A stretch of DNA of 63,237 nucleotides, the filler included, from Folioceros fuciformis (taxonomy: Eukaryota), in assembly GCA_049999805.1 (NCBI GenBank). It is 10 parts of 10 records of this genome, joined end to end, with 100 filler letters (N's around TTAATTAATTAA, not from the genome) between each part and the next. Parts side by side here need not be neighbours in the genome. Positions count along the whole stretch, not along the records: positions 1 to 11,883 come from JBNGIO010000972.1; 9 more parts are not named here. One strand, 5' to 3'. This document shows positions 1 to 63,237 of this stretch, one piece after another. The position numbers and the translations under genes were made by a program. The notes under the pieces are model-generated. The model saw nothing but the letters and a program-made list of their open reading frames with translations, did not search any database and had not been told where the DNA came from. The stretch's first letter is position 1. The number at the start of each line of letters is the position of its first letter.

Positions 1-550
1 AGGCATCTTCAAGTGTGCTGTCAGTGATTTGGCTTCGAAGCAGGTTTCCTTGCTAGTAGCCTTTGAGGGGGGGGGGGGGGGGTGGCCTTTTTGGCCATGG
101 AGGCCTTTGCTCAAACTGCTGAGCTCTCTTGGCTTCAATTTTGGCCTCTCATTCTTTGCTGTTAAATTCTCATCTTCTTGAAAGTTTTATCTCTAGCGTT
201 GAGAAGGTCGTTTTCCCTTTACAAGTATCCCTTAGGCAAGCTAGGGACTCTTTACCGTTGGAAGCTCATGAGACTCTACCTCTTTTCACCTCCTTTTTCC
301 ACGGAAGGGTTGAGGAGTCTTTAAGCCTCCCTCATACAAAAGCGATATGTCCAAGCACTAAGAGCCCTTCTTTTGAACTCATCCATCCCTAGGTCTTCCC
401 GAGCTCATATTCACTCTTGTTCAAGTAAGGGAGCAAGCTCTTGGCTTTTAGCTCGACCTTACATCCAAGCATTTCAGGTTGGTCAGGTTGTTCCTCTATC
501 CTTAGAATAGATAGTACTTTCCATCTCTTTTTCAATAATAAAAAATAATC
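1..550 (+). mobile_element. Internally deleted relic of a CRE-like non-LTR retrotransposon, including its 3' end and A/AAT-rich tail
   Basis: 1-428 is homologous to the reverse complement of about 46081-46510 (e.g. ccaagcactaagagccc vs gggctcttagtgcttgg). About 483-550 is the 3'-terminal motif also found, inverted, at 32815, 35510 and 45080, ending in caataataaaaaataat. Confidence 0.7.
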
Positions 551-621
551 TTATTTGAAGGGGTAGTTAGGTTTTTCCATCTTTTGTTTTTAAATAAATA
601 AGAAACACCCTAAACCAAACA

Positions 622-720
622 AAAGTTTTACGTTGATAATCTATAAAGATAAGATTTGTATAATTTCTAGTGAGAAGTTTTATGTTGATAATCTATAAAG
701 ATAAAACTTTTATAATTTTC
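622..720. repeat. Two-copy tandem duplication, about 45-50 bp, AT-rich
   Basis: aagtttta(c/t)gttgataatctataaagataa...tataattt occurs twice. Confidence 0.7.
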
Positions 721-3186
721 GGTGAGCACCGTGGCTAAAATGAGGCTTCTAGGCGATTCCCAAAGAGGGGAAAAAAAAAGAAAAGAAAGGCATCTAAGGG
801 TATATCCTATACATACCCCGTGTGAAAACCCTAAAATATCCCAACCCCGCGATAGCCTTATAGATATATCTACCTACATACAGATACAGATGGTTTTCGG
901 ATGGTACAGACATTTAAACGTACATGTACCTGGTGGTGAAGGGTTGGGAAGCCAAGTTGTTGATCTCATGCCCACGTGCCACGACACCCAATCACGTGTG
1001 ATGGAGGTGCAGAATACGCGAACGATTGGCTACTTGAGATTATCTTCTGACAGCTCCTTACCTAAGAATTCCATATCGGTACAGCACGTACTGAGCCATC
1101 TCCTTGATGCCAGCCGGAGCTGTAGGATTGTCTCTTACGAGATACGCGCACCTCGTTTCCGGAATCGTTTACAAAGCCGTTGAAGGCACTCTTATTTCAA
1201 TTTGTGCACCTTCGAGTATCCGAGAATCGGCTGCCTCCAGCTCGCATGGTGCAAGGTCGGGCCGGGCCATCATAGTTTTTGACTTGTCCTGGTCTTTCTC
1301 TCTTCACCAAGTGCGTCGATGGACATCTGCTGGGGAGTCGACGCTGCATGCAGCCTGCAGACACATCTTCAGACCTCAGGACTCCTTCTTGCCCAACCTT
1401 ATGCTTTCAATTCCAATACCCGAGTATCACGTGCTTGGATAACATACTCAAGCAAGAAAAGTACCTGCAAGCCCGTTCCAACCTCTCTCATTGACATTTG
1501 GACATTCAATCGAAGATCGAAAAAAAAAGCCTTTCTGAATCCTGTTGCTAGCTTTCACATCAGAGTGCAATTCGTCCGCACCATAACTCTCCAGAAGGCG
1601 GGCGGCTCCGCTTCAACATAAGCCTCCTGGACTTTCTTGCCGGAAGTCAGGAGACACGAACTCGGTTCCCAAAAAGCTGTTGCCAACAGAAAAACAATGA
1701 CCAAGACGTGTGAACAACTCCGCAGTTCATGTGCCCGAGAGCCCTGGATACCATCGAACAAGCCGCCATGCATCCACACTAACAGGAAAACGAATCAAGG
1801 AATAAGCACAAGGAACGGAACTTTACGGAGGCCTTCCCTAGCACGGATGTCGAGAAAGGACGAAGATCGTAACCACCGGACAAGTTCCAGGCTTGGCAAA
1901 AAGCCAAGCAAGCAGTCTCATCAGCACTTGCCAGGGCTAGAGGCCACTAGTACGCTTTAAAAGAATTCATCATCTTGTGTAGTGGCATGCATGATAAGAC
2001 TACGTTACTACAACCATGGCCAAATCACAGCAAATGAGAAGAGGCGAGAGTGAGGTCACGAAGAACCTGGAATCATGAATGCCGCAATTCGAAACACGGC
2101 ATCATGGGAGAGGGAAGAGAAAACCCTCAATCCAAGGGCGGGTCGTGCATGGCGCAGTTTGGCACGATGTTTGGCAGGAGGGGAAAGCGCAAACCCCAAA
2201 ACCCCGGTCATTGGCGATTGGGTCTCCGCGCGCGTTTCCCTCCGAGATTCTTTGCACCGAAAGAAACGTGCTTGGCAGGAGCACGCGCGGCCAGGCAGGC
2301 CGGTGGACACACACTGCCTCGCATTACGCGGCAGATGCAGGCATTACACAGCGGAGCGGGATTAGGCGGAGACTGCATTCAAGAAGGAGGGCGGTCAGGA
2401 CGCAGTGCTCGCTGCGCCGGCATTGGACGAGAAAGCAGCCGTAGGATCAAGAAAGCACGTAAACCCTGGCTCGCTCAAGCTTGTCCGTAAGCTAATCCGC
2501 TCTGCCACAAGCCTGATCCGCAACAGAGCACGGAGCAGACTGTGTAGTGCTGCGGAGACATACTTTATTGCAAGGTGCCCTCTGAGGAGGGAGAAGAGAG
2601 GTGATCCGAGCTCGCATTTTTTTTTGTTCTGTCTTTGCTTTCCTGCCGCTGCGTCTGCACCTGCTCCTGTTCCTGCAACCGCACTGGAGTGGCAGGAGTA
2701 TCGTGCTAGTCCGCTGAGAGAGGAGGCAGAATGAACCGGCTACTCTTTCCGGTTTGCGTGCCCTGCGTGGCTCAGCCCGGGGTTTGCGGCCTGGAAGAGC
2801 GGCAATGGCGTCCCTTCCGCCTCTGCCGGGCAGGGAGGGATAGCAAACCGGATTTCTGATCTGCTTGCCGAGCCTCGAGGCATTGCGCCCGGGCTGCCTC
2901 CGAAAGGCATGCTGGCGGCGGATGCGCAATCTTGTAGCGACTGAGTCGGTGGAGGAAGGAAGTGCACAGGTTGTTGCTCAGAGCTGGAGCTTTTAGACAA
3001 GGTAGCAGTTGGGGCGGAATGCTGGGTAGAGGAGCGGTCGATCGCCGCCCTGTCGACCTAGGATCTCCGGTGCTGTCTGCAGACGGAATCTTGAGGCTTG
3101 GCTGTGAGTTCACTCTCAAGCCATGACTCGGAGGTGTCTGGTGTCAGCGATATGGTATCAGCTGTCTCAGGCGAGAGCCTGCTGAT

Positions 3187-6050
3187 ATGGAGAATGAGGC
3201 TGGTAGGACACTTCATGAAACGCCAAACACTGGAGCTCTTCCACAAGACAAGGATGGCGGTGAACCTGCAACCCCTGCAGCCACAGCCGCGCGCACAGGA
3301 CAGCACCATCACCAGCATGTCGGTCTCCGGGTGAGACGGGCCATTCTGGCAGGACGCCGGGCGGGCCCTAGCACGCCGGTTCCCAGCTGGAAGCTCTATG
3401 AGAATCCATTCTATGACGGTATCGCAGCGGCAGCGGCAGCAGCAGCTGCAAGGCACAAGGGCTTGCACCGCCGTAGTAGTGGGGCAGGATCTGGAGCATC
3501 GTCAGGAGCTCCTATTTCGGCTCGCACTTTGGCTGCAACGCTTTGGGAGTTGCAAGACCTCCCCTCACTAACTGCCGGCAAGAAAAATAGTCCCGTCCCT
3601 GCCATGAGCTCCCATGTACGTCGACCCAGCCCCCTACACGTCAGGCAGGGCCGTGATGGCAGCCCACTTCATGCAATGGGCCATGGCGTCCTGGGAGCTG
3701 AGTCACCCTCACCTTCGAAATCATCCATGCAGCCCTCCAGCAAGGTGCTGTCCACCTTCTTAGTTGTCCTAAGCCCTCTGATGGGTTCTATTCCGATTAC
3801 TCTTGCTTGCACAGCCGGTGGACAAGCATGTCGAAATTTCAGGGTGCTACACGGGTGTTTTTCTTTTACGGAGGAATAGATCTCTGAAGTTTGGTTTGAC
3901 CTTTTTTTTGTTTCTCGTCTTGCAGTTGTCTGAAGCCACCCTAAGGAGTGCGAATTCCAGTAGACAAGCAGCAGCCATGAGGTCGCATGTTCACAGACTT
4001 CTGGAGAAGAGAGAACCTAAGTTATCACCTTGTGTATTATCTCCCACAAATGGCAGCACCTCGCCTATGGTACGCACTGTCTAGAAACGGCGTGTGTTCT
4101 AACTCATCTTACTTCTGAATGTCCACGTTTCCGTTCTGTGTTTCATTCCTCGTACTCTTAAATGCCCTATCCCTTGTGTACGTGTGGGATTCTCAGATCG
4201 AGCCACAAAGACAAGCCGTGTCCCCGCCAGCAGCAGTTGAAAGGAAACTGAAATTTCCTGAAGCGGATCATCCCACAACGTCGAGTGAGCTGTTGAAAGT
4301 TCTGAATCGAATTCGTGATCTGGAAGAGCAACACAATACAAGTACCTCTATGGTCGCTGCTCTTAGGATTGAGGCAGAGCACTCTCGAAGCCGCATTCAG
4401 GAGCTTGAGAAAGCTTTGAAATCCTCGAGAAGGGAGACTGACAGCCTTTTAAAAAAAATCGCAGAAGAGAGGATGCACTGGCAAGCCAAAGAGCAAGATA
4501 GGATCAGGGCTGCTGTTGTGTCGCTTAAGGAACAGGTCGATGAGGAAAGGAAAGGGCGAAGGAGGATGGACATTGTAAATCGGAAAATCGCCAGAGAGCT
4601 TGCAGAATGCAACATGGCTCTAGCTAAAGCTTTACAGGATCTAGACAGAGAACGGAAAGCCCGGGAGCTGATGGAGGACGTTTGCGATGAGCTAGCTCGA
4701 GAGATTGGTGAGGATAAAGCAGAGGTGGAGGAGTTGAGACGTGAATCTGCCAAGGTGCGGGAGGAAGTGGAAGAGGAACGCAAGATGCTGCAGATGGCAG
4801 AGGTGTGGAGAGAAGAGAGGGTCCAAATGAAGCTTGGTGAAGCCAGGCTGGAGCTGGAGGAGAGGAATGATGCGCTAGATCATTTAAGGGGTCAGCTTGA
4901 GGCTTTTCTGAGGTCAAGGAAGGTTTCTTCAGAAGCTGGAGGGCCTTCAACAAACCAAGTGGATGTGGAGGAAGCAGAAAAGCTGAGAGATGCTGTGACA
5001 ATCATACAGCTGCAGGAAACCAAGGCTTTGTCAGGCAGAGGAGACATAGTCGATGACATGGGTTCTCTGGATGACGATGTCCACACCATTGAACTAAGCA
5101 GAGATGGACACGCACAACAGCAAAGGGGTTGGACAGAAAGGCGAGGTGGGCAGCATGAGAGAGAGGTTGGGGGTCAGGCCTTCCAAGGTGCAAGCATGGA
5201 CAGCCGATGGGAGGACGACGATTCTAGCCATGTTAGTGTGGACGACGGCAGTGCTAGAGAATGGATTTATACTGAGAGCGGTGTTATAGAAAGACGTAAT
5301 GGTGTGGAATGGCGTGTGGGAAGTAGAGGCAGCAGAAAGCGGAAAGAGGAGGAAACAGATGCGGAGGGCGAGAGGGAAGAGGGAGACAGGGAGGAGGAAG
5401 AGGGAGACAGGGAGGAAGAGGAGGGAGACAGGGAAGAGGAAGAAGAGGGAGACAGGGAAGAGGAAGAGGGAGACAGGGAGGACGAAGAGGGAGACAGGCG
5501 GGAGGAAGAGGTTGATGGTGAGAACAGTGGTGACGACGATGCTGATGAAGACGATGATGAAGAAAGTCAATGGGAAAGTGCAAGTGAAGAAGATGAAGTG
5601 GACGGTCGTGTGTTCTCAAGGAGGAATGGACGCACTGAAGATCTGTCCACCAGGAGCGCTGACCCTGGACCGAGGAGTGTGACGGACACCACTTTGGAAT
5701 CAAATCCATCGGAGGCCTGGACGATTAATCGGAGTGCTATCATGGACAACTCGTCAAGATTCCAAGACGACGACAGGATGACCTCAAGCCAAATGGATTC
5801 GTCCAGAGAGTTCTTACATCAAGTAGATTCATCCAGGGAGTTTTCTGGCCAGTGTGACTATTCCACAGACTTCGTGACTCCATTCTCGCAGGATGCTTCT
5901 GGAGCTGGCTCAGGGTTTGCGCAGTCCAGCCCAAAGGTGCGATCCGAAGGAACGTGGGAGTCAAGTGACTTCTTGAACTCACAGCAACAGCAACAGCAGC
6001 AGAAAGGGGGCAGGTCCATGAAGGCATTCGTGGAGTGGCCAAAGGGCTAA
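3187..6050 (+). CDS. BRANCHLESS TRICHOME-like (At5g41620-type) long coiled-coil protein; exons about 3187-3744, 3926-4069, 4197-6050
   Basis: Family motifs TPVPSWKL, ISARTLAATLWEL, SSELLKVLNRI, ERKARELMEDVCDELAREIGEDKAEVE, EERKMLQMAEVWREERVQMKL, and C-terminal MKAFVEWPKG. Phase-0 GT-AG introns join the three ORFs in frame. Confidence 0.85.
5370..5510 (+). repeat. Coding minisatellite (about 18-21 bp unit gaggaagagggagacagg) encoding EEEGDR repeats
   Basis: About 6 copies of GDREEE(E) are directly visible. Confidence 0.9.
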
Positions 6051-6508
6051 CGGGAGATGTAGAGTGGGAGCAGGACCACACACGAAGAGAGGAATTTCGA
6101 AGTCAACCTGGATGCCCCTCAACCCTGGCCCCGATGGGGTCAGGGACTGTCTGGTAGCTTCCATTTTTAAGCAGTGGTGAAATTGTAACCAGTGTTCATG
6201 GCTTGTTATTTATTATTTATCCAGAGCTGTTGACAGCGTTGTGATTTAGCAGATCGTACTGTAGGTGGTGGAGTGCATGTAGGTAGACAATTTTGCAATT
6301 CTTGCTGTGTGTATCATAGTTTTCGTCTGGCTGATCTTGCAAAAAACGGAGTTTTAGCGCTTAGATTCTTCCACACAAAATAGTTCTGCGGTGGGCCAAA
6401 CTTTTTATTTTCCTGGTCACATCGCAATCCGAAATACTGAACAGAGGAGGTGCCTAATTAATAAAAAAAATGGACAAGCTGACAATACCACAACGTTGCG
6501 CCTGTCCA

Positions 6509-7897
6509 TTACGCTTCGCTGTACACCGCTGCTTGCTCCATGGCAGTCGGCACTTTCCTTTCCAGCTCGGATTCTCCATCTAGCGCCGACTGCCCTTGCA
6601 GAAGAGGATCCGTCGGCAACAGTTGGCACTGCGCATAGTTCTGCAGGAGCTGGTCGGCCAGGACCAAAGCCACCATAGCCTCCACCATGGGCACGGCTCG
6701 GGGCACTACACAGGGGTCGTGTCTCCCCCGCGCCCGCAGCTCTGTTTCTTGCCTGTCTCTGGTCACCGTCTTCTGTGCACGGGTGATGGTGGAAGTCGGC
6801 TTGAAGGCAATCCGCATCACAATCGTCTCGCCGTTGGAAATCCCGCCCTGGATCCCGCCCGACCTGTTAGTCCTCGTCCTGATGTTCCCGCCGGTGTCGA
6901 GATAGAACTCATCATTGTGCTCACTACCCGTGAGCAGTGTGCCGGCAAATCCACTCCCAATCTCAAACCCCTTGGTGGCCGGGAGAGACATCACAGCCTT
7001 GGCCAGCTCCGCCTCCAGCTTATCGAAAACAGGGGACCCTAAACCCCGCGGCACGTTCCGCGCGATGCAGGTCACTACTCCTCCGACAGAGTCCCCCTTC
7101 ACCCGCACCTTGTCGATGGCGCCGATCATCTTCTCAGCGTACCCGGCATCCGGGCACCGGCAGATGTTGCTTTCAATCTGCTCCAGTGTCAGGCTGCTGT
7201 GGTCTACGATCCCTTCGGGAAGCTCCACCTGGTGAACTCTGGACACGTAGGCCAGCACCTCCGTCCCCGTCTGCAGCTTCAGCAACTTCTTGGCGACCGC
7301 TCCGGCGGCCACCCTCCCTATCGTCTCCCTGGCCGAGGACCTTCCCCCACCCTGCACCGCCCGGACACCGTACTTGAAGTCATACGTAGCGTCCGCGTGA
7401 GACGGCCTGTACGCCAGGCTCATCTCGGAGTAATCTCCTCCACGTTGGTCGGTGTTGGGAACCGAGACGGCTATGGGAGTTCCCAGAGTGAGACCGTCCC
7501 CCACTCCGGATAGGATCTTGCACGTATCCGTCTCCTTCCGAGGCGTGGTGATCCGGGATTGCCCCGGCCGCCTCCTGTCCAGCTCCACCTGCATATCCGC
7601 TTCAGAGAGGGGGATCCTGGGCGGGACCCCGTCGATCACACACCCTACCCCACCTCCGTGAGACTCCCCGAACGTCGTCACACGGAAGGCGTTCCCGAAT
7701 GTGTTCCCCACGCCTGCGCGCACCTCCAGCCGCCGCCTGCTGATAGAGAGTCCCGGGAGGGAGAGCCGCTTCGCCATGGTGAGCCACGGGCCCGAGGCCC
7801 GCAAACCCTGGCCTTCCAAGCACAGCCTGAACGAGGGGGAAGAGGAGGATGCTGAGACATCCGCAGCCACTGCCTGACCGGCCACCACAGAGGTCAT
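6509..7897 (-). CDS. aroC: Chorismate synthase, plastid-targeted, intronless CDS (462 aa)
   Basis: [52 protein letters not shown] and RGRHDPCV signatures. Ser/Ala/Arg-rich N-terminal transit peptide from the ATG at 7897. Confidence 0.97.
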
Positions 7898-8352
7898 GCT
7901 GGAGACGCTAACAGCACCACCTACATGTGCTCGATTCTCGAGCAAAACCTGCAGAATGGAAGGAGATTGGCAATGCAGCTGTCAGAAGCGGCAGGAACGG
8001 GTAGAGAAGTATTCGTCGGGAGACACAACTTCCTTCACAATTTGAGGAATTCGTCTTAAGAAGAAGTGGCAGCAGAGGAGACGAGACGAGACGTATCAAA
8101 GATTCCGTGCCTGATTGCTCGCGTGTTGTGTGTGCTTGTCACAGCGACAGCGTGAAGCAATTCCCGACCAGGAATAATTGAAGAGAGAGAGTGGGGAGAG
8201 CCCTGATTGTAGAGAGTGGGGGCAGTAAGTCTGGACCTGGCTCGAGCTTGGGTTTGGTTGACCTGAGAGGGGGTTAAGGAGACCGGAGAACCCGGTTTGG
8301 GAAAAGTTCTGTTCTGCGCTGCGACAGTTGGAGCAGGCTGGCTTATGGATCC

Positions 8353-10322
8353 ATGGACAGCATCGGAAGTATCCTGGTGCGGGAGCTTGGTGACATCAAC
8401 AGGCTGATAGCCGGCACGGAGAAGGAGGTTGCTGAAGCTGTGGAGCAGTCTGACAAATGGCTGCGAGTCAGAGAAGAAGACAAGGATTGGCAGCGGGATC
8501 AGACATTGGCTACCACAAAAATTGCCTTTTATGCGCAAAGAGAGAGGAGCATCAGGAAAAATCTCAAGATTCAGATGAAGATCAAGCGAGTGCTGCTAGA
8601 CCGGTTGACGGAACCAGGTACTTGGTGTGCTGTGAATTGACCTAATTGGGATGTGTGAAGATGGATTTCATCTCATGCCTGCTGTTGCGGCTGTTTGATT
8701 GCAGGCAGGGGCGGGCTTACAGCTTTGCCGACGACGCTGGGTAAGTATCTGCAATGTGGTTCACGCAAGCACGCACGCACGCACTGCTCGCCGGCTTGTG
8801 CACAAATTCCTTTTGACAGCCAACTTTCAAATGAGTAGATGTGGATGTACGGGACCGCAGCAGAGAGCTAGCGGTGGCTTTGATACAACCGTTTCAGGAG
8901 GCACCAGCCACTTCTGCTCAGTTGAAGGCTGCAATGGCAGCAGGGCTGCTGGAAAAGCTGCCTGTTTCAGACAGGCTGTTCCCTATCTTGTGGCTGGATG
9001 ACTGGCAGCTGACTGGCAAGTTTTTCATCCAAAGACGGCAGTATCATGCGGACCGGCTGGAGTTTCTCATGGACGACATCCTGGATGAGCCATGCAGCAA
9101 CAGCGAAGAGAAGGAGGTGATGAACCAGTTTGTGTGGGACTCGTTTTTCTACCGAGTTTGGACCAAGCTGGTGTCTCTGTTGGAGCTAGGGGGCACAGTC
9201 ACTGCCTACCGCAATTTGTCAGATCTGAGGCCCGAGTTCATGCTCTTTGCCTTCAACAGACTTATGGTGAGACTGGAAGAGAGAAGGGCCCCGTCGGACA
9301 TGGACTCTGCCTTGGAGTCACTTACCCAACTCAATGACGTCCTGCCATGCTACCTCGGCCTCATCCCCTGGGTTATTGGAGTGGGTGCTGCTGGCACAAT
9401 GGTGAAGGCATGGGCTTTTGCGAATGGACAGCCACCTTTGCCTCTCTGCGAGCAGATGGATGTTTCTACCTACAGAGGGAAGTTTGAGTGCCTCAAGCTA
9501 TCCATCAACATACTACGTGCAGTCGTCTCCCTCGCGCCCTACTTTCGGACAGTGGAGTTCAAACCCTACAGGCAGGAGCACAGAAAATACGGGCCTCTGA
9601 ACAGCATCGCCAAAACAATAATCGTGGACAACGACAGAGTAAGAAAGATATTGAAGCCCTGGTCTGTGCACGTCAGTGAAGGCTTCACCAAGCTGGAGTA
9701 CGTGAGGCGGGCATACCAGGAAGTCACTGGGAGTGATCACCTGGTGAGAGGAGAATTCAAGGTTCCCAAAATGGACAGGTACCGGATGGATGTATCGCCA
9801 GTGGGGTTCGAAAGGCCTCCTAAAGACGAACAGGAGTTCAAGGACGCCGTGAAGGCTGTGCTCCATGCTCTTACTGCTCTGCACCAGGCAGGCCTCGTGC
9901 ACAGAGACATTCGGTGGAAGAAGGTGTTGCACGTGGAGGGCAAAGGGTGGATCCTGATTGGCTTGGAGACTGTGTGGAAGGCTGGGGATATGCCCCTGTG
10001 CTGGCTCCCAGGTTGGAATGATCATGTTCTGGAAGAAGACAGGTGGACTATGGGAGGCCAGATGCTAGAGGAAGGTAAGTTCACGGCCAAGTCCGACCTG
10101 TGCTTGCTTGGGAAGCTATTCGACGGATTCAGAAAGCCGTGGCCATACGGTTTCAAGCTCCCGGACTCGAGCTTCCAATATCAGGAACAATTGCTTCACA
10201 AGAAATTCGCAGATGCCGAAAATGCTCTTCAAACCTGGTGCAATATCAACACCTGGTATAAACCTAAACATGTTCCCAAGCCGGAGGGAGGTTCCCATCC
10301 TCTACCCATACTACTGAGGTGA
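8353..10322 (+). CDS. Crinkler (CRN/CR-effector)-like protein: helical header + REase-like domain + kinase-like domain; exons 8353-8617, 8705-8740, 8839-10322 (594 aa)
   Basis: RPEF..LMVRLEER (REase-like), IPWVIGVGAAG, ALHQAGLVHRDIRWKKV..WILIGLE and KSDLCLLGKL (CR-kinase-like). Two phase-1 GT-AG introns link the 88-aa helical ORF to the 493-aa ORF in frame. Confidence 0.75.
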
Positions 10323-10627
10323 AATCTAGTGTAGAGGGTAAATCCCAGTAGGTCTGATCATTCCTGGTTGCAATAACGTCGTTCCTGCTTGCCTGACGTG
10401 GAGCAACGACATGGAAGAAAGGGTGAGGGAACTTCCGTTACGCAGAAGGCTTTTAGAAACACAGAATTATGAGACATACATGATCTAACGTCGACGTAAT
10501 TATTTGTTCTCTCAAGCACCTTCCCCACAACATTCATATCTCCCCCTTAGAAGACGCGTATACGACTGGGCTTGTGCTTACCCCTAAATCTGCAGCTGAT
10601 CCTGGTAGAGGAGGCTACATCTGAATT

Positions 10628-11414
10628 TCAAGTGGTGACTAATCCGGAAACGGTGCCCAGTAGGAACCAGAGTGCCAAGAGAGACAACAAGGCGAACCAG
10701 CCGAACAGAAAGGACCAGCCTGCCAAGGCAAGACCAAGACACATGACCAGGACGACAGGACCGAAGGCTCTCACAACAGCCATGGAATTCACCCATCTAC
10801 CCTGCAACAGAACCAGGATTGCGATGTGAACCACATTCCATTTGGTAGACCCTCCGTAAGCGATTCTGTTAAGAAAGTAGGCGACAAAAGAGTGGCAATT
10901 GCATGTGAAAAAATTGTAGGAGTTATGCTGGTAGTGTTGGGTCGCAATGCGGAGGCCATCGTCCCAGGAGAGGGCGGCCGTCCCCAGCCCCGCGTGCGCC
11001 CCGGCAGATTTGCACTTGTGGGCTGACATGTTAGCGGGGAAGCAGCACTGTTGGCATCACAAGCAGGCCCAGAAACAAACCCAACACCGCGTCAGCGAGG
11101 CAGGCCTTGGAAGCCCGCTGCATGCACAGCCAAAGCCAACAAAAGCCATCCCTTACCTTGTCCGGATTCAGCCGCACGTATCTGGCCGCAGGGCCGAAGG
11201 TCAGAGTACCGATGTTGACGAAGTAGGGGCCCGCGAAGTCGCGGACGATGCCGTCCTCGCCGCACACGCCCACATGGCCCAGGATGGGACTCAGCCATGA
11301 CACGATCGGCAGTGGCGTCCACACCAGGCAGCAGGGGAATCGGGCCTTGCCAGCATCAATTGGCGCCTCACAGAGTGTCCCCCCGCCTGGCCCTGGCCAG
11401 GACTCTTCGTCCAT
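10628..11414 (-). CDS. RTE1: REVERSION-TO-ETHYLENE SENSITIVITY1-like / TMEM222 family; exons 11414-11157 and 11047-10628
   Basis: RFPCCLVWTPLPIVSWLSPILGHVG, DFAGPYFV and YNFFTCNCHSFVA motifs, C-terminal TM helices, one phase-0 GT-AG intron. Confidence 0.93.
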
Positions 11415-11719
11415 GGAACTTGAGACTTGAGGCTAAACAGGAGCTGTTGATCGCAGCCCCACGTCACGGGAAACGCACAATCCCGTTGCCGGGAATGACT
11501 CAAGGAATGCAGACTGAAGAAATTCTGGCGTTCATCAGGTCATAGTTGATATGGAGCCGGCCAGAAGTGTCGGGCAAGCACGCTGTCAAAGTCCTCAGCA
11601 GCAGCCCGTTTCACAGCCTCAGAGAGAGCACGGATGCAGTTCCGGGCTTCACTCTTCCCCTACTACCATCTCGCAGTCATTCCTCGTGGCTTACACCTCC
11701 AGCTGGTCGCTGGCAGCTG

Positions 11720-11808
11720 CCCTAAGGGTCCTAGTCCTTGCGACAAAAATAGAAATAAGAATGCCCTAAAGGGTCCAAGTCCTTGCGATAAAAATAGAAA
11801 TAAGAAAT
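11720..11808. repeat. Two-copy tandem repeat, about 43 bp
   Basis: ccctaa(a)gggtcc(t/a)agtccttgcga(c/t)aaaaatagaaataagaa occurs twice. Confidence 0.8.
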
Positions 11809-11883
11809 GAAACAAATAGATTGTTTACCCTCGTTCTGGTGTTTCGAATTTGAATGGGGAGGAGAGCACCTCGAGATGTTGGG

Positions 11884-11983
11884 NNNNNNNNNNNNNNNNN
11901 NNNNNNNNNNNNNNNNNNNNNNNNNNNTTAATTAATTAANNNNNNNNNNNNNNNNNNNNNNNNNNNNNNNNNNNNNNNNNNNN
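11884..11983. other. Artificial contig-join spacer (also at 14339-14438, 25073-25172, 31487-31586, 34360-34459, 43194-43293, 48378-48477, 55314-55413, 58568-58667)
   Basis: Identical 44 N + TTAATTAATTAA + 44 N at nine positions, with stops in all six frames. Confidence 0.98.
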
Positions 11984-13325
11984 CACCGAAGGGGTGCAGG
12001 AGGTGGACCTACCCGGGCTGACTGCTGCGAGGGTGCAAGCCCAAGCAGACCTCCTGGATCAGGCTGCTAGGGCCCTGACCTGGTTAAGTGTACAAGCGGA
12101 GCGAGAGGCCGAGGCTTGGGGAAAGGAGGAGAAGGCTTGTGAGCGAGAGGCTGAAGCAAGGAGGCAACTGGCGGAGTCGAAGACGGCGCGGCAACTGCTG
12201 GAGGAGAAGCAGCTGGTCCTGGACAGGGAGAAGGATCAAGCCGAGGAAGAAGCGCACGAGGCGAGGGCTGAAGTGCAGGCGCTGAAAGAGCAAGAGGGGA
12301 CCCTGCTAGCTCAGGTGAGGGAGGCTCACGAGACTAACCTGGAGATGCAACAGGAAATGGCCAGGGTACAGGAGATGAAGATAGCCGTTGTGGAGCAGGC
12401 TCACAAGTTGGCTGACAGATACAAGCGGGAGCGGGATGAGGCCAGAGAGAGAGTGAAGGGGAAGAGCAAGGCTGGGCGTCCGAGTCAGTCGGCGACCCTG
12501 GTAGCAGAAGGGGCTACCGGTAGCCGAACCAGGGGAACGGTAGTCCCCTCGACTACCGGTAGTCTGGTAGTCCACGGGACTACCGAAAGTCGGGTAGCCG
12601 ACGGGGCTACCGGCAGCCCAGCAAGGCCTAGGATAGCTGAAGAACCAACCCTGGAAACGAAGGAGGAAGGAGTAGGGGTGCCTGCCCCTAGGCACTCTAG
12701 GAGGGTGACCTGTACCAGGAGGATAGAGCCGGAGGAGGCAACAGCTGGGAAGGCAGAGAACCTTCAGGTACCCCAGCTGGAGGGGGAGCAGGCAACCCGA
12801 GGTAGCCCAAGGGAGGACGGGGTAAGCACCTCTGTTATGGCAGAAGGTCGGATTGTGCTGCAGTATGAGGAGGAGGCCTCCTATGTGTCAGGCCTGTATG
12901 TAGAAGGGGCCAGGGTTCTGAAGCTGTTTCTGTATGTACGTATGGGCACACGAGGGACGTGGGGCTACGGCCTACAGTTGAGGACGCGCCTGAGACTCTA
13001 CCACTACAGCTGGTGGGTGATAGGACTGCCCCACTGCTATGCGGAGGCAGTTCTGGAGGAACTGACGGAAGAGGAGGCCCAGCGCTGGGTAGAACGGGGG
13101 CCTGTGGTTGTCCTCAGCAACCAGAGAAGGAGGAGGAGGGGTGGACCACAGCGGCGGGACCCACCTGTGGCGCCAGCCAGGTCCAGCAGCAGTAGCAGTG
13201 ATGTGGAGATCCTCTGGGAGGATCTGCCGAACCAACGGAGGGGCAGAAGAGCGAGAGGAGGAGCAGCAAGGGGTGACGCGCGAACGCTAGGAGGAAGCCG
13301 CCAGTGGCGTGGGAAAGGGCGATAG
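11984..13325 (+). CDS. 5'-truncated intronless ORF of unknown function (coiled coil, V-x-x-G-x-T-G-S repeats, aromatic-rich domain, Arg-rich tail), probably a retroelement accessory ORF
   Basis: 443-codon open frame from the contig edge with an E/A/Q/R heptad-like N-terminal part. No family recognised; the TE origin is inference. Confidence 0.45.
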
Positions 13326-15086
13326 TAAATGTAGGCTAGAATACGATTTTTTTAGCGTGCTTTGTTTGGACCTAAGTCGCTCAGAATTTAAGATCGCAGC
13401 CCCCTTGCCTGACAGACTTTATGGTGGAAAAAAACCGCCATCACCGTGTACAAGAGGCTGGATTGAAGGCCTAAGGAATCAGCAAGAACCAGCCGAACAG
13501 TCGACCTTGCAGGGACCTAGCGATGGCCGTTGCTGGACAGGAGGTCTAGGCAAGCGAGCGCACGTAGCAACCTGGGGTGCGGGTGTAGGTGGTGGGCACT
13601 CCGTGATCAAGTCCGGGGACGAATCGGGAGGAGGAGCCTCGCTGAGTGGGAGAGAAGCTCCCCAGCTATCCTCGAGGTGGTCACGTGGGGTGGTGCGGGT
13701 GTCGGAGCCGAATCCGCAAGTTCGGAGTGGAAGGGACTCCTCTTCCCTTAGCCCCGGTACCTCACCATTCCTCAACGTTAATAGGAGCCCAGGAGAGGGC
13801 ATCGCTAAGAAAGAAGACTGAAGAACCGGAGAAAGGAGAGTGTGGGAGTGCACGTGTGTGAGAAGGAGGAGGAGCGAGTGGCCGAGTAGTGGGTAAGAGC
13901 GAATGCGAAAAGAAAGCCAGAAGGAGTGGAGCAGGGAGTGAAGCGGAGTGGAAGTGATTCGACGACTGTTTAGATGGGCAGAATGTATACAGCGAATTGG
14001 TGAGTGGGTTAAGAGAGAATAAAGCTGGGGAAACCCCGGAGGCGAGGTGGCTAATGTGTGTGGGGTGCAACGAGACGTGGTGAGTATGTGTGACTGATCG
14101 CGATGAGACTGGAGAGGCTGTGAAGAAGCTGAATTGAGACCGTAGGGGGTGTATCTAAGGTGTGAGATCATGCAGGTGGAAGGCGTCCAATAAATTGCTG
14201 CTGTTCAAGTGTGTGTGCGCTTGTTTCTGAGATGAGTGAGGCGGTTTTGTGGTGAACCAAGGAAGGGAAGCGCCAAAGGGGATGCGCAGGCAGGAGGTAA
14301 TCAGTCGGGTAGGAACGACCCGGTGGGAGAGAAAACCCNNNNNNNNNNNNNNNNNNNNNNNNNNNNNNNNNNNNNNNNNNNNTTAATTAATTAANNNNNN
14401 NNNNNNNNNNNNNNNNNNNNNNNNNNNNNNNNNNNNNNTGCGAACAAGTGTGCTGCGATCAAGAGAAGCAAGAGCAGCCTGGTTGCCAATGGCCTGCAGA
14501 AGAAGGATCCGGAGCTGCAAGTGCCCGGGGCTGCAGTTTGGGAGAACTGATCCATTGTCGATTCGCACTTGCAGATTGATTCACAGCAGTTCAGAACACA
14601 ATCATGCACTGCGGTCGTCCACTGCTTCGAACTGCGCTGGAAGACACAAGAGCATGGAGGGAACAGGGATGAAAGCAGAAGCTTGGTAGGAAGGAAAGAT
14701 GGCTTTCCAATTGGGATGGGAAGATTGGCAGGATTGAAGACTGAGGCCTGGGAAGACTGCTGCTTCGTGATTGCCGCTGCTTGGGAGCTTGCCATGCCGG
14801 TTTTATAAGCACCAGAGGTGGTGGGACCTTCAGGTGCCCGGCAGGATCGAAAGTCGGTTTGAGTGTCCTCAACGTGTGCGGCATTGCCAATAGCAGTGTA
14901 CTGTTGGGGGAGGATTCCAGTCAAAAGAAAAAATAATAGTCGCACGCAAGGGGCACGCGGACACACCTGATGCTCTTTCCCACCATCGTGCTGTAGTTTG
15001 CCATTTAATTTTCACTTTTGTTGTCGGCCGACCTCCTGGCTTGAGCTGTGATGCGGTCGACTGTACACCGGCCTTGACACACAGGG

Positions 15087-16460
15087 TTAGGAGGATGTAC
15101 TGGGCCGCGAACTTGCGAAGACCAACGGAGCAAACGAGGAGCACGGCATGTCGTGCCATGGACTGTGGCAATTTATCATCAATTTTCTAGTTGACATGCG
15201 GTTGGGCATCATGCGAGCCAGCCTAGCATACCAGCCTGGGCCCTGGACCCTAGCCCCCTCATCGTTTTCAAATGCTTTGGGAAGGATGTAAAGCAGAGTA
15301 CAAACCATGTCTCATACTCGCAGTTAGAACAACATCGCGCAGCCAGTACAAAACCGTGGGCGGAATTTGGGGATTGGTTGGATTTCTTCCTGCTTACCTT
15401 CTTTTGTTGGGCTACACGATACAGCGGACCACAAGGAGCCCGTGTGACTGCCTACAACCAGGTGGACGGGAAGACTTGGGGGACAGCAAGTCACGAAATA
15501 CTTACCAGGGTCATGGTAAAACCTTATGATGATGCCCATGGCATTCACTCTGTTGCTGCTCTGACCGGAAGCGACTAGACTCCATTTGTCCAAAAATGCT
15601 TTGCCTGCAACATCGAATTCAAGTTCAAACAATTGCAGCAAGGCCCAAGCGCATGACTGTGGTGAAGACCCAATCGTCATGAGTGTGTGCTGGGCTTCCA
15701 GGGAGCTAGCTGCCTCCGCACTCAGCGTCTGGTGTCCTACAGTTCTGAGGGGTCATGTCATCACCAGGTCAAGCTTTGCACGTTACTTTGCCCGGCAGCA
15801 GCAGGGTTTTGGATGGAAGCACGACATAACGACGTTATCTTGGTGTAAAAATTGTATATTATGCCCCGCATCCAAGTAAGGATCTGTGTAGTCGTCGTTG
15901 TTGTAGCGCGTCTGATTCCTCACAAATGGTTGAATGTCCGATTGACGTCAGGTTCCTGCTGAACATGGCTTCAGCGTCGTTGATCCACATAAAGGTTTTG
16001 TATACGATGTCGCTAAATACAGCTCAATAAAAAATAAATTGGTAACTTTGTTGTGGTACGCACCTGCGTTGCTCGCTGGAAGCATCTTCCTCAAGGCTTC
16101 CGAAATGTAGTTGAAATATCCAGTACTGGACTTCAAAACCTGCTGCATCTCCAGCCTGTTGATTGCATGGCCACAGAGAAATTGCCACATCAAACTCAAG
16201 GATTTGTTATGCTGAAGTTTCCCACACCTCCAACCGAACCAAACATCTGGAACTGAAAATTGCGACAAAATGCTTGAAAGGACAGCATCAGGTCAGTAGA
16301 CCTGCAGCAGCAGTTTCTCCCCAATACTTACCCTCGTACGAGAAAACCAGAAATCAGAGTGGTCACCATGTTAAAGCTCTGGAACTGGTGATTGACCAGA
16401 GATGAGATACATCACCATCAATTCTAAAATTATGAAAGGCATTTGGAGTAGGCTGGGTAG
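15087..16460 (-). pseudogene. Multi-exon gene or gene relic of unknown family
   Basis: Exon-like blocks with canonical splice sites. One exon (GHQTLSAEAASS...GIIIRFYHDP, donor gtaagt near 15503) joins in phase to AFENDEGARVQGPGWYARLARMMPNR. The upstream blocks contain stops or frame conflicts. Confidence 0.3.
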
Positions 16461-16795
16461 AAAAGCATAATGCATAGATGGATGCTAAAGAGGCATCAGA
16501 ATCAGGAAACTTTTATTCATCAGCAAGAAGGCTTTACCCATTTCCCGGTCAGACCAACTGGGAGGAAGTCAGCAGGCTAAACAGCAAAAGTATCTTAGCA
16601 TCACTTAGATTTAGACACAGAAGTCCTGCCCAACTACATTTCATCTCTATCCCGCCAGTGGAGAAAAATAAGCTTGAGATGACGAACATGGAAGGCAAAA
16701 ATAAGGCCACCCGCCGTTCAACTCAGCTTTTCTGAAATACTGTGAACATTGCATTGCCGCCCAGTTAACAACTAGGGCATGCTGGAAACGCATAC

Positions 16796-17615
16796 TTACA
16801 GGGTCTCAGCCTTAAGCTTCCTTGCTTCCAACAGCCGATTCCACTGAACTGGCCGTCTCTCAGCACCCGGGTAGCTAACATGCTGCGGGAGCTGCTTCCC
16901 ATGTGTGATGAAAGTGGCACCCTCAGCAAGCAATTTTGCCACAGCGGTGGCTTGAGAGCCGTCGGACACGTTGAGACCAAGTTTTGGCTGCGGCAGATCA
17001 CTCATCAACCTTTTGATATACCTGACGTGCAAGAGATGCCGCTAGCATGTCAGGCTCCCTACAACACGTACAAAAGTGACCAGGCAGGAGAGACACATAA
17101 GCTGACATGCACATTCTACCACGTAATTGCAACCAAAAGGCCCTGAACAGCCTGCCAATTCTACCAGGTTTCCGTGTAAGACTCGGTCACCACAATGTCA
17201 GCCCCCAGCTCCTTCAACTCCTCAATTATGGACGACGAACCAGGCTTGTCGGCAATAATATTGAGGGTAGTCAAACCCCGGTCTTTGGCCTTGAGAATCA
17301 CGGCCTTGCCGATCTCACTGTCTGCTTCATTCTGCACCAGAACGTCACCTGCGCACAGACATTGGAAACAGAACTATCATGGCTTGGAATCCTTCCCCTC
17401 CACAACTTGCAGGTACATCAATAATAGTCCCGCGCATCCATCCTCCGATCAGCAAGCGGGCTGCCAGGGTTCGTACCAGGACGCAACTTGGCTACAATCT
17501 GCTCGGCCGGAGATGGATCAGCTACAGCGGAGAATCCTCTGCAGAAACGCATAAACAAGCCCGCCTCCCCGGCGCACGGCATGCGCACCAGGGCAGTACC
17601 TGCCTTCGTCCACAT
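16796..17615 (-). CDS. Short MECR (mitochondrial trans-2-enoyl-ACP/CoA reductase)-like protein, Rossmann domain only, with putative mitochondrial presequence; exons 17615-17477, 17348-17165, 17021-16796 (182 aa)
   Basis: KLRPGDVLVQNEADSEIGKAVI..AKDRGLTTLNIIADKPG..IEELKELGADIVVTE and SDLPQPKLGLN..G..ATAVAKLLAEGATFITHG resemble the MECR nucleotide-binding domain. Both introns are GT-AG and phase-compatible. Confidence 0.75.
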
Positions 17616-17976
17616 CCTTCCACTCCCAGAGCTTGCTCCCGTGAGGACACAACCGAGCTGGCCTGAGGTTATAAACTTAACCTCGCCCGGCCCTTTCGTT
17701 TCGATTCATGAGGTGTTTCGGGGTTTTGACTTAAATCATGCGACTGTGGCATGCGTTATATTAGCTACAACGATGTGTGCAAACCCCTTACGAACATTTT
17801 TATTAGAAGGAGCAAACATTACACTCGTCACAACAGCATCACCTATGTACAGCAAGATTCGGGAGTTAAACGCGACAACTCTTCACTATGGACCACCTAG
17901 CTGCACAGCAAGCTTAAGCTTTAGATACATGTCTTGGTGCCTACAATTCCTGGCCACCAAAGCGTCACCCTACCGA

Positions 17977-18925
17977 TCAAGCGTTGTCATCAGAAACCAC
18001 TTTCACATCAAGCACTTTCTTCTTATCTTCAGTCTTGGGCACCGTGAGGTAAAGGACTCCATGCTTCAGCTCCGCTTTAATTGCATTAGACTTGACGTTC
18101 TCGGGTAGATACGCTCTAGTGAAGAATTTGGCATACGACCTTGCCCCGAACTTGTCATGACCTCCTTCTTTCTTTTGCGCGTCAATAACCAAGCTGTGAT
18201 CTTCCACAGACACCGTCACGTCCTGTTTCGAAAATCCAGGCACATCGACACGGATATAAAAAGCTTGATCGTCTTCAACAATGTCCCACGGAACCCGGAC
18301 AGCTCGAGCAGGGGAGGCACCTCGGGTGGTCGGGAACATCCTCGCATCGTCGAAAAAGCGATCCACCATATCGATCATTTGTCGGAGACTCCTGCTGGAC
18401 AGCAACGGATCCCAGAAGTCACCTGCACAGCGAAGGATATTCATGAGACTTTCGTACTAAAATCGCCAAGCCTTCTATAATCTATAACTCAGTCGATCTC
18501 ACCTCAAATCACCTTCAAACTACACCGCAAGGCATACCCACGAAACGAGCGAGTAGCGTACCAAGCAAACTTCCGATAGGTTCAAACTCCCCACCGTCAC
18601 GCTTTCCCCGATCGCCACGGCGAGAAACGGACGAGCGGTCATCCTGTCTCTGCAGCTCCTGGCCAGCATCAGATGAAGAACCAGCGTTACTCGAATCCTC
18701 GCTTCGGTCACCGCCTTCGGTCCCTGAGTGGCCTACATTGATATCGGTCATGGCTCGCACAGGTACCCGATCCAGTGCCCTGCACCTCTGAGCCAGTCCT
18801 CCGACCTTGGGAGAAAAGGTCCCTGCCAAAGACGGCAGCGCGCCGGCGATCTTCCGTGCTGCTGCCATGCTGGAAGGAATTGCAAACCTCGCAGGAGCTG
18901 CCAAGTTAGTGAGCGAGCAAGTCAT
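17977..18925 (-). CDS. Organelle-targeted small heat shock protein (HSP21/HSP20 family); exons 18925-18562 and 18422-17977 (269 aa)
   Basis: WDPLLSSRSLRQMIDMVDRFFDD amphipathic segment; alpha-crystallin domain RVPWDIVED..RVDVPG..IKAELKHGVLYLTVPK; N-terminal transit peptide. Confidence 0.92.
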
Positions 18926-19854
18926 TGTGACTTCGAACACGAAGCGATTGATATCACTGATCGTTTGATATGTCCCTGTAGAAAACAAACATTCCGTAAG
19001 AGCTCACTTAAGCATCAATCTGCTCTCACAATTCTCCACCAACATTCATCACACTAGTGTGCATTTTTTACACGCTCAACAAGAACCTTATCACGTCCCT
19101 GCAACCTTGCAGCCATCTCCACAAGATATACCTGGAACACTTATCATCGGAAGAATTCTCTGATATTGAAAGCCAACTCAAAGCACTTGTGATTCTATAC
19201 TTCCTACACTCTATATGTGTGTTTTCCTGTGCGGAAGCCTTGCAGTTGCAGACCTTGGACCAGTAAACACTTGCAACTCAAGACAGCAGCAAACCGCCTT
19301 CGAATTCCTCGCTTGTTCCTCCTCCAGACGACCGAGAATTGCTTGCGAGTACCGCGCGGAAGTGAGCACCAGGGTTATGTAGAGCAGAGGGCATGGTTCT
19401 GGAACCTGCCAGAGCCGATGTTCACTGTCTTGGTCGCGCGGTTCCATGTACAAGCCCGGCCGTCATTTGAAAGCGAATCCCGGGCTGCCCGCCATTTCCC
19501 GTGGCTTCCAGAAGGGAGGATGAAAACGTATTCCACGTATGTAATCGACTTACTGATATGGCCTATTATTACTTATATTAGCTCACATCAGTAAGTAGAT
19601 TACGTGGATAAACTTACTGATTTGGGTCGCCACGTGGCGGCCCGACACGCCGATCTCGGGTAGTCCACTGGGCTTAACTCGGACCCAAATAAAGCCAGAC
19701 GAACCCCCGTCATTTACCCCGGGGCGTCACCTGAGGTCACCGGGCGGGACGCATTAGGGTTTTCCATTGCACTCTTCATCGGGGGTTTGGAATGAAGTTC
19801 TCTCGATAGTGAAAGGTGAAGAGGAGGCGAGGGAAGCAGACCTTTTGATGCGTC

Positions 19855-21826
19855 ATGGCGCTGAAGTTTTTGAACAAGAAGGGCTGGCATACAGGCAGTT
19901 TGCGGAATATCGAGAATGTTTGGAAAGCGGAGCAGAAACATGATGCTGAGAAGAAAAAGTTGGAGGAGCTGAAGAAGCAGATTAAGGAGGAAAGGGAGGC
20001 TCAAGAGTTTCGGACGTTGCAGGAGCAAGCCGGTTTGGCACCGTAAGTTGCATGACCTCGACGTGTAACAAAACCTCGCCGAAATTTAGGAGTTGAACAA
20101 GTGGAATGTGGATGTGGGATCTAGCTGACTTAGGACGGTACGGGAGTCTTCGTGTAAGTGACGCTTGTTTCTACTGTGATGCAGGAAGCAGGAGCGATTG
20201 GATTTCCTTTACGATTCAGGCCTTGCTGTAAGGAAAACCACCACTGATGAGTACCTACTTGGGAAACCCATAGAGGAAACGAAGGAGAGCGAGGTTGCTA
20301 AGGTCAGTGATACTGTTGATATCGATTGTGGAAGGTCAGGAATTTTGAGTTCTGATTGCCCTTGATTCGGTTCTAGCTGGACTGCTGAGCTTTTGATTAA
20401 TGTGATATTGCAGGCTACAGAAGGTCCTGGATCTCTGTTTGCAAGCAAGCCTCAATCTGCGAATGATTCGTGGAGGAAGCTCCACTCTGATCCCTTGCTA
20501 TTGATAAGGCTACAGGAGCAAGCTGCCTTGGCTGCGATCAGGAATAATCCTGTGAAGATGGATATTATCAGGAAGCAGGTTCATTCTCATGCCACTTAAG
20601 TGATAACAGCCCTGTGCTTCGGCAGGGTCTTCAGGTCCTGCTTTACCATGTCTTACTGACACCTTGTGTGATTGTTGGGAAACTTGGAACTGCAGGCGCA
20701 GGAGAAGCTTAAGGAAAAGGAAAAGGAAAAGGAAACGAATGGTAAAAAACGAAAGCATCGTGAGAAGAAAGAGAAAAGAGTGAAAGAAAGGGAAGACAAT
20801 GACAGTGATGTGGAAGATCATCATGTGAGGAAAAATAAGAAATCGAGGAGAGAGGAACAGCCTCGGAAGAGAGGCAGGAGTGACGGTGATATTTCAAGTG
20901 AGGAAGACCACCATGATAGAAGGATACATGAGAGGAACCCTGGACACAGGGGTTCGGGCAAAGGACGTGATGATTTTTCAAGAAGTGATAACAATCTGTA
21001 CAGAGAAGGCTCCAGACGAGATCTGGTGGAGAAATCTGAAGGCTTTTCAAAGGGCTCTGACGATTCGCGCAGGGGTCGTGAGGAACAGCATAGAGGTACT
21101 GAGAAATCTAACAGAAGACAAGATAGGAATCGAGATTATGGAGAGACGAGAGGTCTAATGCATGACGAAGATGATTCCCACAGAGTTCGTGAGGAATGGC
21201 ACAGAGGAGAAGATCGTAGACGACAGAACGGAGGACCTCATAGTCATAGAGAGGACCACAGGCACACTCAGAATTACAGACGAGAAGTCGGGGGTGGACG
21301 GAATGCTTATGATTTGGAGTCACACCTGTCCTCCCGGGGACAAGACCGTAAACAAGGGAATGGAAATGCATCCCAAGGTGCATCCACAAGTACTGTTAAT
21401 GGGCGTGACGTTTACCATCAAAGTTCTAGGGAAGAAGAAAGGAAAGAGTACCACAGGCACAAAGAAGATAACGTGCGAGACGCCGGAGATGGGCCAAAGG
21501 ATACTGTTGTGGAGCCTCAGCCAGCCACCAAAAGGGGTGCTTTGTCAGAAGAAGAAAAAGCTGCACGGCTGAAAGAGATGCAGGCAGATGCTGAACTCCA
21601 CGAGGAGCAAAGATGGCAAAGAGTGAAGAAAGGAGCAGAAGCTGATGCTAGAGAAGCGAAGCAGTCTATCTACGGGCGTGGTAAAAACTTTCTTGATGAT
21701 GCAAACCGAAATGCCTACGGTGCTGACAGTAATGCGACTGCTTCGGTCAGTGATAGTATACGAAGGCGAGCCCACTACCGGGACCCCGGAGCTGCTGATG
21801 CACAAAACAATGCATTCCGGAGGTAG
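19855..21826 (+). CDS. CWC25: Pre-mRNA splicing factor CWC25; exons 19855-20042, 20185-20302, 20414-20578, 20696-21826
   Basis: MALKFLNKKGWHTGSLRNIENVWKAEQKH, QERLDFLY, DSWRKLHSDPLLLIR, LSEEEKAARLKEMQADAELHEEQRWQR, C-terminal NAFRR. Confidence 0.95.
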
Positions 21827-21869
21827 AGGATTTATGTATGTATAAGCAGTGTTTTATTGCATTTGAATG

Positions 21870-22096
21870 TTATTCACATGTCAATTTTATTCACATGTCA
21901 ATTTTATTCACTTGTCAATTTTATTCACTTGTCAATTTTATTCACTTGTCAATTTTATTCACTTGTCAATTTTATTCACTTGTCAATTTTATCCACATGT
22001 CAATTTTATCCACATGTCAATTTTATTAACATGTCAATTTTATCCACGTGTCAATTTTATTCACATGTCAATTTTATTCACATGTCAATTTTATTC
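21870..22096. repeat. 17-bp minisatellite TTATTCAC(A/T)TGTCAATT, about 13 copies
   Basis: Head-to-tail array directly visible about 45 bp downstream of the CWC25 stop; no spacers. Confidence 0.97.
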
Positions 22097-23163
22097 GTAT
22101 CTCTATTTATTCGCATCTCAATTCCAGTCACTTCTCAATTCTAATCACATCTCAATTTGAGTCACACCTCAACTTGACTGACAAGTCAATGTCAGTCGCA
22201 TATTGGTATCACTCGGTCTTCACTCGGTGAGCAGCAGGGGAAGGCAGGAGTCCAGCTTTGTAAGTAATTTTCGCTGTAAAATATAATTTGATAGTGGATG
22301 CACTTGATGAAAATGTGGGAAGAAGTCACTCTCTGTACCGTCATTCGAATGTTGTATCACGTGTGTAAAGCATGTAGCGTCAGACACTTTTGCGGAGTTC
22401 GGGACGGACAGCAGGTTTCAGATACTGGTTTCTGCCTCTCATATGGGCTGTGCGGTCACAAGCACGTCGCCATGTGCCAAGTTGCCAATGTGGTACGCTC
22501 ACTCCTCTTTGCTCGGCACCTTGGTCTCAGATCGACAAGGTGACTTGCCGACCAATATCACCCTTCCCAGCATGCATTGTATGCTGGACTGACGCCATTA
22601 TTTGCGATATTGCCAACAGGAAGACTCGTGAAGACTGTCCTTGTCAGAACCGAAAACTGTTCGGATAGGACTCCACACGGAGACAAAGCTACAGAAATAT
22701 GACTTGTGATAAATAGTGACCATTTATTCACATCACACCTGCCCAAGGCCCAGATGCGAACATTCAGATATGGCCAGCGGATCACACTGGAGGCCTACAT
22801 TCTGAATGCAGATTGGCGATTAGTGTTTGCTATTTCGTACCTTTTACACCATTTCTAAGCCTGGGATCTCGCTCCTGCTGTTACACCCCAGGGTTCAACT
22901 CACTACAGAAACCACAAGCCAGATAAGAATTTATTTTCTTATCAGACAACCACTTCTACCTACAATAGATCCTTGCCGAGCTCCTCCCATCGTTCGCATT
23001 TGATGACTTATGTTCCACTTTCGCACCCGCCCAAGTCAGCGTCTCTGTTGGCCTTCAAATCGGGTGGTGTGGCTGATGGACATTGAAACCGATACCTGTG
23101 GGGCATTTCACAAACAGACCCGACTTGCTCGCACAAGCCAGACCTGATATTTCCCCCTAGGCA

Positions 23164-24458
23164 TCAGGGAGGCCCATTGCTGGAGAACAAGTCCAGCAGC
23201 TGCAAGGTCTGCAAATTGAAGGCAACCAGATGAGCGCAGCGTTCCTGGAGGGAACGGGAAAGGGAGAAAAGGGAAAGATTCACGAATTCCCATTCCCGCA
23301 GACAACAAGACGGGGACCAAGAAGTTACCTCAGGAACTGAGAGTTGCAACCGGAACTTGGGGCCATCGTAGTGGTGTAAGACAGGTCTGAAGGAGTCCTC
23401 TTCTAATGCCTTGCAAAGCTTTCTAACCCGGGTTCGGACCTGACACCATCAACCGGAGCGTAAGCAGAAAGTATCGAGATGGCTTCCACTTCCTGGACAG
23501 AACATCAAAATACAACTAAACCCGTCCCTGAGGATTAGGAGAGAAAGCGGACCTGTGCTGGAAACCGAGACTCGCCCCGGCATTTCTTGTCTTCCCAGGC
23601 CGTTGGGTCGATGTTCGATCCTCCAAAACTGGCAGCCTGGAACAAGAGAGACGAGGTTCCGTCACGTCAGGTCAGGTCAGGCGAGGGTGAGAGAAATTCA
23701 AGGCAGCCAACCCTCAGGCTCCGCTCAAATTGCAGCAACCTGGCGCACTAGGGCGTCTCACCTCAAAAACCCCGTGGAGCTGATGTGTCGTGTAGTTGTA
23801 CAAGAAAAGTGGGAGGCCAGGCTGGATGGTACGTACAGAGTCTCTGAACCTCTGCGGTAAACCTGTGAAGAACAAGTAGCATCGTGAGACAAGCGCAGAC
23901 TTAGACGAGCCCGCTGCAACCAAACAAGCGAGCCAAGCCATTGAAGAGCAAACTAGCTAACTAACTGACCGAAGAGCTGCCGTTTAAGGTCCTCTTGCAT
24001 GGTGTCGTTGTTGCAGACAAAAATGTAACCTCCGAGCGTCTCATTTCTCGGCAGCATTTCACTGGCCGGCAGAGACTTGAACCGTTTGTCGTGACTGTTG
24101 GTCACCGTGTTGTACACGACATTCCCGTTGAAGACTCCGGTCATGTTGGCAGTGACCATGGGATCAATAGTTCCAGCTTTTCCCCCAACCACCGCCTTGT
24201 TGTGCGCTAGAGCTCCACTTCCACGCTTAGACTCGGGGTTCTTGTGGCCCCCGACCGGCCGTTTCGGCTCAGCCACTTTGTTAGTCCGCCGGTCTTGCTC
24301 GAAAGTCTGGTTGAAACCCGGCGGAGACCATTTTCTATCCGTTGCCGCCCTCCCAGGGACCAGGTTGGGTCCAACCTGGTCCCCATACTGCCAGTTGATG
24401 TAGGGATTCGCCAGTTTGAATTTAGAACCTAAACCAACGTCGGAAATGGTAGCGCACA
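23164..24458 (-). CDS. DCD-domain (NRP/B2-type) protein; exons about 24458-23970, 23862-23762, 23636-23553, 23439-23329, 23208-23164; start uncertain
   Basis: KRFKSLPASEMLPRNETLGGYIFVCNNDTMQEDLKRQLFGLP, PGLPLFLYNYTTHQLHGVFEAASFGGSNIDPTAWEDKKCRGESRFPAQV, RPVLHHYDGPKFRLQLSVPE. Confidence 0.93.
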
Positions 24459-25172
24459 CTACGCAGCGGCGGAGATCGGCGAATCAAACCCAGACGCTCC
24501 GGCAAATGAAATCGAAATGAGCCACAAACCGCGCTGGAGTCTCTGGAGTTGCTTCAGCCGCTCTGCTCTCAATAAATACACAATTTCCTCACGACCTGCA
24601 CGCCGGCTACCCACTCTTCCACTCCAACCTTCTATGCAACCCACACTCGCCTCCTGCTCCCAGAACCTACACCGCTACAACCTGTACCCGCGGATCTGAG
24701 CAGATCACAACACAACCCCCTCGCTTTTCTTGAGCTGCGCCTTCCACCGCGCACCAGATTTATTGTCTCTACACGCCACCCAATAAACTTCTTCTTCAAA
24801 ACACGTCACTCAGGAAGCTCAGACCCCGCGGAAGCAAAAATTGTACCGCCGTCTTCCGAAGCTATCTGAAAAAAACCCCACACACTGGCATTAGCACCCG
24901 CCGCAAACACACACACTCGCGCTCTGCAACGCAGACGGCAGGTCGTTCGACCAAACCCACACAACCCATCAATCAAACTCCGCGGCCAGCAAAAACCCAC
25001 ACCCCAGCTCTCTCCCACCCCGCACCTGGATCCACCACCCACGACCACCCCCCGACACGCCACTCGCAGCCCNNNNNNNNNNNNNNNNNNNNNNNNNNNN
25101 NNNNNNNNNNNNNNNNTTAATTAATTAANNNNNNNNNNNNNNNNNNNNNNNNNNNNNNNNNNNNNNNNNNNN

Positions 25173-25961
25173 CGCTGGAGCGTTACAAGGCCAGGTTGGT
25201 TGCAAAGGGATATGCACAACAGTATGGTCTTGATTATGAGAAAACCTTTAGTCCAATAGCTAAGATGACTACTGTAAGGACAATCATAGCATTAGCAGCA
25301 GCTAAAGGATGGAAGTTATGGCAAATGGATGTCAAGAATGCTTTTTTGAATGGTGAGTTGCAGGAGGAAGTGTATGTGGAACAGCCTGAAGGCTATGTTC
25401 ATCCTAAGTTTCCAACATACGTATGCAAACTGAAGAAGGCATTGTATGGACTCAAATAGGCACCTAAAGCATGGAATGCTCGTATCACACACAAGATATT
25501 TGAAGGAGCGAGGGTTTGTGATTGGAGATGCAGATCATAGTCTGTTTGTAAAACAGACCAAGGTAGGACAAGTGTGTCTTGTCGTTTATGTTGACGACCT
25601 GATCATCACTGGACATGATGCAGATGGTATTGCAGATGTTAAGGCGAATCTGCAAAAAGAGTTCAAGGTGAAGGATCTTGGTGAACTCAGATACTTCTTA
25701 GGAATTGAGGTTGTGTCTACACCTCAAAGAATTGGGCTATTGCAAAAACAATATGCTAAGGATATGCTGCAGAAGTATGGCATGGTAGATTGCAAAGTGA
25801 TGGATACACCATTGGAGCAGAACGTCAAGCTGCAAATGGATGTAGGAACTGAGCTAGAAAATGTGACCATGTATCAACAGATGGTCGGAAGTTTGATCTA
25901 CTTGACTATCAGACGTCATGACTTAAGTTATGCAGTAGGACTGATTAGTCAATTTATGTAG
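25173..25961 (+). mobile_element. Ty1/copia reverse transcriptase fragment (degenerate)
   Basis: [29 protein letters not shown] and VYVDD motifs; contains a stop and a frameshift. Confidence 0.93.
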
Positions 25962-28726
25962 AATTCAAATTTGGTTGATGAGGAGGATGTCACACCAACC
26001 CTATTTAGCATTCAGAACTTGACTTTGATCTTGAACCAACCCTACGACATTCTACACGCCATAGGCCACCTCCAGACTAGTGGTTAGAACCCTATTATCA
26101 ATCCGTCGATTTTTGAACGTCTTCGGCAGTTTTTGGTGCTACTTAGAATATCCTCCTTGCTGGGGAACCCCTATCATACAAGGAAGCTCTTTGTGGCTCA
26201 GATTGCTCCAAGTGGCAGGCAGCAGTGGAGGATGAATACCAATCTTTGCTCAAGAACAAGGCTTGGCAAATCGCTAATCTCCCACCTGGACGCAAAGCCA
26301 TCTCTTGTAAGTGGGTTTTTAAACTTAAACTCAATGCCAAAGGAGAGATTGCCAGATACAAAGCCAAACTGGTGGCAAGAGGATTTACCCAGGTTGAGGG
26401 CCTAGATAACCAGGAAACATTCTCACCAGTTGTTTGAGCACAATCCATTTGCATACTGCTGGCTCTTGCAGCAGAGTTGAACCTTACTTACAACAAATGG
26501 ACGTGTGCACGACCTTCCTCTATGGAGACCCGGATGAAGACCTGTATATGGCACAGCCTGAAGGATATGAAGATCCTGAACATCCCACCAAAGTGCTTAA
26601 ACTTCTCAAGTGTATATATGGACTAAAACAAAGTGGTAGAATATGGTATATCACTATGCATATTTACCTGCTCAGTATATCCTTTGTCCAAAGCACAACA
26701 GACTCTAATGTTTACCGACTCATTCAAGGAAGCGGCTTTGTCATATTAGCCTTATATGTTAACAATGTCATTCTTGCCACAAACAGTAACACTCTATTAG
26801 TTTATGTTAAGCAAAAGCTAAGTACCAAGTTTGAGATGAAAGACATTGGAGAACTTAAATACTGTTTGGGAGTTCAAATCTTAAGGGTATGAGAGGAAGG
26901 GCTACTGATAGTTCATCAGCATGAATATATCAATAACATTTTGCGCAAGTTCAAACTTGATGAAGCTAGACCCTAAACTACTCCTTTATCTATGGGCGTG
27001 AAACTTACTTGTCTCCAGTGCCCACAATCCCAGGAGGAAATTAAGGACATGAAGGATGTCTCCTATAGGCATGCTATCGGCAATCTAATCTTCTTAGCAA
27101 ACTGGACAAGGCCAGATATCCACTATTCTGTAAGCACAATATCACAGTTTCTAGAGAATCCAGGAAGAGCGCATTGGGCTGTTGCCAAGCGGTTTTTCCG
27201 CTATCTCAAAGGAACCCACAACTATGGACTCTTCTATTAAAGGACTAGACAGCAGACACTCACCCTTAGGGGGTTCACGAATGAAGACTGGGCGTCGGAT
27301 AGTGATTCCTGAAAAAAGTCTCTCCACAACTGCTTCCTATTAACTTCTGCTGCTGTGAATTGGTCGTGTAAGAAGCAATCTTCCATAGCCCTGTCTTCCA
27401 CAGAAGCATAGTATAAATCATCGACAGATGCTTCAAAGGAGGCTGAATGGGAAAGGACCTTCCTTCATGACCTCGACTAGACCTAGCAGACACCTACCCC
27501 TATCATGTGTGATAACACGTCATCCTTAGCCCCTGTCACTAATCCACGTTTTCATGCCTGCACTAAACATATAGAATTTCAACATCACTACATTAGAAAT
27601 GTGGTGGAGTGCGGAGTCGTGAAGGTGGGTTATGTGCACATAGATTCTAACGTCGTGCTAACAAAAGGATTGGCAAAACATAAACACTACCAACATCTTT
27701 CAGGGCTAGGCTTGGACGACTATACCAAGTATTTTGGATAACTTATCTGTGGTGGGGTGGGGTGGGAACCCAAAGGTTCCCTTGGGAATTGTGTTGTGCC
27801 CTCAATCTTTCTTGAAGGCACACAGGAGCTGCTGACACCACACACATTTCTTGTTAGTGAAACAAAAGAGGGACAACCTTGCAGGGAGGATGAAGCTTAC
27901 CTTAAGATGTAATCTCCTGGCAACGCGATACTTCCTTCATATAGCAGGCTTCTCATCCTGCTCTTTGTCACTTGGCGGTGGTGCCCTGCCATCAGCCAGC
28001 ATAAGCTCCAGCTTTGTTATTCTTTCCATGGCCACCTTTAGCTTGGCAGCTAGGATTGGGGCCACATGTATGGAGTACCACATCACCGTTGGATGCTCTT
28101 GCTCCTCCGTCCTCTCTGCCCTCCTGACCCCTGGAAAAGGACCATGATTAGCTATGGCGAAGCTGTTGACACTGGCCACCAACTGTTCCAGTGTGAGACA
28201 TGGCATCCATGGTGGTGATTGCGAGCCGACAGTCAAATCCTTCTCATATATTCTCCTTCCTTTTTTTCCTTCTTTGATACACTTCAGGGCACTCGTAGCT
28301 CGTTCCCCCTCGAGTTCCCATGCTTTCAATTATCTGCGTGGAGTAGTGCTCGAGGATGACGATGCAAACGAAGCTGAGTTTAGAAATCGTAAAGAGGATG
28401 GTCAAGAGGATTCTTATGGCGGCGGTAGTTTACGCTAGGCTCACGCGTACTGGTACACTGGCAGTGTGAAGTCGGGCATAACGTTTTTAGAGCGGTGTGA
28501 AAGCATTTAACCTAACCTAGCTTACCTTTAGAGGGAGTGTTAAATATGAAAGGATGCTGCTAGTTAGGGTTGGTTACGTGAATCATTTTTTAGAGTTACA
28601 TATATAGTGAGGCCATATGTACCTTTTTGGACACACATTTTGTTTTATCAATTTACAAAAGTCTGATTTTTGCTCCTCGCAAAATAAACATGTTGAATTT
28701 GCGTCTTTCATCCCTAGTGTTCTACA
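25962..28726 (+). mobile_element. 3' half of a Ty1/copia element (family with FLANWTRPDI): RT, RNase H, about 0.75-kb extra 3' region, PPT (about 28530-28537) and 3' LTR (about 28538-28726)
   Basis: CKWVFKLK..RYKAKLVARGF, YGLKQSGR, NWTRPDI and KHIEFQHHYIR motifs; agagggag followed by TGTTAA...TCTACA. Confidence 0.85.
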
Positions 28727-28729
28727 CTT

Positions 28730-31370
28730 TCTAGGATGTATCTAGGCTGAGTTAAGGTAATGACTCTCTTTTCTCTATTTCTCTATATGTAGATTCCTAA
28801 GCAACTCTGCAGTGGACCGAGATTAGACATCTCAAATTTCTTTGCTAACAAATTAGTTATTGTGGTGATGTAGGGCTAATTGTTACTGGAAAATATTAAG
28901 TCATCAACATATACTGCTAAATAGCACATTACATCATCTTTGATGTACGCATAAAGGCTTCCATCTGCTTGACTTTTGTGAAAGCCTAAGATGAGGAGCT
29001 CTTCATCCAAAATTGCATTCCATTCCTTTGCTGACTGCTTGAGTCCATACACGATTTTGATCAATTTACAGGCTAAGTGTTCTTTGCCTTCCACTTCATA
29101 GCTTGGAGGTTGTTGCATAGAGATCTCATTATCCAACTTGCCATTTAAGAAAGTTGTCTTTACATCAAACATTTGTAATTCATAGTTCTTGTGAGCAGCA
29201 ATAGCGCAAAGTGTTCTCAAAGTTGCTAACTTAGAAACAGGTGCATATGTTTCCATATAATCAAGGCCTCGTACTTGTGAAAAACCACGTGCAACCAATC
29301 GTGCCTTATATCTATCAAAGGTTCCATCAGCCTTAACCTTTAATTTAAACACCCATTTGTAGGATACTAACTTTCTACCAGGAGGTAAGTGTGCTGATTC
29401 CCAAGTTCTATTTTTAATGAGGGAGTCGTACTCTAACTATATAGCTTGTTCCCATTGTGGCCAGTTTGGCCTTCTAAGAGCTTCTTCTAAGCTAGATGGA
29501 TTAGGAGGAAGAGAATGGGAGACAGAGGAGTTAGAGTGACGAAAATCAAGAGAATAATAATAATCAGGGGCATGCCTCTTCCGAGTAGGGTACCTACAAT
29601 GTGGGTTTGGTGAAGGTTCTTGTTCTTGTGTAGAATCATCTTGAGCTATGACATCTAGAGGGTCATCAACAGAACCATAATTAATAGAAATTGGAAGTTC
29701 ATCATGCAAACCTTCTAACTCTAAAGTATCAGAAGTAGGTTGAGGAGGGGCTTCCTCCTCTACAGGATCAAGTTCTAGAGTCGAGTCTAAGGACTGATGT
29801 GGAGTAGGGCCAAAATGTGTGATAGGAAGAAGGTGAAAACGATCATCCTCATTTTCATCAGTAATAGGAGTCGCATTAGCTCCCACTGAAACCCAAGTTC
29901 AACTCTCATGAAAGGTAACATTTCGAGCATAAATAACTTTTTTTTTTAGTACATAATATAATTTGTAAGCCTTAATGCCTTCTGTGTACCCTAACATGAG
30001 AAGTTTCTTGGATTTAGAAGAGAACTTCTTTTGTTTCTCCTTAGATATAGAAGCATAAGCAATGCAACCGAAGATCCTCAAGTGCTGGATCGAGGGCATG
30101 CTATCTGTAAAGACTTCATAGGAGGTCATACCAATGATCGAAGTTGAAGGCAATCGATCCTTAAGGTAAGTAGATGTCATGAGGGCTTGAGCCCAATAGG
30201 AGAGAGGCAATTGTGCATGATGGAGCAAGGATGCTATTGTCTCTTGCAAATTCAAGTTCAACCTCTCGGCCACTCCTTTTTTTCTGCGGAGTGTAGACAA
30301 CTATGAGTTGCCTCCCAATGCCTTCATCAATATAGAATGATTGAAATTCCTTGGAGGTAAACTCCCCTCATTATCTTATCTGAGAATTTTGAGTTGTTTA
30401 CCTGTTCATCTCTCAGCATGTTTAAGGTATTCCTTAAAATGATGGAAGCAATCACTCTTATGCTTTGATATATATATGGTAACGAAAAATGTTTTGTCAT
30501 ATGTATATATCAAAAAACATTTACCACCTCCTTGGGAAAGGGGTTCACATATATCAGGGTGTACAAGCTCAAAAACCTCAGCAGCACAATGTGGAGCCTT
30601 GTTCTTGAATGATGCTTAATGCCCCTTCAAAAGGACACAATTCAAAGATGGGTAATGAGGTAAGATTGCCTATTGGCCCATCTCTATAAAGATCACTAGT
30701 GGCAATATGTTGAAGCTTTCCACTATGTGAGTGACCAAGTCTAGCGTGCCACAACTGTGTCTTTGCGACTTGCTGTGTAGAGGCTAATGTTGTATTGTAA
30801 AAAGAGATGTACTCTTGTTCACTATTATTGAGATGTAAACGAAAGAGGTCTCTGTTTGAGGAACTAGTGGCAAGTATTTTCTTGTAGTCTAAGAAATCGA
30901 TTACTTGAAACTCTAATGTGGTGAATAATGCATATCTATTATTATCTGCATTGAGATAGATATGGGATTTCTTGTCATGTCAAAAACATAATATACATCT
31001 AGGAGTTGTAGGACAGCTCCATAAGAGACAAACAACTTCATAGTTCCTTGACTATGTGACTTCAAAGAACTGTCATCACCAAGGTACACATATTGATCTA
31101 CAACTTATTTGCAAGTGTCTTATGTGTTTCTATCGAAACTCATATGGGTTGTAGCACTAGTGTCTAGATGCCATTTAGGATGTCCTTTAAAATCTGGTTT
31201 TGCCGATAGATTGGTTGGAAGCAAGAGGGTATGTGCAAACTCCTTGGTCCCAACAGTGAGGGCTGCTGGAGTTGCTTTCTTCTTCACAACAACATTGGTT
31301 CAGTGCTGGTAGATCCTTCCTTGCGAGGGACACCAACTTGCTTCTTCCTATACTCATGTTCTGTTAAACC
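28730..31370 (-). mobile_element. Degenerate Ty1/copia pol (protease, integrase, RT)
   Basis: WHLDTSATTHM (protease), WHARLGH, GVAERLN..HLRIFGC (integrase), [22 protein letters not shown] (RT), in copia domain order. Confidence 0.9.
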
Positions 31371-31586
31371 CCATTAGAAATGACCTGCTGGTGTTGTATA
31401 TAACCACGGTCACGGGTTAAGTAATTAGGGTTGTATAAAGAAAGGTCACTTAGAGTTAAACAACTTATGTATATAAGACACTCTTTNNNNNNNNNNNNNN
31501 NNNNNNNNNNNNNNNNNNNNNNNNNNNNNNTTAATTAATTAANNNNNNNNNNNNNNNNNNNNNNNNNNNNNNNNNNNNNNNNNNNN

Positions 31587-32040
31587 CAGACTTGTGCGCG
31601 ATGTGATTCAAGTGCTCAGTGGCGACCTTAGACAATATCTCATACCCCTCAGCGATCCGAATGGGGTGGATGCCCCGATCTAGTAGCTCTTCCACCTGCT
31701 CCAAGAGTGTATCTGCTGTAACTACAACCCCAGTTGTGTCGTCACCAATCTCAAAATCCTGACTTTTCGAAAGCTCGACCATCAGCTTCCCAATTTGATT
31801 CTCAACCTCCATCTGCTCAAGTATTGTAGCCCCATCATTTGTCATAGTGACATCGCCGTCCGGGCTCTGCAGCATCTTGTCCATGCCCTTGGGGCCGAGC
31901 TAGGTTCTCAGAATCTTGGCCACGAAACGAGCTGCCAAAATGTTGGCCTTTTGGGCATCCAATCCTTGCAGGCGAGCCTTTTGCTCCTGCTCCCGCAAGA
32001 TGATGAAAGGCCGCCCAAACTCATCGAAAGCGAGCGCCAT
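31587..32040 (-). pseudogene. CCT5: CCT5 (T-complex protein 1 epsilon) pseudogene, 5' part, intronless
   Basis: [18 protein letters not shown]...[31 protein letters not shown]. Premature TAG at 31902-31900 and GDGTT changed to GDDTT. Confidence 0.9.
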
Positions 32041-32814
32041 CCTACTCCCTCACTGAAGCCGGCAAGAGCTTCACGTCCCGCACCTCCCACCTCTAGAGGA
32101 ATACGCACCGACGTCCAAATCCTGTGGTTCTTTATGCTAACTTATCCCACAGACAGAGCACATGGGGAACTCTAGCCCCAGCCACCTGCTCACCCAGGCT
32201 AACCGGCATGCCAGCTTGCTATGACTAGGACCCTTGCCCAGCCGGATGGATTCGGCCTCCTGGCTGGCTGGATCCGCCAGCATCTCGATCTTGCTCATCG
32301 ACCAGCCAGTCAATCTACCTGACCCTTTGTCTGCAAACTAGCCTCGTACAGCTGCATCTTGAGGAACTCCCGGGATGCAGGCGCCAAATCAACACAGTCT
32401 CTGCTTAGGACCCTTCCTTCCACAACCTACGCCGCTTCCTTCACGGTCACCCCCGAATGGGAGGGAACGAGACCTGGTCCCCAAAGATCGAGAGCTCACA
32501 TCACTTAATGCTAAAGCAACACCTCCCGACTCAAAAGCGTAGGACGAGGGGCAAAGTTCATATCTCGAATGTTCTTGTCAATGTGTGTTTGCAACTATTG
32601 AAGACTCTCTTCATCAAACGATGTTCCTTGGCCTTTGGTGAAACAAGAAAATTTTGGATTTCTATGAAACAATAAATTTTGGGCAGAGGTTTAGTTTAGT
32701 AAAAAAAGGGGTCAAATGCAGCTTAGTAAGGTTTTTTTTGTGTGTTATTTTCTTTTGATTTTTCCCCTTTTTACTGTCAAACGGCCTAATTTACAAAATC
32801 TAAAGACTGTATAC

Positions 32815-33631
32815 AAAAAACGAGATAGAAGTTCCATCTATCCCATGACAAGGGAAACAACCCACAATGAGGAAAAGCCAAAAATGGGGATATAACCCCC
32901 TCGTCTACCTAGCCTGTAACTCCCTATCGCCCCTAAGATGTTTCATTCATGTATAAGGTATGGCCTACTTACTACTAGGGCCGCTGAAAATGCATCCACC
33001 GCGCTTGATGTTGTCCAAAAAATTGCGTTTGCCAAAGCCTTTTGTAGCGCAATCGAAACCTATTGCTGGAAAAATGCAACCACGCCGGATAGGGGAAGCC
33101 CTACACCGCTCCTGTTGACGTGATGGGCCTTTGCGTAGGTCTTCAAAAACCTGGAAAAATCCTTACCCATGGCCCCATGCATTTCAATAGCAAGGGGGAT
33201 GAACAAGTGGCCCTGCTACATGGGCCTGTACTTGCAAGTCTTCCTTGTCGCACTTCCTTCTGCTGCCCAACTCGGGGAGTTGATAACGATGTGCTCGCTG
33301 ATGGTTGTTTGAGTGGGGTCTATGACCACCACGTCCGCTATAGAAACCTGGTTCCCCTTGGTCAGGAAAAGGTCTGCAATGATGGAGACGTTGTTTAGCA
33401 AGGTATATGGGCGCTCTTTATAGGGGAAGAAGCCACCCTCCTTGGCCCAAAAAAACATAACCTCCCTCACTGCATTATGGGTAGTGATGCACTGGCCGCC
33501 GATAGAGCAACGATCCAAGTGGCTCCCCGGGTCATCGAGGGGGACCCCACAACTATAAGAAAATGTCAATAGAATCGACTCCAGTCTATGTGCAAGTGTA
33601 GGAGAGGAGAGGAGAGAAGAGGAGAGGGTGG
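32815..33631 (-). mobile_element. 3' part of a CRE-like non-LTR retrotransposon: zinc knuckle + restriction-like endonuclease + 3' end
   Basis: SCGVPLDDPGSHLDRCSIGG..THNAVREV, E..ADL..IADVVVIDP, K.CKY, FIP.AIE.HG.MG, VSIALQKALANAI; shared 3'-terminal motif near 32815-32865. Confidence 0.8.
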
Positions 33632-34359
33632 TATTGGTGGTCACAACCAAAAACAATACACATCACCACTGTCTTACTATGAAGGTCCAAGGTCTCCATT
33701 TAAGTAGTACATTTAGGGGTACACAACTTCAAGGTTCAGTATGGGATAATCTACACTATCCTAAGTGCCCCTTTACATACTATCAAATCCACAACTTAAT
33801 TGGTTCATTAATAACTAGAACTAGTCCAGTGTGAACCCAACCGGGATAACTAACACTACATGAGTTTAGCTCATATAGAGCTAGATAACTCAATACTCCC
33901 CCTCGAGCTCAACATAGCATCTGTATGCCTAACATAGCTCGGAATTTCTTCAGCTTCTCTGCTCCCATTGGCTCACTAAATATATCGGCTATCTGGTCGT
34001 CTGTGTTGAGATACACAAGATTAATAGCTCCAGATAAAATCCTTTCTCGAAGAAAATGATAATGTACCTCAATGTGTTTCATCCTGGCATGAATTTTTGG
34101 GTTTTGTGCCAACTGTATGCTGCTAAGATTGTCATAGTAGATAACAACCTTGTGGTTGACCTGCAATCCATAATCTCCGAGTAACTTACAAATCCAAGTC
34201 ACTTCACACGCTGTCATTGCTGCGCCTCTATATTCAGCGTTTGTACTAGACAAAGCCACTTTAGGTTGCTTCTTGCTACTCCATGTTATTGCTGCACTCC
34301 CAAGTGAAAATATGAATCCACTTGTAGATCTACAATCAGTAACACTGCCTGCCCAATCT
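33632..34359 (-). mobile_element. Ty1/copia 3' end: RNase H (to 33909), PPT (33896-33904) and 3' LTR (33632-33895), abutting the CRE-like element
   Basis: DWAGSVTD, ALSSTNAEY and KHIEVHYHFLRE motifs; gagggggag PPT; LTR bounded by TATTG...CAATA. Confidence 0.85.
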
Positions 34360-35509
34360 NNNNNNNNNNNNNNNNNNNNNNNNNNNNNNNNNNNNNNNNN
34401 NNNTTAATTAATTAANNNNNNNNNNNNNNNNNNNNNNNNNNNNNNNNNNNNNNNNNNNNTATAATGAAACATATTTTTTTCCCAAAAAACCATACCTAAG
34501 GACTGACTTCAAGATGATGCCATAAATATCCAAATATAATCTCATCATGATATTAAGACTTGTCCCTTTATTCTAGAGAAAACTTGTTAATAATCATATC
34601 CAAGAGGAAATCCTATATAAGTAACTATTGGAAAGAAGTACACATTCGCCATACTCTGAGAAATGTAATATGGCCACAAATGTATTATACTAATATATAC
34701 ATATCATCCATGGTTGAAGCAATCATGTGGACTTAGCTCTATCTTTAGTCCTTTTTCTTAATCAACATAATTGTATCATGATCAAATAAATGCAATCATA
34801 TGGACTTTAACTATGTCTTTGTCTATTTTCTTTTGTTATAGTTCTCTATTTTTGTACACATTGACCTTTGGAATGTGTGGTCTTAGATTTGCTAACAATA
34901 GTATTAGTAATAATAACATGTTGATCATGTTCTTTTTTTAATCAGTGAATGAATGGGTCATTTATATGTTTGTATTGTACATTATTTCTTCCTTCACCGT
35001 TTACAAAATAAATGGAACTAGCTTAACCATCATAACGCATCACTGTTGACCCTCTTAGATTATTTCTCACTTATACACCTGGCCTATTTATGGACAATGC
35101 ATATATTTCCAAATGATAGGGAGTAACATGCAAAAATGGGAGGTAGTATGCATTTTGTTATGTCCCCCTAGATTTTGATTGTGAATAATTAAGAAGCTCA
35201 AAGAGTGACACTTATGGAGCTAGTCATGCAAGTCCACAATGTAGTGTGGAGAAGTTCGAAGTCATTCGGCATGCAAGTCTAAATTGATAGCGTAAAGATG
35301 TCCATGTCATTTCGCATCTACAATATGCCTACAACTTTCATTAGGCAACCTAACTAGAAAATCATAAGACATACAAATGATAGTAGAGACACCATAGAGA
35401 AGAGGGCTAATGCTCCGTCTAAAATAAATGTTTAAAGAAGTTTAAGGGACACCCTGTAATATACTAACTAGGAAATCATGAGACATGTTGTGTTGTGTCT
35501 CAGACATGG

Positions 35510-35609
35510 ACTATTATTATTTTCTATTATTGAAAAAGAGATAGAAAGTTCCATCTACTCCAAAGATTGGCGGAACAACTCGAGCAGGACCAAAGGACAA
35601 AAGGGGGTA
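35510..35609 (-). mobile_element. Short 3'-end fragment of the CRE-like family
   Basis: attattgaaaaagagatagaaagttccatctactccaaagattggcggaacaac matches the termini at 483-550, 32815 and 45080. Confidence 0.7.
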
Positions 35610-36090
35610 TGTTGCGGCGTCTAGCCGCATAGCTGGCATGGCCACCCCTTCTCATTTCTAGCCTATTTAAGTAACTGCTACAACATAGCTGATCCCAACA
35701 ATTGATAACACTATGATGAACATCCTTATTTACTTCATTCGCCTTTGATCGACTTAGTCATCCCGCTGCACATTCTCTGGGATTCCCGTTCTGGCCACTG
35801 CCATCAATGAACACACCAGCCAAATCCACCTTAGCTGCGCCTCTACGCACCCCAAATGAAGCGCCGCCTCACACTAACTCCACCTACCACAAAATCTGGT
35901 CCTATTGACCCTATGACTTGCTATCTTTAATCAGTCTTTGCTGGGCTATTCCCATGCGAAACATGCAGCCCTCACCATGCCATGACAACTGTCGCGCTGT
36001 CTAGCTGTATAGCTGGCATGACCACCCCTTCTTGTTTCTAGCCTATTTAAGTAACTACTACAACCAAGATGATCCCAGCAGTTAACAATA
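35610..36090. mobile_element. TRIM-like miniature element: two 101-bp direct repeats (35610-35710, 35990-36090) around a 279-bp non-coding core
   Basis: Both repeats start TGT(T/C)GCG and share tctagcctatttaagtaact. Canonical PBS, PPT and 5-bp TSD are not clearly seen. Confidence 0.55.
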
Positions 36091-36460
36091 GTACGACCCC
36101 CCTATCCACAGTCGGTCCTATACTTATCTAGGGATGGGTTGTGCACATTGTTCCCCATGTGCCTACACACCTACCAAGCACCCATGTTTGTTTATCAACG
36201 GAAGACTTAGACAGAAAACAAAAGTGTTGTTGTAATAATACCAATGTTCAAACAAATTGTGTATATACTTTGTTTGTATCGGCAACCCTAAGGGTGTGAC
36301 CCTTGGGTATATAACCTAAGCAGGTGAAACTATTAATTACTGATTAACCCTAACACTCTCTCTTAACCTGCAAGGTTTAAAAGTGAAGCTCAAGAGCTAA
36401 GAACTGAAGCACGACTCACACGAATTCCAGCTTGCACCGCGTTTCCTCGAGAAAGGCGCT

Positions 36461-39400
36461 TGTAGGGTTATTAAAGCCTAATGTACTTAGACTAATGTGT
36501 TTAGTCTAAGATTAGTGTCTAGTTAAAGTATCATTTGTTTAGATTAGCTTAAGCTAATCTGTACGAAGCTTCTTGTGAAGCTTCCTAGGGAGCTCTTCTA
36601 GAGGGTATAAATACCCCCTTGAGCTCCCTTGCAATGTGAGACTCTGTGGGAGAGTGTGACCTCTCCTACTCCTCTCCTCCTTCACCATGTGGCTCCTCTA
36701 GCGATCTTTCAATTGGTATCAGAGAGTGGGTGTGGAGCAAGAGGGTGATGGTTGCAAGTGTTGTGGACAAGGTGCGCAGGGTGCTCGTGAGGACAACATC
36801 CGGCATCCGGAGTAAGTGAAGGCGGCAGGGTCTCCAACCCCACCGTGCTCGGGCAACGGTAGTACGGGGCACCGGGAGGGTGCCGCCGCACCATGAGGGG
36901 TGTTTGCTCCGGGGTGCCATCCGCACCAGGCGCCTAGGGTGCCGCACGGCGCGGGGCACCAGGGGGCATGGGCGCTAAGAGTGCCAAGGCGCCACAGCGC
37001 GAGGCGCCAAGGGCCCCGGGACGCCAAGCCCCCGGCCGCCTCGCACGGGAGCGTCGTCAAGCCCCGGGGCAGGCCACCAAGCGGGGCGCCCGGCCAACAG
37101 GGGCACTACCAAGCATGGCGGGTGCAACCAGGCCACCGACATCGGGGCGCAGCCAGGCTACCGACACCGCGACGCGGTTGGGCCGCCGACACCGGGGCGC
37201 AGCCATGCTGTCGACAATAGAGTGTCGTGGCTACCGGAGCGCCATAGCGCGGGCGTCGCGAACGGCAAGCGTCGGAGCGCAGGCACCGGAGAGCAGGCGC
37301 CGACGTTACAAGTGAGGGCACTTATTCGATCCAAATGTGAGGCGGCCAGATTTCGATCGAAGGATTTAGGCCCATCGTGTCGGCCTGAATAGTGGACAGC
37401 CGATTCGGCACGAAGTTGTGAGGGTAACTTTTAGAATCCTTTCGACCGTTTTCTAACTAGCCTTTTGCTTGATTTGCATCGATTTTGAAACATAACGTCC
37501 TCAGAAAGCATCATGTTCAATATCGAGAAGTTAGATGGTACTAACTTCCCATTCTGAAAAGAACAAGTGTATAATGTTCTAGTGCAGAAGAAATAGATCA
37601 AGCCCATAAAGTTGCTAGGAGTGAAACCTGTTAGCATGACTCAGGATGAGTAGCAGGATCTAGATGAGCTTGCTAGGTCTACCATCATGCTAACATTGTC
37701 AAAGTTGGTCTATTTCAATGTGAAAGACAAGACCACAAGTTACGATCTATGGCAGAAGTTGTGTGACCTGTATGAGAAGAAAAGTGCGGCTTCTCAGGTA
37801 TACTGGGTGAAACAGCTAGTGGACTTGAAGATGAAGGAAGGGACGAGTATGTTCGATCATCTGAATGAGTTCAATACCTTTTTCAGCCAATTCTCATCTC
37901 AAGGTATCTCGTTTCCAGATTTCGTGAGAGCTATGTTTCTGTTGGTCACATTACCAGAGAGCTGGGACACCTTTGGTACAACTCTGAGTAATTCTGCTCT
38001 TGCCAATGGTCTCACCATTGTAAATGTAGAAGGTAGCTTGTTAACAAAAGAGGTGAACAGGAAGAATATGGAACCTTCGAAAGGTTCCAATGCCCTCATG
38101 GTCAGAGGAATGTCCACTTCAAAGGGGAAGTACAAGGAGCGAAGTCTTTCCCGTAGCAAATCTTGTAGTCGTAACAATGTTGAGTGTTACCATTGTCACA
38201 AAAAGGGGCATATCAAAAGGGACTGCGAGAAGTTCAAGAAGGACAAAGGAAAGGAGAAGAAGTAGAGCGACAACAAGGCAAGTCCGAGTATCAAGCATGA
38301 CGAGGTGAACTCTGTTGGTGATGGAGATGTTCTTATCTCTTCTTCCTTCAATTCTGCACAACTGACAGCCGTGAACAGTCACTTATTCTCTAATTGGATA
38401 ATTGACTCTAGAGCATGTTTCCATGTTATTCCGCATAGGGAGTGGTTTAGCACCTATGATGCTACTAGAAAAGGATGTGTTCGGCTTGGAAATAACTACG
38501 CATGCGAGATTGTAGGCGTTCGTGATGTGCAGTTGAAGTTCGACTACGGATCTTCATTCATACTGAAGGATATTAGGCATGTTCTAAAGTTGACAAAAAG
38601 CATGATTAGCGCAAGGCAGTTGGATAATGCTGGCTACCACTGTTGGTTTGGGGATAATTCTTGGAAGATCTCCAAAGGTTCTCTTGTGTTAGCTCGTGGA
38701 TCGAAGTGTGGCACTTTGTACTCACTTCAGGTAACCACTGTCAAGGATCATGTGATTTGTGTAACGGAACAGCCAAGTGTTTCCTTGTGGCATAGTCGGT
38801 TAGGACATATGTCTCAAAAAGGAATGAAGATACTATCTCGTTTTGGTTCTGTCCCTGCTTTCGACTTCTCCGATTTCTCCGTGTGTGAGCACTGTTTGTA
38901 TGGGAAACATATGAAGTCACCACATGGAGCAAGAGGTAAACACAAAAGTAAACCTCTTGAATTGGTTCACAGTGACGTTTGTGGACCTATGCCCATTGTA
39001 TCATTAGGCGGCGCATCCTACTTTGTCACTTTCATTGATGATTTCTCACGCAAGGTGTGGGTTTATCCTTTGAGGAAAAAGGATGATGTTTTGACAGTGT
39101 TTCAGAAATTCGTTACCCTTGTGGAGAATTAGTCTGGCCTCCGACTAAAGAGTTTAAGGACAGACAATGGTGGAGAGTATGTTTCGAAGGCTTTCCAGTG
39201 ATTCTGTGATTCCAAGGGAATCAAGAGAGAATTGACTGCCCCGTATACTCCTCCCCATAATGGTGTGGCTGAAAGGATGAACAGGACCATCTAAGAGAGG
39301 AGGCGTAGTTTGTTGTCAAACTTTGGATTGCCTAACGGATTTGGGGCAGAAGCAGTGGTTATTGCGGTGCATCTTATTAACAGATCTCCTAATAAGGCTG

Positions 39401-41760
39401 TGGATGAGCAGGTTCCAAAGGAGATATGTTCTGGAAAGAAGCCGTCATACAAGCATATACGAGTGTTTTGCTGCGAGGCATACTACCATGTTCCAAAGGA
39501 GTTTCGGGACAAGTTGGCTCCAAAGTCAAGAAAATGTATTTTTCTTGGCTATGGTGAATCTGGTGAGATGGGATACCGTCCATGGGATCCAGAGGCCAAG
39601 AGGGTGGTTCGCAACGATGACGTGTTCTTCAATGAGACCAAGATGCACAAGAAGCCTACCCTAACTGTGGAGGTGCGATGGGTGGTCTTCCAAGAAGATG
39701 GATTTGACCGTCCCACGCAGGTTGAACGTCATGATGTGCAAGAACCAGTTCCTCCACTTGTAGAAGAGGAGAGAGTGCAACCAGCTTTGGTCGAGGCGCC
39801 AGTGCTTCGTAGGTCAAGAAGGATTTCGCGTCCTCCTGGCAGGTATGTTGCATCTCTTGATTATGTCATGCTGACGGATTGTGGAAAGCCCTCTTGTTAT
39901 CAAGAGGCCATATCAGTGACTGACGAGGACAAGTGGGAGAAGGCCATGTAGTCGCAGATGGACTCGCTCCATAAGAACCAAACTTTGGAGTTGGTTCCGT
40001 TGCCTAAGGGCAAGAAGGCGTTGCCATGCAAATGGGTGTATAAGATGAAGGACATACCCCATTATGGCAAACCCAAGTACAAGGCACGATTGGTTGCTAA
40101 GGGTTTTAAGCAACAGCAAGGTATTGACTTTGATGAGATTTTCTCGCCAGTTGTCAAAATGACCACCTTGCGATGTGTTCTTGGTCTAGTTGCAAGGAAC
40201 AACATGGAACTTGTTCAAATGGATATGAAGTCGGCATTTCTGCATAGTGATCTCCAGGAAGAGGTATACATGCACCAACCATAGGGTTTCATTGAGAAGG
40301 GCAAAGAGAGTCTGGTGTGCAGGTTAAAGAAGAGCCTTTATGGTTTGAAGCAAGCACCCAGAGAGTGGTATTTCAAGTTCCACTCATTTATGCTTTCTCA
40401 AGGCTACAAACGTAGCGATGAGGATCATTGCCTCTATACGAAGCAAGCTAAGGATGGAAGCTTGCTCATTCTGGTCCTCTATGTGGATGATATGCTAATT
40501 GCTGGGACTAACTGTGATGAGATTTCAGCGTTGAAGTCAAAGTTGAATGATCGCTTTAACATGACAGGCGTGGGAGAGGCAAGCCATATTCTTGGCATGC
40601 GTATTCGTCGAGACAGACAGAAGTGTTTGCTGTACTTGTCTCAGACTGAATACATTAACAAGGTGCTTCAACGTTTCAATATGGAGAAGGGGAAGGTATT
40701 AAGTACTCCGTTGCCTCCATATGTGAAACTACCGAGCAAGGATTGCCCAAGCTCTACGGAGGACAAAGCTGAAATGGAGAAAAATCCATACTCATCAGCT
40801 GTAGGGAGTTTGATGTAAGCAATGATTGCTACACGTCCTGACATTGCCTTTGCAGTGGGAGTGGTTAGCAAGTTTATATCAAACCCTGGCAGGAAGCATT
40901 GGGAGGCAGTGAAAGGAGTTATGAGGTACTTGAATGGTACAAAAGCTTTGTGCTTATGTTTTGGTAGTAAAGATGCATCTGTCGTGGGATATATGGATGC
41001 TGATTATGCAGGGGATATGGACAAAAGGAGGTCCACATCAGGTTATGTCTTCATGTGCACAGGAGGGGCAGTCTCATGGTGATATCGTTTGCAATCGTGC
41101 ATAACGCTATCCACCACAGAGGCCGAGTATGTTGCAGCAACTAAGGCGTGCAAGGAAGCCATGTGGCTTGCTCATTTAGTGGAAGATTTGGGGATCAAGG
41201 TTGAGCTGCCAGTTTTGCATTGTGATAGCCAGAGTGCTATCCAGTTGGCGAAGAATCCAGTGTTTCATGCAAAGACCAAAGTATCACTTCATTCGAGAGG
41301 TGTTGGAAGACAAAAGGGTATAGCTTGTCAAAGTTCACACCAGTCAGAACCCTGCAGATGTTCTTACCAAGGGGCTCTCTTCGGAGCAATTCACACAAGC
41401 TCGGACACTCATGGGCATGAGGTAGACCACTCTCCTATGAAGGTAAATTGGCCTTTAAGTGGGAGGTTGTTGGGTTATTAAAGCCCAATGTGCTTAGACT
41501 AATGTGTTTAGTCTAAAATTAGTGTCTAGTTAAGTATCATTAGTTTAGATTAGCTTAAGCTAATCTGTAGGAAGCTTCTTGCGCAGCTTCCTGCGCGCTT
41601 CTTGTGAAGCTTCCTAGGGAGCTCTTCTAGAGGGTATAAATACCCCCTTGAGCTCCCTTGCATTGTAGAGACTCTATTGTGAGAGTGTGACCTCTCTTTC
41701 TCCTCTCCTCCTTGCCTCCTCCTCTCCTCTCCTTCACCATGCTCCTCTAGCGATCCTACA
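36461..41760 (+). mobile_element. Full-length but inactivated Ty1/copia LTR retrotransposon: 5' LTR 36461-36711, PBS about 36714-36724 (tRNA-Met(i)), gag-pol about 37490-41425, PPT about 41457-41467, 3' LTR 41468-41760
   Basis: Paired LTRs; TGGTATCAGAG PBS; CYHCHKKGHIKRDC knuckle, WIIDS protease, WHSRLGH..CEHC..VHSDVCGP integrase, YVDDML RT and DADYAGD..LSTTEAEY RNase H; many in-frame stops. Confidence 0.96.
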
Positions 41761-43143
41761 CTTTGGAGATGGGCAGTAGCAGCATCGAGCCGCTGAGACC
41801 TCCGCCACCCAAACAACTTCCAGCTCTGTCAGCTCCCTCTGTGACTTGGAAGCCATGGTGGCCAACCCAAGTTGACATGGAGCTGTTGTGGCATCAAGGC
41901 GCTCGAGCAGTGCAACGAGCTGGAAGACCTCCTCTCGTCTGCAGAGAAGAGAGCAAGGGAACTAGAGGCGCTACTGGATATGACACCTGCCAAGGACGAA
42001 CTATCACAACCCTTAACACCTGTAGAGTATAGCGCAATGATGCGGGAGCTTGAAGAGCTTGGCTACATCCTTCGTTCAGCAACAAGTGAAAGGTAAGGCT
42101 GTTATCTTACGAAACTCTAACATGTGATGCACTCATGACTGGATTCTGAATTTAGGTTTCATCCATTGAAAGCATCACAACGTTGACCTACTGTGTACAG
42201 AAGCCAGTAAAGGAAGCCCTGTTTTTGTGTTGACAGCAGAACCAAGTATGGACTGCTACCTACGCTGGGCAAGCTGCCTTCATGAGGACTTAACTAGGTA
42301 GGTCATGTACTAGTAGTGGGCATGGAAAATGCCCTCAGCCCAAGGGCTTCTAAGTGTTTGTAGTGCTTCTCCTTGCACAGCCCCTTAGTAAAGATGTCAG
42401 CAATGTTTTCATCGGTACTCATGTACTGAACTCTCACCATGCCCCTTTCAGCTACATCACGAACATAATGGTGATAAAGTTCAATATGTTTGGTTCTAGC
42501 ATGGAACCTTGGATTCTAGACAAGTGCAATAGCCGACATATTGTCCCATAGCAGAGTAATTGGGCCAATCTGAGGCAAGTGTATTGCTTCCAAGAATTGC
42601 CTATCCCACTCTAATTCCTTGCATGCGTCTGTCAGGGCTTTGTACTCAGCTTCAGTGGACGACAACGCCAAGGATGTTCGCTTTTTACAAGACCAGTTCA
42701 CAACTCTTGTAGCCAGTAGGAAGACGTACGCCGAGAGACTCTTACGGGAGTCGGCATCAGATGCCCAATCAGCATCTGCGAATGCTGTTAGTAAGAACTG
42801 CTGCTGTCCACTAGCCACATAGTGTAATCCATAAGTGAGAGTGCCTTTCAAGTATTTGTAAATGCGCTTAACATCTGACCAGTGGGCTTTGCTAGGATTT
42901 TTCAGAAACTGTGACACTATACTAACAGAGTAAGATATGTCAGGACGTGTCCAGTTGGCTAGAAAGATCAGGCAGCCAACGGCTTCAACATATGGCACAA
43001 TTGACATTATTAGCTGGTCATCATCAGCAAGTGGAGACTGTTCCTTGGTAAGTTTTTCCGCCACTACTGATGGCGTAATGACTGACTTGGCAGCATCCAT
43101 ATTAAATCATTTTAAAATCTCCTTCAAGTATTTTGTTTGATGA
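41761..43143 (-). mobile_element. Ty1/copia fragment (FLANWTRPDI family): end of RT, RNase H (to about 42310) and extra 3' region
   Basis: FLANWTRPDISYSVS, FADADWASD and ALSSTEAEY motifs; same family as 25962-28726. Confidence 0.88.
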
Positions 43144-43293
43144 AGAATGTCAAGTGACCAAAAATCAATGCACACGTAAGTGCTCAGAATAATNNNNNNN
43201 NNNNNNNNNNNNNNNNNNNNNNNNNNNNNNNNNNNNNTTAATTAATTAANNNNNNNNNNNNNNNNNNNNNNNNNNNNNNNNNNNNNNNNNNNN

Positions 43294-44547
43294 GGTTCTC
43301 TCTGCATTATGCAGTTGCCAAGATCAGCAACAAGCTCAGCTGCCATGCAGACAGAGTTTTTAGAGCATAAAGTCACATGCACAACCAAACGCAAGCCGTC
43401 CAAGTTGCCAGGGTCCTGGTCATTTTCGCGGAAGGAAGTTTAGGCAAGCCTTCACTCCGTACACACTGCAACTTAGAATATGAAATAAGCATGGTACAGG
43501 AGCTAAATATCTTGCGAAGTTCATATATGAGCCATACCTTTTGCAATAGTAACTGGGCTATCTCCATGACAGAATCCAAATCTCGTAACAGAAAAGCTAG
43601 TCTTCCCTTCTCGGCCAATGCAGGCAGAAACCATGGACAGAGAACAAAAACCTAATCATGACGTCAAGAGCAACAACTGTGACTGACCTGCTCGTGTAGG
43701 TACAGAGCTCACCCGTAACCTCTCAATTAGCTTACAAACACGAATACGTTATCGCCACACCTTATTCATCTCATTGACAGCTTTCAGATAGTTCCCTTTG
43801 AGCTCATAATATCGCGCCATCCCCAAACTCGCTTCCAAATTGTTCCCTCTTACAAGAACTCCTCTAAATGTATCGGCGGCAGTCTCGGCTGTAGCCCAGT
43901 AAACAGTCCCTTTACACCAGCTTTGAAGCTCTACCCAGCCTTTCACACAGAGTGCCTGGGCGTTCTGCGGCTGCACCTTCAGAACTCTGTGAACGAGTAA
44001 TAACGTCGAGAACAGCCTACACCCAAGAACCAAAACCAAGTATTGGAGTATGGTCTTCACCTTAAAACCCACTCCATAGCTTTTTGAAGCTCGTAAGCCC
44101 TTCCAAGCAGGCTATACAGCGTTGCCGCAAGAAGAAGTGCCCTCTCTGAAGCAGTCTGCTCCACCTCTTCCAGCCGCTGGAGCAAATTTGATGCTGGGCC
44201 ATCTATTCCTATAGCCGCTGTTTCACAATAAAGTAGCGCTGCAACGACCCCAACTTCCAGCTCCACGTTTCCATTCAATTTCCAGAGATCTCTGACAGCC
44301 TCTGAAATGCTGCCTTCCAACATTACGCCGCATGCCTGCAGACGAGGTCAGAAGAAAGCCGTCTGTCAAGACGTTCCCGTGCCTTCTGTGTCTCAAACCC
44401 TCCTAATGGATTCCAACTCACATGCCAAAATTGAAGAACACACTCCTGAGGCTGCTGTCGAATATGCTGCGAGCAAATATCCTGGACGTGATGACCATAG
44501 CCCAGCCGAAAGTAGAAACATACCAATGCCTGCACTTCATCAACCAT
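43294..44547 (-). CDS. IFT139: TTC21/IFT139 intraflagellar transport A TPR protein, 5' part; exons 44547-44422, 44335-44061, 43986-43761, 43651-43538, about 43411 to the contig end
   Basis: ALVCFYFRLGYGHHVQ, VLQFWHACGVMLEG.ISEAVRDL, AALLY, KGWVEL, EASLGMARYYE and PWFLPALAEK match the TTC21 N-terminus. GT-AG introns in phase. Confidence 0.85.
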
Positions 44548-45079
44548 CGCTATCTCCAAATTCAACAGTATCTCTGAGTTCATGGAAGATTATGTGAACC
44601 ACCGATCTTTGGTCCCGGAAATCGTGAGTTCGAAATGCACACGGAACTAAGTGATTTCTTGCGCAACTTGCGGAAACCCAACCTAGGTGCACTATCCCTT
44701 CCGTTTGTGTGCCCTGCAGAAGCGCGCTACTTACGTTACCCACGCTACTGTGGTGTGGAGTGCGGCTGTAGGAGCAGCCACGTTGGTATGCAGTGGTCGA
44801 CCTAAGGAACCCTGAAAACCGAATTCATATGGGCCAAGACCATAGTTTGCACGGGGTCTCCTGTTACGGCCCCGTCGACTGATGGCGGTGACCAGGTGCC
44901 TCTTTTTAATTCTTTCGTTCTTATTTCTTTTCCTTTTTCCCTCCCTTACTCTCGTCTACTTGTCACGGATCGCTTTTTCATACTACTTTTTTTTTTTTTT
45001 TTGGCCAGCCCGTTTCGAATTTCGTAAGGAGAGTGGTCTGATATCGGGTTTGCTTCGTACCCAGTGTAGGTGGATAAAA

Positions 45080-46510
45080 TATTTTTTTATTAAAAAAAAG
45101 ATAGAAAGTTTCATTTACTCCAAAAGTAAGGGGAACAACCCCTAAGCAAGGTCGAAGGCCACAAGGGGCCCCTTGTAACATCATTCTAAAAAACTACTTA
45201 CTTTTCCCTAAAATGTCGTGATGTAGAATAACATAAGGCCTATCTACCACCGATGGCGAAGAAGTTACTTGACTTGGGTTTGTTGCTATTTTAAAAATCG
45301 TGTTGGCCAATGCTCTTTGTAGAGCAATGGATACACGCTATCGAAAGAAGGCCACTACATACACAAGAGGAAGAATACCATTCCTATGACTCTGACAAAC
45401 CTTTGTGCACTCTTTGATGAAGTTTGAAAAGTCCTTACCCATAGCCCTATGAGTCTCAGGGACATGGGGGTGAAAATATACCCATATTGCAGGGGAGAAT
45501 ACTTAAGGACTTTGGCGCTTGCAGAACGTTGTGTCATCCATCTAGGGGGGTTAATGACTACATGCTCACAAATCAAAATCCTAATGGGATCCGCAACAAC
45601 CACATCAATGACACATACATGTTCCCCCTTAGTGAAAAAAAGGTCGGCTTTAAGTGAAACCCTATTACACAAAGTATATGGACATTCCCTACACAAAAGA
45701 AACCCACACTCCCTAGCCATTGAGAACATGACATCTCAAACTGTACCATGGGTGGCAATTTGGTGCACCCCCAACGGGAAAATGTGCTAGATGGGACCTA
45801 GTATCGGCAATAGCAACCCCACAATTGCATGTATAGAGAGGAAAGGCCAAGGGGTGGGCCAAACCTAAGCGAAATCTCGTCGTGACGCCAAAAGTTGTTG
45901 TTGACGACGTACTCGCAAATCAAATTCCTAGTGGGATCCATTTTCTAAGTTAAGTTGCCCTTGTTGCATAAGTAAGTTACTCACTCTTTTTCTTGAATAC
46001 ACAATGTATTTATTAAATGAATAATCTACATTCTCATAAATTCATCAACAGGATCTGATGGCTCCTCAACATCATCCTCCTTTACTTGAACAAGAGCGAA
46101 TATGAGCCCAATAAGACCTAGGGATGCATGAGTCTGAAAAACGGGCTCTTAGTGCTTGGCCATATTGCTTCTCTAAGAGGGAAGCATGAGGACCCCTCAA
46201 CTCTTCCCTAAAAAAGGAGGTGGAAGGACGGAGAGCCTTACAAGTCTCCAAAGGTACAGAGTCCCTTGCTTGCTTAAGATATACTTGTAAAGGGAAAATG
46301 CTCTCCTTAATGCTTAAAATAAAGCCTTAAGAAGAGGAGAATCTTATAGCAAAAAACGAGAGGCCAAAATTGGAGCCGACAAGGCCCAACTACCAAGAAA
46401 GGCAGTTGAGCCAGAGGCCTCAATGGCCAAAGGCCAACCTCCCCTCGAGGCCACCCTAAACCCTAAGCTTACTTATGAGCCAAATCACTGATGGCACACT
46501 CGAAGGTGCA
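45080..46510 (-). mobile_element. Degenerate CRE-like non-LTR retrotransposon (zinc knuckle, RLE, 3' end)
   Basis: TRFRLGLAHPLAF..CNCG..SHLAH..THGTV, KADLFF..VIDVVVADP, KVLKY, RVSIALQRALANTI; homologous to 32815-33631 and 1-550. Confidence 0.8.
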
Positions 46511-47674
46511 AAGACCTATGATGTCCCCAAGAGCATTCACAACTTGATTGTCAAACTTCCAGAGACTTTAAATGGAAAACAAAGAAGGTACAACAGTTCT
46601 AGTGGGGTAACGTAGTCGTCACACAAAATAGGAAGAAAGAATACCAAACGCAATATAAGGGTCATTGATTTGAGAGAGGTATATGGTATGAGCCAAATCT
46701 TCATCCAACATTGCATTCACAAACCTATGAACAAAATCAAAAGGTTGTAGTTACAAAATGTACTATTGGTACTTGGGGATAGAGACGAAGGAGAAGGGAA
46801 GAGGATGGGGGTAGAAACAAAGGAGGAGAAGAAGGGGAAAGAGGAATAGATAGGAGGAGTTGAAGGACCACCCAAGTACCATGTGAGGTTATCAATCTCA
46901 AGATCACAGCTACACAATTCGTAGTCGTTGTAATAGCATTCCCGAAGTCCATTTCCATGAGTTCGGTGTCATGCAAGAAACGGCTATCTACTCACCTACT
47001 CTACCACACAACTTACAGTACCATCTATGGGTCACTCTCAATATACACGTTAATTAAAGGAGGTGGCTAGAAACCACTGGACGCTAAAGAAAGGAAGTGC
47101 TTTCATCCACTACACCTCCTTTAGCTTCTACATTGGCCATGCCTAGCCAATGGACTAGTCCTTTTCTCCAGCCAACAATGTTGAGGCCACCCGTGTTGTT
47201 CAGCAGGTACCTCTTAGGACTCCTTCCCGAGCCATTACCCCTTCGGCTAACGGCAACCACAACCATGACTGACCTTAGGGTGGGGAGAGAACTTGTAGGG
47301 CCCCAAGCCAACTACTAGAAAACACAACCACAGCTCCATCCTGATCACCTCCAACAAGGGGGTGGCACACACTAACCAAAGGGGGTCCTCCACTCCCCTG
47401 AGCGGGAGGAGTCCTTTGGCATCCTTCCTCCTACCTTTACAATTACCTACATCTAGGCCGTCACGCAAGACGCCGACACCTATCTAAAATCCACGCCACA
47501 CCTAGCACACTTACTTATTTTAGCATCTTGGCACGCACGGAGACTTTCATGAAAGAGGGATTCTTGAGCGGGAAGTTTGCTCCTCCACCCTCATTTCGAC
47601 TTCAAAATGGTACGGGCTTTCCAAGCGTCAGTCTTTGCTCCGTGCTCAAGGCATAAACAAAAAGCGGCGGCACC

Positions 47675-48244
47675 ATGTCTCAGCTACTTGCCATAGTTGC
47701 GCTCCTTATTGCGGTATACTATGTAATCGTACAGTGGCAGGAGTCAATGTCGACAAGAAACGAAGCTTGTCATCAGCCACTGGAAGGCATTGAAAGCAGC
47801 GCTCATACTGTAAACAGCAGGAAGAAGAAAACGGCGACCAGGGCACAGACTGAAGACGGGCTGCAGCTCAAGGCAGAGTGGGGCAAGACTAGGGAGTGGA
47901 GACCCTTCAATCTGCAGCACTTTGTGAGAAGCTGCGGATGGGAGGTCAAGATAGTAGCAAGCATAACAGTGAGGGGCGTCCAGGAGGCTAACAGACCCAA
48001 CTTGCCTGCTGTGAAAGAGGAAATGATGGACCTTGGAGATGTGCCAGTTGTGGACCCCCTCCGAGGCATGAGAGTGCGCTGGCGTGAGGTGATCAACACC
48101 CCACTACCATCAAATGGTGACGAAGAAGTGAAGACTGGGGCATGTACAAAACTCCCACAGAAGGACAAAGAGGAAGAGGAGGCAAGACTAGGTAAGAACT
48201 ATATGCTTCATCCATGCTCCCTCTTGCACAAAATTAAATGCTAA
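47675..48244 (+). CDS. Hypothetical 189-aa ORF with N-terminal hydrophobic anchor
   Basis: ATG in a good context (caccATGt); one hydrophobic segment; possible donor gtaag near 48192. No family recognised. Confidence 0.3.
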   Translation: MSQLLAIVALLIAVYYVIVQWQESMSTRNEACHQPLEGIESSAHTVNSRKKKTATRAQTEDGLQLKAEWGKTREWRPFNLQHFVRSCGWEVKIVASITVRGVQEANRPNLPAVKEEMMDLGDVPVVDPLRGMRVRWREVINTPLPSNGDEEVKTGACTKLPQKDKEEEEARLGKNYMLHPCSLLHKIKC

Positions 48245-48477
48245 CTCTAAAGATGCTATTGTTACCGAACCTAAGACTGGAAATGTGGGTGTGTCACAAG
48301 ACATACATGAGCAAGTAGTGTAGGGAAGAGCTATCAGCTAAGGCTTAGCGTAGGATCGATAGCACGCAGCGTAGAGANNNNNNNNNNNNNNNNNNNNNNN
48401 NNNNNNNNNNNNNNNNNNNNNTTAATTAATTAANNNNNNNNNNNNNNNNNNNNNNNNNNNNNNNNNNNNNNNNNNNN

Positions 48478-49549
48478 TAGCACGCTGGGCTTGGCTTACG
48501 GGCTCACGGTGAGCGAGGCCCTCATCGCGCCCGCCATGCCGAGCACCACGGCCCGGGCTGGAGGCATCTTCCTGCCCATCATTAGCTCACTGGCGCTTTC
48601 CAACGGGAGTAGGCCGAAGGACCCGTCATCCAAGAGGGTGGGGGCGTACCTGGTGCTCACGCAATTCCAGGCCGCTGGTAATTCCAGTGCGCTTTTCTTG
48701 ACTGCAGCGGCCCAGAACCTGCTGTGCATCCAGCTGGCGGAGAAGCTGGGTCTCACTTTCCCCAGTCCGTGGGTGCTGTGGTTTAAGGCCGCGGTGATCC
48801 CGGCGCTCGTGGCTATGCTCACGACCCCGCTGCTGCTGTACAAGATCTATCCTCCGGAGATTACTGACACTCCTGATGCGCCCGCGCTGGCTGCGCGGAA
48901 GCTGGAAGCGATGGGCCCGGTGACGCGGAACGAGTGGGTCATGGTTGGGACTATGCTTTTGGCGGTGACCTTGTGGATTTTTGGGGAAGCCCTGGGTGTT
49001 GCCAGCGTGGTCGCAGCGATGTTGGGACTCTCCATCCTGCTGCTTCTGGGCGTCCTCAAGTGGAGCGACTGCTTAGAGGAGACAAATGCGTGGGACACCC
49101 TGGCTTGGTTCGCTGTGCTTGTGGGTATGGCAAACCAGCTAACCACGCTGGGACTAGTCCAGTGGCTGTCAGATTCGGTGGCACAGGTCCTGTCCTCTCT
49201 CGCTCTCACCTGGCCAGCTTCCTTTGCGCTCCTCCAGTCAGTCTACTTCGCCATTCACTATCTATTTGCCAGCCAGACAGGGCACGTAGGGGCCTTGTAC
49301 TCTGCGTTTCTGGGAATGCAGATGGCTGCTGGAGTACCTGGTGTTCTTGCTGCCCTTGCACTGGCCTACAACACCAATTTGTTCGGCGCCCTCACCCACT
49401 ACAGCAGTGGCCAAGCTGCGGTGTATTACGGAGCAGGCTATAATGAGCTTACGGACATCTTCAAATTTGGAGTCATCTGTGCACTCTGGAACATATTCAT
49501 CTGGGGGCTAATCGGTCCATTCTGGTGGAAATTCATAGGCCTCTATTAG
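48478..49549 (+). CDS. DiT2: Plastid dicarboxylate transporter DiT2 (DASS family), 3' part, no introns in this part
   Basis: SEALIAPAMPSTTARAGGIFLPI, GNSSALFLTAAAQNLLC, AWDTLAWFAVLVGMA, LTHYSSGQAAVYYGAGY, WWKFIGLY. Confidence 0.95.
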
Positions 49550-50091
49550 AGATATACATATGTTCCGGTAGGCTACCCAGTTGCGCTGGGTTTTTTGATA
49601 GCTTAGAAAATTCTTTCAAAAACAAATTGGGATGACTATTCCAATCTTCACTTTTAAAAATTCTACACTCTGTTAACGCAATATCTTTATACTTGTGAGA
49701 TCGACTATGGTACAAGGCTTATGCATAGTTCGAGGAAGTTGAGACCACAGACTACATCCTAATAAGTTTCCCAAAAATTCCATACACCGATATCTGTGCC
49801 CAGGAAAAGGAAATTATCCTGTCAGTTTGCCCACATGGAGACAGTGATCGGCCTCCTACCTCCTGCGGGTGTACACTAGAACTGTCGTCTCAAACTGGTC
49901 GAGACACATCAGAATCCGATAGATCGACTCTCCTTGAATTGCTCATCACCTACTGAATTTCAGTCCCACTGCAAAAGAATGCTCTGAACCTTGCCGCCTG
50001 GGACATATCACAGGTGATAACTTTTTTCTCCAGACTCTGGGTTCTCTAGATACTCTTGTGGTGATCACAACCGACAAGAGAAACTCTTGAA

Positions 50092-53000
50092 CTATCTGGA
50101 ATCTGCATACACCGAAACAGTTGAATCCAGGGCCCCTGCGGCAAGTAGGACACTGTATGGGTGAAAGTTCAGGCAGCTGACGGGTCCGATCCTTTGGCCA
50201 AGAAAACTGTTGTGGTATCGGACGATGCTGAGCTGTTCACCATTCATGTTGTATACTTTGATAAACTGCTTGGCTGATCCAGTTGCAACAACTGGCGCAT
50301 GTCGATGGACCACCAGCGACGTCAGAAAGCCCTTGTGAGCTTCCACACTTAAGTAGGGCCCCGAGGTGTTTCGGATGTCGAGGAAGTTCAAGTCCCCAGC
50401 CGGTGAGCCACACACCATCTGCGTGTTGGTAAGCGCAGCTTCAGAGATCGCAGTAATTAAGACTTCCAGACCAGAGTAACATCCTTAGGACACCATAGGT
50501 ATCGGTTACAATCCTCACCTTTCCGGTCTCGATGCCTGGTTGAAAGTCGATACCAACTAGCCTTTGAGAACATGGCTTCATTGTGGCGACAAGTCTGATG
50601 CGAAGCAAAGGAAAATGCATTAGCCCTTCACTGAAATGAAATGACAAGACACCTAGACACAGTTATTCCAAGCTTAAAACTTCGGAAAGGGAATCTTACG
50701 GGGAATGAGGAAGGCGAACATCGAATAATCTAACAGATCCATCGACGCCTCCGCTTGCTATAAGATCACGGTGGACTTGAGAAGCAGCCTGACCAAACAG
50801 CAATTCAGACAAGTCGTTTACCAAAACAGCAACCACGGAGATATAGACACAACCATAAAATTTGCAAACGTATGACAAGAACAATCCAAGTCAGCACCAT
50901 ACCAGGGCAGATGTCGAACCATCACAAGGAATGCTTGTTGCTAGCATCTCCGTTGCAAGATCCCACACCATGATGGAGGATATCTCCCCTGAAGCATACT
51001 GCCAAAACCCAAACAACTTTTAGTTAAAGGAGAGACGCGGAACTATTTGCCTTCACTTCAGCAAATTGAAATATGCACACAGTACCAGCTTTCCTGTGGA
51101 CTGCTGCCAGTCAACCACAGCATTGATGCTCCGGGCACCAGGCCTATGTCCTTGCACAGTTTGCCATGCTGTGGCCAACCGTTGCTTATCCTTTTTCATG
51201 TAATCCTTCCAGACTCTGACACTGCCATCACCTGTCAACAGAAAAACCAGCCAGCTCAGGTATCAGGCTCAGATATCAGACAAGTGCAAGCCGCTGAAGC
51301 TAGATCACTCACTTGATGCCATGAGAAGCAAGGTTTCATCCAGCTCATTAAGAAGGCAAAGCCGTGATACACCCTTGTCAGGAGCACAGTGGTTCTCAAA
51401 GCTGTTCACCATCTCCCCTTCCTCATAGTTCCATATCCTGCTTCCACAAAATACAACCAACGTTAGAAATCAGGTGCCCTTGCGCATGCTATTGACAGAC
51501 TGAAGAAACTGGGAGCAGTAGCTCACCACAGTGTTTCCTTTTCATCTGCGATGCATACGGCCGGGATGAAAGGGTGCATAAGCACGGCTTTTGAACCCTC
51601 CGGTAATGTGTCACAGCTTGCTATTTGATCACTAACTTTGCTCACGCCTGTAAATGGAAAAAGAGTCGGACACGGCTCAGAAGGATGCCACGAAAACAAG
51701 AGTTCACGTTCACCAACAACTTGAGAGCAGCAGATTGAGTTCACATTCACCTGCATGCTGGCATTTTGAAATTCCATCCAGAGCTACTCTTTCTCGCTCT
51801 TCCCTATGTGGAAGGACTCCGTCTTCCTCATCAAGACCAGGCTCTAATAGTGGCCGTGCAAAGTGTTGACAACTCCATGGATATAATGTGGATGCAGGCA
51901 GACTTTCGACAATTGTGCCAGAAATTGCAGTGGACAGACTCCCAGCTTCAGCAAGGCCAGCTGCCACAGAAGGTTTCCGGCCAGGTGATGGTGTTGGAAT
52001 CCCGAGCTCCCCAGGGTACCGTAATTGGAGCCTTGCATTCTCCATTAATGGTGTGCTAGGCGTAAAACCCTCCATGGAAGAAACTCTTCGCATGGCAACA
52101 GGACTTCCAGTCAAAAAGGCTGAAGTGGGTCTTGGTGGGCTTGGTGGAGGAGTCCTCCATATATTTACAAGGTTTCCTGCAGTCCCAATGCCAAACACTG
52201 TCTCACAATGTCAACAAAAATAAGATGACCGATCCAGTAAGTTACTGTCAGATCGTAATGCTAAGCTACAGTACTTCAAACTTGGACGACTGAGGTCCAC
52301 AGTGATCAAAAGATAGAATACTGCAGAAAAAAGGACAGCGTACCTGAGGATGATGCCACCCATGAAGTAGACCGTGTTAGTGCATTTGGAATTGGGGTCG
52401 GCGGAATTGCACCCAAAGATGTAGTGCGACTGTGACCTGGGCCACCTGATGGTCTGGGTCTCCCTGGGACAGAATCAATCCCCAGAAGCCGAAGAACATG
52501 TCGTCCTAGACTGGCCACTCTTGGGGATGGGTCTCGGGCCAGAGTATATACAGCAGCAACACATGGCACATAGCAGGCCGAGCCACCGTCTTCTATTCTG
52601 AAACCCTTTAGTGCCCGTCCCACTCCATTGGTTGTGGAACCATTACTCAATCCTCTTGGCTCTTCTGAGTTAAAAGTATCAGTCGGTGATCCTTGGATTG
52701 AGGCTGGCAGAGATGCTGTGCCAGACACTGCCCGGACAACTCTTGGAGGAGTACTTGTAAGCCCTGCAGTGTCTATAGACGATAGACTGTTTCTCTGGTA
52801 GAAGTATAAGGTGGGGGATCCACTTCTGTGTCTGCTGGAAGCAAAATTAGGGCTGGATATCATATTCGAAGGGGGCTTTAGATAGGCAGCTGCCACAGTT
52901 TTGAACTTGTCGGTATGGCTGAGAGCCAACCTAGCCAACGCTGCGAACAGATGCAAACAATATCCGAATTACGAATCCTTGCAACCACACACAAAAATCA

Positions 53001-55103
53001 AGCCTGCATGGTGACCAACAAGTTCTAAGTAACTCACCTATTCCGAGCTCAGCCCTGACCAGAGGACTCCCATCATGCAACACTTTAAGCAACCGGGTTG
53101 CAACATCTCGTTCAGCTGTTTGAACATCTATTTCATCATCATCTTCTTCTTCTGTGATGTTATCCGACCTCAGATGCCCATCCCTTGCAGAACTGATCAA
53201 CGTCCCTAGGGCATACGTGGCCGAGGCACGGACCTGCAATCCAACAGAAGGGTATGATGGCCCAAAAATGAAGAGCCATAAAAAAAACTGAAGAAAGACC
53301 GTGAAAGGAACGTTGATCAGAAACAGGTCCAAAGACCATGCAAAGATGGCAACGCACCACAGGGTGTGGTTCAGACAGAAGCTGTGTGAGCACAGCAGGT
53401 GCCTTTTCCATGAGTGCTATGGACTGCGCAGCATCTGGCCCACCATCCCACAGCTTGCCAAGGCACAGGCATAGCCATTGCAGCAACACTGCCCGCGCAT
53501 CTGCCGGAACATCTGTGGGAGCTGTTTGTATGTATGACAGACAAATGGGGATCAAGCCGGCATGTATGCAAGCTGACTGTCCACGAGGGTGGTTGTCAGC
53601 TATGACAGCTAATACAAACGCAGCCATGGCTCGCTGCTCTGGATAGATGTCTTGACTATCCAAAAACTTAATGAAGTACTGGTGACCACCATCTTTAACA
53701 AGGTCAACCTGGCATGTCTGCAAAATTTAGGATAATCCATCAGCTGATGTACATGACTACCAACCAACTTACACTGGGAGCAGGTAAAATGCATCTTGAC
53801 AACTCAACCTTCTACCAACCTTATCCAAAGCCAGAATTTTAGTCCATATGAAAACCAGTATTTGGCGTAATTCAATTGCAGTAGTTTGCAAAAGCTTTAG
53901 AACATACGGGAATATCCCCACTGACAAAGCCTGTGCAAGAACACAACAACAAGAGAACCGTGTAAAAGAGGGGACACGAACCGAGCAGAAACAAGGGTTG
54001 ATGTACCTTGTAGTAACAGTAAGCTACCAATTAGCAGGCCGAAGGAAAACTTCTGATGCATCTGTCTAGCAGCACAATTTTTGAGAGGACGGACAAAGAG
54101 AGCAGTAAGCAAGGGCCAGACAAACACTAACTTGATCCACGGCCCATGCTCCCATATCCAGAAATCTCCCCAGCAGTACCAGAGCTCTGTACCGATGAGA
54201 CTGACTTAAAAGGACCTGCAATAGGCAGATAATCATCAAATAATTTTCCACATTTCACTGCAATAACATTCCTTGCTGATAGAACAAAACAAACGACCTC
54301 AGCTGGTAATGACCTGGAGAACGATGGGCAACTGTTCTGGTTGCTTTTTTCGCTCCGAACCATGCTCCAGCCACACTTCAAAGGCTGTCAGCTGTTCCGT
54401 GAAGAACCTACTAGGCTGCAAGTCACAAGACTACATTAGCCACTCATTTGAGCTCCTCATGGCTTACAGCCACAAATGCTGGTGGCAGCTAGCAAAGGTA
54501 CAGCACTTACAGCCAACTGACCTGAAACTCTGCTTTGGGGTCATTTTGCAGCCCATTCAACTGCGAGAGGCAGACTTCAGCAGCCATATCCCAAGAATGC
54601 CTGTATCACAAGTTGGAAGCTTGACATAACCAGAAGCACCAAACGGGAGAATGAAAGAAGTGCCAACTAGTCTTGAGCCCCTAGCAATCTACATACAACA
54701 TACCACATTGGATGCTGATGTGTTGGAGGAAGTTTAGGATAAGAAACTGGGCTGCAATTCGCAGCTCTCATTATCCGCTCCGCAAGTAAAAAATTTCGGA
54801 ATAAGCTTGCAACCAGCAGATCCTGACGAAATAACCGCTGAAAAAGTTCTGCACCACCCCAATCAATGAGTACCCTTCTCCATCATCAGCATCTAAAACC
54901 CCGCAACCCGGATTGATGCAGCTCACTTTCAAATGGCCAAAACCAGGAGTTTTGTACCTCTAGGGAGGACATTCCAAGCTATTGTATCCGTGATGGCTGT
55001 GAATATCCAATTCAGCTCCCCTAGGGGTGTCTTCCGATCATTTTGTCTCCCAGGAATTAGGTCTGGGTCCAGTGAATTTCGTAGCAGAGATCGTGGACAG
55101 AAC
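50092..55103 (-). CDS. RAPTOR: RAPTOR (TORC1 scaffold), 3' multi-exon part: end of RNC domain, HEAT repeats, WD40
   Basis: [114 protein letters not shown]. Confidence 0.96.
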
Positions 55104-55413
55104 CTTCACGTCACATTCCAATGAGGCAGTTAGCAAAACCTAGTGGCATCTCACGAAGATTTGGCGACTTTGGGCAAAGTCAGTTATGCTTGGACAATAC
55201 TTTGGAGCTCAGGTACATCGAGCCATGAGACTTGGTTTAAAAGATCCACCTGAATTTTTCATGTAAAGTTCAAAAGACTGGAAAGGGTCAGGGCCACATA
55301 AGACTTTCATAGGNNNNNNNNNNNNNNNNNNNNNNNNNNNNNNNNNNNNNNNNNNNNTTAATTAATTAANNNNNNNNNNNNNNNNNNNNNNNNNNNNNNN
55401 NNNNNNNNNNNNN

Positions 55414-58400
55414 TGACGCGCGAAACGAGCGTGCCAGTGAAGCGAGGACCCGATTGACGAGCGCTGGAAAGTGAACAAATTGCAGACGCCGGGAGCGAGA
55501 GTGTGGGCGCCGTATTGACCCCGGCTGAGGAAGTCAGGATCTCGATCAGACGTAAGAGGACATTCCTGTTATGAGCGACAGAGGCCCAAGTTGTGGACAT
55601 ACGATTCGAAAGAAGTTGTGAGGGTAACCTGTAGAATCTACATTTCATTTCGACCAATTTCAAACTAGCCTTTTGGTTGATTTGGATCGATTTTGAAGCA
55701 TGACGTCCTCAGAAAACGTCATGTTCAATATTGAGAAGTTAGATGGTACTAACTTCCCGTTCTGGAAAGAACAAGTGTATAATGTTCTAGTACAGAAGAA
55801 GCAGATCAAGCCCATCAAGCTGCTAGGAGTGAAACCTGTTAGCATGACTCAGGATGAGTGGCAGGATCTAGATGAGCTTGCTAGGTCTACCATCATGCTA
55901 ACAATGTCGAAGTCGGTCTACTTCAACGTGAAAGACAAGACCACAAGTTTCGAGCTATGGCAGAAGCTGTGTGACTTGTATGAGAAGCAAAGTGCGGCTT
56001 CTCAGGTGTATTGGTTGAAACAGCTGGTGGACTTGAAGATGAAGGAAGGGACGAGGATGTCCGATCATCTGAATGAGTTCAATACCATTTTCAGCCAGCT
56101 CTCATCTCAAGGTATCTCGTTCCCAGATTCCGTGAGAGCTATGTTTCTGTTGGTCACATTACCAGAGAGCTGGGACACCTTCCGTACGGCTCTGAGTAAT
56201 TCCGCTCTTGCCAGTGGTCTTACCGTTGTAAATGTAGAAGGTAGCCTGTTAACAAAGGAGGTGAACAGGAAGAATATGGAACCTTCGAAAGGTTCTAATG
56301 CCCTCATGGTGAGAGGAAGGTCCACTTCAAAGGGGAAGTACAAGGAGCGAAGTTCTTCACGTAGCAAATCTCGTAGTCGTAACAATGTTGAGTGTTACCA
56401 TTGTCACAAGAAGAGTCACATCAGAAGGGACTGCGAGAAGTTCAAGAAGGAAAAAGGCAAGGAGAAGAAGCAGAGCGACAACAAGGCAGATTCGAGTATT
56501 GAGCGTGATGAGGTGAACTCTGTTGACGATGAAGATGTTCTTATCTCTTCTTCTTTTGGTTCTGCACAACTGACAGCCATGGAGAGTCACTTATTCTCTA
56601 ATTGGATAATTGACTCTGGACCATCTTTCCATATTACTCCGCATAGGGAGTGGTTTAGCACTTATGATGCTACTAGGAAAGGATGTGTTCAGCTTGGAAA
56701 TAACTACGCATGCGAGATAGCAAGCGTTGGTGATGTGCAGCTGAAGTTCGACAACGGATCTTCATTCACACTAAAGGATGTCAGGCATGTTCCGAAGTTG
56801 ACCAAAAGCATGATTAGCGCAGGGCAGTTGGATGACGCTGGCTACCACTTTTGGTTTGGAGATCGTTCGTGGAAGATCTCCAAAGGTTCTCTAGTGATAG
56901 CTTGTGGCTCAAAGCGTGGCACTTTGTACTCACTTCAGGTAACCACTATCAAGGATCATGTGATTTGTGTAGCGGAACAGCCAAGTGTTTCCTTGTGGCA
57001 TAGTCGGTTAGGACATATGTCTCAAAAAGGAATGAAGATCTTATCTCGTTTTGGTTACGTCCCTGTTCTTGACTTCTCCGATTTCTCCGTGTGTGAGCAC
57101 TGTTTGTATGGAAAACAGACGAAGTCACCACATGGAGCAAGAGGTAAACACAAAAGTAAACCTCTTGAATTGGTTCACAATGACATTTGTGGACCTATGG
57201 CCACTATGTCGTTAGGCGGTGCATCTTATTTTGTCACTTTCATTGATGACTTCTCACCCAAGGTGTGGGTTTATCCTTTGAGGAAAAAGAATGATGTTCT
57301 GACAGTGTTTCAGAAATTCGTCACCCTTGTAGAGAATGACTCTAGCCTCCGGCTGAAGTGTCTAAGAACAGACAATGGGGGAGAGTATGTCTCGAAGGCT
57401 TTCCAGTCATTCTGTGATTCCAAGGGAATCAAGAGAGAATTGACTGCACCGTATACTCCTCCCCAGAATGGTGTGGCTGAGCGGATGAACAGGACCATCC
57501 AGGAGAGGATGCGTAGTTTGTTGTCAAACTCTGGATTGCCTAACGGATTTTGGGCAGAAGCGGTGGTTACGGCAGTGCATCTTATTAACAGATCTCCTAA
57601 TAGGGCTGTGGATGAATAGGTTCCAGAGGAGATGTGGTCTGGAAAGAAGCCGTCATACAAACATCTACGAGTGTTTGGCTGCGAGGCATACTACCATGTT
57701 CCGAAGGAGTTTCGCGACAAGTTGGCTCCTAAGTCAAGAAAATGTATTTTTCTTGGCTATGGTGAATCTGGTGAGATGGGATACCGTCTGTGGGATCCAG
57801 AAGCCAAGAGGATGGTTCGCAGCAATGATGTGTTCTTCAATGAGACCAAGATGCACAAGAAGCCTACTCCAACTGTGGAGGTGCGACGGGTGGTCTTCCA
57901 AGAAGATGGACTTGACCGTCCCGCGCAGGCTGAACATCGTGATGTGCAGGAACAAGTTCCTCCACTTGTAGACGAGGAGAGAGTGCAACCAGCTCCGGTC
58001 GAGGCGCCAATGCTTCGTAGGTCAGGAAGGATCTCACGTCCTCCTGACAGGTATGTTGCATCTCTTGATTATGTCATGCTGACGGATTGTGGGGAGCCCT
58101 CTTGTTACCAAGAGGCCATGTCAGTGACTGACAAAAACAAGTGGGAGAAGGCGATGCAGTCGTAGATGGATTCGCTCCATAAGAACCAAACTTGGGAGTT
58201 GGTTCGGTTGCCTAAGGGCAAGAAGGCGTTGCCATGCAAATGGGTGTATAAGATGAAGGACATACCCCATTATGGCAAACCCAAGTACAAGGCACGATTG
58301 GTTGCTAAAGGTTTTAAGCAACAGCAAGGTATTGACTTTGATGAGATTTTCTCATCAGTTGTCAAAATGACTACCTTGAGATGTGTTCTTGGTCTGGTTG

Positions 58401-58567
58401 CGAGGAACGACATGGAACTTGTCCAGATGGATGTGAAGTCGGCATTTCTGCATGGTGATCTCCAGGAAGAGGTATACATGCAGCAACCAGAGGGTTTCAT
58501 TGAGAAGGGCAAAGAGAGTCTGGTGTGCAAGTTAAAGAAGAGCCTTTATGGTTTGAAGCAGGCACCC
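55414..58567 (+). mobile_element. Second, less decayed copy of the 36461-41760 copia family (gag from 55700, PR, IN, start of RT), cut by contig ends
   Basis: Colinear and highly similar to about 37400-40360; only two in-frame TAG stops (57617, 58163). Confidence 0.96.
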
Positions 58568-58667
58568 NNNNNNNNNNNNNNNNNNNNNNNNNNNNNNNNN
58601 NNNNNNNNNNNTTAATTAATTAANNNNNNNNNNNNNNNNNNNNNNNNNNNNNNNNNNNNNNNNNNNN

Positions 58668-61600
58668 GGCTGTGTCTGCGGCTGCTGCTCCCCCGGTGGA
58701 GCGGAACGGGGCGGCCACCTCCCAGGTTGTGGAGTTGCGGAAGGGCATGGACCAGACGTTTTACGGCCGCCAGTTCTTCCCTCTTGCAGCTGTTGTTGGG
58801 CAGGTGAGGCGCGGTCGGTTGGTTCTCTGGTTTGGGTGTATGTAGAGACGATTTTCCAGGCCCCGGCCCCGGCCCCGGTGGATTCGGAGAGGGTTGTGGG
58901 GAGAGGAATTTGGGCAGGTGCGGTCTTCTGCGTTTTGCATGGTGGGTGGGAAAGGGTGGGAGGGAGGGCGTGGAATTCGAAGCGGGTTGGAGGAATGAAC
59001 GCAGTGGGAGGTTCAGGGTTTAAGGATGGAATGCCGAGGTTAAAAATATGGTTTTCCCAGGATGAAGCACGTTTGAGGAAAATGTGAGTGTGCTGCTTCT
59101 TGGTATTAATGTGCCAGGCACTTCATGCAGGATGCTATCAAAGCGGCTCTTCTGCTTGGGGCAGTTGACAGATCGATAGGTGGGATTGCCATTTCAGGCA
59201 AGCGGGGGACAGCAAAGACTGTCATGGCTCGGGGCTTGCATGCTATTCTACCCCCCATCGAGGTTGTGGTGGGCTCCGTGGCAAATGCTGATCCCAAGTG
59301 CCCTGAAGAGTATGTTCTTGTTCTTGTGCTGTCTCATGTTGAACAGCAAGCCACTCACATTCTGACGCTGAGGATTTTCACTCTTCCTTTCATGTGCCCT
59401 ACTTTGCTTTGAGCAGGTGGGAAGAAGGGCTGGCTGATACGGTGCAGTACAATGAGGATGGCAGCATCAAGACGGCGGTTATCAGGACTCCATTTATCCA
59501 GGTGCGGGAGGGAAGGCACCTGGGACAGTTGCACCTTGAGGCCAGACCTCGACAGAGCTGATGATCTCCTTTCCGCTGTGCCAGATTCCGCTTGGTGTGA
59601 CCGAGGACCGTCTTATCGGGTCCGTGGACGTGGAGGAGTCCATCAGAACTGGAACTACAGTCTTCCAGCCAGGACTGCTTGCAGAGGCACACAGAGGAGT
59701 TCTGTATGTAGATGAGATTAATCTCCTGGATGACAGCATCAGCAACTTGCTGCTCAATGTGCTCACGGAAGGAGTGAATGTGGTGGAAAGAGAAGGAGTG
59801 AGCTTTCGGCATCCCTGCAAGCCCCTGCTCATTGCCACCTTCAATCCAGAGGAAGGATCTGTGAGGCCACATCTTCTGGACCGCATTGCTGTAAACTTGA
59901 GGTTGCAATGCTCTCCCTACTGACCTCTCATGCGTAGAGACTTGTGAAATATGGTGTCACTGACCTAGTCCAAGTTTGTGTCGCAGTGCGGACGAGACGC
60001 TGGAATTTGATGACCGGGTGTCTGCAGTGGAGGTCGCTACGCAGTTCCAGCAAAATGCGAAGGACGTTCTGAACGGGGTTGCCGAGGCCACGGACAACGT
60101 AAAGACGCAGGTATGTTCGTTCTGAACTCCGTTTCTCCACTCATAGCATGGCGCTAGACCGCGGGATTCTCATGATTTCTCTAACGGCCTCTTGCAGGTC
60201 ATTTTGGCACGGGAGTGGCTGAAGGACGTGACCATCAGCTCGGATCAGGTCAAGTATCTGGTGACAGAGGCAATCCGAGGCCGTTGTCAGGTATGGAATG
60301 CAGGCTTTCATCATGTATCAATTGTGTCGTAGCTTGATGCGGCCTCTCCAAATTGTTTGTGCGAGTATGCCGACGCTCGTCCTGCTCGTGGCAGGGGCAT
60401 CGAGCAGAGCTCAGTGCTGTTCGGGTTGCAAAGGCACTAGCTGCATTAGAAGGACGAGATAGAGTAGGAGTTGACGATCTAAAGAAAGCGGTGAGATTTA
60501 TGCTACCAGGCTTTCATTCTCAGCTGCCATGTGCTGCAGTGTCTAGTCCTGACATAGTCACGACTTGTGCATGCAGGTTGAGCTTGTCATCATCCCTAGG
60601 TCCATTATTGTAGACACGCCACTCGATCAACAAAACCAGCCACCACCACCACCGCCTCCCCCACCCCCTCAAAGCCAGGACAAAGATGAAGACGAGAAGG
60701 AGGAGGAAGAAGTAGGTGCAAGGCGGACTCTCCATGTTGCTGATACTCTGGTCTGATGTCATTCTTGCCCCACATCCAACTTATGTTGGCACTGGTGCTG
60801 CAGGAAGACGAAGATGATGATCAAGAGGACGAACAGCAAGAACAAGAAATCCCAGAGGAGTTCATATTCGATGCTGAGGGTGGCCTGGTGGACCCACAGC
60901 TGCTCTTTTTCGCTCAACAAGCTCAAAGGAGGAAGGGAAAAGCCGGAAGGGCCAAGAATGTGATCTTCTCGGAGGACCGTGGCCGCTACATAAAGCCCAT
61001 GCTTCCAAAGGTATGAAGTAACTATGAACCACCCACTACTGGGATTGATTTGCATCTCTTCAGTGGTCGATTTGCTCCATTCTCATCTGCATATTGGAAC
61101 AGGGCCCTGTGAGGAGGCTGGCGGTAGATGCTACGTTGAGGGCGGCAGCGCCATTCCAAAAACTGAGGAGGCAGAGAGCAACTGAGAAAGGGCAGGTGAA
61201 GAGGGTGTACGTGGAGAACACTGACATGAGAGTAAAACGGATGGCCAGGAAGGCTGGAGCCTTGGTAAGTGCAGCACCTCCCTCTTGCTGTTCGACGACG
61301 CAGTGTGCCTGACTGGGTTGCCATGGTGCTTACCCGGGCACATTGCTCCACAGGTGGTGTTCGTTGTTGATGCCAGTGGAAGCATGGCACTGAACAGAAT
61401 GAATAACGCTAAAGGTGCAGCAATGCAACTCCTCGCAGACAGCTACACCAGCAGGGACCAGGTGCCAGGAAACAAACTCCACCGCCAAGTTCCCGCGTCT
61501 ACCAGACTTACCTTTTTATATTTCACGCACATTCTTACACGGTCGTGCATTTGCAGGTGTCAATCATACCCTTCCGAGGAGATGCCGCGGAAGTGCTCCT

Positions 61601-62142
61601 CCCGCCATCCCGGTCCATCGCCATGGCCAAGAAGAGGCTAGAGAGACTACCGTGCGGAGGAGGCTCTCCTCTGGCCCACGGCCTAAGCATGGCCGTGAGA
61701 GTGGGCCTGAACGCCCAGAAGAGTGGAGATGTCGGACGGGTCATGATCGTGGCCATCACCGACGGCCGAGCCAACGTCTCGGTGAAGAAGTCCAATGGGG
61801 ATCCCGAAGCTATAGCCCCCGACGCCCCGAGACCGACGCAACAGGAGCTCAAGGACGAAATCCTGGATATCGCTGGCAAGATATTCAAAGCAGGAATGTC
61901 CCTGCTGGTCATCGACACGGAAAACAAGTTCATCTCTACGGGATTCGCCAAAGAGATAGCTCGAGTCGCCCAAGGTGCCTTCCACTTTCTTTCCCTGCTC
62001 CCCTGCCACACACGTCTCCCATTTTTCTCATACGAAATGCTCGCTTGTCTGTGCAGGGAAATACTACTATCTTCCAAACGCCTCGGACGCCGTTGTCGCA
62101 GCAGCCACCAAGGAGGCGTTATCGGGACTAAAGAGCGCTTGA
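58668..62142 (+). CDS. CHLD: Magnesium chelatase subunit D (AAA+ domain, Pro/acidic linker, VWA domain), multi-exon, 5'-truncated
   Basis: [52 protein letters not shown], poly-Pro linker, [25 protein letters not shown], last exon [11 protein letters not shown], stop at 62140-62142. Confidence 0.97.
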
Positions 62143-62695
62143 ACCAACAAGAAATAGCTGTAGAAGCCGTCCATTCAGACTCCGCTTATTTACACGTTGT
62201 TGATACAAATACAAGAGGCATTCGCTGCTGTGTAGACGGCGCCAATTTTTACGGCCAACGGTGGTAGGTGGTTCGATATTAAAACCACTGACTTTCCAGT
62301 AAGGAGTGGGCAGGATGTGCTTGCGAACAGGCGGCCGTCATCATAGCAGAGCGAATCTCTCAAGCGTGCTAGCGTCCAATACAGAGATCCCTTGCCATCG
62401 GAGCGAGGGAGGGCGGGGACAGGCGAGTCGCAGGCCACTAGTTGTCCTTCCCGCGCAACTTTCCTTCGAAGCGGCGATCGCGGATCCTGAAGCGATGAGC
62501 ACTCGCAGTATGCTGGCAGCAGGGTGTTGCAAATCTGAGCCTATGAATTGCATGTAGCAAGGGAGGAAGGAGTGGGAGACGTAGATCGAGAGTGGATTGG
62601 TCGCCGCAACATAAGGAGCAGAAGGATCAAAGGCTGTTACAACAACAGGACGAGTATCGAAGCCGGAAGCAGCAGCGGAAGAAGAAGAAGCCGCA

Positions 62696-63237
62696 ATGGG
62701 GGGAGGGGAGGTGGCTAAGGATCTGGCGGCGGGGACGGTGGCAGGGGCGGCGCAGCTGCTGGTGGGGCATCCCTTCGACACCATTAAGGTGAAGCTGCAG
62801 AGCCAGCCGCGGGCTCTGCCAGGGCAGCCGCCGCTGTACGCTGGGGCGGTGGACGCGGTGCGCAAGACGGTGCAGGCGGAAGGCCCGCGGGGCCTGTACA
62901 AGGGCATGGGGGCGCCTTTGGCAACCGTGGCCGTCTTCAATGCCGTGCTTTTCACGGCCAGGGGTCAGATGGAGGCCTTGCTGCGGGATCAGCCTGGGGC
63001 TACGCTCACCGTCGGGCAGCAGGTGGTGGCAGGCGCAGGCGCGGGAGTGGCCGTTTCCTTCGTTGCCTGCCCCACGGAGCTTGTCAAGTGCCGCCTCCAG
63101 GCTCAGAGTGCGCTGCAGGGAGTCTCGTCCGGGGGCGCGGCCACAGCGACAGCCGCGCTGCAGCACTACGGCGGGCCGCTGGACGTGGTACGCCATGTGC
63201 TGCGCGCCGAGGGTGGCGCCAGGGGTCTCTTCAAGGG
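62696..63237 (+). CDS. BOU: Mitochondrial carrier, A BOUT DE SOUFFLE (BOU)-like, 5' part
   Basis: EVAKDLAAGTVAGAAQLLVGHPFDTIKVKLQSQP, EGPRGLYKGMGAPLATVA.FNAVLF and ACPTELVKCRLQAQ. Open to the window end, so it is absent from the ORF track. Confidence 0.92.
   Translation, partial: MGGGEVAKDLAAGTVAGAAQLLVGHPFDTIKVKLQSQPRALPGQPPLYAGAVDAVRKTVQAEGPRGLYKGMGAPLATVAVFNAVLFTARGQMEALLRDQPGATLTVGQQVVAGAGAGVAVSFVACPTELVKCRLQAQSALQGVSSGGAATATAALQHYGGPLDVVRHVLRAEGGARGLFK

Follow-up and report, generated by a model that had tools for sequence, protein, structure and literature searches.

A transcribed land-plant gene of the Crinkler-type REase–kinase family in Folioceros fuciformis with both kinase metal ligands replaced

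A gene in the Folioceros fuciformis assembly GCA_049999805.1 likely encodes an expressed and selectively maintained land-plant member of the CR (Crinkler-type) REase–kinase family, with a pseudokinase that has lost Mg-ATP phosphotransfer, a kinase C-lobe kept for binding or allostery, and a nuclease domain that is weakened or changed. The gene lies on the plus strand of the window, by which we mean the whole 63,237-nucleotide stretch of DNA that was analysed. A tblastn search found no second family copy within the window.

Three segments (8353-8617, 8705-8740 and 8839-10322) join in phase into 1785 nt, with 594 codons and a sole, terminal stop. Both proposed introns have GT..AG ends; the first has the donor CAG/GTACTT and the acceptor TTGCAG/, and the second has the donor TGG/GTAAGT and the acceptor GAGTAG/. 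The features are as follows.

8285..8352, + strand, 5' untranslated region; the spliced X3 contig begins at 8285
8353..8617, + strand, exon 1, encoding an 88-aa header; translated from the ATG at 8353
8618..8704, + strand, intron 1, 87 nt, GT..AG, confirmed; skipped in the X3 and X4 contigs and present in DNA run X1
8705..8740, + strand, proposed exon 2, 36 nt, 12 codons; in phase
8741..8838, + strand, proposed intron 2, 98 nt, GTAAGT..TAG; retained in three of three RNA-like assemblies
8839..10322, + strand, exon 3, encoding a 493-aa REase-like and kinase-like body plus the stop codon; translation and AF2 model
9114..9455, + strand, REase-like core, residues ~92-205 of the exon-3 protein; model secondary structure and VIA-align
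9561..10256, + strand, kinase-like domain, residues ~241-472 of the exon-3 protein; Foldseek and column counts
10283..10319, + strand, C-terminal tail, frame-shifted relative to relatives; 4-nt indels in organisms B and C

A short upstream ATG is also present in the 5' untranslated region at 8345, and its frame runs for about 20 codons to a TGA.

The exon-3 body belongs to a eukaryotic protein family. An exhaustive phmmer search returned 440 representatives at E <= 1e-3, 75 at E <= 1e-10 and five at E <= 1e-30. The family consensus from a 65-sequence alignment reads RPD..(K/R)GEEK, a VxK lysine, VHRDxRWPN and LIDLE, which bears out the consensus given in a preliminary description of this DNA made from the sequence alone. 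Two of the proteins matched by the query, P0129 (E 8.9e-9) and P0133 (E 1.2e-8), carry the Pfam Crinkler domain PF20147 at their N-terminus (E 2.4e-16 and 5.1e-18, respectively); this domain ends in HVLVQLP or HVIVVVP and is followed by RPD..GEEK and HxDIRWxN. PF20147 was found in these two of the 24 proteins covered by two scans, and in none of the 65 proteins of another. The homology to P0129 and P0133, together with their Crinkler N-domain, indicates that the exon-3 body is homologous to the C-terminus of Crinkler/CR REase and kinase proteins. With the kinase fold and the REase-like fold described below, this sustains the earlier assignment of the gene to that module.

For the gene's own protein, Pfam gives one sub-threshold match, to Pkinase over residues 329-364 (19.3 bits; gathering cut-off 31.7), and none to PF17667. 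We also found no Crinkler PF20147 match and no LFLAK or HVLVxxP motif in this protein. The 88-aa header falls into no recognisable family; its Pfam matches are at chance level, none below E 0.068, and its best Atlas score is 0.82. Across the 65 aligned proteins (query included), Pkinase was detected in 57 and PF17667 (Pkinase_fungal) in 18 at E <= 0.001.

The closest relative is P0003, an intact 492-aa ORF with 65% identity over 96% of the query and the same four motif changes that are described below. The closest named homologues are from Selaginella moellendorffii (36% and 30% identity), one of which is annotated as a fungal-type protein kinase. In a FastTree phylogeny, this gene and P0003 share a long stem (0.91) with short tips (0.30 and 0.37), and the pair groups with the Selaginella proteins and three others with SH-like support of 99. 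The tree contains many long branches and for that reason we draw no inference from it about a donor or horizontal transfer. Beyond P0003 and the Selaginella proteins, a word-index profile search recovered nothing but generic bacterial kinases. Phylum-level leads for relatives in the Atlas were Chlorophyta, Streptophyta, Mucoromycota, Haptophyta, Rotifera and Basidiomycota.

Four substitutions in otherwise recognisable motifs had been described from the sequence, and all four are present as stated, each codon being one base from the family consensus residue. The nuclease motifs read RPEF, with gag at 9234-9236 encoding E132, and LEER, with aga at 9282-9284 encoding R148; the kinase motifs read HRDIRWKK, with aag at 9921-9923 encoding K361, and LIGLE, with ggc at 9960-9962 encoding G374. 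We counted residues at these columns in 152 proteins (160 domain rows) aligned to the family profile. Position 361 is Asn in 149 of 151 rows and Lys only in this gene and P0003, and position 374 is Asp in 138 of 141 rows and Gly in this gene, P0003 and P0008. The counts therefore confirm the reported loss of both metal-binding residues of the kinase and show it to be almost without parallel among the relatives, with N361K found in 2 of 151 rows and D374G in 3 of 141. In the nuclease, position 132 is Asp in 104 of 112 rows and Glu only in this gene and P0003. Position 148 is Lys in 97 of 117 rows and Arg in nine, including P0117, in which the other motifs are canonical.

Other functional residues are retained, namely E146 (9276-9278; 113 of 117 rows), K269 (9645-9647; 127 of 132 rows) and H354-R355-D356 (9900-9908; H354 and D356 in 151 of 151 rows). 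The earlier statement that all four catalytic positions are substituted thus holds for the named changes, but "all" is too strong given that E146, K269 and Asp356 remain. An intact PD..(D/E)xK triad is absent from the nuclease, which reads P131-E132..E146-E147-R148. In the kinase, where HRD..N and D(L/F)E would supply the metal ligands, HRD is kept and both ligands are replaced (N361K and D374G). We used pseudokinase for a kinase fold that lacks one or more of four residues (beta3 Lys, HRD Asp, catalytic-loop Asn and DFG Asp); this sequence has neither the Asn nor the DFG-equivalent Asp and retains the other two. The label of pseudokinase is well supported, and the kinase is probably a non-catalytic derivative. 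The term "double pseudoenzyme" that had been applied to the gene is supported for the kinase half (N361K and D374G) but not for the nuclease half, where both changes (D132E and K148R) keep the charge and Arg at 148 is seen again in other family members.

Structure prediction agrees with the assignment of the two domains to different degrees. The AF2 model of the exon-3 protein, built with a 65-row alignment, has a pLDDT of 90.0 and a pTM of 0.86; only residues 473-493 are disordered, with pLDDT below 50 in the tail. In a Foldseek search against the PDB, 500 or more entries matched at E <= 0.001; those listed were all of the kinase fold, with PknG at the top (E 8e-7). The C-terminal half is thus modelled as a protein-kinase fold. 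By sequence, the best match to a solved structure was Toxoplasma bradyzoite pseudokinase 1 (6m7z), with E 0.0012 over residues 340-429.

Residues 2-240 modelled alone reached a pLDDT of 93.1, and the REase-like core runs in the order helix, three strands, helix, two strands (an alpha-beta-beta-beta-alpha-beta core). Foldseek gave no match to this N-domain model at E <= 0.001. An exhaustive VIA-align search matched it to BpuSI (Z 8.3, with 149 residues aligned at rmsd 4.0), DrdV (Z 6.9), a putative REase-domain protein and EcoR124I HsdR (both Z 6.5), EcoRI and SgrAI (both Z 6.0) and NgoMIV (Z 5.3). Among the best 12 rows, nine were restriction endonucleases or REase-fold proteins by title (Z 5.3-8.3, where Z 7-8 is middling on VIA-align's own scale), with a mitoribosomal protein in first place (Z 8.4). 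In the core sheet, P131-E132 stands at the start of the second strand (132-137), and the third strand (140-148) holds E146 and R148. We take an REase fold for the N-terminal half to be supported, with moderate strength, on the basis of the VIA-align matches and the presence of the motif residues at the expected core positions in the model. Of the two folds proposed in the preliminary description, the kinase fold was thus recovered by Foldseek, and the REase fold was moderately supported by VIA-align and not recovered by Foldseek at E <= 0.001. A homodimer prediction for the 493-aa body scored 0.00 (mark 0.32) and was used neither for nor against any reading.

The gene is transcribed. The X3 contig, from the same organism and identical in sequence, starts at 8285, skips 8618-8704 with GT..AG ends, and is unbroken from 8702 into the convergent downstream gene, where it also skips that gene's minus-strand intron at 11048-11156. 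The X4 contig has the same first junction, 8617/8705 (a skip of 87), whereas DNA run X1 shows no skip of 8618-8704. This indicates that the contigs derive from spliced RNA and that intron 1 is real. Spliced RNA-derived contigs cover the gene in three related species (X3, X4 and X5), and the RNA nature of these three rests on their spliced joints. Of the two splice junctions predicted for the gene, 8617/8705 is thus present in the X3 and X4 spliced contigs. The other, 8740/8839, is in none of the three, as X3, X4 and X5 are all continuous through 8741-8838, although assembled contigs drop rare variants and a minor spliced form could escape. The model of an intact, spliced gene of 594 aa therefore stands as an in-phase ORF and lacks its second junction in the RNA-like assemblies. 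With intron 2 retained in all three contigs, a header–enzyme fusion protein is a predicted product.

Identity to P0003 is uneven along the protein, with a peak of 80% for the kinase C-lobe against 64% for the N-lobe, 55% for the REase core and 48% for the tail. Contigs from two related species, organisms B and C, are ~6-7% divergent, with 87 and 110 letters changed. Over 8839-10229 organism B is free of indels, and organism C has a 4-nt indel at 10283 as its only one in exon 3. In exon 1, 9 of the 12 differences listed to organisms B and C are synonymous against an expectation of 22% (P = 1.4e-4), the 12 being those listed of 16 for X4; the amino acid changes among them are V30A, W46L and R65K. 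At the start of exon 3, both of the two differences listed are synonymous. These counts are drawn from the 40 differences listed of 219 overall. On these counts, exon 1 is under purifying selection.

These data bear on whether the gene is kept or decaying. On the reading of the gene as a decaying pseudogene, the substitutions would be neutral damage: four functional positions have changed by one base each, the C-terminal tail is frame-shifted in this species and intron 2 is retained. The two intact ORFs (493 and 492 aa) with the same four changes at 35% protein divergence argue against this, as do the uneven conservation with its peak of 80% in the kinase C-lobe, the excess of synonymous changes in exon 1 (P = 1.4e-4) and transcription in three species, so that we consider decay extremely improbable. 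Retention rather than decay, as originally proposed, is upheld by the intact 65%-identical homologue with the four changes, the spliced RNA of three species and the 9 of 12 synonymous differences in exon 1. A maintained gene could also encode a working pair of enzymes, in the form of an atypical kinase that functions without the Asn and Asp ligands, perhaps with Lys361 as a cation stand-in, and a PE..ExR nuclease that still cuts. Some kinases without these two metal-ligand residues are active without Mg. The beta3 Lys269 and HRD Asp356 are retained here, making metal-independent activity possible, and the catalytic loop and following segment are the most conserved part (80% identity). The nuclease may also function, given that D132E and K148R leave the charge unchanged and that members with otherwise canonical motifs, such as P0117, carry R148. 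However, N361 (149 of 151) and D374 (138 of 141) are almost invariant in the family, which argues that both were needed for the ancestral activity, and they have been lost together only in this clade. We find a working enzyme pair unlikely, and infer instead the loss of kinase activity and a non-catalytic function from the substituted residues.

A separate question is whether the header and the body are parts of one protein. With intron 2 kept in, translation begun at the ATG at 8353 stops after 132 aa, at the TAG at 8836-8838. If this is the dominant transcript, the REase–kinase ORF could be translated separately, by re-initiation or from a non-AUG start, or could be reached only when splicing is triggered, through regulated intron retention. 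This alternative agrees with the continuity of the X3, X4 and X5 contigs through 8741-8838, with a Met in P0003 at the position of GTG 8841, and with the stretch 8702-8768, which includes exon 2 and shows no difference, among the 40 of 219 differences listed, to organisms B and C, two species ~6% apart elsewhere. Against it, an in-frame TGA at 8832-8834 closes the exon-3 frame upstream and the frame offers no ATG until Met32; even so, residues 2-31 are conserved with P0003 about as well as the whole protein. As no ATG reaches these residues without the intron-2 splice, their conservation favours a real intron 2. The GTAAGT donor and TAG acceptor are also intact, all of the indels of organisms B (+8 and -2) and C (-4) at intron 2, none of them a multiple of three in length, fall inside the proposed intron, and contigs drop rare variants. 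The strong GTAAGT donor, the intron-confined indels, an exon 2 free of listed changes and the conserved residues 2-31 are, as sequence features, in favour of a true intron 2 that may be spliced inefficiently or under regulation, and we regard separate proteins as the less likely alternative. Two other ways of joining the frames were tried and rejected: an alternative acceptor at 8819 is out of frame, and reading through the 98 nt fails for organisms B and C, whose indels (+8/-2 and -4) leave the two frames apart.

If the gene does encode a maintained pseudokinase, we propose that the catalytic-loop Asn was replaced by Lys and the DFG-equivalent Asp by Gly before the split from the P0003 lineage, and that the nuclease motif changed from PD..ExK to PE..ExR in that same interval. 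The protein would have kept its two folds as well as the beta3 Lys and HRD Asp, with normal Mg-ATP phosphotransfer made impossible. The highly conserved C-lobe may now offer the attached REase-like domain, or partner proteins, a surface for binding or regulation, and the nuclease domain would be at best weakened. The usual ubiquitin-like Crinkler header would have been replaced by an unrelated 88-aa coding exon, which could join the enzyme body only through removal of the 98-nt intron that is retained in the assembled RNA forms.

CR REase–kinase modules, and their presence in land plants, are already known. According to the review PMC5289972, CR proteins have been reported from land plants and their headers can be alpha-helical; around one in six CR C-termini are of the REase and kinase type, which land plants have as well. 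The gene resembles Crinkler/CR effectors of the kind exemplified by Phytophthora infestans CRN8 with its D2 domain in having an REase-like domain followed by an RD-type kinase, and it shares HRD(I/V)RW and L-I-x-(L/F)-E in the kinase with the REase and kinase type. Unlike these effectors, it has no Crinkler/ubiquitin-like header, LFLAK or HVLVxxP, its kinase Asn and Asp are replaced, and its nuclease motif is PE..ExR; unlike pathogen effectors, it is a host plant gene situated between housekeeping genes. Selaginella moellendorffii LOC9650052 and SELMODRAFT_407174 share the gene's domain order and its clade, but these homologues keep HRDIRWKN and LIDLE. The Selaginella protein P0005 also keeps PD..EEK and reaches the PF17667 cut-off (24.5 against 24.1 bits), unlike the protein of this gene. 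Like Toxoplasma bradyzoite pseudokinase 1, the gene product combines a kinase fold and missing metal-binding residues with a conserved C-lobe; that match is weak and local, with no sign of common descent beyond the kinase superfamily, and the pseudokinase here differs in being fused to an REase-like domain.

A full-text literature search found no plant Crinkler-type pseudokinase; the primary survey (Zhang et al. 2016), which lies outside the scope of that search, may list inactive versions. Nor did that search turn up a plant lineage that is conserved and transcribed, has lost both kinase ligands, carries a header exon of non-Crinkler type and retains its linking intron. The plant copy is a concrete case in which the keeping of a detoxified effector module for a non-catalytic role can be tested, and it could reveal how CR modules are controlled and whether host plants put them to new use in defence. 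The gene might even be a domesticated Crinkler module that acts as a catalytically silent guard, pairing with active REase–kinase Crinklers from oomycete or fungal pathogens and so trapping, destabilising or reporting them, with intron-2 splicing as the switch for making the full protein, an idea that we put forward as a speculative and improbable one. The decoy or inhibitor role suggested in the preliminary description has one experimental precedent in the family, a kinase-dead CRN8 mutant that, as described in PMC3426532, dimerises with wild-type CRN8, dominantly suppresses it and reduces infection.

The upstream neighbour of the gene, on the minus strand, is a chorismate synthase gene without introns (6509-7981). 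It has a transit-peptide-like N-terminus, and its closest named relatives are from liverworts (Riccia, 78-79%; Marchantia, 82%; Calypogeia, 78-79%), which marks the host as a land plant and probably a bryophyte. This adjacent liverwort-like gene, together with the clustering of the REase–kinase protein with its Selaginella homologues, points to a plant origin of the gene. Downstream is a convergent gene at 10628-11056 and beyond, whose transcript overlaps the 3' end of the REase–kinase gene in the contigs, and the same neighbour is joined to the gene in the contigs of organisms B and C. At this 3' end, 4 nt are missing at 10286 in organism B and at 10283 in organism C. Read in its other frame, the window gives an ending of ...EVPILYPYY, matching ...PPILYPY in P0003. 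On this evidence, the C-terminal tail is frame-shifted in this species compared with its relatives.

The end of the REase-kinase gene differs between the window species and its relatives. Comparison of contigs from the two related species (organisms B and C) with the window revealed four more bases at 10283-10319 in the window species, and these additional bases shift the last ~11 codons of the open reading frame. The alternative frame over 10283-10319 terminates in ...EVPILYPYY, in agreement with the ...PPILYPY C-terminus of the 65%-identical homologue, an intact 492-aa protein. This match indicates that a conserved C-terminal motif is out of frame in the window species. An independent contig from X3, an RNA-like assembly of the same organism, has an identical sequence at 10283-10319.

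Further upstream in the gene, within the kinase domain, two contigs from the DNA run X1 join at 9776-9789 with an overlap of 14 bases, and one of them ends in a 27-base loose end that differs from the window. This junction could be a branch in the assembly graph, such as an insertion-bearing allele or a repeat edge.

No substitution was found among the differences listed for organisms B and C across 8702-8768, a stretch that covers exon 2 and reaches 28 bases into the retained intron, in species that diverge by ~6% elsewhere. The stretch may be a splicing-control element. Past 8768 lies a (GCAC)n-like stretch of varying length, with eight additional bases in organism B and four fewer in organism C. 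At the start of the header, a second ATG is located 8 bases 5' of the header ATG in a different frame, opening an upstream ORF of ~20 codons (8345-8407) that overlaps the beginning of the header ORF.

Two genes neighbour the REase-kinase gene:

6509-7981, minus strand, chorismate synthase, a single uninterrupted 490-codon frame, intron-less
10628-11200, minus strand, convergent neighbour gene, interrupted by one intron (11048-11156, CT..AC when read along the plus strand)

The chorismate synthase has a plastid-transit-like N-terminus and is transcribed in all three RNA-like assemblies (X3, X4, and X5). RNA contigs fuse the convergent neighbour with the REase-kinase gene, therefore the 3' ends of their transcripts overlap or abut. 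In the composition profile, strong skew was observed at 4001-6000 and 12001-14000 (GC skew of 0.27-0.28 and AT skew of 0.23-0.25).
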